This document shows, in pieces, positions 1 to 64,000 of a stretch of DNA of 64,000 nt. Each line of letters begins with the position of its first letter. Position 1 is the first letter of the stretch. The notes under the pieces were generated by a model. It had not been told where the DNA came from and made no database searches. It saw nothing but the letters and a program-made list of their open reading frames with translations. Made by a program: the position numbers and the translations under genes. Source of the stretch: Laetmonice hystrix (Eukaryota); the NCBI GenBank assembly GCA_965235115.1, contig OZ249437.1:30690001-30754000 (forward strand), given 5' to 3'.

Positions 1-2076
1 CCTGTCACTATGTCATTGGGTTGCTCGAGTTCAAAGGCGCCCACCCTGATGGCCAAGGCCAATTTTGATACATAATATGTATGCATGACTTGAGACTGTT
101 TTGAGTAAATATTATGGCGTCAGCCACTTCTGACATACGGATGATTTGAGGGAGTTTTTTTTATATTCTATACTAGTCTACATTGTACTCCAAAACAAAG
201 CATGCCCGATATTTATCAAAAATTGGTTTCAGCATCACAAACCTACGGCAGCTGCAGTAACTCAACACTAACTTTCTTGAGGTGATATTGAGATCCTTTG
301 GTGAAATTCGACAGAAAAAAGGAAACAAAAGTTATATGATGAGAAAACAAGTCAATAAAGTGTCGCGAAAAGAAACGCTGACCTGTGTTTGAAGTTATGA
401 CCTCATAGGCGGCGGAAGCGGGAGGGGCTCTCAATAATCCTGTCCTCTGTATTTTTTATGGCATATTATTAATTATTCTTATAGATCTATTTTTGTATTT
501 ATATGATACAACCATGTTCTACTACCTTAAGCCAACTGGCCTCCCCCAATATTGCATCAAGCCATGCCCCCTCCCCAATATATGCCTATTATCTGTTGCA
601 CCGCTACGCAGGATGTGCATCTGTGATAGCAGTAGTAGAGAATTCAACAGATTAAACCTTTAATCTGATCTAGGCACTTTATCTTCTTAATACTGCAAAC
701 ACCCATCATACTGAGCCACCACGGCCGACATAGCGGTAAAATATTTGGAGCCCGGAGTCTGGAAACTGGGACGTTCTGCTGATTTGATAGATACTACAAC
801 CTCCTACAGACTTCTACAGACTTATGTATTCATATCATTATCCATAAACCGAATCACTTGTGACATGACATATCTGACCTCAATATGTTGTTGTCCTCAC
901 CTTTAGCAGATACATTCTTTGATTAGCCTATGGACACAGCGATACGTATGCAATTATTCACACCAACAGTGGTCCTCAAACTGATAATATACGACAGCAT
1001 CACCTTTTACAGGGCACTACATCAAACTGAAGATACTAAGATATTCTTAAATACATCTTCCCCCATCATCCAGCCTTACAATATCACATCTCCTCGAGGT
1101 ACAAATACATTTACTTCAGCATGACCTTCAGCAACATGGTTCAGAGTTTCGCCCAAGACACACTTCTTGAAAATATGCAGAAATATTTTAAAATAATTAT
1201 CTAATAGTCTAAATTATGTACAAAAATTGTCGTTTTCCTGTGACTAATTACGGGGGAAAAACGGGTACAAGAGGATCGATTTTTTCAAATCAGTGGAAAA
1301 TATCCGAATTTGCGCGCATATTTTGCAAGGACATATATCCAAAATGAAGTAATTAGTGGCAGTATTCTATAGTTAAAGACTCCAAGTATGATACAAAAGT
1401 ATTTCAAATGGTCGTCAAATGAAGGATGCCACTTTTTTCAACTTCTTCATGGTACATGAGCGTGCATCTGATTCTCCCCTGGGCTCCTTTGTTATATTTC
1501 TTAACCAAATTTATTGGGACAAGTTGATCTACCGGTCATCGTAGTTGCTTAGAAGTAAGGTACGTCTGAGGGCGGATGTTGTCTCATATAGAGTGCTACC
1601 TGTAGGCCTTAATACATCTTCATGGCAATAACAGATTGTTAATAATAAAATCTATACAAATTTTGCATCAATATGCGGCGATTTTCGTGATATCGACGTT
1701 TTAATAGAATTCGAACCATTGATTTGTGAGAAATCGCTGTCCCCGAATGTAGGCCTACGGTAGTACGAGGGTGAAGGAAAAGTCCCGTTTACTGGGACGT
1801 AAACAGGCAGTTGCGATCAAAACAAGGTTGTCAGGAGTAGCAGTCAACCATGTCATCAAACCTGAAAATGAATTGCGAGGGCCACTTCATTGAACACTTT
1901 ACATGTCACTATTCGGTGACGTACTGACCTACATCGAGGTCAGAACCTTCATGTTTTACACCGATTTTCCGCGCCCCACGTGACACGGCCAGCCACATGT
2001 GCTATGCACTTATGAGGGTTTCATTGAATTTTCGCTGGAAAGCACTAATGGTCAACAAAGCGAACTAATGCCCTAC

Positions 2077-3425
2077 CAGGGGCGCCGCTGCCGGGGGGGG
2101 GCGGGGGGGGACATGTCCCCCCCACTTTTGCTGGCGACCTAAAAAGGTCAAAGGCTCCTTGAAGTTGAAGCTAGGCCTAATAGATCTACAGGTCTTCTTA
2201 TACTCCCTATGCCTAGCTTTTTAAGGTGAATTGCCCATGGGAGGCAAATTAAAGATAGATTTTCATCATTTTTAATCTTGGCCTTCGCCTATATAGGCCT
2301 AAGCCAATGTGTTTCGGAGATAGGTCTATGCTTTGCTGTTCTATAATTAATATGGGTCTAACCGCGGCCTAGATCCCCTGCAGCTTCCATGTGTATACCT
2401 TAGTCCTACCACACTGGCGGATCCAGAGGAGGGGGTCACATATGGTCTGGACCCCCCCCCCCCCCAAAAAAAATGTCATGGCGCCCCTCCTGCCGTTCAT
2501 GGCACCTCATGGCATTGTAGGCCTACATAAGACTTTTGACATCATTGGTCTTTAAATAGCTTTGTGCTCCAAAATGCTAAAAATTTGAAAATTTTCCGGG
2601 GGGGCATGCCCCCGGACGCCCTAGAAAGGCTTTGTGCCTTCGCGCTCCTACAGTCACACTGGTTGCGCCCCTAAAAACGTTGGACCCCCCTACTTGAAAA
2701 AGCTGGATCCGTCCCTGTACCGTCTCTTGTTTAGCCCATAGACCATGTTGGGCCTTCCTCTTTGATTTTGAGGAAAAAGACCTCATGCGTGAATGTATTC
2801 AAATAATGAGTGAGGTTTACAATTTTTTTACGAGGCCTAGTGTGGTAGAATAGAAAGTGGCAAGTAGGATGGGGACGGTCTCTATTTTATTTGGTAAAAG
2901 TGTGTTTTAGGCTTAATCGTCAACTTTTTTTGCTTCTGATAAATATTGCTTTATACTGTTTTTTGTGATGTCAACGGCCAGGTGGGGCCCACCGAAAAAA
3001 ATTTTTAGCCTCGCTACGCTCGGCATGATTTCATTGTAATTGTAGGTACTAATAGTATGATACATCTTCATACAAAAAAGGAAGATCTAAGGGGGGGCAA
3101 GCCCCCTGATGAATCCCTCACTGATTAATACATTAATCTTGAGCAAAAGGTCGGCACCGAAAGCTCTTAAGTTTGATGCTGAGAAGCCGGGAAATAGCAT
3201 CGATCGCCTTTTATATTCCCAAACATTTTAAGTCGGACCCCTTCCCCTCTCGGCGCGGGCACCTTCGGACCCCCCCCCCCCCCCTGCAAAGATAATCCTG
3301 GATCCGCCCCTTGGGGGTGTGAATACACTGTTATTTTGCAATTCTTATGGTACATAAATCTCGGGGGAAAATGTCAAACACACCAAGATTGTCCCCCCAC
3401 TTTGAAATAGGCAGCGGCGCCCCTG
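2077..3425. mobile_element. Non-autonomous TIR element (MITE) with nested insertions and 5-bp TSD
   Basis: Terminal inverted repeats CAGGGGCGCCGCTGCC (2077) / GGCAGCGGCGCCCCTG (ends 3425). CCTAC is duplicated on both flanks (2072-2076, 3426-3430). Contains poly-G/poly-C tracts and no ORF. Confidence 0.75.
2412..2717. mobile_element. GGCGGATCC-type MITE nested in the 2077-3425 element
   Basis: Ends CACTGGCGGATCCAG ... CTGGATCCGTCCCTG. Flanks TACCA/TACCG (4/5 match, probable 5-bp TSD). Confidence 0.7.
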
Positions 3426-4790
3426 CCTACGGTACACCTCTACTAGGCCCTAATAAGAAGGTCATAATCCCCTTAAAGATATTGCTATAGGCCTACCCAC
3501 CAACAGGTTACATGCGATATACCTTCATCCTCAATGTCCAAAATGAACGTCATGCCCATAAACCAGCATAAAGCTCCCTATACCCTTTCAACACCGGCAG
3601 GCCTGGGTCAGGCTACCTGTGCTTGTCACAATGGTTACTTTCAACTGAAGCCGACCTATCCTATTTCAAGGTCGCGGTTTTAACCTTGTCACGTCACAAT
3701 CTGCTATCAGGCGGGTCCCCCCCCCCCCGCAAAAAATCCTGTGCCCGCACCTGGCTATGGGCCCTATATTTTCCCCGATAAAATATCAAAAGTGTTCTCA
3801 AACATAATACGATGCAGTATACTACAGGTATAAGCCTACATGTGCATGCATCTCGTTTTCAAGTGTTCATCGGCACGTTTCTGCCAATTGTCTCATTGAT
3901 CAATAATCCTCCAGGCAGCTCAATCTTTCAGGCGAGTGCGTTGGATGGCTCATCTACTTCAGCAGCCTCCACTGTACTGGCCCTTCCGTCTATCGGAGTG
4001 ATACGTCGTGAAGATGGTAGGTCCCGTATACAGCCTTTACAGGCCTACCTCAACACAAACTGCCAGACTGGGAAATATTATGGCATTCCAAAATGACACA
4101 TTTGAATCTCTTTACAAGAAAGACCATCAGTGCAAGCTGTTCGGAATACTTCGAAACGTGTAGATCTATTTCCATTCAATTTTTATATTCCATAGTAACA
4201 GCGACTATTTGACACTTTGCCCTCAATGCCGCGGGTCTCTCGGCCGGGTAGATGTGAAGCAAATGGCCTGCGAGTTAGATTTCGCATAGCCATAATTGAT
4301 CCACCTTTAGTACCTTTGGCGTCTATCTGCTATGCGCCAATATCTGGCGGAACTGCCTGAATTCAGCACCCATGCGTACAGGAATCCATCACGAGCTAAC
4401 AGTCGCATAACCCTTGTCGTACCTTTCCTTCCTTCCTGAAATACTCACACGATTCTGAATCCAGAAACGGCAAAATCCTACCTTGGTAGCTACACAGCGT
4501 CTTCTCTCTATGTGCCTGGATTTTAGCACGTTATTTCAAGTAAAATTTGCTGGAAAATGACACAAATTTTAACAACGCAGTGACTGGTACACACTTACCA
4601 TGTTGCTCTAGTCCGTTCAGGTAGAATCAGTACACCCCGTATCGCCTGCCCCTGAGACTTCTCTTACAATAACAACACATTGCAGGACAAAAAGAAATAT
4701 TGGCGGCAACTAAATGTCTGCCTGTTGATTAGATACTATGATTCAGGTGCCTTTAATCATTCTCCAATCTGATCCTATAAAAGCGACTGC

Positions 4791-7700
4791 TCAGCCCGTG
4801 TCAGTGTCACCCAGTATGCACCTACATTCGTACTGCTGCTTGACGAAATACCGAACTCCAGACGTTGGAAACTTCTTGTCCGTGAATATTTCTTGTACAA
4901 ATCCATCAATGCTTGCCTGATGTCCTTGGACCGTGACTACTGGTATGTCACACAGTGCAGCAGAATTCAAGCTCACTGTATGCACTGGTAAAAATCAAGA
5001 AGAAGAAAAACAACTATAGGCCTACCGTTCTCCCAACAGTCACGGGTTGAGACCAGGCATTGCCGCAAGCTCTATTATGCAACCAGTTGTATTCTACAGC
5101 ACACTCCCACCTTGCCCCCCCCCCCCTCACCCATCATACACTCAACCCCAACTTGTCGTCGTACCAGCAATGAAGCTGAGCAAGAGGTGGCGGTAAAAGC
5201 GGCGAGTGCAGGCCTAAAATTAACCTGTTTGACGAGGGCGCTGTATTCTGAAAAATCACGCACTGAACGTCGAGATAATTCTCCGGTTTCTCAAGCATTC
5301 CTCCCGATAATCCAATTGAGGTATTTCGTATTCCAGTGATATTATTCCTTGTCAAGCTTTCTATCTACTGAAAGTATCTCACGGGTCAGTGATCACTACA
5401 CCGCGTTTTAAACTGGTTTCTGGTCTGGCTGACAAAGGTTTGATAACGTTCAGACTGAGAAACTAGAATGTCTGGTTGTGCTCTCATCTGTTTTTATAAA
5501 CCCAATACTTCATGTTTCGCGGCCCAAGCGATTTGGCAGGGAGAGAGAGAGGACTCGCCCACTTCCAAAAGGTCGGCTATTTTTCAATGTGTAATAGGCC
5601 TACATCGCTTGGGTATAGCGACCCCGAGCGCTGACATGCTGCTCCGCTGGGCCGACCATGGAGAAGTTAATAACAATGGAAACAGGCACTCAAAAATACG
5701 AATTGACTTTAGTTTGAACTTCCATTGCTCGACCGATATTCACATCAATATTTTAGCATTCTCAAATGTACCAGCGCCGAATAATACCGAGATAATCACC
5801 CGAATGTTTTTAACGATTGTCGAGTTGCTCTTAGCGTCTCCGTCCATGCCAATATGGCAATTTATGAAAAAACATCTGAACTTCCTTTTAAAAACGTTGT
5901 TATAAAGCCATTGACTCGTGATTACTTCGTGTCACTCTTGGGCAGTAAAGTAAAACCCAAGGGAGTTATCATTTCAAGGCGTTTTCTAATGGTAACACCT
6001 CATCTACCATTCTGGTATGTTCAAATGGTAACACCTCACCTACCATTCTGGTATGTTCAAATGGTAACACCTCACCTACCATTCTGGTATGTTCAAATGG
6101 TAACACCTCACCTACCATTCTGGTATGTTCAGTGTCTTGTATGGGCTCATTATGTGTTCAGCCGCTATATATTGACAAGGTTTACTAGTTTTACCAAGCC
6201 ACTGTAAAAATAATGTTTACTCTTCCCTTCTAACTTTTCACCTTTTGTAACAGACATGAATGGACAAAGTTGCTGTTTTTTGAATAATATCCAGAATGAA
6301 GACGACTGTCTCTACTGATGTCCATTCTTTGCGTAACTAGACGCACCTGATATTAACCTGAAATTGTTAAAAAGCAGCATTCTACACTTAAATGTGCTCA
6401 ATTTCGCAAAACATCTACGAAACCATGCTGATGATGAACTGTCCACCACTAGTACACGAGTAGAAATAAAGATGAAAGTACCTTGTAGAGGTGGCTGGTT
6501 AGATTGCTTCGCATGCCGTAGAACTTCAGGGACTCGGACCTGCCGAGGTTTGCGGAGCGGTGTCCGTTTTTTTCCAACACCATTTCCGCAGCGGATAGAC
6601 TCCTTGATTGTAAAGTTACGCGTGTGGTAGACGCTGTTGAAGTCTTGAAACCCAGACACAGATGTTCCTGTCCAACAGCGGCAGCCTAAGCCAGTGCGGT
6701 CAGACTGGACTCAACTGACTTAATACACATCTTGGATCTTTATATGGAGAGTTGAATAAACCATTGATGGTTGCCCCCCGCCCCCGGGGCAGGCTACGGC
6801 CCTGAATCCACTTGACAACTATTGGTTAGATGTCCTTGGTTCAGTCTGGGACTATTGTCTTCGATGTGACACTGGCATGGCAGAGCAGTTGAACTATCCC
6901 GTACCATAACACGGGCTTCTTATGAGCTTCTTGGTGTCTGCGGACATTGTTTGTACGGCCAGCAATCGGTAGGTAATATTCGTGGAACGAGTGCCCCATA
7001 AACACCTGTATTGAAATCTACCCTTTAGAGTTCGCATATATTAGGGTGATATAGTGGTGGTCTATTGTGAAAAGAAGACAGAATTGCTCTCAAAATAATA
7101 CCTCAACAAAAGAAAGTAGGCTACCTCCCTTAATGACTCCGCATAGTTTCAAAAATAGAAATCCCAACTCTTCAGAACATGCAGTAAAGTCAGAGTGACA
7201 ATGGGTGAAATCGGTATGCCTACGGACTTGCCATGCCCAAGTGATTTTATAATTAATGGAAAAGGGTATGTCACCAAAAATAACACTCGAGGTGGTCAGT
7301 GCCAAGATGCCTCTTTGCCTTTGGCCATGCACGTTCTCGTCGAACAGGTGTGGTCAAAGAGAGTGGATATTTTTGGAAGATCAGCTATAAGGTATGGCCA
7401 CCCCGAAGGCGTGGAATGTCATTCAAAGAGGAAGAAACGATCTCGTCAGCAGCATGCGGAGATGTTGCAGGCAGGTTATTCAGAATAATGGGGGATATAC
7501 ACGCGATCTTAAGGATTAACCCCAAAAGATATAAAGATCATTAAACCCAATTTCATCTGTTCTTTGATGCTGAATAAACATGAAGGAATATGGCATTTTT
7601 TTAAAGACGCCTTTTTCTATTTATCTTAAAATCACCCAGGCATGACATGTCCAGCGGGCCGATTGATGTCCCCCCCCCCCCATTGCCCCTTTGACCATGG

Positions 7701-10700
7701 CATGTTACCACGAGACTGGTCACTTTTGAACAACCTTTGGACCTCATTCCTTTAATTAGACCTAACTGACGAATTAGAGTTCTGCTCGATGCTGTCCATC
7801 TCATCCTGTCACAGTGACAAGGTTTTGGTCGCAGTCCCAAGCGGTGATCTGAAAGACGCGACTCATTAATATGTCATTCCCGTCGTCCGTCTGTCCTCCC
7901 CATCGTGAGAGGTTTGAAAATAATTTCTATTCTTGTCATCCCCGGTCAGATTACAACACCCATAACATAGCCTGCTGTCCGGCCGAGGCAATACGTCCTT
8001 GCAGCAAGCATGACTAACTACTCCACTTCCTCAATGTGCCTGGGGCCTTCATAATGACATGCATAGGCCCAACTTTGTTTATCAACACCAAAACTAGAAC
8101 ACAGCTTCGTTGGCATCCATGTTATTTATAACTTCACGACAGATCTTTTTCCCCTTTATCATCTGCATGCAATTATCGTGGGGTAGTCACGCCAGAATTC
8201 TAACTGCTCAAACAGGTTCAGTTAAAAGGCAACTACAGTATCTGTTGCAGTCCGGTAATTTACCAAATGGGAAATATCTTCTTAGCAAGATTAATTCGTG
8301 GTGACATTTGAATTTAGGTCCAAATCTAAACCAAGGTCATGCTTGCTACGAGAGAATCAAGTACCTAAATCAAAACAAATACAAAAAAAGAACCATGGAA
8401 ATGTGTCCTATATCTATGGACCAACTGCTGCGTATGTTACCGCTATGTAGGTCTCTCACTCTCGGATGAGATTCCAGGATGTGCGACTTCCGACACGTGG
8501 AGTTAGTAAAAGTTTACTGGTACGAATTTCCACACAGCTCAGCACTGACCTCAATGAAGTCTTAAGTAATCCCCACGCTGCCCACAAAATATGGGTGACC
8601 CTAATTAAATTATGAAATGAATTCAATCAGGCGTCACAGTTAGACCCTAAACGGCCGTGACCACCTATCCGTTTTTATATGGGCTACTGAATTTTCCTTG
8701 GAGGATAATCCCCTGCTATAGCACCCTGCCAGGTGTCTTTCGTGTGGTTAAACAGAAATTCAAGGACCTTTTTTAACGTAACAGAAGGTACAATGGAAGA
8801 AATAAAAAGATAAAAATAAAATTTACAGATTCTCTTCAATTTTTTTAACCTTAAAAAAAAGACCCAGTTTTTTTCTCCACCATAAAATCTCGTGTCCATA
8901 TTTTGTACTTGCTTCTGAACATTCCTTGAAAACCCATCTTCTAAAAACCGCATTTGTTTTTGCCTCTAGCTTCTAAACAGTAACTATAATTTCTAGCTTT
9001 AATATTGGGTCATGGTAACAGCAACCTAGACAGTGTAATCAAGGGTATAATCCCGAAATGACATGTGTTCTTTGATAGTGTGGACAGCAGTTTTAATGCC
9101 AGAGTTGTTCTAACAATAGTAACAATAGTAAAAGGGACACAATCAGACAACTTTAATTCCCCGTGTTTTAGCACTTCCTTGATACAGCTTCCAGCGTCAA
9201 TGTGTCCGTTTCACAACTGACTATTCAATCTCCTGTATACCTTTGTTCAGTCAAGCGTATTCAATCCTTTTACTCTGGCAACAAGACAATTTCAGTACAA
9301 ACAGGCTGCCCACTAATTGCTTGTGCCAATAGATGGCCAGGATCATTTTGTTATATTTATACATTTTTCGGTTTGAGACCCGCCATTTCCATATATCCTA
9401 ATGTATACCTTTCAACCTCACTTAGAGTTTTGGATTCGAAAATAAACAGCCGGCGTTAACTATATGCTCCGTCCTTCTGCCCAGCAGTCATCTGAAGGTC
9501 GTGGGTATTCCCGTACGCCTGACGACAGTACACCCGCGACCAGACAGTATCGACTCTAACCTATCTATACCATCATTGCATCCAGAGGGGTATCACACAA
9601 GTACAGGTGGTCTTACTTTGTTACCTTATTTCAAATGTAGGTCCGTGCATAAATGTCACGCTAAATAAGTCTAAATAAGCTAAATATGGAAATGGTGGCG
9701 AAAGACGTAAATGTTCTTCAAACTTTAAGTGCATGCTCGTCCAGTATTCATGACGTTTCAAACAGTAATTTGTTATCCTACCTAGCCATACAGCCTATCA
9801 TTATTTCATCATCTACCAAGCGCCACAAGGCGCGTTCGGCCCTGCTCCACCCCGTGTGAAATATATCCTAAGACAGAGTCCTGCGCACACCAACACGTAT
9901 GGCTGAACACATACAAAAGGAGCAAGGAGAAATTTAGGAACGGCAGGGCGAAAAAGAGAAACTCTACACCAACGCTCAGTGCAACATATTGAAGACAACA
10001 ATGAGAATGCAGATCGGTTCTTACTAAAAACAAAAACGCGTATTCACCTTTGACATTAGATAAGATCATTTTAAAGGTGACAAATGACATTTACGGTCGC
10101 GATTGTGAAAAAGATATGAATGTAAAGTAGGGGTGGGGGTGGGAGGTTGAAGTACTGGGAAGGAGACGGTTAAAGGAGACATTTAAAAAGTTGATAGTGA
10201 TGAACATTACACTCGTGTGTTGTCCATTTACATTTGTATAATGTAGTCCAATGCGCCAGCTCTTATGGCGTGAATACATAGGCCTACTACTACTAGTAGG
10301 CCTACTCTGACTGATGACTAGTAATAGTGCTGTGGCCGGCCATGGTTACAGTTCTGAGATCATGGTGCTATCTCCTCTCATACAAATAGAATGCCTGATA
10401 AGATATGGCGAAATGTGGACAATTTGGTAAAGCATTTTATTTAGGAGATCAGCGAAGCATTTATTATGATGAACCACTACCATTAGGTGGAGGGAAAGCG
10501 ACACAAACAAACAATTTTTCTGTGATAACATCTGCGGGCCGCTTTATAAAACTGGAAATTATGTTATCCAGCACACCAGGGCTAAAGATATGCAACCAAC
10601 AGCTGCCACAAATAAATGAACTAGTATAAAGAGCCCATTCTAACCAATTGGCAAAAATGAGGCAGAATTATGCGAGTAAGTACACATGAACATATCAAAA

Positions 10701-13700
10701 CTTGCAATCTCATTTAGCCGTCTGAAGGCCACACGCATGCCAATAATAGACAGTGAGGGCCCAACTATTTCTGAAGGCAATATGGCTCAGATAACAAAAT
10801 TCTTGATTGGAGTACCCCGGTAAATATCTGTGAGGAAGGAAATTCTTGCATTAGTTTGCACCATGGAAAATTAATACCTTCAATATCTTTGTAAAGAGAC
10901 TGTGTGGAGTCAGACATTTACCAATGTCTGTCTGCACAAAGTGAGCCACAAAGTGAGCTTTCCTGCCTGTGGGGTCGCCTTCCCACATTTCTCTGATGTG
11001 GTCTACATACACATATGGCTATAAACTGTACATGTATCACCAATTCTCCGACATAAACTAGTGTATGTATAAGTAAAATATTCGCTTGGAGCACTCATGC
11101 TAATTGTCACGCTGGATGTCCACGATAGAATGGTCACAACATGTGCAAAACGGTGCATAATGTACTGCTATTTTATAGAAGCAAGTAAGTGAGTGATTTT
11201 TTTAGATGCACGGGCAACAGGCGTTTACAACCCAGTTACTTTCAGAATGTCAGGAAAGAGAAAAGTTGTATTATAATCCTTCACTGGAATTGAACCCCAG
11301 CCCCAAGATTACTGCACCTATTCGCATAACATAATGTCTCAACGCCCATGTCCACTCGGCCACCGCCACTTCCATGTGAGTGAGTGAGTCAGTGAGTCAG
11401 TGAGTCAGTGATTTTCTTTTTAAATGCACGGGCATCAGGCGTAACCCAGTTACTATGAGAATGTCCGGAAAGAGAAAAGTTGTATATCTACTGGAATCGA
11501 ACCCCGGCCCCAAGATTACTGCACCCATTCGGATAGCTGAGTAGTTGGTGTTTAATGCCCAGTCAGCAGTATTTCAGCAACAAAGTTAAAAATCAGTTCC
11601 CCCCCCCCCCCCCAAAAAAAAAAAAACGTTTTGTGACTTTATTTTTTTCAAAATGCTCAACCCTAGGCTATCTCTCCCCCCCCCCCCCCCCCCCCCCTAA
11701 AAAAGGCCACTTGGCTCACGCAGCTCATGTAGGCCTACACACACTAAATACATACACAAACGGGTATCTCACTTATTCTCATGCCTACTTTTTCATCGTT
11801 ATTGTAAATGTAATTAATCTAAGGCAGCTAGCTACTCTCAACACCAGTCTAGTAAACAAACATCATGGAACCTAATTTTGATACTGTTTACAGTTGTAAC
11901 CAGGCCAATATTTTCTAAACGGGCAACAACACGACACTTAACGTAATGTTATCTAACAAACCATCACGGTAAGGTGAATTGTAAATCAAAATACAAAGCA
12001 GACACTGATGATCAACACGATTTCCTTCTGTCCACTTAACGTTTAGCTATCACACTTTACATGCGATTACTAGCATACAAATGCTGGTGACGGGACAGGA
12101 ACATGATAGAAGTGCTCGAATTACCTTAAAATACCTTCCATGGTGCACTGTCATGACCACAATGTATTCTGACCACACCAACGACATAACCTTTGCCCTC
12201 GAATTTAATTTGAATTTATTCACGTGTAGCAATGCACGTTTCACGGTTACTGATAAAATCTGCTATTCAAGCTAAAGATCAATGTTAAACCAGTATCCTT
12301 TGGTAGTAACAAAATAAAACCTATACATGTAGTCAGACCTCGTTAAACCCAGTGCCTATGATCTCACAATCCAAACCACCCTTTCTGAGAACCTCCTCAG
12401 ACATATTGAATTGAAAAATTGATCCACTAACCTGTATGGTTCGCAATACAATCTAAAATCACCATTTAAAGACACCAGGCCCTTTGATAAAACGAGGTCT
12501 CACTCTAAATGAATTAACTAGTCGATTATGAATTGATCATTAATAATTCTAAATAACTTGACAGAGTGCACAACAAAAAGTGTTATTTAAATCTGAAATT
12601 TAAAAGACGGTGAATCAATCCATTAGTGCCATGCTTAGTTGTTACGTTTCTGGTTACCCCCCTTGAACACCATCAACTAACAAAGTAACTAAGTGATGAC
12701 ATTCAAGAATATAAATTCTTCATGTTGTTAAGTTAATAAGCCTGTTAAACCAGTCACGGACTTCAGTGCTTACCTCTTCCAACTTCTTGTGTTTACTGCA
12801 ACAGGAACACTTCCTTAGCTGAAGATATCATGCATTATACATACTGTGAGCAAGTGGGAGGCCACGTGCCCCCGTACCTGTTTTTTCAGTTGTTGGGGTT
12901 TTTTTTGTTTTTGTTTTTTTTGAGGGGGGGGGGAGGGAGGTAAGTGGGGAGTAGTGTTGATCTAGACATTTCTGATCAATATTTTTGGGAGAGCACTGAT
13001 TGTACCGTCCATGTCTTTTATTGGCATGAACACTTTCAGGCCACCTGTTTGTAATAATCAATGTTAAGCAATGCAAAACCACAAATTTACATAATCAGCA
13101 GAAAATTTCACTTTCAAATTATTCTTTCATGTAATCCTCGTTCATATCATGGTAAAATGTTTGACCTTCAATGCCTTTCTGGAGCAATTTACTTAAATTT
13201 TATAACGAGGTATTTCTTTTCCTCTGTACTTGTACAATGTACTACATGTACTATGCTCAAGTACTTAAATACAAAAGAATTCCCCATAACTCCATGTGAC
13301 AGATCTTCATCTTAAACGTAAATTAGAAATATCAATATCTGAGATCAACTATCAGGGTTCTCACTAACCTGTTCTAGACTAACAGTACCACTACTGTCTA
13401 CAGTTTAATTTCTGGCTGCTATTCTTCAAAATCAGATTCCATCTTTCCCTATGCTCCACTTAAAAGCAAAGATGACAGACACCCCTCCAATATTTTATTT
13501 TTAATCATGACCACACCCGCATTTTTGTCGTTTTCTAAGGGCTTCAAGTTCAACATTCTTGCACTACACTAAAATTTGTATTTCCTAGACATTATCATTC
13601 TAAATGGTAAACCTACCCCTCAATGCTTTCACACTTCATTAACATTTCATTAAAAATCTTTCAGAAGACAGAAAAATGTTTTTTTTTGTTACTTACATAG

Positions 13701-13759
13701 ACCCCTCGTAACTTGCTGAAGTCATATTGTAAACTCTTAGACCTCCTGGATCTGCTCAT
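4791..13759 (-). CDS. Partially assembled spliced gene of unknown function, divergent from DNAJC10
   Basis: Minus-strand segments with canonical AG/GT borders. 13697-13830 has ATG at 13759 (MSRSRRSKSLQYDFSKLRGVY). 12774-12818 reads LRKCSCCSKHKKLEE. 10878-10931 reads TDIGKCLTPHSLFTKILK. After an unresolved gap, 6905-7005, 6482-6667 and 4791-4984 join in phase (CLWGTRSTN...GFQDFNSVYHTRNFTIKESIRC...PPLQVHTVSL...YECRCILGDTDTG-stop). Exons between about 7.0 and 10.8 kb could not be linked unambiguously, and I recognise no family. Confidence 0.4.
5989..6131. repeat. 36-bp tandem repeat, 4 copies
   Basis: Unit ATGGTAACACCTCACCTACCATTCTGGTATGTTCAA repeated head to tail with one internal substitution and no spacers. 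Confidence 0.95.
11189..11535 (-). mobile_element. Two tandem copies of a tRNA-derived SINE (family 2); second copy 5'-truncated
   Basis: On the - strand, copy 1 (about 11189-11375) has A-box TGGCCGAGTGG and B-box GGTTCAATTCC. Copy 2 (about 11376-11535) has B-box GGTTCGATTCC. The bodies are near-identical and both end in (ACTC)n-type tails. Confidence 0.7.
11535..11580 (-). mobile_element. 3' tail fragment of SINE family 1
   Basis: GAGTAGTTGGTGTTTAATGCCCAGTCAGCAGTATTTCAGC matches the tail of the full-length SINE at 19861-20201. Confidence 0.65.
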
Positions 13760-14605
13760 CTTCCAAAAAAGAGCTTCGAACCAAAGGGATCAAGGAATGT
13801 AGAGGTACTTCTTCCAATCACGTCCTTAACCTGTACAAAACAAGGAAAGAATAAAAGAAACTCAAGTTATAATATAATGTAATCATCTATTAGAATTTAG
13901 GACACATTCTTTTTACACGAATAACTATAGTGTAAATTGTGTTTGTTAAATGGACAGAATCTATTTATTCACAACCAAATACGTTATTATTTTGCTAACT
14001 TGCTCTAACATGTACATACATCCAGCCCATATAGGTGGTAAAATGCACATGGCTACCAACCCTACCGTAGTGTGTTGATGATGTGTTGATGTTACATGTG
14101 ATGATGTATGGTACTACAGAAACAGTAACCTGGCGGATAGGTGACACCCTCTTGATCAGTAACAGTAGAGTAAAGTCTCTGAGAACCATTGCACAACTGC
14201 TCCACGCTTTATATGGTATGATCCCCTGGCCACCTTCTTTACCTAAGTCCAATGTCAACAATATGTAGGGAGTGGACATACCTGGCTGACGGGCCAATAC
14301 CAGGTCACCAACTCGGATTATGCGAAAGGCAGAACTTCCTAGTTTCACCTTTTTTCGAAGAACAAAGTCTGAACTGCCATCTTTATGCTGACGTTAGTCC
14401 AAGAATAATCTATTCTATTTCCTTAACCAAGTAAAAGGCATCATAATTCTAAAAGACTAAACATGATTAAAAGTCTAAATTTTGTAAATCAATCATTATA
14501 CCCCGGTACTAAAGAACAACTCCCAATGAAAACCTGGAAACCTCAACAGCTTGCATAGACATTTCTATTTGTACCCTAGCTTACAGCAATGGAAGGTTAT
14601 CTTAA

Positions 14606-14785
14606 AAGTGGCGGATCCAGGGGGAGTGTCGGCCCCCCTCAAATTTGCCAAATTTAATTTTTTATAACCAGAATGCCTTATTGTTTTTACAACGGACCCC
14701 TCTCGATTTGCCCTTTTTATGCTGGACGGTGGACTCCCCTAGGACCACCCCCCCCCCCCTGAATATAGACCCTAGATCCGCCCCT
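14606..14785. mobile_element. GGCGGATCC-type MITE
   Basis: Ends AAGTGGCGGATCCAG ... CTAGATCCGCCCCTG. Flanks CTTAA/CTTAG (4/5 match). Internal poly-C tract. Confidence 0.7.
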
Positions 14786-16507
14786 GCTTAGTCCAGGTAT
14801 TAGTAGTGAAAAAGGGAAAATTCTTCTAGATCACTTACACAACCACAATTGTAACATTCTGGTAAAATGGTACCTTGATCATAGTGTTGGAAATGTTCAT
14901 CCTGATCATGCATATTGCACGTTGTAATGTGTACAGACCCTTTTCTTCATCATCAGTTCATGTTAGTCCAATTCTTACTGACTATCCTACAGCAGCCATA
15001 AAGCTTAGCTGAGACACATATAATATATTTGACATACCAGCCTCAAATAAAAAGAAAATTGCACAACATGACAAATGAGCAAATCCAGACTTTTTGGACT
15101 TTTTTTGGGGGGGGGGGGGTACGTCAGGGATGATACAATTTTTAAAATTATGTCACATATGGCCCATGGGCGGTGAGGTCTAGAAATTTCATCAACTTTG
15201 GTCTCAATTGAAATTTTAAATAGTAATACTAATAGGCTAATATAAGCTTCGGGTTCACTGCATGTCAGCAGTTTACCAACCCTAGTGTCATACTAGTGTC
15301 TAGTTTATGCTATCCATTCTATTTTAGGCCTACATTACACTCACTACAGAACTTCTGCATCTACCACTCCGTACTGGTATACCTTCATCTCAGAACTGAA
15401 GATTTAAGGTATCGGTGACCAATAGTTCACTTCCAACAATACAAGACTTGTCAAAAGAGAGGATCAGTTTCGGACAGTTTGCCAATTACCGGTAAACAAT
15501 GTCATGACATAACCTATACTATAAGTATACCTCATGTTGTGGCAGTGAAGTCTGATTTTGTCATTTGTAATTTACGATGTTTTTTTTGGTTGTTGATATG
15601 TTGTTTTGTTTTGGTACAAGTCCGGATGCAAGTCTAATTTCCTTTGAAGAAACATTTGAAGTAAGATCTACAGTTCAAGATGATGCGGTTTAGTCGGACA
15701 CGTGGAGATGTGACAACATTTCCATGCGGCCCATCCCACTGACCCAAGGCTGTCCAACTCTTGAGCACTGGACCCGAGCCAGGCGCCACGGCCACAGCGT
15801 CGCCGCCGCCACCTCACCCAGCCCAAGCCCGCGAGGCGGATCGAGCTCCATCAGCCGGAACGTTCTCTAACTCGATCCTTACCATCGAGGGGCGTGTGTG
15901 CCCGGCGGCTGCAGCTACCCTTCACACTCTCGCTACCTTATGATCCTAAACATACGAGTACAACCCACCTGCCATGGTCAAGCCTTCAGCCGTCATGGTG
16001 CGGATAGTTCACACGTGATTTGTACACCAGCTAAATGGACGCGTCACTGACTTTGTCCACTTACATAGACATTTCTAACTAAACAGGCAGCCGACTTGAC
16101 GTTTTTGTCTGCCTCTGGCCGGCCTGATGGGGGTCGAAACTACAGCCGTCGTAAAAGCCAAAGGGTTTCAGGAAAAGAAAGAAAATAAGTCAAGGTCCTA
16201 GACTTTTTGTTTGGATCAATTAAATTGCAATAACTAAATTAATTCACCACTATTATAACCGTGTGCTTAGTCTACCCCAGGACACAGCCAGAGCACATGT
16301 AGACAGTTGTTTACTCCCTGGCCAGCATCTTTGTCCACCTTGGGTTTATAATACACGTGAAAGCCTAAGCATCAACACCGGAACAGATAGATCTATATTA
16401 TTGAAACGCCTATCTTGTAGGCCTACGATTAATTAAAAACATAAATTAGGTCTATAGGTATAAATTAATCCCTAAGATGTCATTAATTAGTACTATTGAA
16501 ATGTTAC

Positions 16508-16630
16508 CGACATCACAGGGTGACGTACGGACAGATTATCTGGTTTAACTGGCTGAATGATCTTGTAACATTTGGGGCCAAAGTCCTCTCATCTCCGGTG
16601 TTCGAACTTCCCGCAAGATGGCGCTATTGA
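16508..16630 (-). promoter_or_regulatory. Putative TSS and non-coding first exon of the minus-strand gene
   Basis: YY1-type motif CAAGATGGCG at about 16614-16623 in a locally GC-richer patch. Minus-strand donor TCG|gtaaca at 16508/16507. Confidence 0.4.
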
Positions 16631-18286
16631 CCGGCCTACTCTATTAAATCTACCGTTATAGGCCTAATATCTTTGACTCGAAATTGATAGATAGGTCCTT
16701 AGACTTAGAAAACAACAAGATGCAGTACAGTACGTCAGTAAAAAGAGGGCAAGATTTTACTTGCAATGATAATAATTAAAAATAATGAATGCATCCACAT
16801 GGGATGTGGCACATTTTTTGCGACAATGCGACAGATGGACAGCCCTGTTAATGAAAAAATTCTTTCAGCTAGGCCTAACTCTAAGACCTTGGATTTTGTC
16901 CCCAGATCATGAAAACGCGTAGGCCTATTTGGCACTTTAATTTTCTTTTTTTTCCCAGACCCCCCGCTCGAGGCTTAATAATTTTTTTTTTAAATGCAAT
17001 AGGCCTAAAGCCCAACGATATCTTTGAAAACCTCGCTTGAGCCCGGTGCGAGGTTTTCATTGAAACACGCCGCTCTCTCCCCATCCAGACTGCACAAATA
17101 GGCCTAGGCTATAGTCTAAAATACAAAATACAAAAAGACATGTGTTGCCAATCTGGTGGAGCTTGAATTTCCGGAGGTTTAGAAATCACTTAATCTACGA
17201 GCGGCGTCAGCCGCGAAGCCTTGCCGCTAGATAGGCCTATAGATTTATTTTAGGGCCTAGCCTAATAGACATTAAAATATGCATTTTCGTGCCATTTGAA
17301 GGGGACTTGGATTAAAAATAAAAGTCATGCCAAGTGTGATTATCACAGCCTTTTACCATTTTTAAAAAATAAATCTTCCAGATTTCAACTTTTGAGCATA
17401 GGCCTAGCATCATAGGCATTTAGATAGGCCTATCTATCACAGTTATTGTCGGATTCTTTTTTTTCTTGAGACATTTTTTTGTGATTTTCTGGAGATTCTA
17501 CGGTAATTCGGGAGGAGGGAGGAGGGTGGGACTTGCTATAAATTTTCGGGAGACTCCCGAATGATTCGGGAGGGTTACTAATAGGCTACTGGATGTACAA
17601 AACCTCTTCGGTGTGCCGTCGGCGTAGTAGCCAAAATAATAGCCCCTGCGCTGTCCTGGAGTCAGCTGGGGGGGGGGGGGGGGGGGGGGTCCCTCCGCTG
17701 GCCCGGGATCCGCCACTGCTAGCTACGCTGTAATTTCTGTATGCATGCACAAAGGAGAGCTTGGGAAACCTAATTCTGAAAACCAGGGAGAAAATTAGAT
17801 CTATTAATTATTTTTATTTTGCCCCAGCCATCCGTTCGCCACGTAGCTGACGTAGCCGACGGCTAGGCCTACACTCTCTGAACATGATCGTGAAATATGA
17901 TAAAAAAAAATTATGTTCTTGCTCGTCACGCTGGCGAACCTTCTGCCTAAAAATATAGGGTCTACATGTGTGCCTACAGCTTATATAAGGGACAGATATC
18001 GAAAATGTAGGCCTATGTGGCAAGAGAAAATCTGTCATTTCAGGTAGGACCAATATTTAATATGCCAGTGCCTTTTTGCCGTTCTTCATATTATGTCCTT
18101 TCTCGCGATATATCGCGGTATGTAAACTTCAAGCATGCGTACGCCACGTGTCGCTATTTCCGTGAGACGAGTCTTCCTCTTGACAACCAAATAACTGAGT
18201 TGATCTACTGTAATATTGATGATTCTGAAGTTCGTAGCAGTTGTTACGCCGAGGATCAGTACTCATCACACTGACTACTGGGAACT

Positions 18287-19557
18287 AATGCACTTTAAGG
18301 GTCGCTACTTTTTGGCGCTAAAGAAGAACGTTCGCTGGTTGTCAAGGCCATATATATATGAAGGCCGCCAGGTGGCCAGTCAAAATATTCCAGAGGCATT
18401 TTAGGACATTTTTGAGGTCATTTTTGAATTCCTCGTGTGAAAGTATGGTTAATACGTAGTATTAACCTGGATTTGAATCAATAGTACGTACATTGCATGT
18501 GGAAGCTTTTCTCTGCTGCTGAAAATATGAGGTGAGAACAAGGCCTGCCGGAACTACTTGCAGCACTTGTTAGACTCTGTCTGTGGCCCACTGTCTACAG
18601 GTGTGCATAAACCGAGCGACTTGTAGGCTATGCTTGGTCTAAACTCTATTTTAATGACGTCACAAACGAAACGTATCTACTTAACCCAGAAAGACCTACA
18701 TAAAAGTATATTTAATATGGTGGATCGACAAGCAAAATGTAAAATAGGGTTGTCTGACACACTTAGCTTTGGCTTAGCCTGGCTTAGCCTTAGCTTAGCT
18801 TAGGACCTATGTTTAGACTAGGCCGATACTCGGTATGACTATCTTAGTATCTATAGATTTAGTCTATAGGCAATACTAGATCTAGCGCTATATTTATTAT
18901 AGACGATCTAGTTGAGCAATAGAGCCAAGTCCTACACCTACAGACACTAGAAATAGAATGTAGACAGTGCATGGACGAGGATGTATTGTGTTAAAGTTTG
19001 CATTATGTGGTGGGGGAAATCCCCCACACCCCCTAGGCTAGAGGCTCAGCCTAGGCTAGGGCTAGGCTTTATTAACGATCAGAGAATAACGATCAGGGAA
19101 TGATTGCATCTAACTGTGTGGGGGAATTCCCCCACACCCCCTTTATTGAGAATGATTGCAGTATCTGGGTGGGGGAAATCCCCCACACCCCCTCCTATCA
19201 ACCATACTATTAAGATATAGTTCCTAATCTGGCGTAGGAATATTATGATTTTTTTAAACGCCATCTTGGATTTAGCCGCAACGTCTTTCTCAGCAGTGGA
19301 AATGCATGTTCAACATACGAAATTAGGATGTTTACGATTGATGTGAAATAGTAGGTTAGTAAAGTAGTGTCTAAGAATCATGCAGGTAGAATTTGGTTGC
19401 ATTGGCTGTAGTATAAATGTGATAAAATCTGGTTAGAAAAGTCGAATCGAGGATCGTCGGACAGGACAAGGGGCGGGGCTTGTTGCCAAGAAAAATTCCT
19501 ATGGAACGTATGACGTGATGCAAGTTTTGGCGGGACCAGCGACCCTTAAAGTGCATT
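18287..19557. mobile_element. 1.27-kb segment bounded by a perfect 20-bp inverted repeat (TTAA/GGG ends, Kolobok-like)
   Basis: AATGCACTTTAAGGGTCGCT (18287-18306) and its exact reverse complement AGCGACCCTTAAAGTGCATT (19538-19557). No ORF inside. Confidence 0.55.
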
Positions 19558-19740
19558 CTACCCGACTACTGGAAGTAGTGGTAGGTATCAACCGATAGTC
19601 ATAGACTGTGTACGCCGAGTCCAGACAGCGTTGTCCGAGACTGGCGAGAGGCGCCGACTGCCAGCACAACCCCGCCCCACTGGCACACAGGACCCCGGTA
19701 CTGGCGCCGTGGCGGTAGCCTCGGATGATGAGGGTCCGAG
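19465..19740 (+). promoter_or_regulatory. Candidate promoter / non-coding first exon region of DNAJC10
   Basis: GC box GGGGCGGGGC (about 19470) and TGACGTG (19511-19517), followed by plus-strand donors GTG|gtaggt (about 19580) and GAG|gtcagt (19740). The first coding exon has an acceptor at 21925, so an upstream exon must exist. An alternative donor GAG|gtgaga lies at 18531. Confidence 0.3.
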
Positions 19741-19860
19741 GTCAGTGGGTGCGACTTGACGAGATTAGAGAAGTTGAGTCCTGTATACAGGTATACAATA
19801 TGGGCACTTGACTTAATTGTGAATTGTGATTGAATTTATTGATAGAAAATGAAAATTATG

Positions 19861-20201
19861 GTGAGTGAGTGAGTGAGTGAGTAGTTTTAACGCCCAGTCA
19901 GCAGTATTTCAGCTATTTCAGGGCGAGAACGAGGTAACTAACTCAGTCGGTGAAATCCATTGGGTGATAATGAGATGATAGGAGGAAACCTGGCATCGGG
20001 GCGAACCCCTACTCTTATCGATAGGTGCCAAGGGATCTTTAACGTGCCCCTCCACATAGACGTATCGTGACACAGCCGGCCTTTGACAAAGCAGTCGGCA
20101 GCACTGCTTATGCAGGAAAGTCCGGCGCGGCCGCGGATCGAACCCGGAACCCTTGGATCAAAGGTCCCGTGCTCTAACCACTGCGCCACCCCGGTCCCCC
20201 T
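19861..20201 (-). mobile_element. Full-length tRNA-derived SINE (family 1) with 13-bp TSD
   Basis: The - strand head GGGGACCGGGGTGGCGCAGTGGTTAGAGCAC...GGTTCGATCC carries A and B boxes, and the (ACTC)n tail is at 19861-19880. AATGAAAATTATG is duplicated at 19848-19860 and 20202-20214. Confidence 0.9.
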
Positions 20202-20828
20202 AATGAAAATTATGAATGGAGAGTGGGGGGGGGGTGCAAAAATTTAATATTTACAGGTTAGGTCTTCCTTGCACTAAATGAACTTGATGAATCATTTTAA
20301 AAATGTCGACGAGCAAAAGAGTGAAAGTTTCTCTATGCAAGTAGGATTTTGACCACATTTGGTGACGGTGGGACATGCTCCAACATCACGCCAGCAAAAT
20401 CGCTGATTTGGCGATTTGGTTCAATCCTATTGGATAAAGCTTTTCAGCTAAGTAGCCAAATATCCAATTAACAAGCAACTTGTTTGGACTCAATAATTAG
20501 AGTCAAACAAAGATAATCTTATTTAGCCATTGCTGGTTAAATATACACTACCACTCGTCTGCCAGTAAGTAACCCTGGCTGCAGCATGGGACATGATCTA
20601 TCCATTCCCCTGCTTCATCCATGCCAAATCCTTTCCAAAATATGGGAATGCCACAATGTAGGTTTATACCTCTCATGCACTGGCCACCCACAGACTTATG
20701 TATAATTGAGATAAGTGAAGGAGCTGCAACTTTTACAAAAAGCCATGAAGGAGATTCTGAGACAGTGACTACGACATTTTTCAGTGTTTCAGTATTACAT
20801 GCAGGTGCCTTGAATGGATTGTATTAAT

Positions 20829-20994
20829 TAGTGGCAGATTTACAGGGGGCACGCCCCCCCCCCCGCCCAACAAAATTTTTCAAAAGCAGGGTTCCCCCCC
20901 CATACTGAGACTCTTGCCCATGTCAGGTAGCTATATATCCATTCCTCCACCCATACCTCTGTGCCCCCAAAGGAAAATCCTGGATCCGCCCCTG
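20829..20994. mobile_element. GGCGGATCC-type MITE with perfect 5-bp TSD
   Basis: Ends TAGTGGCAGATTTACAGG ... CCTGGATCCGCCCCTG. TTAAT is duplicated at 20824-20828 and 20995-20999. Confidence 0.75.
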
Positions 20995-21007
20995 TTAATA
21001 TCGTGTA

Positions 21008-21533
21008 CAGTCAAACCTGCCTATTACAGCCACCATCGGGACCAGCTAAAAGTGGCTGTTATACATAGGTGGAGGCTATAAGGAGGGTCGATGTCTTGTC
21101 ATAAAATTCAAGAGCTTTAACTTTCTCGGTTTTCTCAGACACCCGAATGCCAAATTCACGATGTGTTTCAGTCAATGATGCAGGATTGATAGGAAAGTAA
21201 GGAAACATGTCGACAGCCTCTTCTTTTTATAACAACCCAATAGCCAGCCAACTGGGCATTTGATACAACAATCTGGAAGGGGTTGTAACAACCGTAGAGA
21301 ATCATTAGGAATGTTTTTTGAACATAGATCCGTCACCTTGGCTGAGCATCACCAACACCGAGTCCACCGTCTCTGGTTATGGAGTGCTGCAATCACATGC
21401 TCCACGGGCAGCACCAACTGATAATCGCAGTCAAAATTTCCCATGTATGGAGACTGCATCCGGACTTTGTAATAGTGGCAGTTATATCTAGGTGGCGGTT
21501 ATGTCAAGGTGGAGCTTAGAGCAGGTTTGACTG
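21008..21533. mobile_element. Tc1/mariner-pogo-type MITE
   Basis: TIR CAGTCAAACCTGC / GCAGGTTTGACTG flanked by TA on both sides (21006-21007, 21534-21535), plus subterminal GGTGG..G.TA repeats. Confidence 0.85.
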
Positions 21534-21963
21534 TAAATAGGATTCTATAATTCTGGGCCCCGTCTTACTAAACGTGGTTATTAACAATATAGTTAACCGC
21601 TGGTGAAGTAGGCCGTCGCCAAGGTGACAACCGGACAACAACGTTAGCAGGCACCCCAGCTCTAGTTAAAAACGATTTCTGGTTATTAACCAGCTGCGAG
21701 TTAACCAGGGCCCCTGTTTGGATTAGCAGAAATTTTGAGGATCTAGTGCAGTTTGAATGGTCACTTGTCGTGTGGGTGAGTGGGGTTGGCAAACATCGTG
21801 TTATGACCCTTGAAGTTGTACTGTCTAAATTATGACCCTGGCTGTTGTTAACTTTTTAATCTCCACAACCCAATCCCATCAGAACACCTAACCAGAATAT
21901 GTCGACTTCTTTTTCTTTTCTTCAGATGAAAAGGTGGAGTCTGCTGTATTGAGAATATCCACA

Positions 21964-24900
21964 ATGTCTTCCAAAACCTTTGTGTTGGTGGCACTGAAAG
22001 TGTCTTGCCTGGTTCTCATGGTGGCAAGTGAGGACTTCTACAAGCTTCTAGAGATCACAAGAGAAGCTTCACAACGGGAAATACGCCAGGCCTTTAAGAA
22101 GAAAGCTCTGAAGATGCATCCAGATAAGAATGTGGTATGAAATTAAAATATTTGGACACTGGTTTCCTTATTGTTATAAGAAAAATCTAGCCTTACAGAA
22201 AACGTGCAGAAATACTTTTTATAGGGTGACCACAGCACAGGGAAAACAGGGGAAATAGCACCCAAACAATTCCTTGCATGGAAAATCTGGAGAATTTGTA
22301 TAGGAATCTGCAAAACACAGTAAATACAATGGGAACAAAATGGCAGCCAGGAAAGAAATTAGTCAAATGCTCACTTTTAATTGTTGGATAAAATGATGGT
22401 GATTTTATTTAGGATGACTGCCTGGCTACCATATTTGATTAATACACTGATTAGTTGCCTTATCGGACAAGAGGGATTTATCATGGGGCAGGGATAACTT
22501 GAAAATGTAATTTGTCTGGTCACCCAGTTTTTATTCTGAAGGCAGGCTGTTTTTATTATGAATATTGAATCGCTTGGATGCAGTAATAAAATATTTCTTT
22601 CTATTTGTAGGATGACTCCAAAGCTCATGAGAAATTTCTGCAAATAAATCGTGCTTATGAAGTCTTAAAGGATGAAGAGTTACGCAAAAAGTATGACACA
22701 TATGGGGAGGAGGGATTGAAGGAAGATGCTCCCTCTGGTGGTGGATATCAAAGTTGGAAGTTCTACAATCAAGAGTTTGGTCTCTATGATGATGACCCTG
22801 CAATCATTACACTCAGCAAATCTGACTTTGGTATGAAGATCCCATTGAGATTATCCTGGTTTTGACAGTTTTGACCCTCTGAGGGATTTTTATCCTGTGT
22901 GATCTCAATTTGCAAAGTTCTTTTTTTTCAAAGTAGATAAGCTTCATATCTTGTTAATGATTTCTCTGTCAGTGATCAAGTAGCGTTTAACTTAGGATAA
23001 GTATTCAGTAACCAATACTCGTGGTGTTTATTGATCTGAGTTCAATTAAAAATTGCAAATAAAGTTTCATGCAAGATCCATTTAAAGGCAAATCTTGATG
23101 TAGAAATAATGTAATCAACATTTTTGCCAACGTTTTTAAACCAGTTTTTAGTAGATTGCCATTTCAAATAAGAGGTGTTTACATCAATTTACAATACTTT
23201 AGAATGAAACACTTTAAGTGTAAAACAATGTTCTGATTTTTTTTTTTCAGAGGCATCAGTACAGAACACAGGCGATATTTGGTTTGTCAATTACTATTCT
23301 CCACACTGTGGACATTGTCACGACTTGGCACCAGCTGTAAGTCCATAAATCAATAGATAATAAATGAATTTATAACTTACAGGGTAATAGAAGGGACAAT
23401 TTTACCATCAGTCTTTGAAACTAGGAGCAGTTAGGAATGAAGTTATCAATGTTAATGATGTTGCATCGTCGGAAGCCTGAAACGCGTCTCTATGAATTGG
23501 GTTTTTCAGTGGACCATGTGTAGGCCTTTTTTTCATTTTTCATTTTTAACAAACCTTTAGTTTATCATAAAATATTTATTTGTCCTTCCTCCATCGAAAC
23601 AATAGAGTACGTACTCTAACAATTTCTATAGAATTTTAGAAGGGTTATCCGAACCTTTGGTGTATGTACAATGGCTGACAAGGCATGTGTAAAAATGCTT
23701 ACCTAAGGATGTTGGTGCACCCGCAATATTTTCCCCTTAAAACTAAAACACGGCCGATTTCGGATTATAGCTGCAGTATTGTTAAATTTACCCAATGAGC
23801 CCCTAGTTTTTTAATGTTAAATATATTGGATTATTTCAGTGGAGGGAGCTAGCTCAGGAGTTGGAGGGAGTGATTCGTATTGGTGCTGTTAACTGCGGAG
23901 ATGATTGGATATTATGTCGAGAACAGGGTATCCACAGTTACCCCTCACTCATTATGTACCCCAAGGTAAGACAGTCATTTTGAGTTGTATGGATCAGAAT
24001 CTAATTCAGAATATGCATTTTTACCCACACCGGCCCGCCCGGCACTGATTTCAACCGCTCAGCAAAAAACTAAAAAGGTTCGAGTGCTGCCAGGCAGGAA
24101 TTTTTATTGGGCCTGTCATCTGATAAATGTGTTCATAATAGCTTCTCTCTTGTTTCTTCCTTCCTAAGGCGCTAACCATATGGGGGTAGAAAGATTTTAT
24201 AAATAAATTTCCTGGCTCCATTTCTTCAACAAGAAGAATTTGGTTCCCTCTGTAGTTGAAAATAATATTCTGGCTCTAGCACAAAACTACCGCCCGGCAC
24301 TCAATATTTTCTGGGCACATCCCTGCCTGAGGTACTTTAGTATGTATTTAGGTCTGCGAAATCTTTTGGTCTACAAAAGTTTTGCTGAGGTCCTGACAGT
24401 GTGATTGTTTTTTCCTCAAGAGAAGGAAGTTCCATGGTGATCGCTCCAAGCGTGAGTTGATGAAGTTTGCTCTGAGTCACGTGAATGCAGAAGTGGTTGA
24501 ACTGTGGTCTGGAAACTGGAAGGCCGTGATGCAGGATAAGGAGAGGGCTAAGTTACCATGGATTCTCAATGTCTGTGGAGATGGTGGAGGTAGGTGTGGC
24601 TCAGGACTTGTACTTCAGGTCATCATCTCAATATAGTATCATTGAATTCTCTTAGGAGAGACAATGCCATGGCAAGGAGACTTAAACTTTTTCTGTTCAA
24701 AATTAGTTCGATATAAAATACATTTTCTCTTAATCCAATTCTTTGGTTTCACTCAATCCTTCTCCTCCTGGCACCAGACTGTATGCTGAAGCAGAACACA
24801 CGGAAGTTGGCAGCTTCATTGGTGAGTAACAGCTTATGTGATTTTTAAATGGGACAGAGTCCTTAAAAATGTTTAAATGCTGACAGGTTGGCATGTACTA

Positions 24901-27900
24901 ATCCTAAATGCTTTTACATAATTCTTCGCGTCAAGCTGGCAACAATCATGATGTGCCTGATTAGCATATAATGGACTCCTTTAATAAAACCTTGCCCATT
25001 GCCGTGGTTACACAGTCATTTTGTATCTCTACAGAACAACTTCATTAATGTGGGCACCCTGGATTGCCACAACAATGAGGAGATCTGCACAAAACTAGGA
25101 GTGGAGCATGGCATATTCTACTTCAATGCCAACAGAGTGAAAAAAGGAGAAAGTGTGGTGAGGCATTGATGTCACTTCACTTCATTTTTTAAGAAAATTA
25201 TATATAATCTGAGACTTTTTTGCCCAAACTGCTTGTTATAATTGATGGTATGATTTGCCGCCACTACCGGTACTTGATTTGAACAGATGCAGGTTTGAGT
25301 CTGTACTGTATTTCAGTTCATTTAGATAATCGTAATTTGCTTTAAGGACAGGTTAGAGGCTGGTATTTCCACAATGGAAAGTTGTCTTTTTGTTGAACCA
25401 CAGGAAATTGGAAGTCTGGATGCTAAGGAGGTGGCCCTAACTGCCCTTCAGCAGCTGCCTGAGGTTAACGGCATAGACAAAGACCTCTTTATTGTGAGTA
25501 TTCATTAATTAACTACATATCATTGAGCCATTTGTACTAATTTTACTGTTTATTAAACCCTGGTATATGCCAACAATATATGTGAATGGTCTATACAGGA
25601 CGGCAAAGTGTAATGTAACAAAGGCAATGGTAGAATCTAAACTGCCTGAGGTATCCAAGTCCCAAGAGAAATTCACACTTGAATATTGGATCTTTTTTTG
25701 TGTGCACAGAGTGTTCGGAAGAAGTTGGAGGTTCCCAATGGAGAAAGTCCGTGGCTGGTGTACTTCATGAATGGAAATATAATGGACCTGGAAATGAGAA
25801 AGTTACCAATGATGTTGGATACTATAAATGCAAGTCACTTCAGGAATCAATTAACCTTATTAATTAGCTCTTTCTATACAATGTTTTTTCAGATTAATGG
25901 TACCATAAACATCAGATTTAATATCAATTGCATTCAGATATCTACTTCATAAAAGGGGTGAACAGGTCAGGTCTAATGTTTATCTGTGATTAAGAATTCC
26001 CTAAAATAGGAAGAGAAAACAGTAGTTAAGAAACAAATAATTTAACTTTGGTATGCTTGGTGTTCCAGGTTGGTCGAGTGGACTGTCAGCAAATGAGAAC
26101 AGAGTGTAACAACTTGCATATTCACAAGTTTCCCACGTTTGTACTTTTCAAGTCTGGGGGTGGACATGAGATTCATCATGGTTAGTAGCTTTCATTTCTC
26201 GCTATTCATTGACTGAGCACTCGGGGAGTCATGGCAATGGGTGAGATCTCTTTGAAGGAGTTCATTATAGGTTAGTGAGGCACAGCATGATCGTTGCTAG
26301 CTAGACTCAAAGAATTATGTAAAAGCATTAAGAATTTATGCATGCCAACCATTCAGCATTTAAACAATATAAATCCTACTTTTTTCAAAATATAGAATTA
26401 TACAAATGTTAAAGATCAAGTAGTTTCCCAGTAAATGAATGTTATATTTCTTGCTTAAAGCACATTGTCATCAGCCAAGAATGGACTATATTTGATGTTA
26501 ACAATAGTTTATGAAGAATGCCACACTCTGTCCCATGTAAACCATTGTCAAAAGCAGAGCGTATTTTTCTTTGCCATACCATGTATTGGATGCGAATGTA
26601 CTGTGTTTGCTCAGGGAGGCTAACGGCTCATGACGTCGCTGCCTTTGCTCGAGACAGCTCAGGCACACAAGTTGTTGTCCTCGGCCCTGAAGATTTCCCT
26701 GGTCGTGTCATTGACACCCAGCAGCCTTGGTTCGTGGATTTCTTTGCCCCAGTAAGTAATGAAGCCTAGACTCACCATCAGAGTTTTATCACCTACAAGA
26801 CATTGATAAGGAGAAATTTCCTATGTTTCTATGTGAATCTGTGTAATGCAACATTCACGTCTGCTTGTATCCTACCCAGTGGTGTCCGCCATGCATGCGA
26901 CTTCTGCCAGAGTTCAGGAAGGCCTCCAAACAAATGGTGGGCGCCATTAACTTTGGCACCGTCGACTGCACAACTCATGTTAACCTTTGTCAAAATGTAA
27001 GTACGAAACCTGACCACTACTTTTGAATTATCACGTGTTGAACACCAAACTTGGGTTCAAACAGCCAATGAGTGTTTCTCAGTGGAGAACTTTAACCATA
27101 TGTTATGCTTGTGGATTTTCAGTATAACATTAGGTCGTATCCTACAACAATATTCTACAATCAAAGTCAGCCTCACCACTTCCATGGTGACCATTCCGTC
27201 AGCTCAATTATTGAGTTTATTGAGGTGAGTGCTCAGACCAAGAAATTTATAATATTTGCAGTCGTGTTAATTACCGGTACGAAAAAAGGCAAGAATTGTT
27301 GTATTTGACTTGTTGAATTTTGGCAGTAGCCTTTACCTTCATACAAGTGTCATTTTAACAAAATACAAAATACCTTATAAAGTTTGACTCTAAACCTTCA
27401 TGGTGACAGATTCATGATTTATTTACATACAGGACACATTGAAACCACCAGTCCTGATATTAGACCGGACAAATGTCAAGAAGGTTCTTAGTAACAAACC
27501 AGCAGAGCAGATGTTACTCGTCGACTTCTTCGCCCCCTGGTGTGGACCTTGTCAACAACTGGCACCAGAATGGCGCAAATTGGCAAAGGTATGTGGCCCT
27601 TTTGACTCACAGGTGTAAACAGCTGTTTGATATTGCCGATATGATTTTCTCAAGTAAGGGATTATCATGCATCTCTGATTTCTTCACTCTGATCATAGTG
27701 ATGGGACTGTACATTGAACCGTGAAGTTTCTTTCTTTGTTTTCCATACTAGTTGATGGGTGGCATGAGTAATGTCAAGGTTGCACAGATGGACTGTCAGG
27801 CAAATGGTGACCTCTGCCGTGCACAAGGGATCAACAGCTACCCGGCCATACGACTCTATCCTATAGGGGCTGTTGGAAGCCATTATTTCCAGTAAGCTAA

Positions 27901-29532
27901 TATAGATTGAATTATTTTCAGCTCTAGTTCCCAATATATGTAAGTCAGTAAATCTAAGCTGTAAAAATGGTGTAGTTTATGATCAAGAGAGCTAGGTAAG
28001 GTTGATCTGTTCATATTGATATTTATTTGTTGGCCTCTTGCTTTCAGTGATTACAACAATTGGTTCAGGGATGTGAACTCGCTTCGTACCTGGGCCATGG
28101 AGTATATGCCCAGTAAGGTGACCAATTTAGACTGGGATCAATTCCAAACGATTCTGAAGTCGAAGGAACCATGGATCATTGATTTCTATGCTCCATGGTG
28201 TGGACACTGTCAGATTTTTGCTCCAGAATTTGAGCGTGTTGCAACGGTAATTTTACTTTATACATTTCTGATTGTACAGCAAATTATGGTGTTACAGTTT
28301 TGTGGAAATGTCTGGGAGGTTAATGTATAAATCTTTTGCAAAAATATAGATCACTTCCTTAATAATAATTTGCGAGAATTAAGTAAACTTATAGACAATA
28401 CGGGAGTTTCACAAAACTAGTTCACTCAAATCCCATTGTGCGCCGCCACCGCTGAAAGCCCACTTTCGCCGACACTGGGACTTCCGGTGTCAACACCCAG
28501 TACGACACACCGCCGGTCTCTTTCTGAGTATACATGATCATCGGGCTCAATTGGGCTGACATGCTCTACCTCGGTTGCCAGTGAAACAAGATTCCCTTAT
28601 TTGGTCTTCTTGCTGCATGGCAAACCTCTTTCTGCCAAATACTTTCGTAATTCCTTCACTGTCCGGCCGCAAAGCCATGACTCCGGAAGAAGCAGTGACT
28701 GCAGACGACTCAGCACACATGCGCAGTGACGTGTGCCGCTAAGTGGGATTTGCGTGAACTAGTTAATGGAAAACCCCGTATTGTAGTGACTGGGTGTAAA
28801 TAAATGTAATGAAGATGTCCTCGAACCAATTGTTTGCAGAGTGTCCAAGGTCAGGTACGTGCAGGGAAAGTTAACTGTGACAACCATCAACACCTCTGTC
28901 AACATGCTGGTATCCAAGCATACCCCACTATTAGGTTCTACGGTGGTGTCCGTACTGGTTCCAGTTACAAACAGGTAAGTCACCGCCTACGGGCATCACA
29001 TTGCTTTGCATTTAATAATTTGTAACAAATAAAACATTTTTAGTATCTTGGCGTACGTATTGAGAGATACATTGAAGGTATTTTACAGTGCAAGGCTTTG
29101 TTTGATTACAGAATATTTATGGAGAAAATATAGATAGTCAAGATGGGGACTACATAATTCGTTTTCTTCATCAAAGGGTTCCACATGAAGAGGTAAGTTA
29201 GCTAAATGACATCTTGAAAAAAAAAGAATCCAAAATGACAATTGATATTCTTTGTGAGTAAAATGCAATCTTGTATCCAAGTATTGGACTTCCAGAACTA
29301 AATTATTTGCAGTTTTCTGCAGTTGATCCCAAAAGAGATTCTGGAGGATAATCACTGTGACTAATAGTTGTTAACTCTGGAAAATAAACAAAGAAGACCG
29401 GAAATGTAATTACCCCCTGGTAACCGTCGATTTTGTAGTTCTTACTGATAACTTTAGGTTTTAGACTTGTAGCATACCACCCGTATAAAAGCATAACTTA
29501 TATCATTTCAGAATTTTCACGATGAGCTATGA
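21964..29532 (+). CDS. DNAJC10: DnaJ homolog subfamily C member 10 (ERdj5), ER disulfide reductase/co-chaperone; 782 aa
   Basis: 19 phase-consistent coding exons: 21964-22134, 22611-22830, 23251-23336, 23840-23965, 24421-24589, 24778-24821, 25035-25157, 25404-25493, 25710-25829, 26069-26180, 26615-26751, 26880-26996, 27123-27224, 27433-27588, 27752-27891, 28048-28246, 28840-28974, 29112-29192, 29512-29532 (sum 2349 nt). Signal peptide; J domain (DFYKLLEI...HPDKN...[15 protein letters not shown]); thioredoxin sites HCGHC, WCPPC, WCGPC, WCGHC; C-terminus NFHDEL-stop. This is the known ERdj5 architecture. Confidence 0.97.
28395..28784. mobile_element. MITE in DNAJC10 intron 16
   Basis: About 40-bp imperfect TIRs: ACAATACGGGAGTTTCACAAAACTAGTTCACTCAAATCCCA versus reverse complement ACAATACGGGGTTTTCCATTAACTAGTTCACGCAAATCCCA. 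Explains why this is the longest intron within the CDS (593 bp). Confidence 0.8.
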
Positions 29533-29752
29533 CAACCTCTTTGGATCATCAAAATAGTTGTGTTACAATGGCGACTGATTCCAAGATGTTTGTTGGAACA
29601 CACTCAATTTTCAATTATTTATTGAAGGTTTTGTTTTTCCATATACCGGATATATGGTGAGAAAATGAGGCTTTCCAGACAGAAACAGGTAACTGCTGAA
29701 TATCGGTATTTAGCTAAGTTGTAATATTACGAAGATGATAATGCTGCTACCT

Positions 29753-29758
29753 AATAAA
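29753..29758 (+). terminator. Candidate polyadenylation signal of DNAJC10
   Basis: First AATAAA, about 220 nt after the stop codon. Confidence 0.45.
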
Positions 29759-32700
29759 ACTTTTGTCAGGAGTTAGCTAGTTCCTTTGGGTTGAAGAACG
29801 TCAAGTTGGATGTTGAGAAAATTTTACGAACTTACCTAGCTAGGAATAATCTTCACAGTATTCTCATTTCTAGGTGATGTTATTGAAACTTTACATAGTG
29901 CAATTTTTTCTTAAGAGTACTTTTACTTTTGATAGTGCCATTTGCAAAAATTGAAGGGATATTTTTCTTAGAAAATCATACAACATATTAACCAATCTTG
30001 GGTAAAGTGTCCACACACTAGTATTAGTAGAGTGGAATTTAGTTTAATGTGGAGATGCGGTGTTTGGTGATGTTCGATCTAGAAAGATGTTTTAAAGTTG
30101 TAGAATATGAAGATAGATTTCTTCCATGTATGTAAATCTTGCATGATGTATGTAAACCAGCAGAGATGTTGGGATAACTAGGAATTAGTGTACCAGTTAA
30201 CATCATCAATGAGAACAAAGGGGGGAGATAAAGGGGGTTCTTTCTCTTGAGATGGTTCTAAAGGGACAGCTTCTTTTCTTTGGGCGGAGAGCCTGGTTGT
30301 ATGTATTATATTTATTTGTGGAACATTGTAATGGAAGTTGCTGTCGCCCTCACAAAGAATTATGAGTTCTTCAGATCCACTAGAGAAAGTTTAAGGTCTG
30401 ACGGCAAAGCTTAGAAGAAACATCTGAGGACTTTAGCAAAAGGGAGTTTTCTCCTAATATGACCGTGATCCACAGAAGTCTGAGTTCCTACTGGTTTGGG
30501 GCTAGGGATTAACTGATTTCAGTGAAATGTGTTGCTGCTGACAGTAATGTGATATGGAGAATGTATTTTACATGCCTAAGGTAATCGCGTGTTGATGTAA
30601 GGCAGGGAGGTACTCGCGGCATTTTGTGGCACTCACGACATCGCTTCCTATGTGTTGAGTACAACCCTATGTTATTGTCCCAGCCTTGTAGTCACTTTCC
30701 ACGAGTCTCATTGGTTTGTTCGTGACAAGGGGAGGGGGAGGGGGGAGGGGGGAAGGGGTTGCCGGTTGTATACTGGCTTGCTCAAAGACTATCCGATAAC
30801 TCGTATCCAGGGGACAGTACATGTAATAGGCGTGCATCTGTTTAAGGATACGGTGGTAAAGAAGTTCATATCAGAAATCCTGTGATATCAGTGGTGGAAA
30901 GTTAGTGAAGAAATGGTTTGATAGTGACCGGACGGAAACAAAAGGGATTGGCTTCTCTCTCAGTAGCCTCAGAAAGTGGTGGAGCAACACCCCCCCCCCC
31001 CCCCTCCATGAATAGGGGGGCAGGACAAATTGAATATTCAGAGTTCATGCAATTAGGTTGCAAGTGAAGACACTAGCTATAACTGCCATTGACAGTTCTG
31101 AGCTTTACTGGTTATTAATTGGGAAGAGCTGTGTTGGGTTAAGATTGTTTGGTGTTAGTCTCTGCCGGTGTTTCCAGTGCAGTTTGGGGAGCAATGGCTT
31201 AGAGAGGTTTGAATTGGTTCTATCAAACGTGATTGTATGGATATAATTCTCAATCAGGGTGTCAGTGAGTAAAATACACAGCGGATACATTGATGAATGC
31301 TAACAGTGTGATTATAGCAGGATAAATTTACCCGATCTCGATGGGTTTTTACGTATCCGCTGAGCGTACCAACTACCATTATCTGAAAGGTTTTTTCCTT
31401 GTGGTGAGGTAGACGTCGAAAGAGTATGAGCTTCCAACTCTTACATTTTTCCTTATGGAAGGTCAAGGTAGAGTCTAAGCAATGTAGCGATTGTACAGAT
31501 ACTGTTCTCCATAATGCTGTATCTGTGTTTTATCTCAACCTAGACACATTGTGGTTAAATGGGCATAACATAAACACTGGCTATTATAATTATATAGAGC
31601 AATTACTGCTTTAGTTTACACAACATACAGTATGATAATATTGATGAGATGTGATAACAGTTCTTCCTGTGGAATGGAAATCTATACTGGCCCTGATGTA
31701 TTGGGTCGGCATTATCAAACACCCAAAGATTGCATTTATAATTGGATGGTTTCTTCTTCACCGATAAAACAACTATGTGTACCCGCACACTAGTGATAAA
31801 AACTTTCTGTCTATATTATTACTAACAGTCTGTGTGTCTTGTATACTACTGAACCGCAGAGTATAGCTTATGTTTTCTTTAATTCTGCCTACATGATTTC
31901 ATAATATAATAATTACATGTGTACAAGTTCTTGCGGAAACTGCCTTTTAGACTTTTAGACCTTGAATACATACATTATGGAAATAAGAAACAAAAGTTAA
32001 CATCTAATTTCCATTTACACAGGACATATAAAAAACAGTAGTATGGAGAAAGACGCACAACAGGTCTGCGGGCAAGGGCACGTGCACCATGTATGTTTTT
32101 TTTTATAGATTGATCCTGTGTGAATAAATTGAGGCAGTGCGTGCAATGTACTTTACGGAACTAGTGGATAGGTATACAGGTGGCACGGTTCTAGAAGTGG
32201 TTCAGAAACAGTAAGGTCAATGAAAGGTCAGGAAATAGGTAGTATTTTGGAGTACGCCAGGATGTAGTTTACGTTTCAAAGTGTAGACATGTTTCAGAGT
32301 TTTGTTTTGTTTTGTAATGTGAGTAATTGACCCAGATCTAAGCTAACTCTCACAGTCTGTACTTCCCGACCTGTCGTCTACAAATTGACAAAGAGATAAA
32401 TCGATAAGTTCCATAGATTTGGTGCACAAAATATGACAATACGAATGTGTTACGTTTACGCTATGCTCTCGTGTAAATTTAGTATTCCTCATGCTATTCT
32501 CCAAACGTACATTTTTGTTACTTGTAACTCTATACATTGTACAAGACAGCCAAGTGTGAGATAATCACGTAATTCAGCGTGCAAAGTACGTAAGAATTCC
32601 CAGTACCACTTTTTTCTTCTTTTTTTTAAATACATATTGTGATGTAGGAGGTTGGCAGGCCTATTTGTTTTTTGTCCTTGTCTACGAGATCATCAGAATC

Positions 32701-33735
32701 GTGACCCGTGATGAAAAAGGATGTGGTTAATAGTTCCCTTCTGAAGAGTTTTAAATATTGTAGCAATATAGAAAAACGCAAAGCTGCGATGGAAGTACCT
32801 GCACATATAAATGTTGTGAAATGGTTGTTGGAACCAAACACGAGTGTAGTTTAATCGAAGTAACATATTCAGATAACAGTTGAGAAACTGCCGCAGTATA
32901 AAGTGCAAAAAGGTCACCCTGTGACAAGTCGTGTTGGAAACATTGGGGTGCATGTAGAATCACTTATCGGTGCACCCGCAGTACATCATCCAATCCTGCC
33001 TGGATGTAGTAGTATGTATGTATTGTATTCATGGCAAAATGTGTTCATTTAATGTCAAACATCAATTGGTGTATAGTCTCACATTTAGAAGTAGGGTTAA
33101 ACGAGTCTGTCACTCGAAGTGGGGAGAATGCGATCATGAACGGGAATCTTCAATGTTGTGATTCTTTCATGTACCACCCGCGTATTCACAAATAAAAGTT
33201 GTACGGATGGGGACGTTAGTTACCCACTGTATGTTTGTATATGTTGGTCGTTGTCTGTTTTATGGACATAGGTATAGTGAAGTCGGGGCAATTATCTGGG
33301 ACAGATGGTGGAAACGTATTAAACCTTGAAAACAAGAAGAAAAACTGTGGTTTCGAGTCTCGGAAATCTCATAATAACTGTTCAAAGGAAAAACTGAATG
33401 ACGCATTTGGTCTGACCCTGGGATTAGAAATGTCCTTGTGACTGCCTGTCCCATCCTTTGTCCCCAGACCCTGTACATGAAGCTTTGAAATTCTATCTGG
33501 GAGTAGGCGTACGACCCGGAATCGTATCAAGTTGCGACCAACTTTGCCACGGACGTCTGCACTGGAGCCCTGCTGTATATCCTAGCCGTCTGTAGTTTAC
33601 AATGATTTCCAAAATGTATCCATCTATATCTTTTTGTTAAATACAAAAATGTAACGGAGGTCTTCTTTCTAAAAGTCATTTCTCATATTCTCCATCTTTG
33701 TGTGGGTCCTGCTGACCTAAACGACCAGACGTTAA

Positions 33736-34265
33736 AGGGGCATGCTATGAAACACGTTTTTTTAGATTTCCGGCAATTATCCAACATGATCGTGTACTAG
33801 GGATCCAAGTAAATAATCCTACCACAGCATTTTGTCCTCCGACGTGTTTTCGCTGCGTATGCAGCACAAGTAGATTCTATACGACCAAACCTATAGATTT
33901 CTCCCAATAGCACATCTCCCACCATAATTTGCTATAGACAACCTCCCATCAACCCGTGTAATTGCATACTGTGTCACATCCTGTCTGTGCACTCTCTGCA
34001 TGTGCTTAGTCACGTGCTTTGCTTAGTTGTAAACAATTCAGCAGTGGCACTCGATCGTCCGGCATCAGAATGCCACCCAAAAAATATTTTACGAAATCGG
34101 CAGAAAAGCAGGCAAGGGAGCTTCATAAACTTCGATTTCTCACACAAAATGAAACTGATACGTCTGTCTTTGTTTAACAAGCAATATTAATGAAGGATCT
34201 CTTGATGAAAACAGCAAAAGTTCTTTGAAATACCGATTTTTCACGTTTCCTCATAATATGCCCCT
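33736..34265. mobile_element. Kolobok-like MITE
   Basis: TTAA|AGGGGCAT ... ATGCCCCT|TTAA: TTAA target duplication with purine-start TIRs; imperfect similarity extends about 25 bp. Confidence 0.75.
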
Positions 34266-34839
34266 TTAAGAACACCGGAAAGTTGGCCGTATTAAGTGTC
34301 CCCCCCCCCCACCCAGTCACAGATAAACAAAGCTACCAGGGGCTGTCGGGTGGTCTGCTGCAGGGGGCCGCCTTGACCAGCGGGTCGGCTCTGATAGCTT
34401 CCAAAAGTTTCCTATGGAACGCCATTGGAGACAACTACCACAGGACACTTTAATAATTATTTCCACTTCATCCTTCATTAGTCAGTACCTTGCAAAAGCT
34501 GTTAGTGAACTTAAAACGGGGTTGACGAAACTCTCTTTAAAAAACTTCAATTGATCTTTTATACATTTTAAAAAGAACTGGGAGTGGGTTTGAACGAAGT
34601 GATACAGGTGTATTAATCTGTTGTGTGAAGATTATGATACGGGGAGGGGCAAACAAGGCTACGCGTATCTAATTTATATTCAGTTGCTAATAATATTCAT
34701 AGCGATTAAAAACACCAACGACATGTCATAGGCAATCTGACTCTATCCGTGCGTCATTGTACCGCAATGGGACAAAGTCAACAAAATTTGATAACGTCGG
34801 AGGTCAGTTTGAGTAGGCCTACCAAATCAGTGCCAGTTG

Positions 34840-34897
34840 ACACGCGTCCCCGGCCTTTGCTACATAGGCCTACACGAGACACGCCGACATATTGAAG
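34840..34897 (+). other. Probable non-coding first exon of the secreted-precursor gene (5' boundary approximate)
   Basis: Strong donor AAG|gtaagc at 34897/34898. The coding exon is preceded by acceptor tttttgtacag at 35595, 10 nt before the ATG. Confidence 0.4.
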
Positions 34898-35605
34898 GTA
34901 AGCTTCTTATACGAGTGGGTAGTTTCCATTCTTAGGAAAAGTATGTGAATAAGGTATAGGGGGCCGACCTGATGAGATCGATGTATACCCTTTGATTTTC
35001 GGGGACGGGAGGGGTGCCCAAATTGAAGTTGAATAAAGTATAGATCTAGACATCCTTTACAACCTATAGTAGAGTAGAGATAGCGATAGGCCCCATCTTC
35101 TGATCGTGCAGTTGCCCTGCATGGAACAACCATTTTATACAGGCAATTGGCAATTAGAAAACTACTTAATAAAATCTTTTATGGTTGAAAAGTGTGGGTA
35201 CTGCTATACACGTCTCTTGTACCCCCCCCCCCTCTGGATCCACCTATGTTGTTGGAATATTCCCGGGTTGAAGCTCTTCTTACCCCCGTCTCATTCTGCA
35301 GCAATGATCTTATCTCCCTCGATACGCGTCGCTTGGCCCTTGTTGACTCAAGTGGCTCTCATATATAGATGACAATTGCGGTTAGGTGGTAAAGAATCCT
35401 TTTCTGAGAATGAGGCTTCGGCTCAATTCTTGTTTCATTGTAGAGACCTAATCGTCGTAGTATTTATCTAATTTGTGCAGGTTTCATACAAGGTTTCATA
35501 TACATATAACTTTAAGTTGAAGCCCCAACGTCATCCATGCAGTTTTCGCTTGCATTTCCAATTTCGAATTCAGTGGTCTCTGTATTTTTGTACAGATATA
35601 TAAAG

Positions 35606-37942
35606 ATGAAGGGGTCACTAATAGTTACCGTCGTAGTCGTGGGTCTTCTGACTGGCAGCCATGGGTTTTTCTTCGGTACGGAGACCCCCGATTCGGGTAC
35701 TGGCCCGAGCTGGATGGACAGTCTGCGAGCGATGGGCTCGGCCCTCAGGGAAGCTCTCCAACCCACACTCAAGGACCTCCGAGAGGTACGGATGGAGTAT
35801 AGGATAGATTACGTGCATGTCTCCTAGGGCCTAATTAAGTCGTGCACGCACGGTAGGCCCTATATGGACCCAGTTTAGTGTTCTTTCTGGGCATATTTAT
35901 AGGCCTAGGCCTATATCAAATAACAAAGACGAAAAGGGCCCCAACAACCAAGTTTAGACGTAAAGAGGGTTTCTTTCCCAAATTGATATCTAACTTTCCT
36001 ACATCTTTCCTGCTCACACATGTTTCATCCAGTAAAGGTCAATTTTCCAAGAATCACATGTCATATAGCCCGCCCCACGACAAATTCTGCATCTAGCCTT
36101 GGCCTATAGATGTAAGTGTGTTGACCTGAGCGGACAATGTCTGCTGCCCCGTTCCCACGTTATAGCAATAATTACTGTATAAGCATGTCCGCCTAACCGG
36201 TGTCCGTGTGGTGTACAGTCTGTGAGCGACATCAGGCGGCAGTTTGAGGAATCTGGTGGCGTTGACGGACTGCGATTGGACGCCGAACGTGCCATCGAGG
36301 AGATACGTCGTCATGGTGACCGAGCGTCCGAGAGAACGCGCGGCTTCCTCTCCAGGGTTCTCGATAAAATCGAGGCCAAGACAGGTAAAGTTCTTCTTTC
36401 AAAAAACTAATTTCAGTAAAAGAGCCCCGATGATATATCTGGATTATACGACTATAACTCCCAGGATCTCTATAAAAAGGCGATACACTGACCCCTATAT
36501 GAGCCATATTCGTTGGAAAGGAACTGATTATGCCTATACCAACTCGCTCCTATAAGGCTATCCACACAATGTAGGCCTACGGATGGGTGGGCGCCCCCCC
36601 CCCCTCCCCACATCTGGATCCGCCACTGGAGTTATCAAAGTCTGGCTGCCCAAGTCTACAGTGCGTTCATATAGGCCTAGGGCCTACCTACCAGGGCCGT
36701 AACGAGGCGAAGATAGGGCCATGCTCCCCCAGAAATTATTTTAATTCAGGGCGTTTTGAGGGTAGGCTACCTTAGGGTGAAATTCAACACTTTTATGGTC
36801 AGGAAAAAGTAGTTTAAATGTTGCTACCTTTAAAAAATCTGGAAAATGCCAGATGAGGCATGAGCCTCGTCTGCCTCAATGCTAGTTACGAACCTAGGCC
36901 TACATAGGCCTCCCGTTGAATAAAAAAGGACATCGAGTTCATTTGTGAAGCGTCGATTTGTTAACTTTGTTGTTCCGCCAGACGACGCCAGCAGTTCTGT
37001 CCGTTCGGGTCTGACAGCGTTGGTCCGCCACGGACGTCGGGTGCTCCACCGGGCCCAGAACCACCAGAACCCCGACACAACAGCCACTCCCAACCCCAAC
37101 GGTAGGTGGCGCCAGCTGCACTTGGCCCCTGTGTGGCTCAAAATTGAATAGCATCGGCCCTGCGTGCCCCTTTTAGAATTATCATTGCAGGGGTTTAGGG
37201 CTGCCGCATCCAACATCGACGCATATTGTGTGACCCTGCATGGGATGGAAAAGGTCATTGAATCTTTCTTGCCCACTTCTTGTAATAAAGGAACACTGAG
37301 GTTCGAAAACTGGCACAGCGGTTTTAACTCCCTTGTCAACTGGAAAGGGCGTACCTCTCTGTGACGAGAACACCGTTGTCTATAAGATTATTTAAATTTT
37401 CCGTAGAGACCGTCACCCGAACTAGGCTAATTATTTTCTCCCCAACAGAATGGATCTCCATCGGTCGCCTGAAGAGGCGTGCTCGCCGAGACACTGGTCA
37501 ACTCATCCCAGTATCAACTGATAAGAGCACAGAGACGAAGAACCCAAAATTCCCCTTGACCGAATTACGGTCCCACCTGGAGGGATATAACGCCAACTTT
37601 AAAGAAATTGTCGAGCTACTGCGCGATATTCGGTACGAACTTAGCGACCTCAGGCGGGGACTTAAGGAAGGGCCACGGGCGTACGACTATCACGACAGGT
37701 ACGACCACTCCCGTGCCATTCAGGAACTGGAGGATATCCTAGCACCAACCAAAGGATCCGCACGTCTGACCAGCGGACTGCGGCTGCCGAGGGTACGACG
37801 CCAGGCCCCGAGCACCGACCACGTCAGGATGGAGGACGTGCATGACTACCTGGTCCAATATAAGGAAGGATTCAAGGATATTTCAAACCTTCTCAAGGAC
37901 ATCCGCTTCGAGCTCAACAGCCTTCGAGAAAAGGTTCTTTGA
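35606..37942 (+). CDS. Uncharacterised secreted precursor, 319 aa, cysteine-free, with furin-type sites and repeated coiled-coil module
   Basis: Four exons 35606-35785, 36219-36384, 36982-37101, 37449-37942 (960 nt; phases 0,1,1) with canonical GT-AG give an open frame. N-terminal hydrophobic signal MKGSLIVTVVVVGLLTGSHG. KRRARR (37472-37489) and RVRR (37790-37801). AATAAA at 38131. Confidence 0.88.
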
Positions 37943-38130
37943 GGAGCTGAGCAGGGCAGCAGAACTTTATGGATGAACCAGTCCTCGGCCCTTCACAGCG
38001 AAAAGCCATTATACTAGCCAGGCATTATAACAACTCGAGAGGGCCTACATTTATTGGTTTCGAGCCATACCCTGATTTAGGGCCTATACTTGGTATACCA
38101 GTGTATGAAATTGTACTCCGCTTCTGAGTA

Positions 38131-38136
38131 AATAAA
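38131..38136 (+). terminator. Polyadenylation signal of the secreted-precursor gene
   Basis: AATAAA about 190 nt after the stop, followed by a T-rich tract. Confidence 0.65.
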
Positions 38137-41100
38137 TATGCAGATTTTTTTTATCGTTCCTTAGTCTTAGATAAACATTTTGTGAGAAAGAAAGTTCTCA
38201 CCTTGAATATGTTAGATTGGCCAAATGTAACTTTAGGCGCTGCTTCTCGCTTCTCCTTTCCGTCCCAAGACGTGACCATTAGTAGACGAAATAGAGCGAT
38301 TAGAGGGGTATGGGGGTCCATTCTATTCCGTTGAACATCTCCTCTATTTGGACAATGCCTAACAGATATGCCAGTCCTTCCTATCCAACCAAAGATCTCA
38401 CCGCCATTGAGAAGCCACCCACCTTGGTGGAGCTAACTTTCTTGAATGAGGCTTCTTGATGAGTTTTCACCTCATTACGTTTCTATGGTAACCTGAGCAA
38501 TAGATCTACTTGGCATCATTTAAGTCGCCCTCACAGACACGCTTAGTTCTTAAAGCGTCCTGGAACGTGATGGATAAGGATCCAATCAGTTGAAGGTCAT
38601 GACTGAATGGGTTTAGGGCTGAGTGTCTGTTGGGAGTGGTGACTGGCGGAGCAGCGAGCGGCCGTCTACTTCTGATCGATGTTCGGCGCCGCTACAGGTG
38701 ATCACCGGTCTCCGGCGTCTGAGGCCACTGCCACCTGGTGGACAGGTCACTGTCAGTCTTTCATCACGCCGTGGGGCGCTATTGTACTATTGCGTATCAG
38801 GGCATCTTATATACATAAGCAGGGAGATGGATGAGCTGTCGGAGGTATAAAGGCCAGGTTCCGCAGCCAGGAGACCGATTCGGCTGACTACCTGGAGACT
38901 AGGTACGGATTGCCCAAGTCATGCCGTATAGTCGAGTGCTTGTCTAGGTCAAGCCACACCACAAAATTGCAGTAATCGCCAGCTCGTCCCCATGCAAAAG
39001 CCTTCGCAGGATCCTAGAGGAGCATGGGTATAACTACCTATTACGAGCCAAACAGGCTAAGTGATTTTCTTTGGGGATGTCCGTGCGATATTCAATTTAA
39101 TGGTAGAAATTCACTCCGCTATATCTTCACAGCATTATCCTGTCGGCATTAACTCAGAATTTAACACAGACTATTTGGACCCCCCCCCCCCCATTCCTTC
39201 CACAGTCTATAAACCGATTTGGGGCGTAGGTACTTTGAAATGGCCCCTGCCTCCGCGTCTCCCCGCGAATCTCTTCATACACACCTGACCAGGCGAATGT
39301 CCAAGGTGGTGGTCGGGGGTCGAACCACCCCTTCTCAAGAGCTCCGAATGTTTGTATGGGTTGATTTTGAAGCACACCTTCGGCTCTCCGTCCACCCCCC
39401 CCCCCCCCTGCGAAAAATCCAGCACACGTGCCTGCTGACATCGGCAGATATTTCTAAAAGTTCTGGCCTACTTGTCGTTAAAGGAAGGGAAAGGAAATGT
39501 GAAACTCTATTTCTGTAACAAAAGCTTAAGCTTTAAAAGAGTTACTTTGTTGAGTTTTAAAACCAATTTAAAATAATGTTTGCCTGTCGAAACATCCAAA
39601 ACGTAACGTTTCAGAAACGTTGAATATGGACCTCTGAATATTTTACCATTATTGATCGCTCGTAGACAAATAAAGCAGAGCTGCCCCGAGGCAGAAATGT
39701 TTGAGAGGAGATTTCAAGGTCAAAGAGGATTACCCTTAATATAATGCCTTTAAGGCAAAGCTTATTTCTGACCTTAAGCCCTTTTGTCAAGAATGCTTCC
39801 AGTAAAGTATTAATTGAAGTTAATCTGAGCATAATAGGGAAAAATGCTGTGATTTCTTACTAGAAGTGCCTGGTCGATTTTGTCTTGTGGCCAGCATCGA
39901 CAATTACTGAAAGTTATTGTTTGTATTTTGGATTAATGTTACAGCCAGTAACATCAACATGTGAGCCTCCACTGGTAATTGAAAAGTACTGTATTATGTA
40001 TTTTGATCTACCTGGCCATTGTCATATAGACCTAGTGCTTCAACGCCTCAACACTGACGGCAAGGCAAAAATCAGCAAAGGCCATGCCCCCAATCCACTC
40101 TCCTCTCTCGGAACGTTGAATACATCAGTTACTTTTAACAAGAAAAGTTTTAATTGTTATTCTAAAGTTGGGGTGACGTGAGAAATTTAAATTTATAATG
40201 AGCGATGCAATCTGAAGGACGATACCTTACAGCACAACATAAAGACAAACTTATTCTAAATATATTTTGACTGGTGAAGGAAACATACGGCTTCACAGTC
40301 TGCAACAAGATGACAAATGATGGTTGATTTCAACTAATCTAAATCTCTCCCGAACCACTGTCAAAGACTCTGTCAGCAGCTTCTGCTTTCAGTATGGTGT
40401 TAAAGTGTTGTTGGTAGTGACAATGTGCACGTATACACGACCATCGAAATGACTGCACGTTTACATTATAGAGGCAGGTAGGATTTCTATACTCTTCCTG
40501 GTCCGACGCTTCGGTTCTGAGAGTACATGGTATACTGTTCATAGAAACACGTACTGGCTATTGATGATAAGGTGGATGTGTCCAGCCCACAGTAGGTGAG
40601 AGAAATAATTATCGTCAGAATGTGGCCCATGTTGAGCAATCTTATGTGCTTTTGTGAACGATACCGGCTTCTGTCAAGTGTATTGTCTCATCTCCCCTCA
40701 GTGTTTTAGGCCTATAATCAAAGGGTTAACGCTTCTTGACGAGTTTCCCGGTGGGACCAATGTGGGAATAATGCATTAATGCACATAATGCACTAATGGG
40801 CCACCAGTTGATGGCAGGTTGATGGTTGCACGTACAGGTCCACGGATGGTGGTGATCGCTCCGAAAGGTGGGTCAAGGTGGGTACGCGTTTTTTGCTGTG
40901 TGGCTTTTGTCCAGAGCTGTAACTAAAACACAATGCGGTTATAAATTATGTAGGACATAAAATCGACTTTTTTTTAACTAATTGCTCTCCGATAGAAAAA
41001 GCAAAAACTTATATATTGAATGCATGAAAAAGAGAAGGTCGTTGTTGAATGACCTCTATTTGCAGGAGACATCCGGTCCTTGCGTTATTCGTAAATGTTA

Positions 41101-42138
41101 GTCATACCCTGCTTTTGATTTTTGAGACTCGAGCTCCTCCAAATCCAAAAGGACATGCACCTTGAAAAACGCTCGTAGCTATACGTGCCCTGACTCATTT
41201 GTCATCGGCCGTCGTATATAACATGACTCTGCAGGTAGAAATAGCTCGCAATAATTGAACACTGGCTGAGACTTAATTGGTTTATTCTTAGTTCTCAATT
41301 CGTGGGTACGTTCAGATCCATCTTCTTCTGTTAGATTAACGGGCCAGAATCGGATTGGTGATGACTTCTCTGAAGGATCTGGCCGTCATAATCGAAGTAA
41401 GGCCCACGTTTTACCGTGCCGCAATCCAGCACACAATTGCTCTCGCTTCTACATTGGCCATCTTTCTACTGGTCCGTGCATCGCCTACTTGAACGACAGT
41501 GCCCCAAGACTATACTAATTCTCCATATTCCCTACTCCCTCGAATCATGCTGTGGGCGAAGGCCATTTGCAGTACACATTACCGACAGACTATATAGGCT
41601 TGAGTGGCAAGACTGGAGAAGTTTTAGAGGAATGGCAATAAGCCTGAAGCTCCCTGGGTCCCATTTCTTCGGCAAAGCATACATTGACGCCACACTGTTT
41701 GCCATTTTTGCGGCGCTTGCGGTATACGGCCGGGTGGCATTTTCCGGAGGGGTAGGGCTATTCCGTAATTAGGTCCATCAGTAATAGATGGCGTACTTGG
41801 CTCGTTCCGGCCCTCTAAGGTAGCCTGGAATGGACGCGGAATGACGCCAATCTTAGCTTGTCACCAGGTGTAGAGCAGATGGGTCTCGTTCCTTACTACG
41901 CTTTCAACTAAAAGCATCAGTCTGGGAAGGTCATTCGTGCATTGTTCAAGCCAAGTCGATACTACATTCAACGTTAACCTACTACTAAGTTAGCCCCAGG
42001 GTAAAATCTGTACTCCTCTATGAAGATTAGCTGCCTCTAGCGTCGATCTACATATGGTACGTGGTTCGCGTTTCAGACCTCGAGGGGTTTTACAAGACGC
42101 GTTGATGAAAACAAGCGTCATGCATGCGTCATCCGTCT

Positions 42139-42400
42139 TCATTGTCTTAATCGTACGTCATCAGGGTCGCACCTGTCAGCGTGTCTGACATATGGAGATG
42201 GCAGAATTGACGCAGGATCTACCACCCCCACCCGTCGCTCACCCACTGCCTCCGGGAAACACAACACCGCGTCTCCGCCTCCAAGTTTCTTTAACCAATT
42301 AAGTCTATGTATGGCGCTCTTTGCAGATTTAGAGATTTTATCCAACCTAATTTACGATCGACATATCGTTCAATTCTTGCAGCAACTTTGACGTCACTAC
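42139..42400 (-). mobile_element. Possible decayed non-LTR (CR1/L2-like) reverse-transcriptase C-terminal fragment
   Basis: Frameshifted translation YVDRKLGW / DKISKSAKSAIHRLNWLKKLG resembles the D..L.W..H...KKA..RL..L region of CR1/L2 ORF2. Similarity judged by eye only. Confidence 0.3.
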
Positions 42401-45400
42401 GATCTTGATTCGGTTCTGTATCCATGCTCAAGGATTATAGCTTTCAAGACAGGAATGATTCAAAACTGTATGTTTCCGAATATTTCTCTCTATTAAGAAT
42501 GTGTTCAGAGCCAGAGTGTGCAAAAACGTTGACTGCAGGAAAGAAGATTTGTACATAGACATGATGCTTAAATCGATATAGCTCTTGTATTAGGCCTACT
42601 TGCTCGTCGTCCATCGGGAAGTTAAGAACAGCTGGCCGATGTAGGCCGTTAAACCAATAGGCACTGGAATAGGCTCATCATTACAGTACTGTTGAAAATT
42701 TTTTGCCATGCATGAGAGAAAGAAGATCATTTCCACGGTAGCATATCGGTTTTGTAGATCAGCCGGCGCGAAGAGTTAGATCTAAATACAAACATAAACA
42801 TGATGAAGCATCTATTTTCTTAGCTATATCTTCTTACCACGAAGTAAGTTGTCTCGCTATATTCTAGGAAAACAATGATACTTTGGTAAAGCTATAGCTT
42901 CCGTTAAAAAGACGCTGCTATAGGTTGCTATAGATACTGTAATAATCAGGATAATTAACGGCCCGGTTGAGCTAATTACAGTCGACATGAGGTATGCCTC
43001 GTTTACTGAAGTAAGAAATAACGCAGATATTATGGGAGGCGTTCAGTATCTGCCTGTATGTGCATGGTTGATATAATATACACCGTATACATCTGATTCT
43101 GTTGGTGGACCAGTGTTGATGTTTCATTAAACCATTCACTTGATTCAGTGTAAAGTACTTTCCTCTCATCTGCATGGATGAGTTGTGCTTTACCAGAGTC
43201 ACAGATTCTCTGCATGCTGAGGCGTGAGCAGGTTATAACGAGGCCTATAGAAGATCAGTGATCGGACCCCAACCCCAACAGTTCCGGCCAACCTCGACCC
43301 AATGCCCTCATTAATGACCATGTTGTATTTCGCACGCCACCTCCCAATCCTCGACCTCTCACCGTGGACCTTGAGAGACATGGAGTGGACCGTCAGATCC
43401 GTAGAATGACGGATGATTTGTTTGACGTAGTAGCCCCTGTATGGTGTTACGGGTTGCTGTCTGAATGATTGGGAGCCGACACTCACACAGGTTCGGTGGA
43501 CATGACGTTGTTGAATGAACCCGTCAGTGAATTCATTTAAGGCCGTTGACTGTTTTCACAGTGCCGGGTATCTGCTGTTTATTGCTTCTTTATCAATTAT
43601 TGTTGCCCTATGGGGACTCTTTGATTAAGTGGGGCAGAGGGGTTGATTTGCCCGAAATTATTCTGTCCGATTTTTTAATTTTTGTTTTGTACGCCTATGA
43701 ATTTGTTGCTAATAATACAGCCAATTAGGCCGAAAGTTACTCGATGGCTTCAGTTTCACCTTCACTGTAGACTTCTATATATGGTTGGTCAAGATTAATA
43801 GCTGATATAGGAGTACTTTCTATAGGTTCCCATGGAGAAGAGCAGCCTGGACTTTGGGTTTGCCAGGCAAGAAATGTGGAACGTAAGGTTTGACATTGCA
43901 TTTCATCGCCGCCAGTTTACAATAGCTATTTTGTACCTGAGGTATAGGCGTGACAAAAGGACCGTAGATTTTGACGACGTACACGCGTGACTCCACTAGA
44001 TCCGCCATCATCTCTTTGGTGGAAGCCATTTCCGGTTCTCCATTAGTATTTACGGAAGTCTTTCAAATGCTTCCAACGGAGTGATGAAGGCATTGAAGCG
44101 ACTTTTAGATAGGCAGGTTTTTCAGCACTTTTAGCCGGGAGGCGGGGGCGCAGTCGGTGATCGAAAGATTGAAATCGCGTTTTGCTCGGCGGTTGAGAAG
44201 TGCCAGTCCGTTAGTAGGGGATGGTTGGCCTCGACTGTTGTTAGTTCCACATGGACTGACCTTACAAGTCCTGGGCGTGCTCGGTATGACTGGGCCGCCC
44301 TAGCCGGTCAGTGGGCCGTTATCGTGGGCCTCCAGCCCCGTTATCTACCCCGGACATGATGGACCTTCACGGCAGCCTTTCATCCCGGCTTCCATGAATC
44401 GTAGCTCGACATGACAGCCAAACACAACGGTCTTGTAGTGTAATGGCCGCCTCTCACGGCAGGGCCTTTGCCCATGTCTCCAACACCACACCCCAGGCCA
44501 TAACGCATGGCAAAAAATGCCCAATAAGACTAATACAGTCTCGCCGACCTATCTGTGACCCTTGCCGTCTTTACACCACGGGGAAATTGGACTAACACTG
44601 ATAGTGCAACCCCCACATTTCCTGATGAATTATTATGCGTGTTGTTAGGTAAATCGACCGTCGATAAATCCATCGATATACGGTGGCCAGGTTTGCCATT
44701 AGTGCATTGCATACAGAGAGCAAAATGGAGAGTAGATTTCCTCAATTTCCTCGTACATTATCCGTTTCATTGGTGCGTGCGACCCAGAAAAGTAAAGCTC
44801 AGTTGTGATCATTTATATAAGCTTACAATAGGGTCTCATTACATAGCCATGACATGCACACAATGAAAAGTTTATTAGATCAATTAGACATTCCTACAGA
44901 TAACTTAGTGATACAAATTACCGACGCTAAGTTTTCAGAATTTAAGGAGAGGCTTGCTGTCCTTATGTACTCCCTGTTCTATAATTATATGTAACTTCAA
45001 TGCTAAAATCTAAATTGGAGATGGGAAATTGATCAGCGCAACCGGCACTGACGAGTATCAGTTTAAAGGGGGTTGCATGGCTCGAACAGTCGCGGAGATA
45101 CAGGATTTAACCTATCAAAAATGACACGAGTGCAATAAATCCACCTCCAAAACAAGTATGGCCGCTATCATCAAGCACCGCCTATGAACATCTATATTTG
45201 CCAAAAGTCTACATTCTTCTTTTTTTTTTTTGGGGGGGGGGGGGGAATCATGTGAACACATTAATTCCATTTCCAGTTGAAAGCCATCGCAGTACTTCAG
45301 TCGCCGTCGTCGCGACGACCATTCAGCGCGACGAGAAGCTGAAATCCCAGGTTTTTAGAATTTGTATGTCTTGTTTCACGTGTCATGTTTTAAACAGCTA

Positions 45401-45655
45401 TTGGATCGGAACAATTGTTGTCTGTGCCGTCTTTTGTTGGTTGTCTGGAAGAAAGTAGGTCACTGCGGGGACTACCTGTGGAAATGACGATCGACACGGG
45501 AGAATCAATAGGCCTATGTACGTACCTGATCAACTGACTTTGTGACCAGGCCGACGGTAAATACAGGGAGGGAGGCCGTCACAGGCCATGCATGCAGCTT
45601 ACTTTATCAGAGAATATTTCACGAGACTTGACTGCTCGAACTACTTTATGACCAC

Positions 45656-46378
45656 CGGCACCACAACCACCAATGTGTGCCACACCGGTATATACCACAG
45701 CCACCACTGTGTGCCACAGCGGTATATACCACAGCCACCACTGTGTGCCACACCGGTATATACCACAGCCACCACTGTGTGCCACAGCGGTATATACCAC
45801 AACCACCACTGTATGCCACAGCGGTATATACCATAGCCACCACTGTGTGCCACACCAGAAAATGCCACAGCCACCACTGTGTGCCACACCGGTATATGCC
45901 ACAGCATTCACCACTGTGTGCCACACCGGTATATACCACAACCACCACTGTGTGACACACCGGTATATACCACAGCCACCACTGTATGCCACAGCGGTAT
46001 ATACCACAACCACCACTGTGTGCCACACCGGTATATACCACAGCCACCACTGTATGCCACAGCGGTATATACCATAGCCACCACTGTGTGCCACACCAGA
46101 AAATGCCACAGCCACCACTGTATGCCACACCGGTATATGCCACAGCATTCACCACTGTGTGCCACACCGGTATATACCACAGGCACCACTGTGTGCCACA
46201 CCGGTATACCACAGCCACCACTGTGTGCCACACCAGTAGGCTGTATTATGCCACAGCCACTACTGTATGCCACAGTGGTATATACCATAGCCACCACTGT
46301 GCGCCACACCAGTATATGCCACAGCCACCACTGTGTGCCACACCGGTATATACCACAGCCACCACTGTGTGCCACATC
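45656..46378. repeat. 34-bp minisatellite (about 21 units) with 241-bp higher-order duplication
   Basis: Unit ACCACTGTGTGCCACACCGGTATATACCACAGCC. The variant block CAGAAAATGCC...GCATTCACC recurs at 45856 and 46097. Confidence 0.95.
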
Positions 46379-48882
46379 GCCTTAATTTTAATTTTTAATT
46401 TTGAGTTTAAGGGATGGAACCCATGCATTTCCAGAAACAGGGAAGACCAGCCAGGAAAAATTACAGAGTGAAATTCCACCATCAAATAAAAATCGTATGG
46501 CCGTCGTAAGGAAAATCGTCTTAGTGGATTCGCCCCTATAGTCGTCTAATCCTATCGCAAGGACAACATAAGTCTGGCCTCATGTTGGGACCAGATTACT
46601 AAAAGTACAATCTCAGAACCCGGGTTGAAGCATGTTTGATTAACCCTTATATTAGAACCGGGGGATTCCAGGGGCTCTGGAATCCCCCCGGACCCCCGCC
46701 CCCGTCGTATTTACGCCTCGCGCTTTCGGCGCTCCCGGCCCTATACAATTACATGCCCCCCCCCCCCCCCCCAGGTCATTCCTGGGTACGGGCCTGTACT
46801 TTGTGATATGAAAATAACTTCAAGCCCAATGTTGCATCAGCTTGAGGCGACCTTCTTCCCGGTGGCCTTTAGATTAACTGCTGGCAGGTGGATTAGGGTA
46901 GGCAGGTGTGCATAATTAATCGAGAAGCAAAAAATAATTATGATCAGTACAAGAGGTTTGCCTACAGCGATTATTCGCCTCACGTCGGCTCGTCGTAATC
47001 CTATATCCTGTCATATTACGTTCAGAATCTCCGACCTTTAGGCCTATATAATCTCTTTGGTTAGGCTAGGTTTAGCCTTCTTGAAGGCATCGCCGTCCCA
47101 TCACCAATAATTTTTGTTGGCCATATTGATGAAGAATAACAGGCTCTCGCTGTTTATTGACCTCATCCTATATGTTGCATAGCCACTTTCGATACTGCAG
47201 ACGGATGTATGCCTTATTTCACACTTACCATGACTGTCAACTCTCAATGTATCTGACGGGCAGATGTGTAACGCCTTCATGTAGACGATGTGAGTATAGG
47301 ATAGCCCTGGGATGTGAACGTGGATGTGACTGATCACAGCTGTGATGGGAGGTGGTCTGTTGCTTACCGTCATAACACAATCCGTCACCAACAGTAACGG
47401 CATGCGGCCCTCCTCGCTCAGCACGTCAGACGTTCCGATATAGGGAGAAACGATAGTACTTGGACAACAGGGAGAACCCAGCACAAACAAAGAAGCCATG
47501 AGGTGTATAAATTTAGAAGATGAATCAGATATGATGGAGGGTACGACAGGCAAGCACATAATGCCATGCAGTTTCAGTTCAGATACATCATGATTATCTT
47601 CAGAATGTGAAATGTTAGGTTCAGGTTTCATGAGGTGTATAAAAATAAACTCTGAACAGAACACTGCTTATCTTTACTCTGTACAACACGCGTGAATAAC
47701 AGTGGACCTGTTCAAAACGACCTCAGGTCACAAGTATGTTTAGGTCTCGGGTATTTTTCTATTTCAAATTTATCGCCCCAATATTAAAAACCACTCCCAC
47801 GCGTCTTGCTTATAAAAATACGTAAGCAAAGTATACTAGATATACTAATAGATACATGAAGTTCTCGGTCAATTTATAGGCCGTTCTTTGAAGACCGAAT
47901 CTGAGCCACTCAAACTTAATAGAGTTATAGGCCTAGTTTTGGATAAACTACCCATATATATACAAGGGAGAGGTGGATATCATAGATGCAAGTGATTAAA
48001 TATACATGTGTAGTTTCCTTATATATTATAGTACTCTCTGGCAAAATTTTGTAATCAATATATTGATGTCTCCATCTCACCTCACAATATCTCCACTACG
48101 ATGAAATTAAATGTACCAGATACGATATAGATAAACGTGAATCTAAGTCGTTCCCCATTTAGTGAGGACCCAACACGCAAATCCACAAATGGATTAGAAA
48201 AAAGTATAGCTCGCTCCATATTTCAGTGTATGCTACTCCAAATAAATTGTGTTCACTTAATTAGGACTTGGCTTCTTTGTGTGTGCCGTGTTCTCCCTGT
48301 TCACATTCCGCTACCCTCTGCAAGGCACTCAGCATATATATCCTGCAGAATGTGCGGATGTACGCTGTGTAGAAAGTTTATGTGTTGTCATTGCCATAAT
48401 ACATCTATAGATTGCCCCATTATCTGCGGCAGGAACACCTTCATACGTTCCACATTCAGTTCTATGTGTATGCCGCTGGCTTTCCATAGGCGATGAAGGA
48501 AAGTACTCAGTGCAGGAGGCACGTCCTACTAATTCGTTCACTTTGCAAATAGCACCTCGCAAATGCAAGGCTGATTTCGATCATATTGGACATCGGAGTG
48601 CCTCATGGCGACACCTTCCTCCTCGTGCTGCCCATAAAGTAGACCCCGTTCCATACCTAAGGCAAGGTGATGGCGTCTGCTGTAAGGAGGTCATGGAAGT
48701 GGAAATCATTGTATATCAAGTTATCCATAATAAAATCACACCCCGGGCTTCAGAAACGCAAACTAGCAAAAGAGTTGCCTACCAATGGACATAAAGTCGA
48801 ATTCTTTTTTGCTTCTCCGGTAGAAAGGAAACATACTGACTCTCGGGCAGTAAGACTGGACGAGACAAGAGAGATGCATAAG

Positions 48883-48884
<2 letters not shown>

Positions 48885-48914
<30 letters not shown>

Positions 48915-48934
48915 GGAGAGAGAGAGAGAGAGAG
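48885..48934. repeat. (GA)n microsatellite
   Basis: Direct inspection; followed by a short (CAA)n at about 48963-48978. Confidence 0.95.
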
Positions 48935-49136
48935 GGGCAGGAACAAGACGTGGCACCTTTAGAACAACAACAACAACAAAAGCAACAGCAAAGTCTCTTT
49001 GATGTTGAATGAAGAAAGTGGGATATAAGCTGAAACAAACTGTTAAAATATGATGATCATGAATAATTATTTTAAATCGCTAAAGTTATAACTACTTTCT
49101 CAGTTTCTGTCTCTTTATCTGTGTTTGTTTGTTTAA

Positions 49137-49212
49137 TCTCTCTGCCTCTCTCTCTCTCTCTCTCTCTCTAACTCTCTCTGTCTCTCTTTGTCTGTCTTTG
49201 TCTCTCTCTCCC
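49137..49212. repeat. Imperfect (TC)n microsatellite
   Basis: Direct inspection. Confidence 0.9.
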
Positions 49213-50289
49213 TCTAATCTCAGTCTCCCACTATTCCTTTATTATGAGCGAATTGCTATTGATCGCCAAGATAATAGGCGTTGCGTTAGGCTGTAACATG
49301 ATTTTCTAACGGCTCTCTAGTTTGACGACTCCCAACGCCTCCGGCAGGGGATACCCCACCACGGGTATCCAGGTAACCGGCGGGCACGGTCACCGCCGCC
49401 GCCGACCTGCGCAATATGAGCTTGTTCCTCCGCCGGCACATTGTCCCCTTCACACAACCCGCCACAATCGATCGGCAATGTTTCCCATTCGACTCAAGAC
49501 CCTCATATCTAGCGTTAGACAGTCCTCAAGGAACAGAGCCATGATCTGGAGCATTTTCTGCGCCTTAGGATTATGGGACATGAGAACGCCAGCAAGGGGA
49601 TCTTTAGCCGGCCAGCTAGCGGAAGCAGACGTTTCATGAACGCACCGATGCTCCCGTAGAGTTTATATCGATTGGCACCCGGCGTCCTTAGGGGAGGGAT
49701 AAAGGTATCAGAGACAATTCCTGCTTGATATCGGCGTTTGATTCATGTTATATCCCGCATTGTTCGATCACAAAGATCTTCCTCTACTCACACCCGAAAT
49801 CAGGCTGTTGCATGCATGGTCACAGCAAACAAGAAATTTTCTCTGCCATTCGGTTCTGATGTAATGGTTTCGAGCCATGACGTTAATATAAGACCCTTTA
49901 GAGTCGCTCCCCCTTTTTAATCACTGCGTATTTGACATACCGGCAAAAATTGCGATTTTATGGCAAGATTGCGGAACCAAACTGCGTCGATTGCCGCCAA
50001 GCAGACCACTGGAACAAATCCATTAGGAGTGATTGGTTTGATCTTGTGCAAACCGTGCAGCGTGACCCCAGCGGAACAGCACTTAGTCTGAAGGTACTTC
50101 AATACTTGCAGCTTCCACTCAGTGGCAGCTCATTTATCGCAGGCGCCCGTAAAATGTCAGGAGTGATAATCTAAGCGTATTATCTCCAACAAATTAGAAT
50201 ATATTACCAGTATGTGTGGGAAATAATTCATCTCGTGTACGTTGCATTGTAGTGGAATTCTCTGGTGGTCGATTTCTCTTAGAGGATTC

Positions 50290-51450
50290 AGAATGTTGAG
50301 GTATAAAATGCATGAAAGGTCGTAAGGGCTCCACTATAAACGGGCCTACGATGAAAGGTGTAAAGGAGAGCCCGGTTCTTTGTCCAACAAAATGCCTTAA
50401 AGGCTCCATATTGGGTCTCTTTGAACACAGTGACGGGTACGATTAGTGTTGGCGGCCCGGCTTGTCCGCAGAAGACAGACCGCCCCCGCCCAGTCAATAA
50501 TGCCCTCGTACGGCCACCAGCCGATGGTCATTCAGGCTCAATCGGCGGGAGCTTGTTGATCTTAAAGGCCCTCCACCGTGGATGCATTACGACCTGATGG
50601 ATGCTCACTGGATCACGGCACTGTGACGTGTGTTTAAACGTGCAGGCGCCCAATCTCGGGCCTGATGGAGCATTGTTGTCTGACACGGAGGCGTGGATAG
50701 CCAGCATCTGATTCTACCCTGTCTCCGTCAGTGTTATCAGTAGCTCTGACTCAGTGCTTAATCCGCCACAGCAGCAGCAGCCGCCGCCGCAGAAGCAGCA
50801 GCAGCAGCAGCCGCCGCCGCAGCAGCAGCAGCAGTCGGGGGACAAGACGGGGGCGCTTATATAGCGAGCGCCAGCTACATCAGGCAGGCGTCTCCCAAGA
50901 AGTCTATCATGTGAGAAGGGCAGGCTCAACGTGCAACTCGCACAGTCGAGTCTAGGCGCCCCCATTCCATGTTGGTGGAGCAGCCTGGATTGGACCGCCT
51001 ATGTGGGCAGTCCCTGACACGCTATACCACTGACTGAGGCAAATGGTGATTCCATTAGGCTACACGACAACACGTGGTCATTCAGTGTCGCATTTATATT
51101 CTCGACCACGGCTACAACGCACTACCACCCAGGCTGGCACCAACTGCGACTGCTGACAATCGGCACCGGACGCACCGACCTGCGTCCGATTAAACAAATC
51201 GCTTTATAGAATCCATACAAGCCTCTGGTAGAAGCCCGGAGAGCGGGAATTTTCATTCTCACTGAGCACAATTCAGTGCAAGTCGCGCTGCGATGATGAA
51301 GATGCATGGCTTCAACAGACGCGTCTTACCGAAACAGCGGGTTGGACAGAGTTGAAGCAACCTGGACCGGCGTCACGTCATATCAAACGCTTTCAAGCGG
51401 AAGTAATTGCGTGTGCGTTCATCAGGACACAGGCGTCGTCTCCAAGAGTA
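50290..51450 (-). mobile_element. Decayed CR1/L2-like LINE ORF2 fragment
   Basis: Collinear degenerate RT motifs on the - strand: YFRLKAFDMT (KAFD motif, about 51390), LVWIL*SDLFNRTQV (WI.SYL.NR.Q.V motif, about 51200) and RALLYTFHRRPVYSGA (L..Y....RP.LEY-like, about 50350). Many stops and frameshifts. Confidence 0.5.
50769..50834. repeat. Compound (CAG)n/(CCG)n trinucleotide repeat
   Basis: Two CAG4-5 CCG3 blocks followed by CAG5. Confidence 0.9.
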
Positions 51451-52822
51451 ACGAAGCGAGGGCCCGAGCCCAAACTGTGTTGAAAGTGACAACACAACTC
51501 AGAACTGATTCTCGGCCTCAGCCGTCGCCATCGGTCGAAGGAAGAAGTATAGGAACCCAGATTCCCTTAAGGTAGGTTTTTACACTCTGTGATAACCACA
51601 GAATTATTGTTCTATAAGAGAAATACGTGCTGACAGTGCATCATATGCCTACAGCAAATACAGAGTACAACTTCGCATTTGGCATTTTAAACAGTACCGT
51701 CTCACTTTTTCGCTGTAAAATTTGCTTTTGAGCACTCATGCTTAAAGCGCCCGTCAGAGAGACCTGGTATTATTTAATCATGTATTACACGCTAGAATTA
51801 CGACAATCATTATGTCTGCCCGCTTCATACGTGCATTGCCCGAGGAAAGATGCGGGCTATAAGATCTTTTTTGAAGGTCTGCCTGTCAATGCCAGGCAAT
51901 GTCTAGCGTTGACGAGGCACACAGGACAAGGGGAATCATTTTGTTGTAAAGTTTGTTGTCTCATGTTCTGAAGCTAGGCGTGGATGGCTGCTGGGCAACC
52001 GATGGTACTGTGAAAGCAAGCGCGATCCATAAACATGGAGCTCGCAGCAGGCGATATGGCCCCTGTTGTACTTCCATCAATGCCCCCCTTTCATTATGAG
52101 ATAATCAGAAAGAGAACCCATAGCGCCAACCATTGTTGACATGCATCTCAATTTTCCTATCTAATTAAAACTGACTACACATTTGAGGAAATGATATCTC
52201 GCAATTGATGCCGAGTTCATTGGCGGTTTCTTTTAATGTAATGATTATAATGCTTCCATGGACAATACAAGCAATTCTGGAAAAAAACATGTTGACGCCA
52301 ATCATTACCAATTCAGAGATGGGCATTGTATGAAAAGGAAAACGGGAGCAGTTGTCCTCTAATTTCAGTAATGTACGGTTTTCCCTATAAACTATTACTT
52401 CGCGAAATCATCCTGCATGTGATTCTCATTTAGGACCGATAAGTGTATGATATGGGGACAAGCGTAGATTCCAGCAGGTATTAGAAATTAGGATCTATTA
52501 GAGATAAGGTTCTAATAAAGTATTAATGTACCGTAAATCAATACTAACACTTTATGTTCTTTCTGAGGGGAGACATACCCGAGCCTTGATCCTCAAGATA
52601 GCTTTATTCCCGTTTCTATAACGCCGTCAGGAAGCATTGTGTATTAGTTTCATCTCTATGCTAAAGATATTTATTGTTTATTGTTGCCGCCACAATGGCA
52701 CAACATGTCAAGTTACAATGGTGCTGTATAGATCCATACTTTGTCATACAATACACGAGATATTAGCGCTTAAAGGGATTATTCCATTGTTATTTCATGA
52801 ATGCGCCACTATATAGGGTGTA

Positions 52823-53279
52823 CAGCAGGGTGTCTTAGAAAAGGAAGCCGAAATTAAAGTATATATTTTTCAGTTAACTACATGTATTTGAAAAAACAGT
52901 CAGAACAATCTATTACATGATATTGGCTTTTTTCTGATGACGCCAAGAAATCTATGGTACCGTCATGGATGGCTGAACACGAATCGTTTCGAGGGACCTT
53001 GTCAGAAATGGCCTTGCACCAGAATATTGTGCGAATAGACCTGTCGTTAATGTGGGGCAAAGTCATTTCTGACATGGTCCTTTGGAACAATTCGTGCTCA
53101 GTCATCCGTGACGGTACCATGGATTTCTTAGTGTGACAAGAAAGAAGGCATTATGTAATAATGTAATAATACGGCATTATGTGATTATGAAATAGATGGT
53201 GGTTACCATTTCTCCAAATAATTAACAGCATCCGAGAAATAAACACTTTAATCTCGGTTTCCTTTTTTAGGACACCCTG
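52823..53279. mobile_element. Tc1/mariner-type MITE with long internal hairpin
   Basis: TIR CAGGGTGTCTTAGAAAAGGAAGCCGAAATTAAAGT versus reverse complement CAGGGTGTCCTAAAAAAGGAAACCGAGATTAAAGT. TA flanks (left end has an extra CAG). Internal inverted repeat at 52945-53129. Confidence 0.8.
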
Positions 53280-56200
53280 TACGTGTCGTATAAATGTAGG
53301 CCAAATTTGCAAGGACGGGGGGTACTGAGCACATCAAAGTAGCCGCTTGATTAGCGAAGTCTAGTAATTACCGGTTATTGAATTCATATCGTGGCCACCC
53401 GTTTCTGCAGAATAAATTGTATGCAGATTATCCAAATCGCATTCCCCAGGGCAAATGGGCAGAAACAACCAACCACAGGCAGGGTAATCCATGTTTGCAC
53501 AGCGTTCGATGATAATTATGTTTGATTTCTAGACCTTCAAACCAACACCGCACTCAGCAGCTCGCGCAGGTGAATGAACTAAGGATGTAGTAGTATTTAC
53601 ATGTTTCCGTGTATTCAAATGGTATCACAGCAAACATTTTACCTGTGTGTACCTGATCCTATCCCTGGATCGCATATATACATTTAGACATTGGATTGGA
53701 ACCGGGCGTCTACCAGTTCTGTGTTCTGATGCCCGTAATGCACTTTAGAACACAATACCTCCGATTTCCTAGCTAGTTCAAAGGATGTATAGGTTGCCTT
53801 GCGATTGGCAGTAGATGCCATGCAAATACTGCACAGTATAGACTAAAGTGAATAAGTATACACATCAACCAGTCCGAGAAACAGTCCAACGCCTGAATCA
53901 AAGCCATTATGTTTAGATGTATACGAAGAAGCGTACCTACAACATTTGGTTTGATATTGGCCACAAGCTTGAAAACAAGACAATTCTATCGCTTGTAATT
54001 TAGTTGTATTTTCACTAGAAACCACAGTAAAACAAGTGCATTTCTTCACGCGAAACAAGAAAGAACTCATGTCTTCTCCATACCTATATTAGTAAAATAT
54101 ACATTTTTTCGGAATGCTGATCGATGCTTGTGTCCTACCAGCCTGCTATAGTGGTCCCTTTTTATATACTACTTACATATGCCACATTTAGGATTCACTG
54201 TCTCAGCACCATTTCTTACTGACTAGTCCAATAAACGTAAGTGATCTTAGAGCTTGAATAGTGAACATAGTATGTCCTGTATAGGTTGCCGTGCATGGTT
54301 ATGGCACTGGATTGAAAGGATTCCAAAACTTTGATACCGTCGACAAAATGATGGATGATCTTGCTTACTTTCATAATGCTAGAGGTCAGCGAATACCATG
54401 CATATATACAACCTATAATGCAAACGATACAAGATCCTGAGATTCCCGTCATGCCTGGTAATCTAGCATATATATGAACGGTCTCCTGTATAAATCATTT
54501 GGGGGAGAAGAGAAGTGCCATCATAGAAGACGGCCTGCTGCGTGCTGTTAGCCTGCCGTTTGGAGGGGGTGCTGGAGAACGTTGCCGTCAGTATGACGCT
54601 TGCCAGGCCTTAATCCAGTTAACCACAGACAAGAACAGAGGTCTAGGGGAGACGTCCGCAGGGCCGGTGAGAGGGCACTGACGGTCACTGCCGTAATTAC
54701 CACGGTGGACGCCCGCTGACCTCGCCCGGCCAACAGCCGACCTCTTCAGAAACTAAGTTTGCTGCCCTTCATCAACCGACTAACCAGCGAGCCAAGTGGA
54801 CTCTGCCGATTGCTTCGAGAGAACCTCAGCGTTTCTCCGAGCCTTCTATCGTTCGCAAGTCCATTAACGGTTGCCCGATACCCTGTCGCGCTACAAGGAT
54901 TTCATTGCCCTCGATCTTGGAAATTTGAGTGGATTCAAAGAAACGAGCTTCCAGAGGATCTCACACACCCACCGGGAAGCACTTGGTTGTCAAGGACATC
55001 CCTGCCAATTTTCCAACTGAGGAGTTCGCCATCGTGAAAGTAGATTCTATTTGGCAGTTTCCGCACTGTTGGTGAAATCGCCTATCATCCTCATTGAATT
55101 CGAACTGTGTGACAAATAATGTCTAAATCAAGTTGTTGTGCTCGAAGACAGACAAAGAACAGGTACTAGTCTCGGTATACCCTGAATACCAGAGCTTCTT
55201 TTATGTCGTTCTTGCCCGTGTATGTTCAGTGTCGCTTGTGTCATACCACTTCGCATTCACAGCATTAAATTGCATTTCTTACAGCGGACAGAAGCATACG
55301 GATCAATTTTCCAACACTGATCGCCTGTGGTTAAACATGATTATGCGAAGATAACCGCAGGGGCAGGGACAGGGGCCGTTATGTAAATGCGACGCTATTG
55401 ATCGACGAACTAAGTAATTACGTGTCCGTTGCCATATTTAAGGGAGAGCGGACATTCCTCCGCTGGCTATCTGACTTTTATATGAAACGCGCATTCATTT
55501 ATAAGTGACCAACAAGTCACGTGCCAGCACCTCCCATCTCATCCATCGGCATTCCGTTCCCAGTTTGTGAAACTCCGCCCAATTCAATTTCTAGGACGTT
55601 ATGTGATAGCACATGCCATTACTAGAAATTCAACTCCAACTCAACGTGACATCTCTATATTTATAGGGGTTCTTCGTGGTTTGTTTTACTGTTTGAGTAG
55701 GCCTATAAAATATAGGGAGAGTTAGAGCAGAGTTAGATCTTGATGCTGACCTGTTGTGATCCACATCTGGCGTCACACTTCCGGTAAAGCTGCCTACTGA
55801 CGTATTGACTTCTGTACATCGAAGTCTCGAATTTCCCTATCCGCAATTAAAAAAAAACTATTTTAACTGGGCACGGCCGTAGCCTGAGGCAGAACAGTCA
55901 CGGAAACATTATTGGAGCACACCCCTGAATCTCCTTAACATTGGCACTTTGCTTTGCCTAGTGCCTCTGTTGATTGTACTGTCTTGCTATATTTCGATTT
56001 CAAAAAGCCGGTAAACTATAGACGATAATAGTCTCTCCAATAAATGTCAATTATAGGCAGGTGTGCGTCGCTTGAAAGGGAGCGAACTCAAGTAATGTAA
56101 AAATAAAAGTCAATTTAGGCACCTGCAGCGAATGGAAATGAAATGTGAAAACGTGGCTTTTTGACAATGACGGCAATTGGATTACTTATTGAATTACGAC

Positions 56201-56373
56201 CTACTGCTTCTGAATATTAAAGATGAATAAGGCATAGCACATAGCAATTTGTATATCAAGACAAAAAGTTGTGGACGACAATATCAGCAAATTCAAGGTA
56301 TACCGTGCGGCTGAGTTTATCACTCGCAGGAATTGAAGACAATATTCTTGGTCAGGTTACCCCAGTTGTCATT

Positions 56374-56519
56374 TGTTACGGCCCAAAACATCCGCAGAGC
56401 CCAAAATGTCAGCGGACCTTTTGAGCTGCGGACGTTTTGGGAACACCGAGGCGGCCAAAAATGTCCATAGAGCCCAACACAGCAGCTCAAAGAGTCCTCG
56501 GACGTTTTGAGCCGTCACA
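56374..56519. mobile_element. Small foldback/MITE-like element
   Basis: TGTTACGGCCCAAAACATCCG versus reverse complement TGTGACGGCTCAAAACGTCCG, with an internal TTTGAGCTGC/GCAGCTCAAA inverted pair. No clear TSD. Confidence 0.55.
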
Positions 56520-57591
56520 GTTGTTCCCTATCTGTAAGTATAGCGTGGGGAGTTGAGGAAGTGCTGTTGTTTTTTTTACTTCAAACTTGTCACAAGAGGT
56601 GAGAAACTGGCTCATTGTTTAGCGATATATTTTACTGGTGGACCCGGTTTTTCGTACTGATATCTCAAGCAATCATCGTTGCTATATAACGTTTTCATGA
56701 GTTCCGTATTATATTTAATACAGTCCTCTCAACTGAAAAGAGAAAAATCCCTGGGTTCTCTATTTCTCTATTTTCGTAATGCCATCTTCTGACTGTACGA
56801 TTGTATAAAAAGGCCCAAATATCGCGATGGTTTATATACGATTTGAAGGCTTCATGCGTATGCTCTTTATGACAACATCGAATGGATGCATCACGACTTG
56901 TAACTTGACATTAGTCGGTTGTATATGGTAACGCGGTATCATTTTCATTATTGTTTTTCTCTAATGCTAGGTGTGATAAGAAACTGATCCGGCGAATATT
57001 GCAGGTTAAAAAAATGAGGGATGTTACAACATAGTGGATGAACACTACCGCCACAAGCGGACATAGAAAACAAAGTACAATTTTTAAAATAGAATCATAG
57101 AAATTACTTTATGTGTAAGGAATGTGAGGAGAGAGCTGCGGGTAACATATCAGTTTCACCCAATGTTATTGACTTTCTGGCCCAGGAAAGAGAGCGATGA
57201 AAATCACTAGGGTCTAGGGCCATAACTCAGGTTGTCTCACAATACTATGCAAGTTTTATCTACTGGAAAATACAGTGATTTACTGACAATTGACCATAGA
57301 TGGACAATGAGTCTTTCTATCCAATTTGTGTTTCTCTGATAGGAATGAGACGAAATTTATAGCTCCGTTTCAGTTTACTTTACAACTATTAGCTCTATGC
57401 AGTTATTGTTTACTGAATATTAATATTCCAAATGATAGGAAATTTGATGTATAGAACATCAATACGGTATCCATGAGATCATGCATGCTTTAAATCTTAT
57501 AGAAAAATAGCTATGGGGTTCAGCTGCTTATACGGCGATGATCTATAGGCCTCTAATTTCCAAATGCATATAGACGTAGAATCGACTTGAT

Positions 57592-57634
57592 CTCTCTCTC
57601 TCTCCGTCTCTCTCTGTCTCTGTCTGTCTCTCTG

Positions 57635-57667
<33 letters not shown>

Positions 57668-57675
57668 CTCTCTCT
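57592..57675. repeat. Imperfect (CT)n microsatellite
   Basis: Direct inspection. Confidence 0.9.
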
Positions 57676-60119
57676 CATTAACTATTTATTCTAATGCGTC
57701 TCTTTTATGCATTAATTATCCGACGATAATACTCAAAGAGCGATTTGAACGCAAGCCGGTAGTCCCCGCGGACAACTGATTACCTGAAGGCAAATTATTA
57801 TGTGATCTCCGTTCCGAGGAGCGGTAATGCAGCACACGAAGTAGACAAAAGTCTGTAAGGCCGACCTGCCTGATGTCGTACATTACCGCGGGGAAAAGCT
57901 TTGTTGTGGGTAGCGAGGATGCATGCCAACGTTATTCTATGTGGTCAACATCATGCATATTGCACATAGCCAATCAGGCGGGTTCCTCGTTGACCCGCCG
58001 TAGCGACCCATCTGAGATTTCGCTAATTTCCGAGAAGGCAGTCTATTTACCACTCCCTCTCTAGACGTCAAATATAATATCCTATGGATAGAGTCAGTTT
58101 GAACCGGCACCGAAGACCTGGGCCCGACTGAGGTTTGTGATATTAAGGATATTGAAGTCTTTAACTGACTTCATTGGTTCTCTCGTTGTTTCCAAGACGA
58201 AGAAGAAATGACTTCCAGAGGCCTACCTATTGACTGCTAGAATACAGGAGCGGGGGTAACACTCGGTCAATGTGCGGACACAACAATTCAATGACAGAAG
58301 ATTTCAATAAATAGTGTCATTTCTGCAATATTATATCAAAATGTAGATGAGGTGACAAGGTATGAGTACAGTGGTGTTTCATGCAGGCAGAGTCTAGACT
58401 TCCAAGAAGACTCCTGTCATGTATGAATAAGCTATATGTTCCCTTTCTTCTGTGCCGCTTATGACGTTTCTGCGTTTTATTAGGGGGCTATAAGGCCAGC
58501 CATGTAGCAGTTGGAACATTATGCTGTCACGTAAAATACGAGTCATCATAGGACAAGAGAAATGGCACTTCGGTATCTACATTTGTATTTCCAGCCGCAA
58601 TACGTCTGGGAGCAGGATTACACAACGTTTTTCAGACCCAGCGTCCAGTGCCCTATCAGACTGTCTGCGACCACGTGTCGTGGACCTATGCCCAAAGTTT
58701 CGTCTGGTTCAACAGCAATAATATATACAAGTCCTGCAGCGGACACGAGCTCATGCGTGCTAGCTGTCTTTGGTCATGTTTTTTTTTTTCTTATCTTGGA
58801 ATAGAGTAGGTTCTGAGATCGTGTCGAATACAGAACAACTGAGATACAGATAGCGTATGCGTCTGTTTGACGAGAAAAATATTTTTGCAGTTGATGGCCA
58901 ATAACATTTAGTTTTCACGACCTTTTGCGGGTACGCTTCAAAGTTTCCACCAGGCACCAATGTGGAAAAAAAGAGGAGAGAGATACGTCATCTCCGTCAA
59001 ACCACAGATCTAGCATGAGGTTCCTGTGGTAAGAAACAATCACATCGTCATTGTGTGCGCGACAAGATGATCGTTTCTCTGCTCCTCTGTCGAATTCTAT
59101 GGTGCGAATGTGAACGCCTGATTCTGGTCGTCCCGAACCTGTCTGATGGTGATTGGTGGCAATGAGTGGCTGTACGCCTATCGCTTGATTGCTGCAGGTA
59201 GTCGGCAGACGTTTGGTGCATCGACTCTATCACCAGACAGAAACCGAGCAGCATGGGCGGCATGCGATGCCAGCACGTCGTGGCCTGCCATCCAGGGCCC
59301 TCGTTCGTGTAATGAATGGGTATGATTAATATTGGAATTAGCTATAAAACAAGCCTCGTCGTATCTCGGCCATCTTTGTTCAGATTCGCGTCCCTCCGGA
59401 TGTGGTATCACCTACTTCCGGTCGGGGCCCGTCTCTAACGTCCAGTATTCACACGGGGCGGAGGTTGTTTGTCAGGGGTGAGGGCACCTGTCAGAAGAGG
59501 CCGTTGTCGTGGGGGATGGGCACGCGATCGAGGTTAGGCAAATTATGTAAATTTTATAACATAGGCAAACATATTGGGCAATTTTACTCGAACCGTTTCA
59601 CAAAAATAATTGTGCCTGCAGGGCGTGTATCAAATATCGTCCTTAGCTCATTAATTTTCCATGTGAGTTTGAGGGGTATTATGTGAAGGATAAATAAAAT
59701 TAATACACAGGAAATGATCTACATGTTTGTACTTCGCTTCAGGGGCCCCGAGATTTTGTTAATGGCTTTAGCTGTTTTCACCGTTTTCACATGGACGTAC
59801 ACGTCTTTACCTATTCTTACATACATGCACGGCTATATCAAAGGTTACTTCTGCAAAATTAAAGCTTTCTCTCACTAGTTGTAATATTATTTTGGTTCCG
59901 GGAAAATCATGGATCGTTTTTGGACGATTTCCGGAACCTCATTCGCCACAACAAGAGAGCCATACACCTAGGACGTCCACCCTAGGAGCTTTTGTAATGT
60001 AGGCGTACTTCTTTAGAATATCAGTGCTTAATACTCATAGCAGGTGTTAACATAATCAATATGGTAAGCATTCAGAGTCGTAAAGTACGTAATCGGTGAG
60101 GAGGTAGGCCTATATAGAA

Positions 60120-61396
60120 CTAGACCTGTCGTGGTGAAAACCACGATGGATCCCATCCCTTGGGGGGCATGTCCCTATGACTTAGTAAGGTCATTATGAC
60201 GTTTATAAATGTTGGTGTCAATTGAAAGAGCATGTATGATTTCCTATTCATGTTCAGTAGTCACCATGGCTTTATCTTCCACCGTTTAGGAGTTATAGGC
60301 CTTAGAAAATATAGATAACGCCACTATGACGTCATACGTCATGCTACCTAGTAAATGTAGGTGTCAATTGAAAGAGCATGTATGACTTCCTATTCATGTC
60401 CAATAGTAACCATGGGTTTGTCTCCAACCGTTTAGGAGTTAAAGGCCCTAGAAAGTATTGATGACGTCATTATGACGTCATACGTCACGCTACGTCATCA
60501 AACTTGGCCTCAATTAAAAGAGCATGTATGACTTCCTATTCGTGTTCAATAGTAACTATGGTGCTATCTTGCACTGTTTTCGACTTATAGGCCATAGAAG
60601 ATACCAATGACGTCATTATGACGTCATACGTCACGCTACCTAATAAATGTTGGTGTCAATTGAAAGAGCATCTATGACTTCCTATTCATGTTCAATAGTT
60701 ACCATGGCTCTATCTCCCACCGTTCAGGAGTTATAGACCCTAGAAAATACTGATGACGTCATTATGACGTCATACGTCACGCTACGTCATCAAACTTGGC
60801 GTCAACTGAAAGAGCATGCATGACTTCCTATTCGTGTTCAATAGTAACTATGGCCCTTTGTGGCACCGTTTATGAGTTACAGCAATAGAGAGCCAAATTG
60901 ACCACTGTTCAAAACTTTTAAGTCACGTGACTCAGCGAATATAGGTCAAATCAATTGTGACGAACCTGATTCCTTTGAAACTCTCGTCAGACACCACCCC
61001 TGTGCAATTTCACAAAATTTTAATGAAAATTAAGGAAGAAGTAGGGATTTAAGCATTTTATGACCTTTGACCCAGCTTTCAGATATGTCAAAGGTCAAAG
61101 GTCAGAATACTTGCAAAAAATTAATTAGGACCCTGCCCAATTTTGACAGTGTCATCAGTTCCTAAAAAGTCTTCATATTAACTTTGAAAACCGTCCCAGT
61201 ATTCAGAACACGAATGACGTCATGACGTCATGACGTTACGTCATGTGACGTCATGACTCAGTGACAGATCAGAGTTGGTGACTATCAACATGCCTACCAA
61301 GTTTGACATTGATATCTTGAAAAATGACCAAGTTATGACCCAGTCATGACCCTGTAAACAAATTGTTTACTACTACTACTACTACGCAAATAATAA
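60120..61396 (-). mobile_element. Non-autonomous Helitron-like element, copy A (5 satellite monomers)
   Basis: On the - strand the element ends in hairpin TCGTGGT-TTTC-ACCACGA, 5 nt, CTAG|T (plus 60119-60146), the Helitron 3'-end signature. The other end carries a (TAC)n microsatellite. Internal 145/147-bp repeats. Confidence 0.7.
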
Positions 61397-63290
61397 CTAG
61401 ACCTGTCGTGGTGAAAACCACGATGGATCCCATCCCTTGGGGGGCATGTCCCTAGGTCATTATCACGTTTATAAATGTTGGTGTCAATTGAAAGAGCATG
61501 TATAACTTCCTATTCGTGTTCAATAGTAACCATGGCTTTAACTCCCACCAGTTAGAAGGTAAAGGCATTAGAAAATATTGATGATGTCATTATTACGTCA
61601 TACGTCACACTATGTCATCAAACTTGTTTTTGAATAAAATGGCATATGACTTCCTGTTGGTGTTCAATAGTAATCATGGTCCTATCTTGCACCGTTCTTG
61701 AATTATAGGCCATAGAAGACACCAATAACGTCATTATGACGTCATACGTCACGCTATCTTATAAATGTTGGTGTTAATTGAAAGAGCATGTATGACTTCT
61801 TATTCATGTTCAATAGTAACCATGGCTCTATCTCCAACCGTTCTTGAGTTATAGGCCGTAGAAGATACAATGACGTAATTATGACGTCATATGTTACGCT
61901 ACATAATAAATGTTGGTGTCAATTGAAAGAGCATGTATGACTTCATATTCATGTCCAATAGTAACCATGGTTTTATCTCCCACCGTTTAGGAGTTATAGG
62001 CCTTAGAAAATATTGATGACGTAATTATGACGTCATACGTCACACTATGTCATCAAACTTGGCTTCAAATAAAAGAGCATATATGACTTCCTATTTGTGT
62101 TCAATAGTAACTATGGTCCTATCTTGCACCGTTCTTGAGTTATAGGCTATAGAAGATACCAATGACGTCATTATGACGTCAAACGTCACGCTACCTAATA
62201 AATGTTGGTGTCAATTAAAAGAGCATGTATGACTTCCTATTCATGTTCAATAGTAACCATGGCTTTATCTCCCACCGTTTATGAGTTATAGGCCATAGAA
62301 ACTATTGATGACGTCATTGTACGTCATGACGTTACGTCATGTGACGTCATGACTCATTGTCAAATCAGAGTTGGTGACTATCAACATGTCCACCAAGTTT
62401 GACTTAGATATCTTGAAAAACGAGCGAGATATGACTCCTGGCGTCATTATTACGTCATACGTCACGCTACCTAATAAATGTAGGTGTCAATTGAAAGAGC
62501 ATGTATGACTTCCTATTCATGTCAAATAGTAACCATGGTATTATCTCCCACCGTTTAAGAGTTATAGGCCCTAGAAATATTGATGACGTCATTATGACAT
62601 CATACGTCACGCTACGTCATCAAACTTGGCCTCAATTGAAAGAGCATGTATGACTTCCTATTCGTGTTCAATAGTAACTATGGTCCTATCTTGCACTGTT
62701 TTCGACTTATAGGCCATAGAAGATACCAATGACGTCATGATGACGTCATACGTCACGCTACCTAATAAATGTTGGTGTCAATTGAAAGAGCATGTATGAC
62801 TTCCTATTCATGTTCAATAGTAACCATGGCTTTATCTCCCAACGTTTAGGAGTTATAGGCCTTCGAAAACATTGATGACGTCATTATGACGTCATACGTC
62901 ACGCTACGTCATCAAACTTGGCGTCAATTGAAAGAGCATGTATGACTTCCTATTCGTGTTCAATAGTAACTATGGTCCTATCTTGCACTGTTTTCGACTT
63001 ATAGGCCATAGAAGATACCAATGACGTCATTATGACGTCATACGTCACGCTACCTAATAAATGTTGGTGTCAATTGAAAGAGCATGTATGACTTCCTATT
63101 CATGTTCAATAGTAACCATGGCTTTATCTCCCAACGTTTAGGAGTTATAGGCCTTCGAAAACATTGATGACGTCATTATGACGTCATACGTCACGCTACG
63201 TCATCAAACTTGGCGTCAACGGAAAGGGCATGCATGACTTCCTATTCGTGTTCAATAGTAACTATGGCCGTTTCTGGCACCGTTTATGAG
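60203..63290. repeat. 145/147-bp satellite arrays (alternating A/B monomers, 292-bp dimer) inside the Helitron-like copies
   Basis: Monomer starts at 60207, 60353, 60500, 60645, 60792 in copy A. Type A begins AAATGTTGGTGTCAATTGAAAGAGC and type B begins AAACTTGGC(G/C)TCAA. The arrays are interrupted by the unique element segment at about 60885-61465. Confidence 0.92.
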
Positions 63291-63811
63291 TTATAGCCAT
63301 GAATAGCCAAATTGACCACTGTTCAAAACTTTGAAGTCACGTGACTCAGCGAATATAGGTCAAATCAATTGTACCGAGCCGGATTCCTTTGAAACTCTCC
63401 TTAGAGATTATCCCTGTGCAATTTCATAAAATTTTAATGAAAATTGAGGATGAAGTAGGGATTTAATCATTTTCTGACCTTTGACCTAGTTTTATGACAT
63501 GTCTCAGGTCAAAGGTCAAAATATTTGCAAAATATGAATTAGGTCCTTGCCCAATTCTAACAGTGTCATTAGTTCTTGGAAAATGTCCATATTGACTTTG
63601 AAAACCGTCCAAATAATCACAACACGAATGACCTCCTGACGTCATGACGTTACGTCATGTGACGTCATGACTCATTGTCAGATCAGAGTTGGTGACTATC
63701 AACCTACTCACCAAGTTTGACTTAGATATCTTGAAAAACAACTGAGTTATGACCGAGTTATGACCCCTGTTAACAAATTGTTTACTACTACTACTACTAC
63801 TACGCAAATAA
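61397..63811 (-). mobile_element. Non-autonomous Helitron-like element, copy B (12 satellite monomers)
   Basis: Same CTAG + hairpin terminus at 61397, same unique segment (about 63290-63800) and (TAC)n end. Joined directly to copy A with no spacer. Confidence 0.7.
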
Positions 63812-64000
63812 CTAGACCTGTCGTGGTTAAAACCACGATGGATCCCATCCCTTGGGGGGCATGTCCCTATGACGTAGTAAGGTCATTATGACGTTTATAA
63901 ATGTTGGTGTCAATTGAAAGAGCATGTATGACTTCCTATTCGTGTTTAATAGTGACCATAGCTTTATCTCCCACCAGTTAGGAGTTAAAGGCCTTAAAAA
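63812..64000 (-). mobile_element. Non-autonomous Helitron-like element, copy C (truncated by window end)
   Basis: CTAGACCTGTCGTGGTTAAAACCACGA at 63812, followed by the first satellite monomer. Confidence 0.7.

What the first reader, a model, noticed from the sequence alone, without database searches (positions are those of the whole stretch)
35606..37942. Unrecognised secreted precursor that appears to be cut by furin into two homologous coiled-coil peptides
Seen in sequence: a 319-aa, Cys-free protein with a signal peptide, then RLKRRARR/D170 and PRVRR/Q274. Cleavage would release a roughly 100-aa peptide and a 46-aa C-terminal peptide beginning with Gln. Both contain one 33-residue module, LTELRSHLEGYNANFKEIVELLRDIRYELSDLR versus MEDVHDYLVQYKEGFKDISNLLKDIRFELNSLR (14/33 identical). 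Hydrophobic residues fall on an unbroken heptad (positions 1,4,8,11,15,18,22,25,29,32), and both peptides have an STD(K/H) near their start. Established: R-X-X/R-R is the proprotein-convertase (furin) consensus, and N-terminal Gln is often cyclised to pyroglutamate in processed peptides. Inference: a protease-triggered system, either paired peptide hormones or homo/hetero-oligomerising coiled coils (self-assembling extracellular material, adhesive, gamete or defence protein) kept inactive by the pro-region. I do not recognise the family.
Basis: partly seen in the sequence, partly recalled or inferred. Interest (0 to 1): 0.82.

Follow-up and report, generated by a model that had tools for sequence, protein, structure and literature searches.

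The report
Orphan annelid secreted coiled-coil precursor
A real, spliced worm gene encodes a cysteine-free, probably secreted protein made of three related helical units separated by furin-type cutting motifs. It has no detectable relative in any database searched, so whether it is cut and what it does are still untested.

Summary
One run of the source sample has a 1095-nt contig that removes exactly these three GT..AG introns. The two 33-residue modules are truly homologous (z 10.8), and each has 10 of 10 heptad core positions hydrophobic (P about 3e-4 per window).

New here: the supposed pro-region holds a third, more diverged copy (P about 0.001-0.003). The protein is therefore three tandem units, and both unit boundaries are R-x-K/R-R motifs.

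Cleavage is not shown. The protein is 12% Arg. R-x-[KR]-R occurs 3 times against 0.83 expected (P 0.045), and dibasic pairs are not enriched. No orthologue could be found to test conservation.

No homologue turned up in Pfam, 1.84 billion protein representatives, PDB, AFDB, the Atlas, metagenomes, the Platynereis neuropeptide catalogue or the worm's own genome. The folds are low-confidence three-helix bundles.

One caveat: the RNA contig starts at codon 18, so the signal-peptide codons are inferred.

Verdict: a lineage-restricted secreted helical-repeat precursor, plausibly convertase-processed, function unknown. It is a neat orphan, and only moderately interesting until processing or conservation is shown.

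The parts
35597..35604 (+). TATATAAA, a perfect TATAWAAR match abutting the start codon; significance unresolved
   Evidence: 11 such matches on the + strand in 64 kb. If it acted as a TATA box, the transcription start would fall inside the ORF. Coding logic argues against this.
35606..35785 (+). Coding exon 1, codons 1-60: start codon with A at -3, predicted signal peptide (35606-35665, residues 1-20), and the start of unit A
   Evidence: The RNA contig covers only 35657-35785.
35786..36218 (+). Intron 1 (GT..AG, phase 0)
   Evidence: Removed in the X2 contig: joint 35783>36217, cut +2.
36219..36384 (+). Coding exon 2, codons 61-116. Together with 35768-35785 it carries the third, diverged module copy (residues 55-90)
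36385..36981 (+). Intron 2 (GT..AG, phase 1); contains a short dispersed repeat near 36810-36943
   Evidence: Joint 36381>36979, cut +3. DNA word depth is 4-5 times higher at 36810-36943, with many loose ends there.
36982..37101 (+). Coding exon 3, codons 116-156: end of unit A and a Thr/Pro/Asn-rich linker
37102..37448 (+). Intron 3 (GT..AG, phase 1)
   Evidence: Joint 37100>37448, cut +1.
37449..37942 (+). Coding exon 4, codons 156-319 plus stop: first basic cluster, unit B, second basic site, unit C
37466..37489 (+). RLKRRARR (residues 162-169): two overlapping R-x-K/R-R furin-type motifs at the A/B boundary
   Evidence: The sample's only amino-acid polymorphism here is L163V, at the unconstrained x position. 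The motif sits in a low-confidence stretch of the AF2 model (drawn as a weak helix), at the edge of the pLDDT < 50 linker.
37556..37654 (+). Module B (residues 192-224): 33-residue heptad-repeat helix, followed by RR at 37652-37657
   Evidence: Helical in both AF2 models.
37790..37801 (+). RVRR (residues 270-273), an R-x-R-R motif at the B/C boundary, followed by Gln274
   Evidence: It lies in the pLDDT < 50 loop between helix 2 and helix 3 of the models.
37829..37927 (+). Module C (residues 283-315): second 33-residue heptad-repeat helix
37943..38136 (+). 3' UTR: the RNA contig reaches 38128, and AATAAA lies at 38131-38136

Best explanation
This is a single-copy, lineage-restricted gene of what other agents of this scan take to be an annelid. 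It encodes a secretory-pathway protein of about 34 kDa after signal-peptide removal. The protein has no cysteine and no N-glycosylation sequon, and it is almost entirely alpha-helical. It arose by internal duplication and consists of three tandem units: A (21-161), B (170-269) and C (274-319). Each unit is built around an amphipathic heptad-repeat helix ending in the motif L-[KR]-D-[IL]-R-x-x-[LV]-x-x-[LI]-R. The units are joined by flexible, strongly basic linkers. My reading is that furin-type proprotein convertases cut these linkers after R165/R169 and after R273, in the late secretory pathway. This would release or nick two or three helical fragments of 5-16 kDa whose conserved a/d cores let them pack as coiled-coil bundles. 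Shown: the gene model and splicing, the repeats, the heptad pattern and the motifs. Inferred: secretion, from the signal-peptide sequence. Untested: cleavage, oligomerisation and biological role, which could be signalling peptide or self-associating extracellular protein.
For: The gene model and the 319-aa ORF were reproduced. All three introns are removed in an X2 contig and retained in three DNA runs. The N-terminus has the n/h/c layout of a signal peptide (MKGS, an 11-residue hydrophobic core, then small residues at -3 and -1), and there is no second hydrophobic segment. Modules B and C are homologous at z 10.8, and the unit A/B similarity has P 0.001-0.003. The heptad pattern is 10/10 in two windows, against 0.03% of shuffles with even one, and periodicity peaks at 103-105 degrees. 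R-x-[KR]-R occurs three times against 0.83 expected (P 0.045), and all three fall exactly at the two unit boundaries, in or beside the low-confidence linkers of the models. Of 12 exonic differences between haplotype contigs, 8 are synonymous and 4 are conservative (L163V, E184D, D279N, F309Y). None removes a basic residue. The AF2 models place module B, a middle helix and module C in one antiparallel three-helix bundle. The nearest solved structure is 9rgv_A (Z 10.0, rmsd 2.2 over 94 residues).
Against: The protein is 12% Arg, so the motif excess is modest (P 0.045), and dibasic pairs are not enriched (8 vs 9.2). No orthologue was found anywhere, so conservation of the sites cannot be tested. 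There is no amidation signal and no match to any peptide-hormone family. RNA evidence starts at codon 18, and a perfect TATA-like octamer directly abuts the ATG. The structure models are low-confidence (pLDDT 61-64, pTM 0.49), and the bundle match is below the tool's own bar of about 13 for helical folds. A Cys-free extracellular protein is uncommon.
Confidence: 0.5

Rival explanations
1. It is a secreted but unprocessed helical-bundle protein, such as a carrier, matrix, mucus or tube component. The basic linkers are just Arg-rich loops and the furin-like motifs are incidental.
For: Composition alone gives 0.83 R-x-[KR]-R motifs, and dibasic pairs are at chance level. The AF2 models fold units B and C into a single intramolecular three-helix bundle, which needs no cleavage. 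The three-unit repeat architecture needs no pro-region logic.
Against: All three motifs sit exactly at the two repeat-unit boundaries, in or beside the low-confidence linkers, and one linker holds six basic residues out of eight. The sample's polymorphism spares every basic residue.
Confidence: 0.27
2. It is an intracellular, possibly nuclear, coiled-coil protein. Transcription would start about 30 nt after the TATA-like octamer, translation would begin at Met37, and RLKRRARR and PRVRR would act as nuclear-localisation signals rather than cleavage sites.
For: A perfect TATAWAAR lies at 35597-35604, whereas only 11 occur on the + strand in 64 kb. The RNA contig begins at 35657. Cys-free, Arg/Glu-rich heptad-repeat proteins are typical of the cell interior (established knowledge).
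Against: The frame is open upstream to an ATG with A at -3, followed by a textbook signal peptide. In a transcript starting near 35628, the first AUG (35661, strong context) opens a 43-codon out-of-frame ORF that overlaps Met37, which is an unlikely design for a functional mRNA. The same contig also stops at 38128, before the AATAAA at 38131, so contig ends fall short of transcript ends.
Confidence: 0.08
3. It is a highly diverged member of a known family that sequence and fold searches missed. Candidates are the repetitive annelid DH44/ELH/CRF-type precursors, exchangeable apolipoproteins, clusterin and granins.
For: Platynereis DH44 precursors are repetitive, and the authors note that they are hard to detect by BLAST (PMC3890597). 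The units here are helical and of similar size, roughly 45-54 residues if the RR after each module is also used.
Against: There was no Pfam hit for the whole exon-4 protein or for single peptides, even at E <= 10. The Platynereis DH44 peptides read from the paper's supplement carry a P-[LF]-S-[VI]-N start and a GKR amidation/cleavage end, and both are absent here. Periodicity is 3.5 residues per turn, not 11/3. There are zero Cys, against clusterin's disulfides. The mature protein has pI 9.4, whereas granins are acidic.
Confidence: 0.05

Closest known systems
Multi-copy neuropeptide/prohormone precursors, such as the repetitive annelid DH44/ELH-type precursors (Conzelmann et al. 2013, PMC3890597)
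   Same: Both have a signal peptide and several related helical peptide units in one precursor, separated by basic convertase motifs. The last unit here starts with Gln, a pyroglutamate candidate.
   Different: Here the motifs are tetrabasic furin-type rather than GKR. There is no amidation glycine and no P-[LF]-S-[VI]-N signature. The units are longer and strictly heptad-patterned. There is no Pfam ELH/CRF hit.
Angiopoietin-like proteins 3/4/8. From established knowledge, their N-terminal coiled-coil segment is released by furin-type cleavage and acts as an oligomer.
   Same: Both are secreted proteins in which a convertase site adjoins an oligomerising coiled-coil that would be the active part.
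   Different: There is no sequence or fold match and no fibrinogen-like domain. Here the coiled-coil unit is repeated three times. The likeness is one of mechanism only and was not tested.
Exchangeable apolipoproteins (ApoA-I/A-IV/E, apolipophorin-III)
   Same: Both are secreted and Cys-free or Cys-poor, made of tandem amphipathic helices that arose by internal duplication, with a large last exon.
   Different: The hydrophobic periodicity here peaks at 103-105 degrees (heptad), not 98 degrees (11-mer). There are no Pro-punctuated 22-mers and no Pfam PF01442 hit.
Class I viral fusion proteins and their HR1/HR2 helical bundles
   Same: Both combine a furin motif with two heptad repeats. The top but non-significant Foldseek PDB rows are gp41 HR1-HR2 single-chain mimetics.
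   Different: After the cleavage site there is no hydrophobic fusion peptide; the sequence DTGQLIPVSTDK is polar. There is no membrane anchor and no Cys loop. The gene has introns and is single-copy, and the match E-value is 0.09.

Membership tests
Convertase-processed secreted precursor (general kind) | N-terminal signal peptide | tested here: inconclusive
   The sequence has the n/h/c layout with small residues at -3 and -1, and no other hydrophobic segment. No SignalP tool was available, and RNA covers only codon 18 onward.
Convertase-processed secreted precursor (general kind) | Basic cleavage motifs that flank related peptide units | tested here: met
   RLKRRARR lies between units A and B and RVRR between B and C. 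The excess over chance is modest (P 0.045).
Convertase-processed secreted precursor (general kind) | Actual proteolytic processing, shown by detected fragments | not testable with these tools
   This needs peptidomics or western blotting.
CRF/DH44/ELH peptide family | Family signature in the mature peptide, and a match to Pfam ELH or CRF | tested here: not met
   No Pfam hit appeared at E <= 10 for exon 4 or for single peptides. The Platynereis DH44 motif P-[LF]-S-[VI]-N...LL.L is absent.
CRF/DH44/ELH peptide family | C-terminal amidation signal (Gly followed by basic residues) | tested here: not met
   The units end in ...DIRR...DLRR/...LRLP-RVRR and ...REKVL-stop, and none has Gly before the basic pair.
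Exchangeable apolipoproteins | 11/22-residue amphipathic repeats (about 98 degrees per residue) and a Pfam PF01442 match | tested here: not met
   The moment peaks at 102.9-105 degrees (0.45-0.52) against 0.21-0.29 at 98.2 degrees. There is no Pfam hit.
Clusterin | Furin-cut alpha/beta chains held together by five disulfides | tested here: not met
   There are zero cysteines and no Pfam hit.
Class I viral fusion protein / env-derived gene | Hydrophobic fusion peptide directly after the furin site, and a C-terminal membrane anchor | tested here: not met
   The residues after R169 are polar, and no hydrophobic segment exists beyond the signal peptide.
Coiled-coil proteins (structural class) | Uninterrupted heptad pattern over at least 4 heptads with a hydrophobic a/d core | tested here: met
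   Two 33-residue windows are 10/10, with shuffle P 3e-4 for one window and 0/20000 for two. Oligomeric state was not tested, and the complex prediction gave no verdict.

The most novel reading that the evidence does not exclude
The gene founds an undescribed family of long (about 45-54 residues), Cys-free, non-amidated alpha-helical secreted peptides, made in three copies from one precursor. The cuts would be signal peptidase at G20|F21, furin-type sites at 162-169 and 270-273, and the RR that follows the module in units A and B. The resulting peptides would be 21-65, 170-223 and 274-319, which are strikingly similar in size. They would act either as a new annelid peptide-hormone type or as a protease-primed, self-assembling coiled-coil system.
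Probability: 0.2. Interest if true: 0.6.

Novelty: new variant of a known kind. Interest (0 to 1): 0.38.

Why it matters
If processing is confirmed, this would be a compact natural case of a secreted precursor whose repeated units are long heptad-repeat helices rather than short amidated peptides. That could mean a new class of annelid signalling peptides, or a protease-primed coiled-coil assembly. It also shows how internal duplication can build a new secreted gene with no relatives. As it stands, it is one of many lineage-restricted secreted genes in a marine invertebrate genome. Its value is as a well-defined, testable candidate (exact predicted N- and C-termini) rather than as a surprise.

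Tried and rejected
- **Homology searches, all blank.**
  - Pfam on exon-4 and on exons 1-3 and the single exon-4 peptides.
  - phmmer of the 163-aa exon-4 product against 1.84 billion representatives: 0 hits at E <= 0.001.
  - Word-indexed search with the 204-aa open frame, so that proteins up to 357 aa qualified: none at E <= 10.
  - PDB sequences: only E 0.03 and 1.4 noise.
  - ESM Atlas by features: nothing usable.
  - JGI metagenome contigs: none.
  - Own genome, with the protein and with a profile of modules B and C: only the gene itself.
  - The N-terminal 155 residues could be searched only exon by exon in Pfam, because a spliced protein has no reference and the tools' length window excludes full-length relatives.
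- **Fold searches of the AF2 model, only generic helical bundles.** AFDB clusters gave best E 0.018 with TM <= 0.47. PDB Foldseek gave best E 0.09. Atlas rows were unrelated bacterial helical proteins. VIA wide gave best Z 10.0, on a designed three-helix bundle, below the tool's bar of about 13 for helical folds.
- **Complex prediction.** Peptide 1 (170-273) with peptide 2 (274-319) scored 0.02: no verdict, and no evidence either way.
- **Literature.** Six-residue strings of the protein occur in no paper text. They are also absent from the Platynereis neuropeptide supplement, apart from one unrelated ELNSL.
- **ELH/DH44 idea rejected.** I recalled a resemblance of ...RYELSDLRR... to the ELH C-terminus. 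I dropped it after the Pfam negatives and after reading the real Platynereis DH44 peptides.
- **Antimicrobial-peptide idea rejected.** The predicted products are neutral to acidic, pI 4.4-6.9.
- **Other runs.** A second run search found no other sample or species holding the gene.
- **Similarity outside the module.** The tails of units A and B and the heads of the units show no significant similarity (P 0.66-0.93).

Full report
**Observation**

Reading 35400-38200 and joining the four exons (35606-35785, 36219-36384, 36982-37101, 37449-37942, + strand) gives a 960-nt ORF and a 319-residue protein with no cysteine. All three introns are GT..AG.

- RLKRRARR at residues 162-169, followed by D170.
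- PRVRR at 269-273, followed by Q274.
- A 104-residue middle piece and a 46-residue C-terminal piece.
- The two 33-residue modules at 192-224 and 283-315.

**Transcript evidence**

Only four public runs hold this stretch, and all come from one sample and one study. Three of them behave as genomic DNA, with contigs collinear with the window, introns included.

The fourth run, X2, has a 1095-nt contig that lies on 35657-35785, 36219-36384, 36982-37101 and 37449-38128. It removes exactly the three predicted introns, and none of these joints appears in the DNA runs. The four-exon join is therefore a real spliced transcript and not a retrocopy.

There are two limits:
- The data are contigs, so depth says nothing reliable about expression level.
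- The contig begins at codon 18, so RNA does not show the ATG and most of the signal peptide.

The same contig also stops at 38128, three bases before the AATAAA at 38131. Contig ends therefore fall short of transcript ends on at least that side.

**The 5' end**

A perfect TATAWAAR octamer (TATATAAA, 35597-35604) directly abuts the ATG. Only 11 such matches lie on the + strand of the 64-kb window. If it worked as a TATA box, transcription would start near 35628 and skip the ATG.

I weighed this and consider it unlikely, for two reasons:
- The frame is open upstream to an ATG with A at -3, followed by a textbook signal peptide (MKGS, an 11-residue hydrophobic core, small residues at -3 and -1).
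- In a transcript starting near 35628, the first AUG (35661, strong context) opens a 43-codon out-of-frame ORF that overlaps the next in-frame Met37.

I keep the intracellular reading as a rival at about 8%.

**The repeats are real, and there are three**

Modules B and C share 14/33 identities. Their BLOSUM62 score is 74 against 23.8 +/- 4.6 for shuffles, z 10.8.

Both modules have hydrophobic residues at all ten a/d positions, and eight of the ten core residues are identical. In 20,000 shuffles of the mature protein, a single 10/10 window arose in 0.03% and two never arose. Hydrophobic periodicity peaks at 103-105 degrees per residue, the heptad value, and not at the 98 degrees of apolipoprotein-type 11-mers.

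The N-terminal region is not an unrelated pro-region. Residues 55-90 align with 213-250, running from LKDLRESVSDIRR... to ...RAIEEI against LRDIRYELSDLRR... to ...RAIQEL. The score is 53, z 4.3-4.7, P 0.001-0.003.

The protein is thus three tandem units: A (21-161), B (170-269) and C (274-319). Unit A is split by introns, while B and C lie in one exon. Outside this core, the unit heads and tails show no significant similarity.

**The cleavage motifs**

R-x-[KR]-R occurs three times (162, 166, 270). The protein is 12% Arg, and shuffles give 0.83 on average, so P(>=3) is 0.045. Plain dibasic pairs are not enriched, at 8 against 9.2 expected.

What favours real sites is their placement. They fall exactly at the two unit boundaries. 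The first is in a low-confidence stretch at the edge of the first disordered linker, and the second is inside the second linker (pLDDT < 50 at 170-187 and 255-281).

Variation within the sample agrees with a constrained coding sequence. Of 12 exonic differences between haplotype contigs, 8 are synonymous and 4 are conservative (L163V, E184D, D279N, F309Y). L163V is at the free x position of RLKR, and no basic residue is affected.

Cleavage itself is untested.

**Structure**

AlphaFold2 without an alignment gave the same picture for residues 157-319 and 186-319:
- Long helices over module B, a middle helix (about 236-256) and module C.
- pLDDT 61-64, pTM 0.49, and poor agreement among the five models.

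The best solved neighbour is a designed single-chain antiparallel three-helix coiled-coil bundle, 9rgv_A (Z 10.0, rmsd 2.2 A, 94 residues). This is below the bar of about 13 that the tool itself gives for helical bundles. Foldseek against PDB, AFDB clusters and the Atlas gave only generic helical rows.

In the model, the RVRR site sits in the loop between helices 2 and 3, so a cut there would nick a bundle rather than free an independent domain. This is a weak inference.

The complex prediction for 170-273 with 274-319 scored 0.02 and gives no verdict.

**No relatives**

Every homology search came back empty:
- Pfam.
- 1.84 billion representatives by phmmer.
- The word-indexed 5.8-billion-cluster collection, with a query long enough to admit full-length relatives.
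- PDB sequences, the Atlas and metagenome contigs.
- The organism's own 627-Mb genome, searched with both the protein and a module profile.

Other agents of this scan report that this genome is an annelid and that they found annelid orthologues for other genes of it (notes s1-306510, s1-310950, s1-327604). I did not check these notes. If they are right, the databases do hold annelid proteins, and the blank here points to a narrowly restricted or fast-evolving gene.

Short strings of the protein are absent from the Platynereis neuropeptide catalogue and from the paper library.

I recalled a resemblance to the ELH C-terminus and tested it. Pfam ELH and CRF do not match. The real Platynereis DH44 peptides, read from the paper's supplement, begin with P-[LF]-S-[VI]-N and end in GKR, and neither feature occurs here.

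**What it most likely is**

I read it as a lineage-restricted secreted protein that grew by internal triplication of an amphipathic helix unit. The basic linkers are plausibly cut by furin-type convertases. The products would be helical fragments of roughly neutral charge (pI 4.4-6.9), which rules out a cationic antimicrobial peptide.

The core has a = Leu/Phe and d = Ile/Tyr/Leu, with extra hydrophobic residues at e/g. By the classic GCN4 core-variant rules (established knowledge, not tested here), this suggests bundles of more than two helices.

A further regularity is worth testing. If the RR that directly follows the module in units A and B is also used, the three products would be 21-65, 170-223 and 274-319, or 45, 54 and 46 residues.

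My confidence in each step:
- The gene is real and spliced as read: about 0.97.
- It is secreted: about 0.85-0.9.
- There are three units: about 0.8.
- It is cut at the furin motifs: about 0.5.
- On the biological role, signalling versus structural, I cannot decide from these data.

**Context**

The upstream neighbour on the same strand is a DnaJ plus thioredoxin gene of DNAJC10 type. Its J-domain exons lie at 21892-22137 and 22611-22862, and a thioredoxin exon lies near 28120-28250. Nothing links it functionally to this gene.

**Novelty and score**

The general kind is known: a signal peptide plus related units separated by basic motifs. The sequence family is not known, and the units are unusual for that kind, being long, strictly heptad-patterned, Cys-free and non-amidated.

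Orphan secreted genes are common in invertebrate genomes, so a specialist would be mildly rather than strongly surprised. Interest is 0.38.

Noticed in passing
window 1-64000 (e.g. 16418-18015, 35900-35913, 36572-36902): The palindromic octamer TAGGCCTA occurs 36 times, against 0.9 expected from dinucleotide-preserving shuffles. It is clustered at 16.4-18.0 kb and is also present in introns 1 and 2 of this gene. This is probably the signature of a dispersed repeat family.
   Followed up: partly
window 45660-46376: A minisatellite with a 34-bp unit, about 21 copies and a 241-bp higher-order period. It is open in several frames on both strands and so produces spurious 150-200-aa ORFs.
   Followed up: no
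window 21892-28327 (+): The upstream neighbour is a DnaJ-domain plus thioredoxin-domain gene (DNAJC10/ERdj5-like). DnaJ E-values are 1.6e-11 and 3.1e-7, and thioredoxin 1.5e-12.
   Followed up: partly
window 35583-35585: One DNA run (X3) carries a 36-nt insertion about 20 nt upstream of the start codon, so the sample appears heterozygous for an indel in the 5' leader or promoter (table 5c).
   Followed up: no
window 36810-36943 (intron 2): A short stretch has 4-5 times the word depth of its surroundings in all three DNA runs, with many loose ends at 36859-36890. This indicates a short interspersed repeat inside intron 2.
   Followed up: no
window 35597-35605: A perfect TATA-box consensus (TATATAAAG) directly abuts the start codon, too close to serve a transcript that contains that ATG. 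Its role is unexplained.
   Followed up: partly
window 34945-35095: A 151-nt contig of low depth (4) from the RNA-like run X2 lies about 500 nt upstream of the gene. No GT follows its 3' end, so it does not look like a 5' exon.
   Followed up: partly
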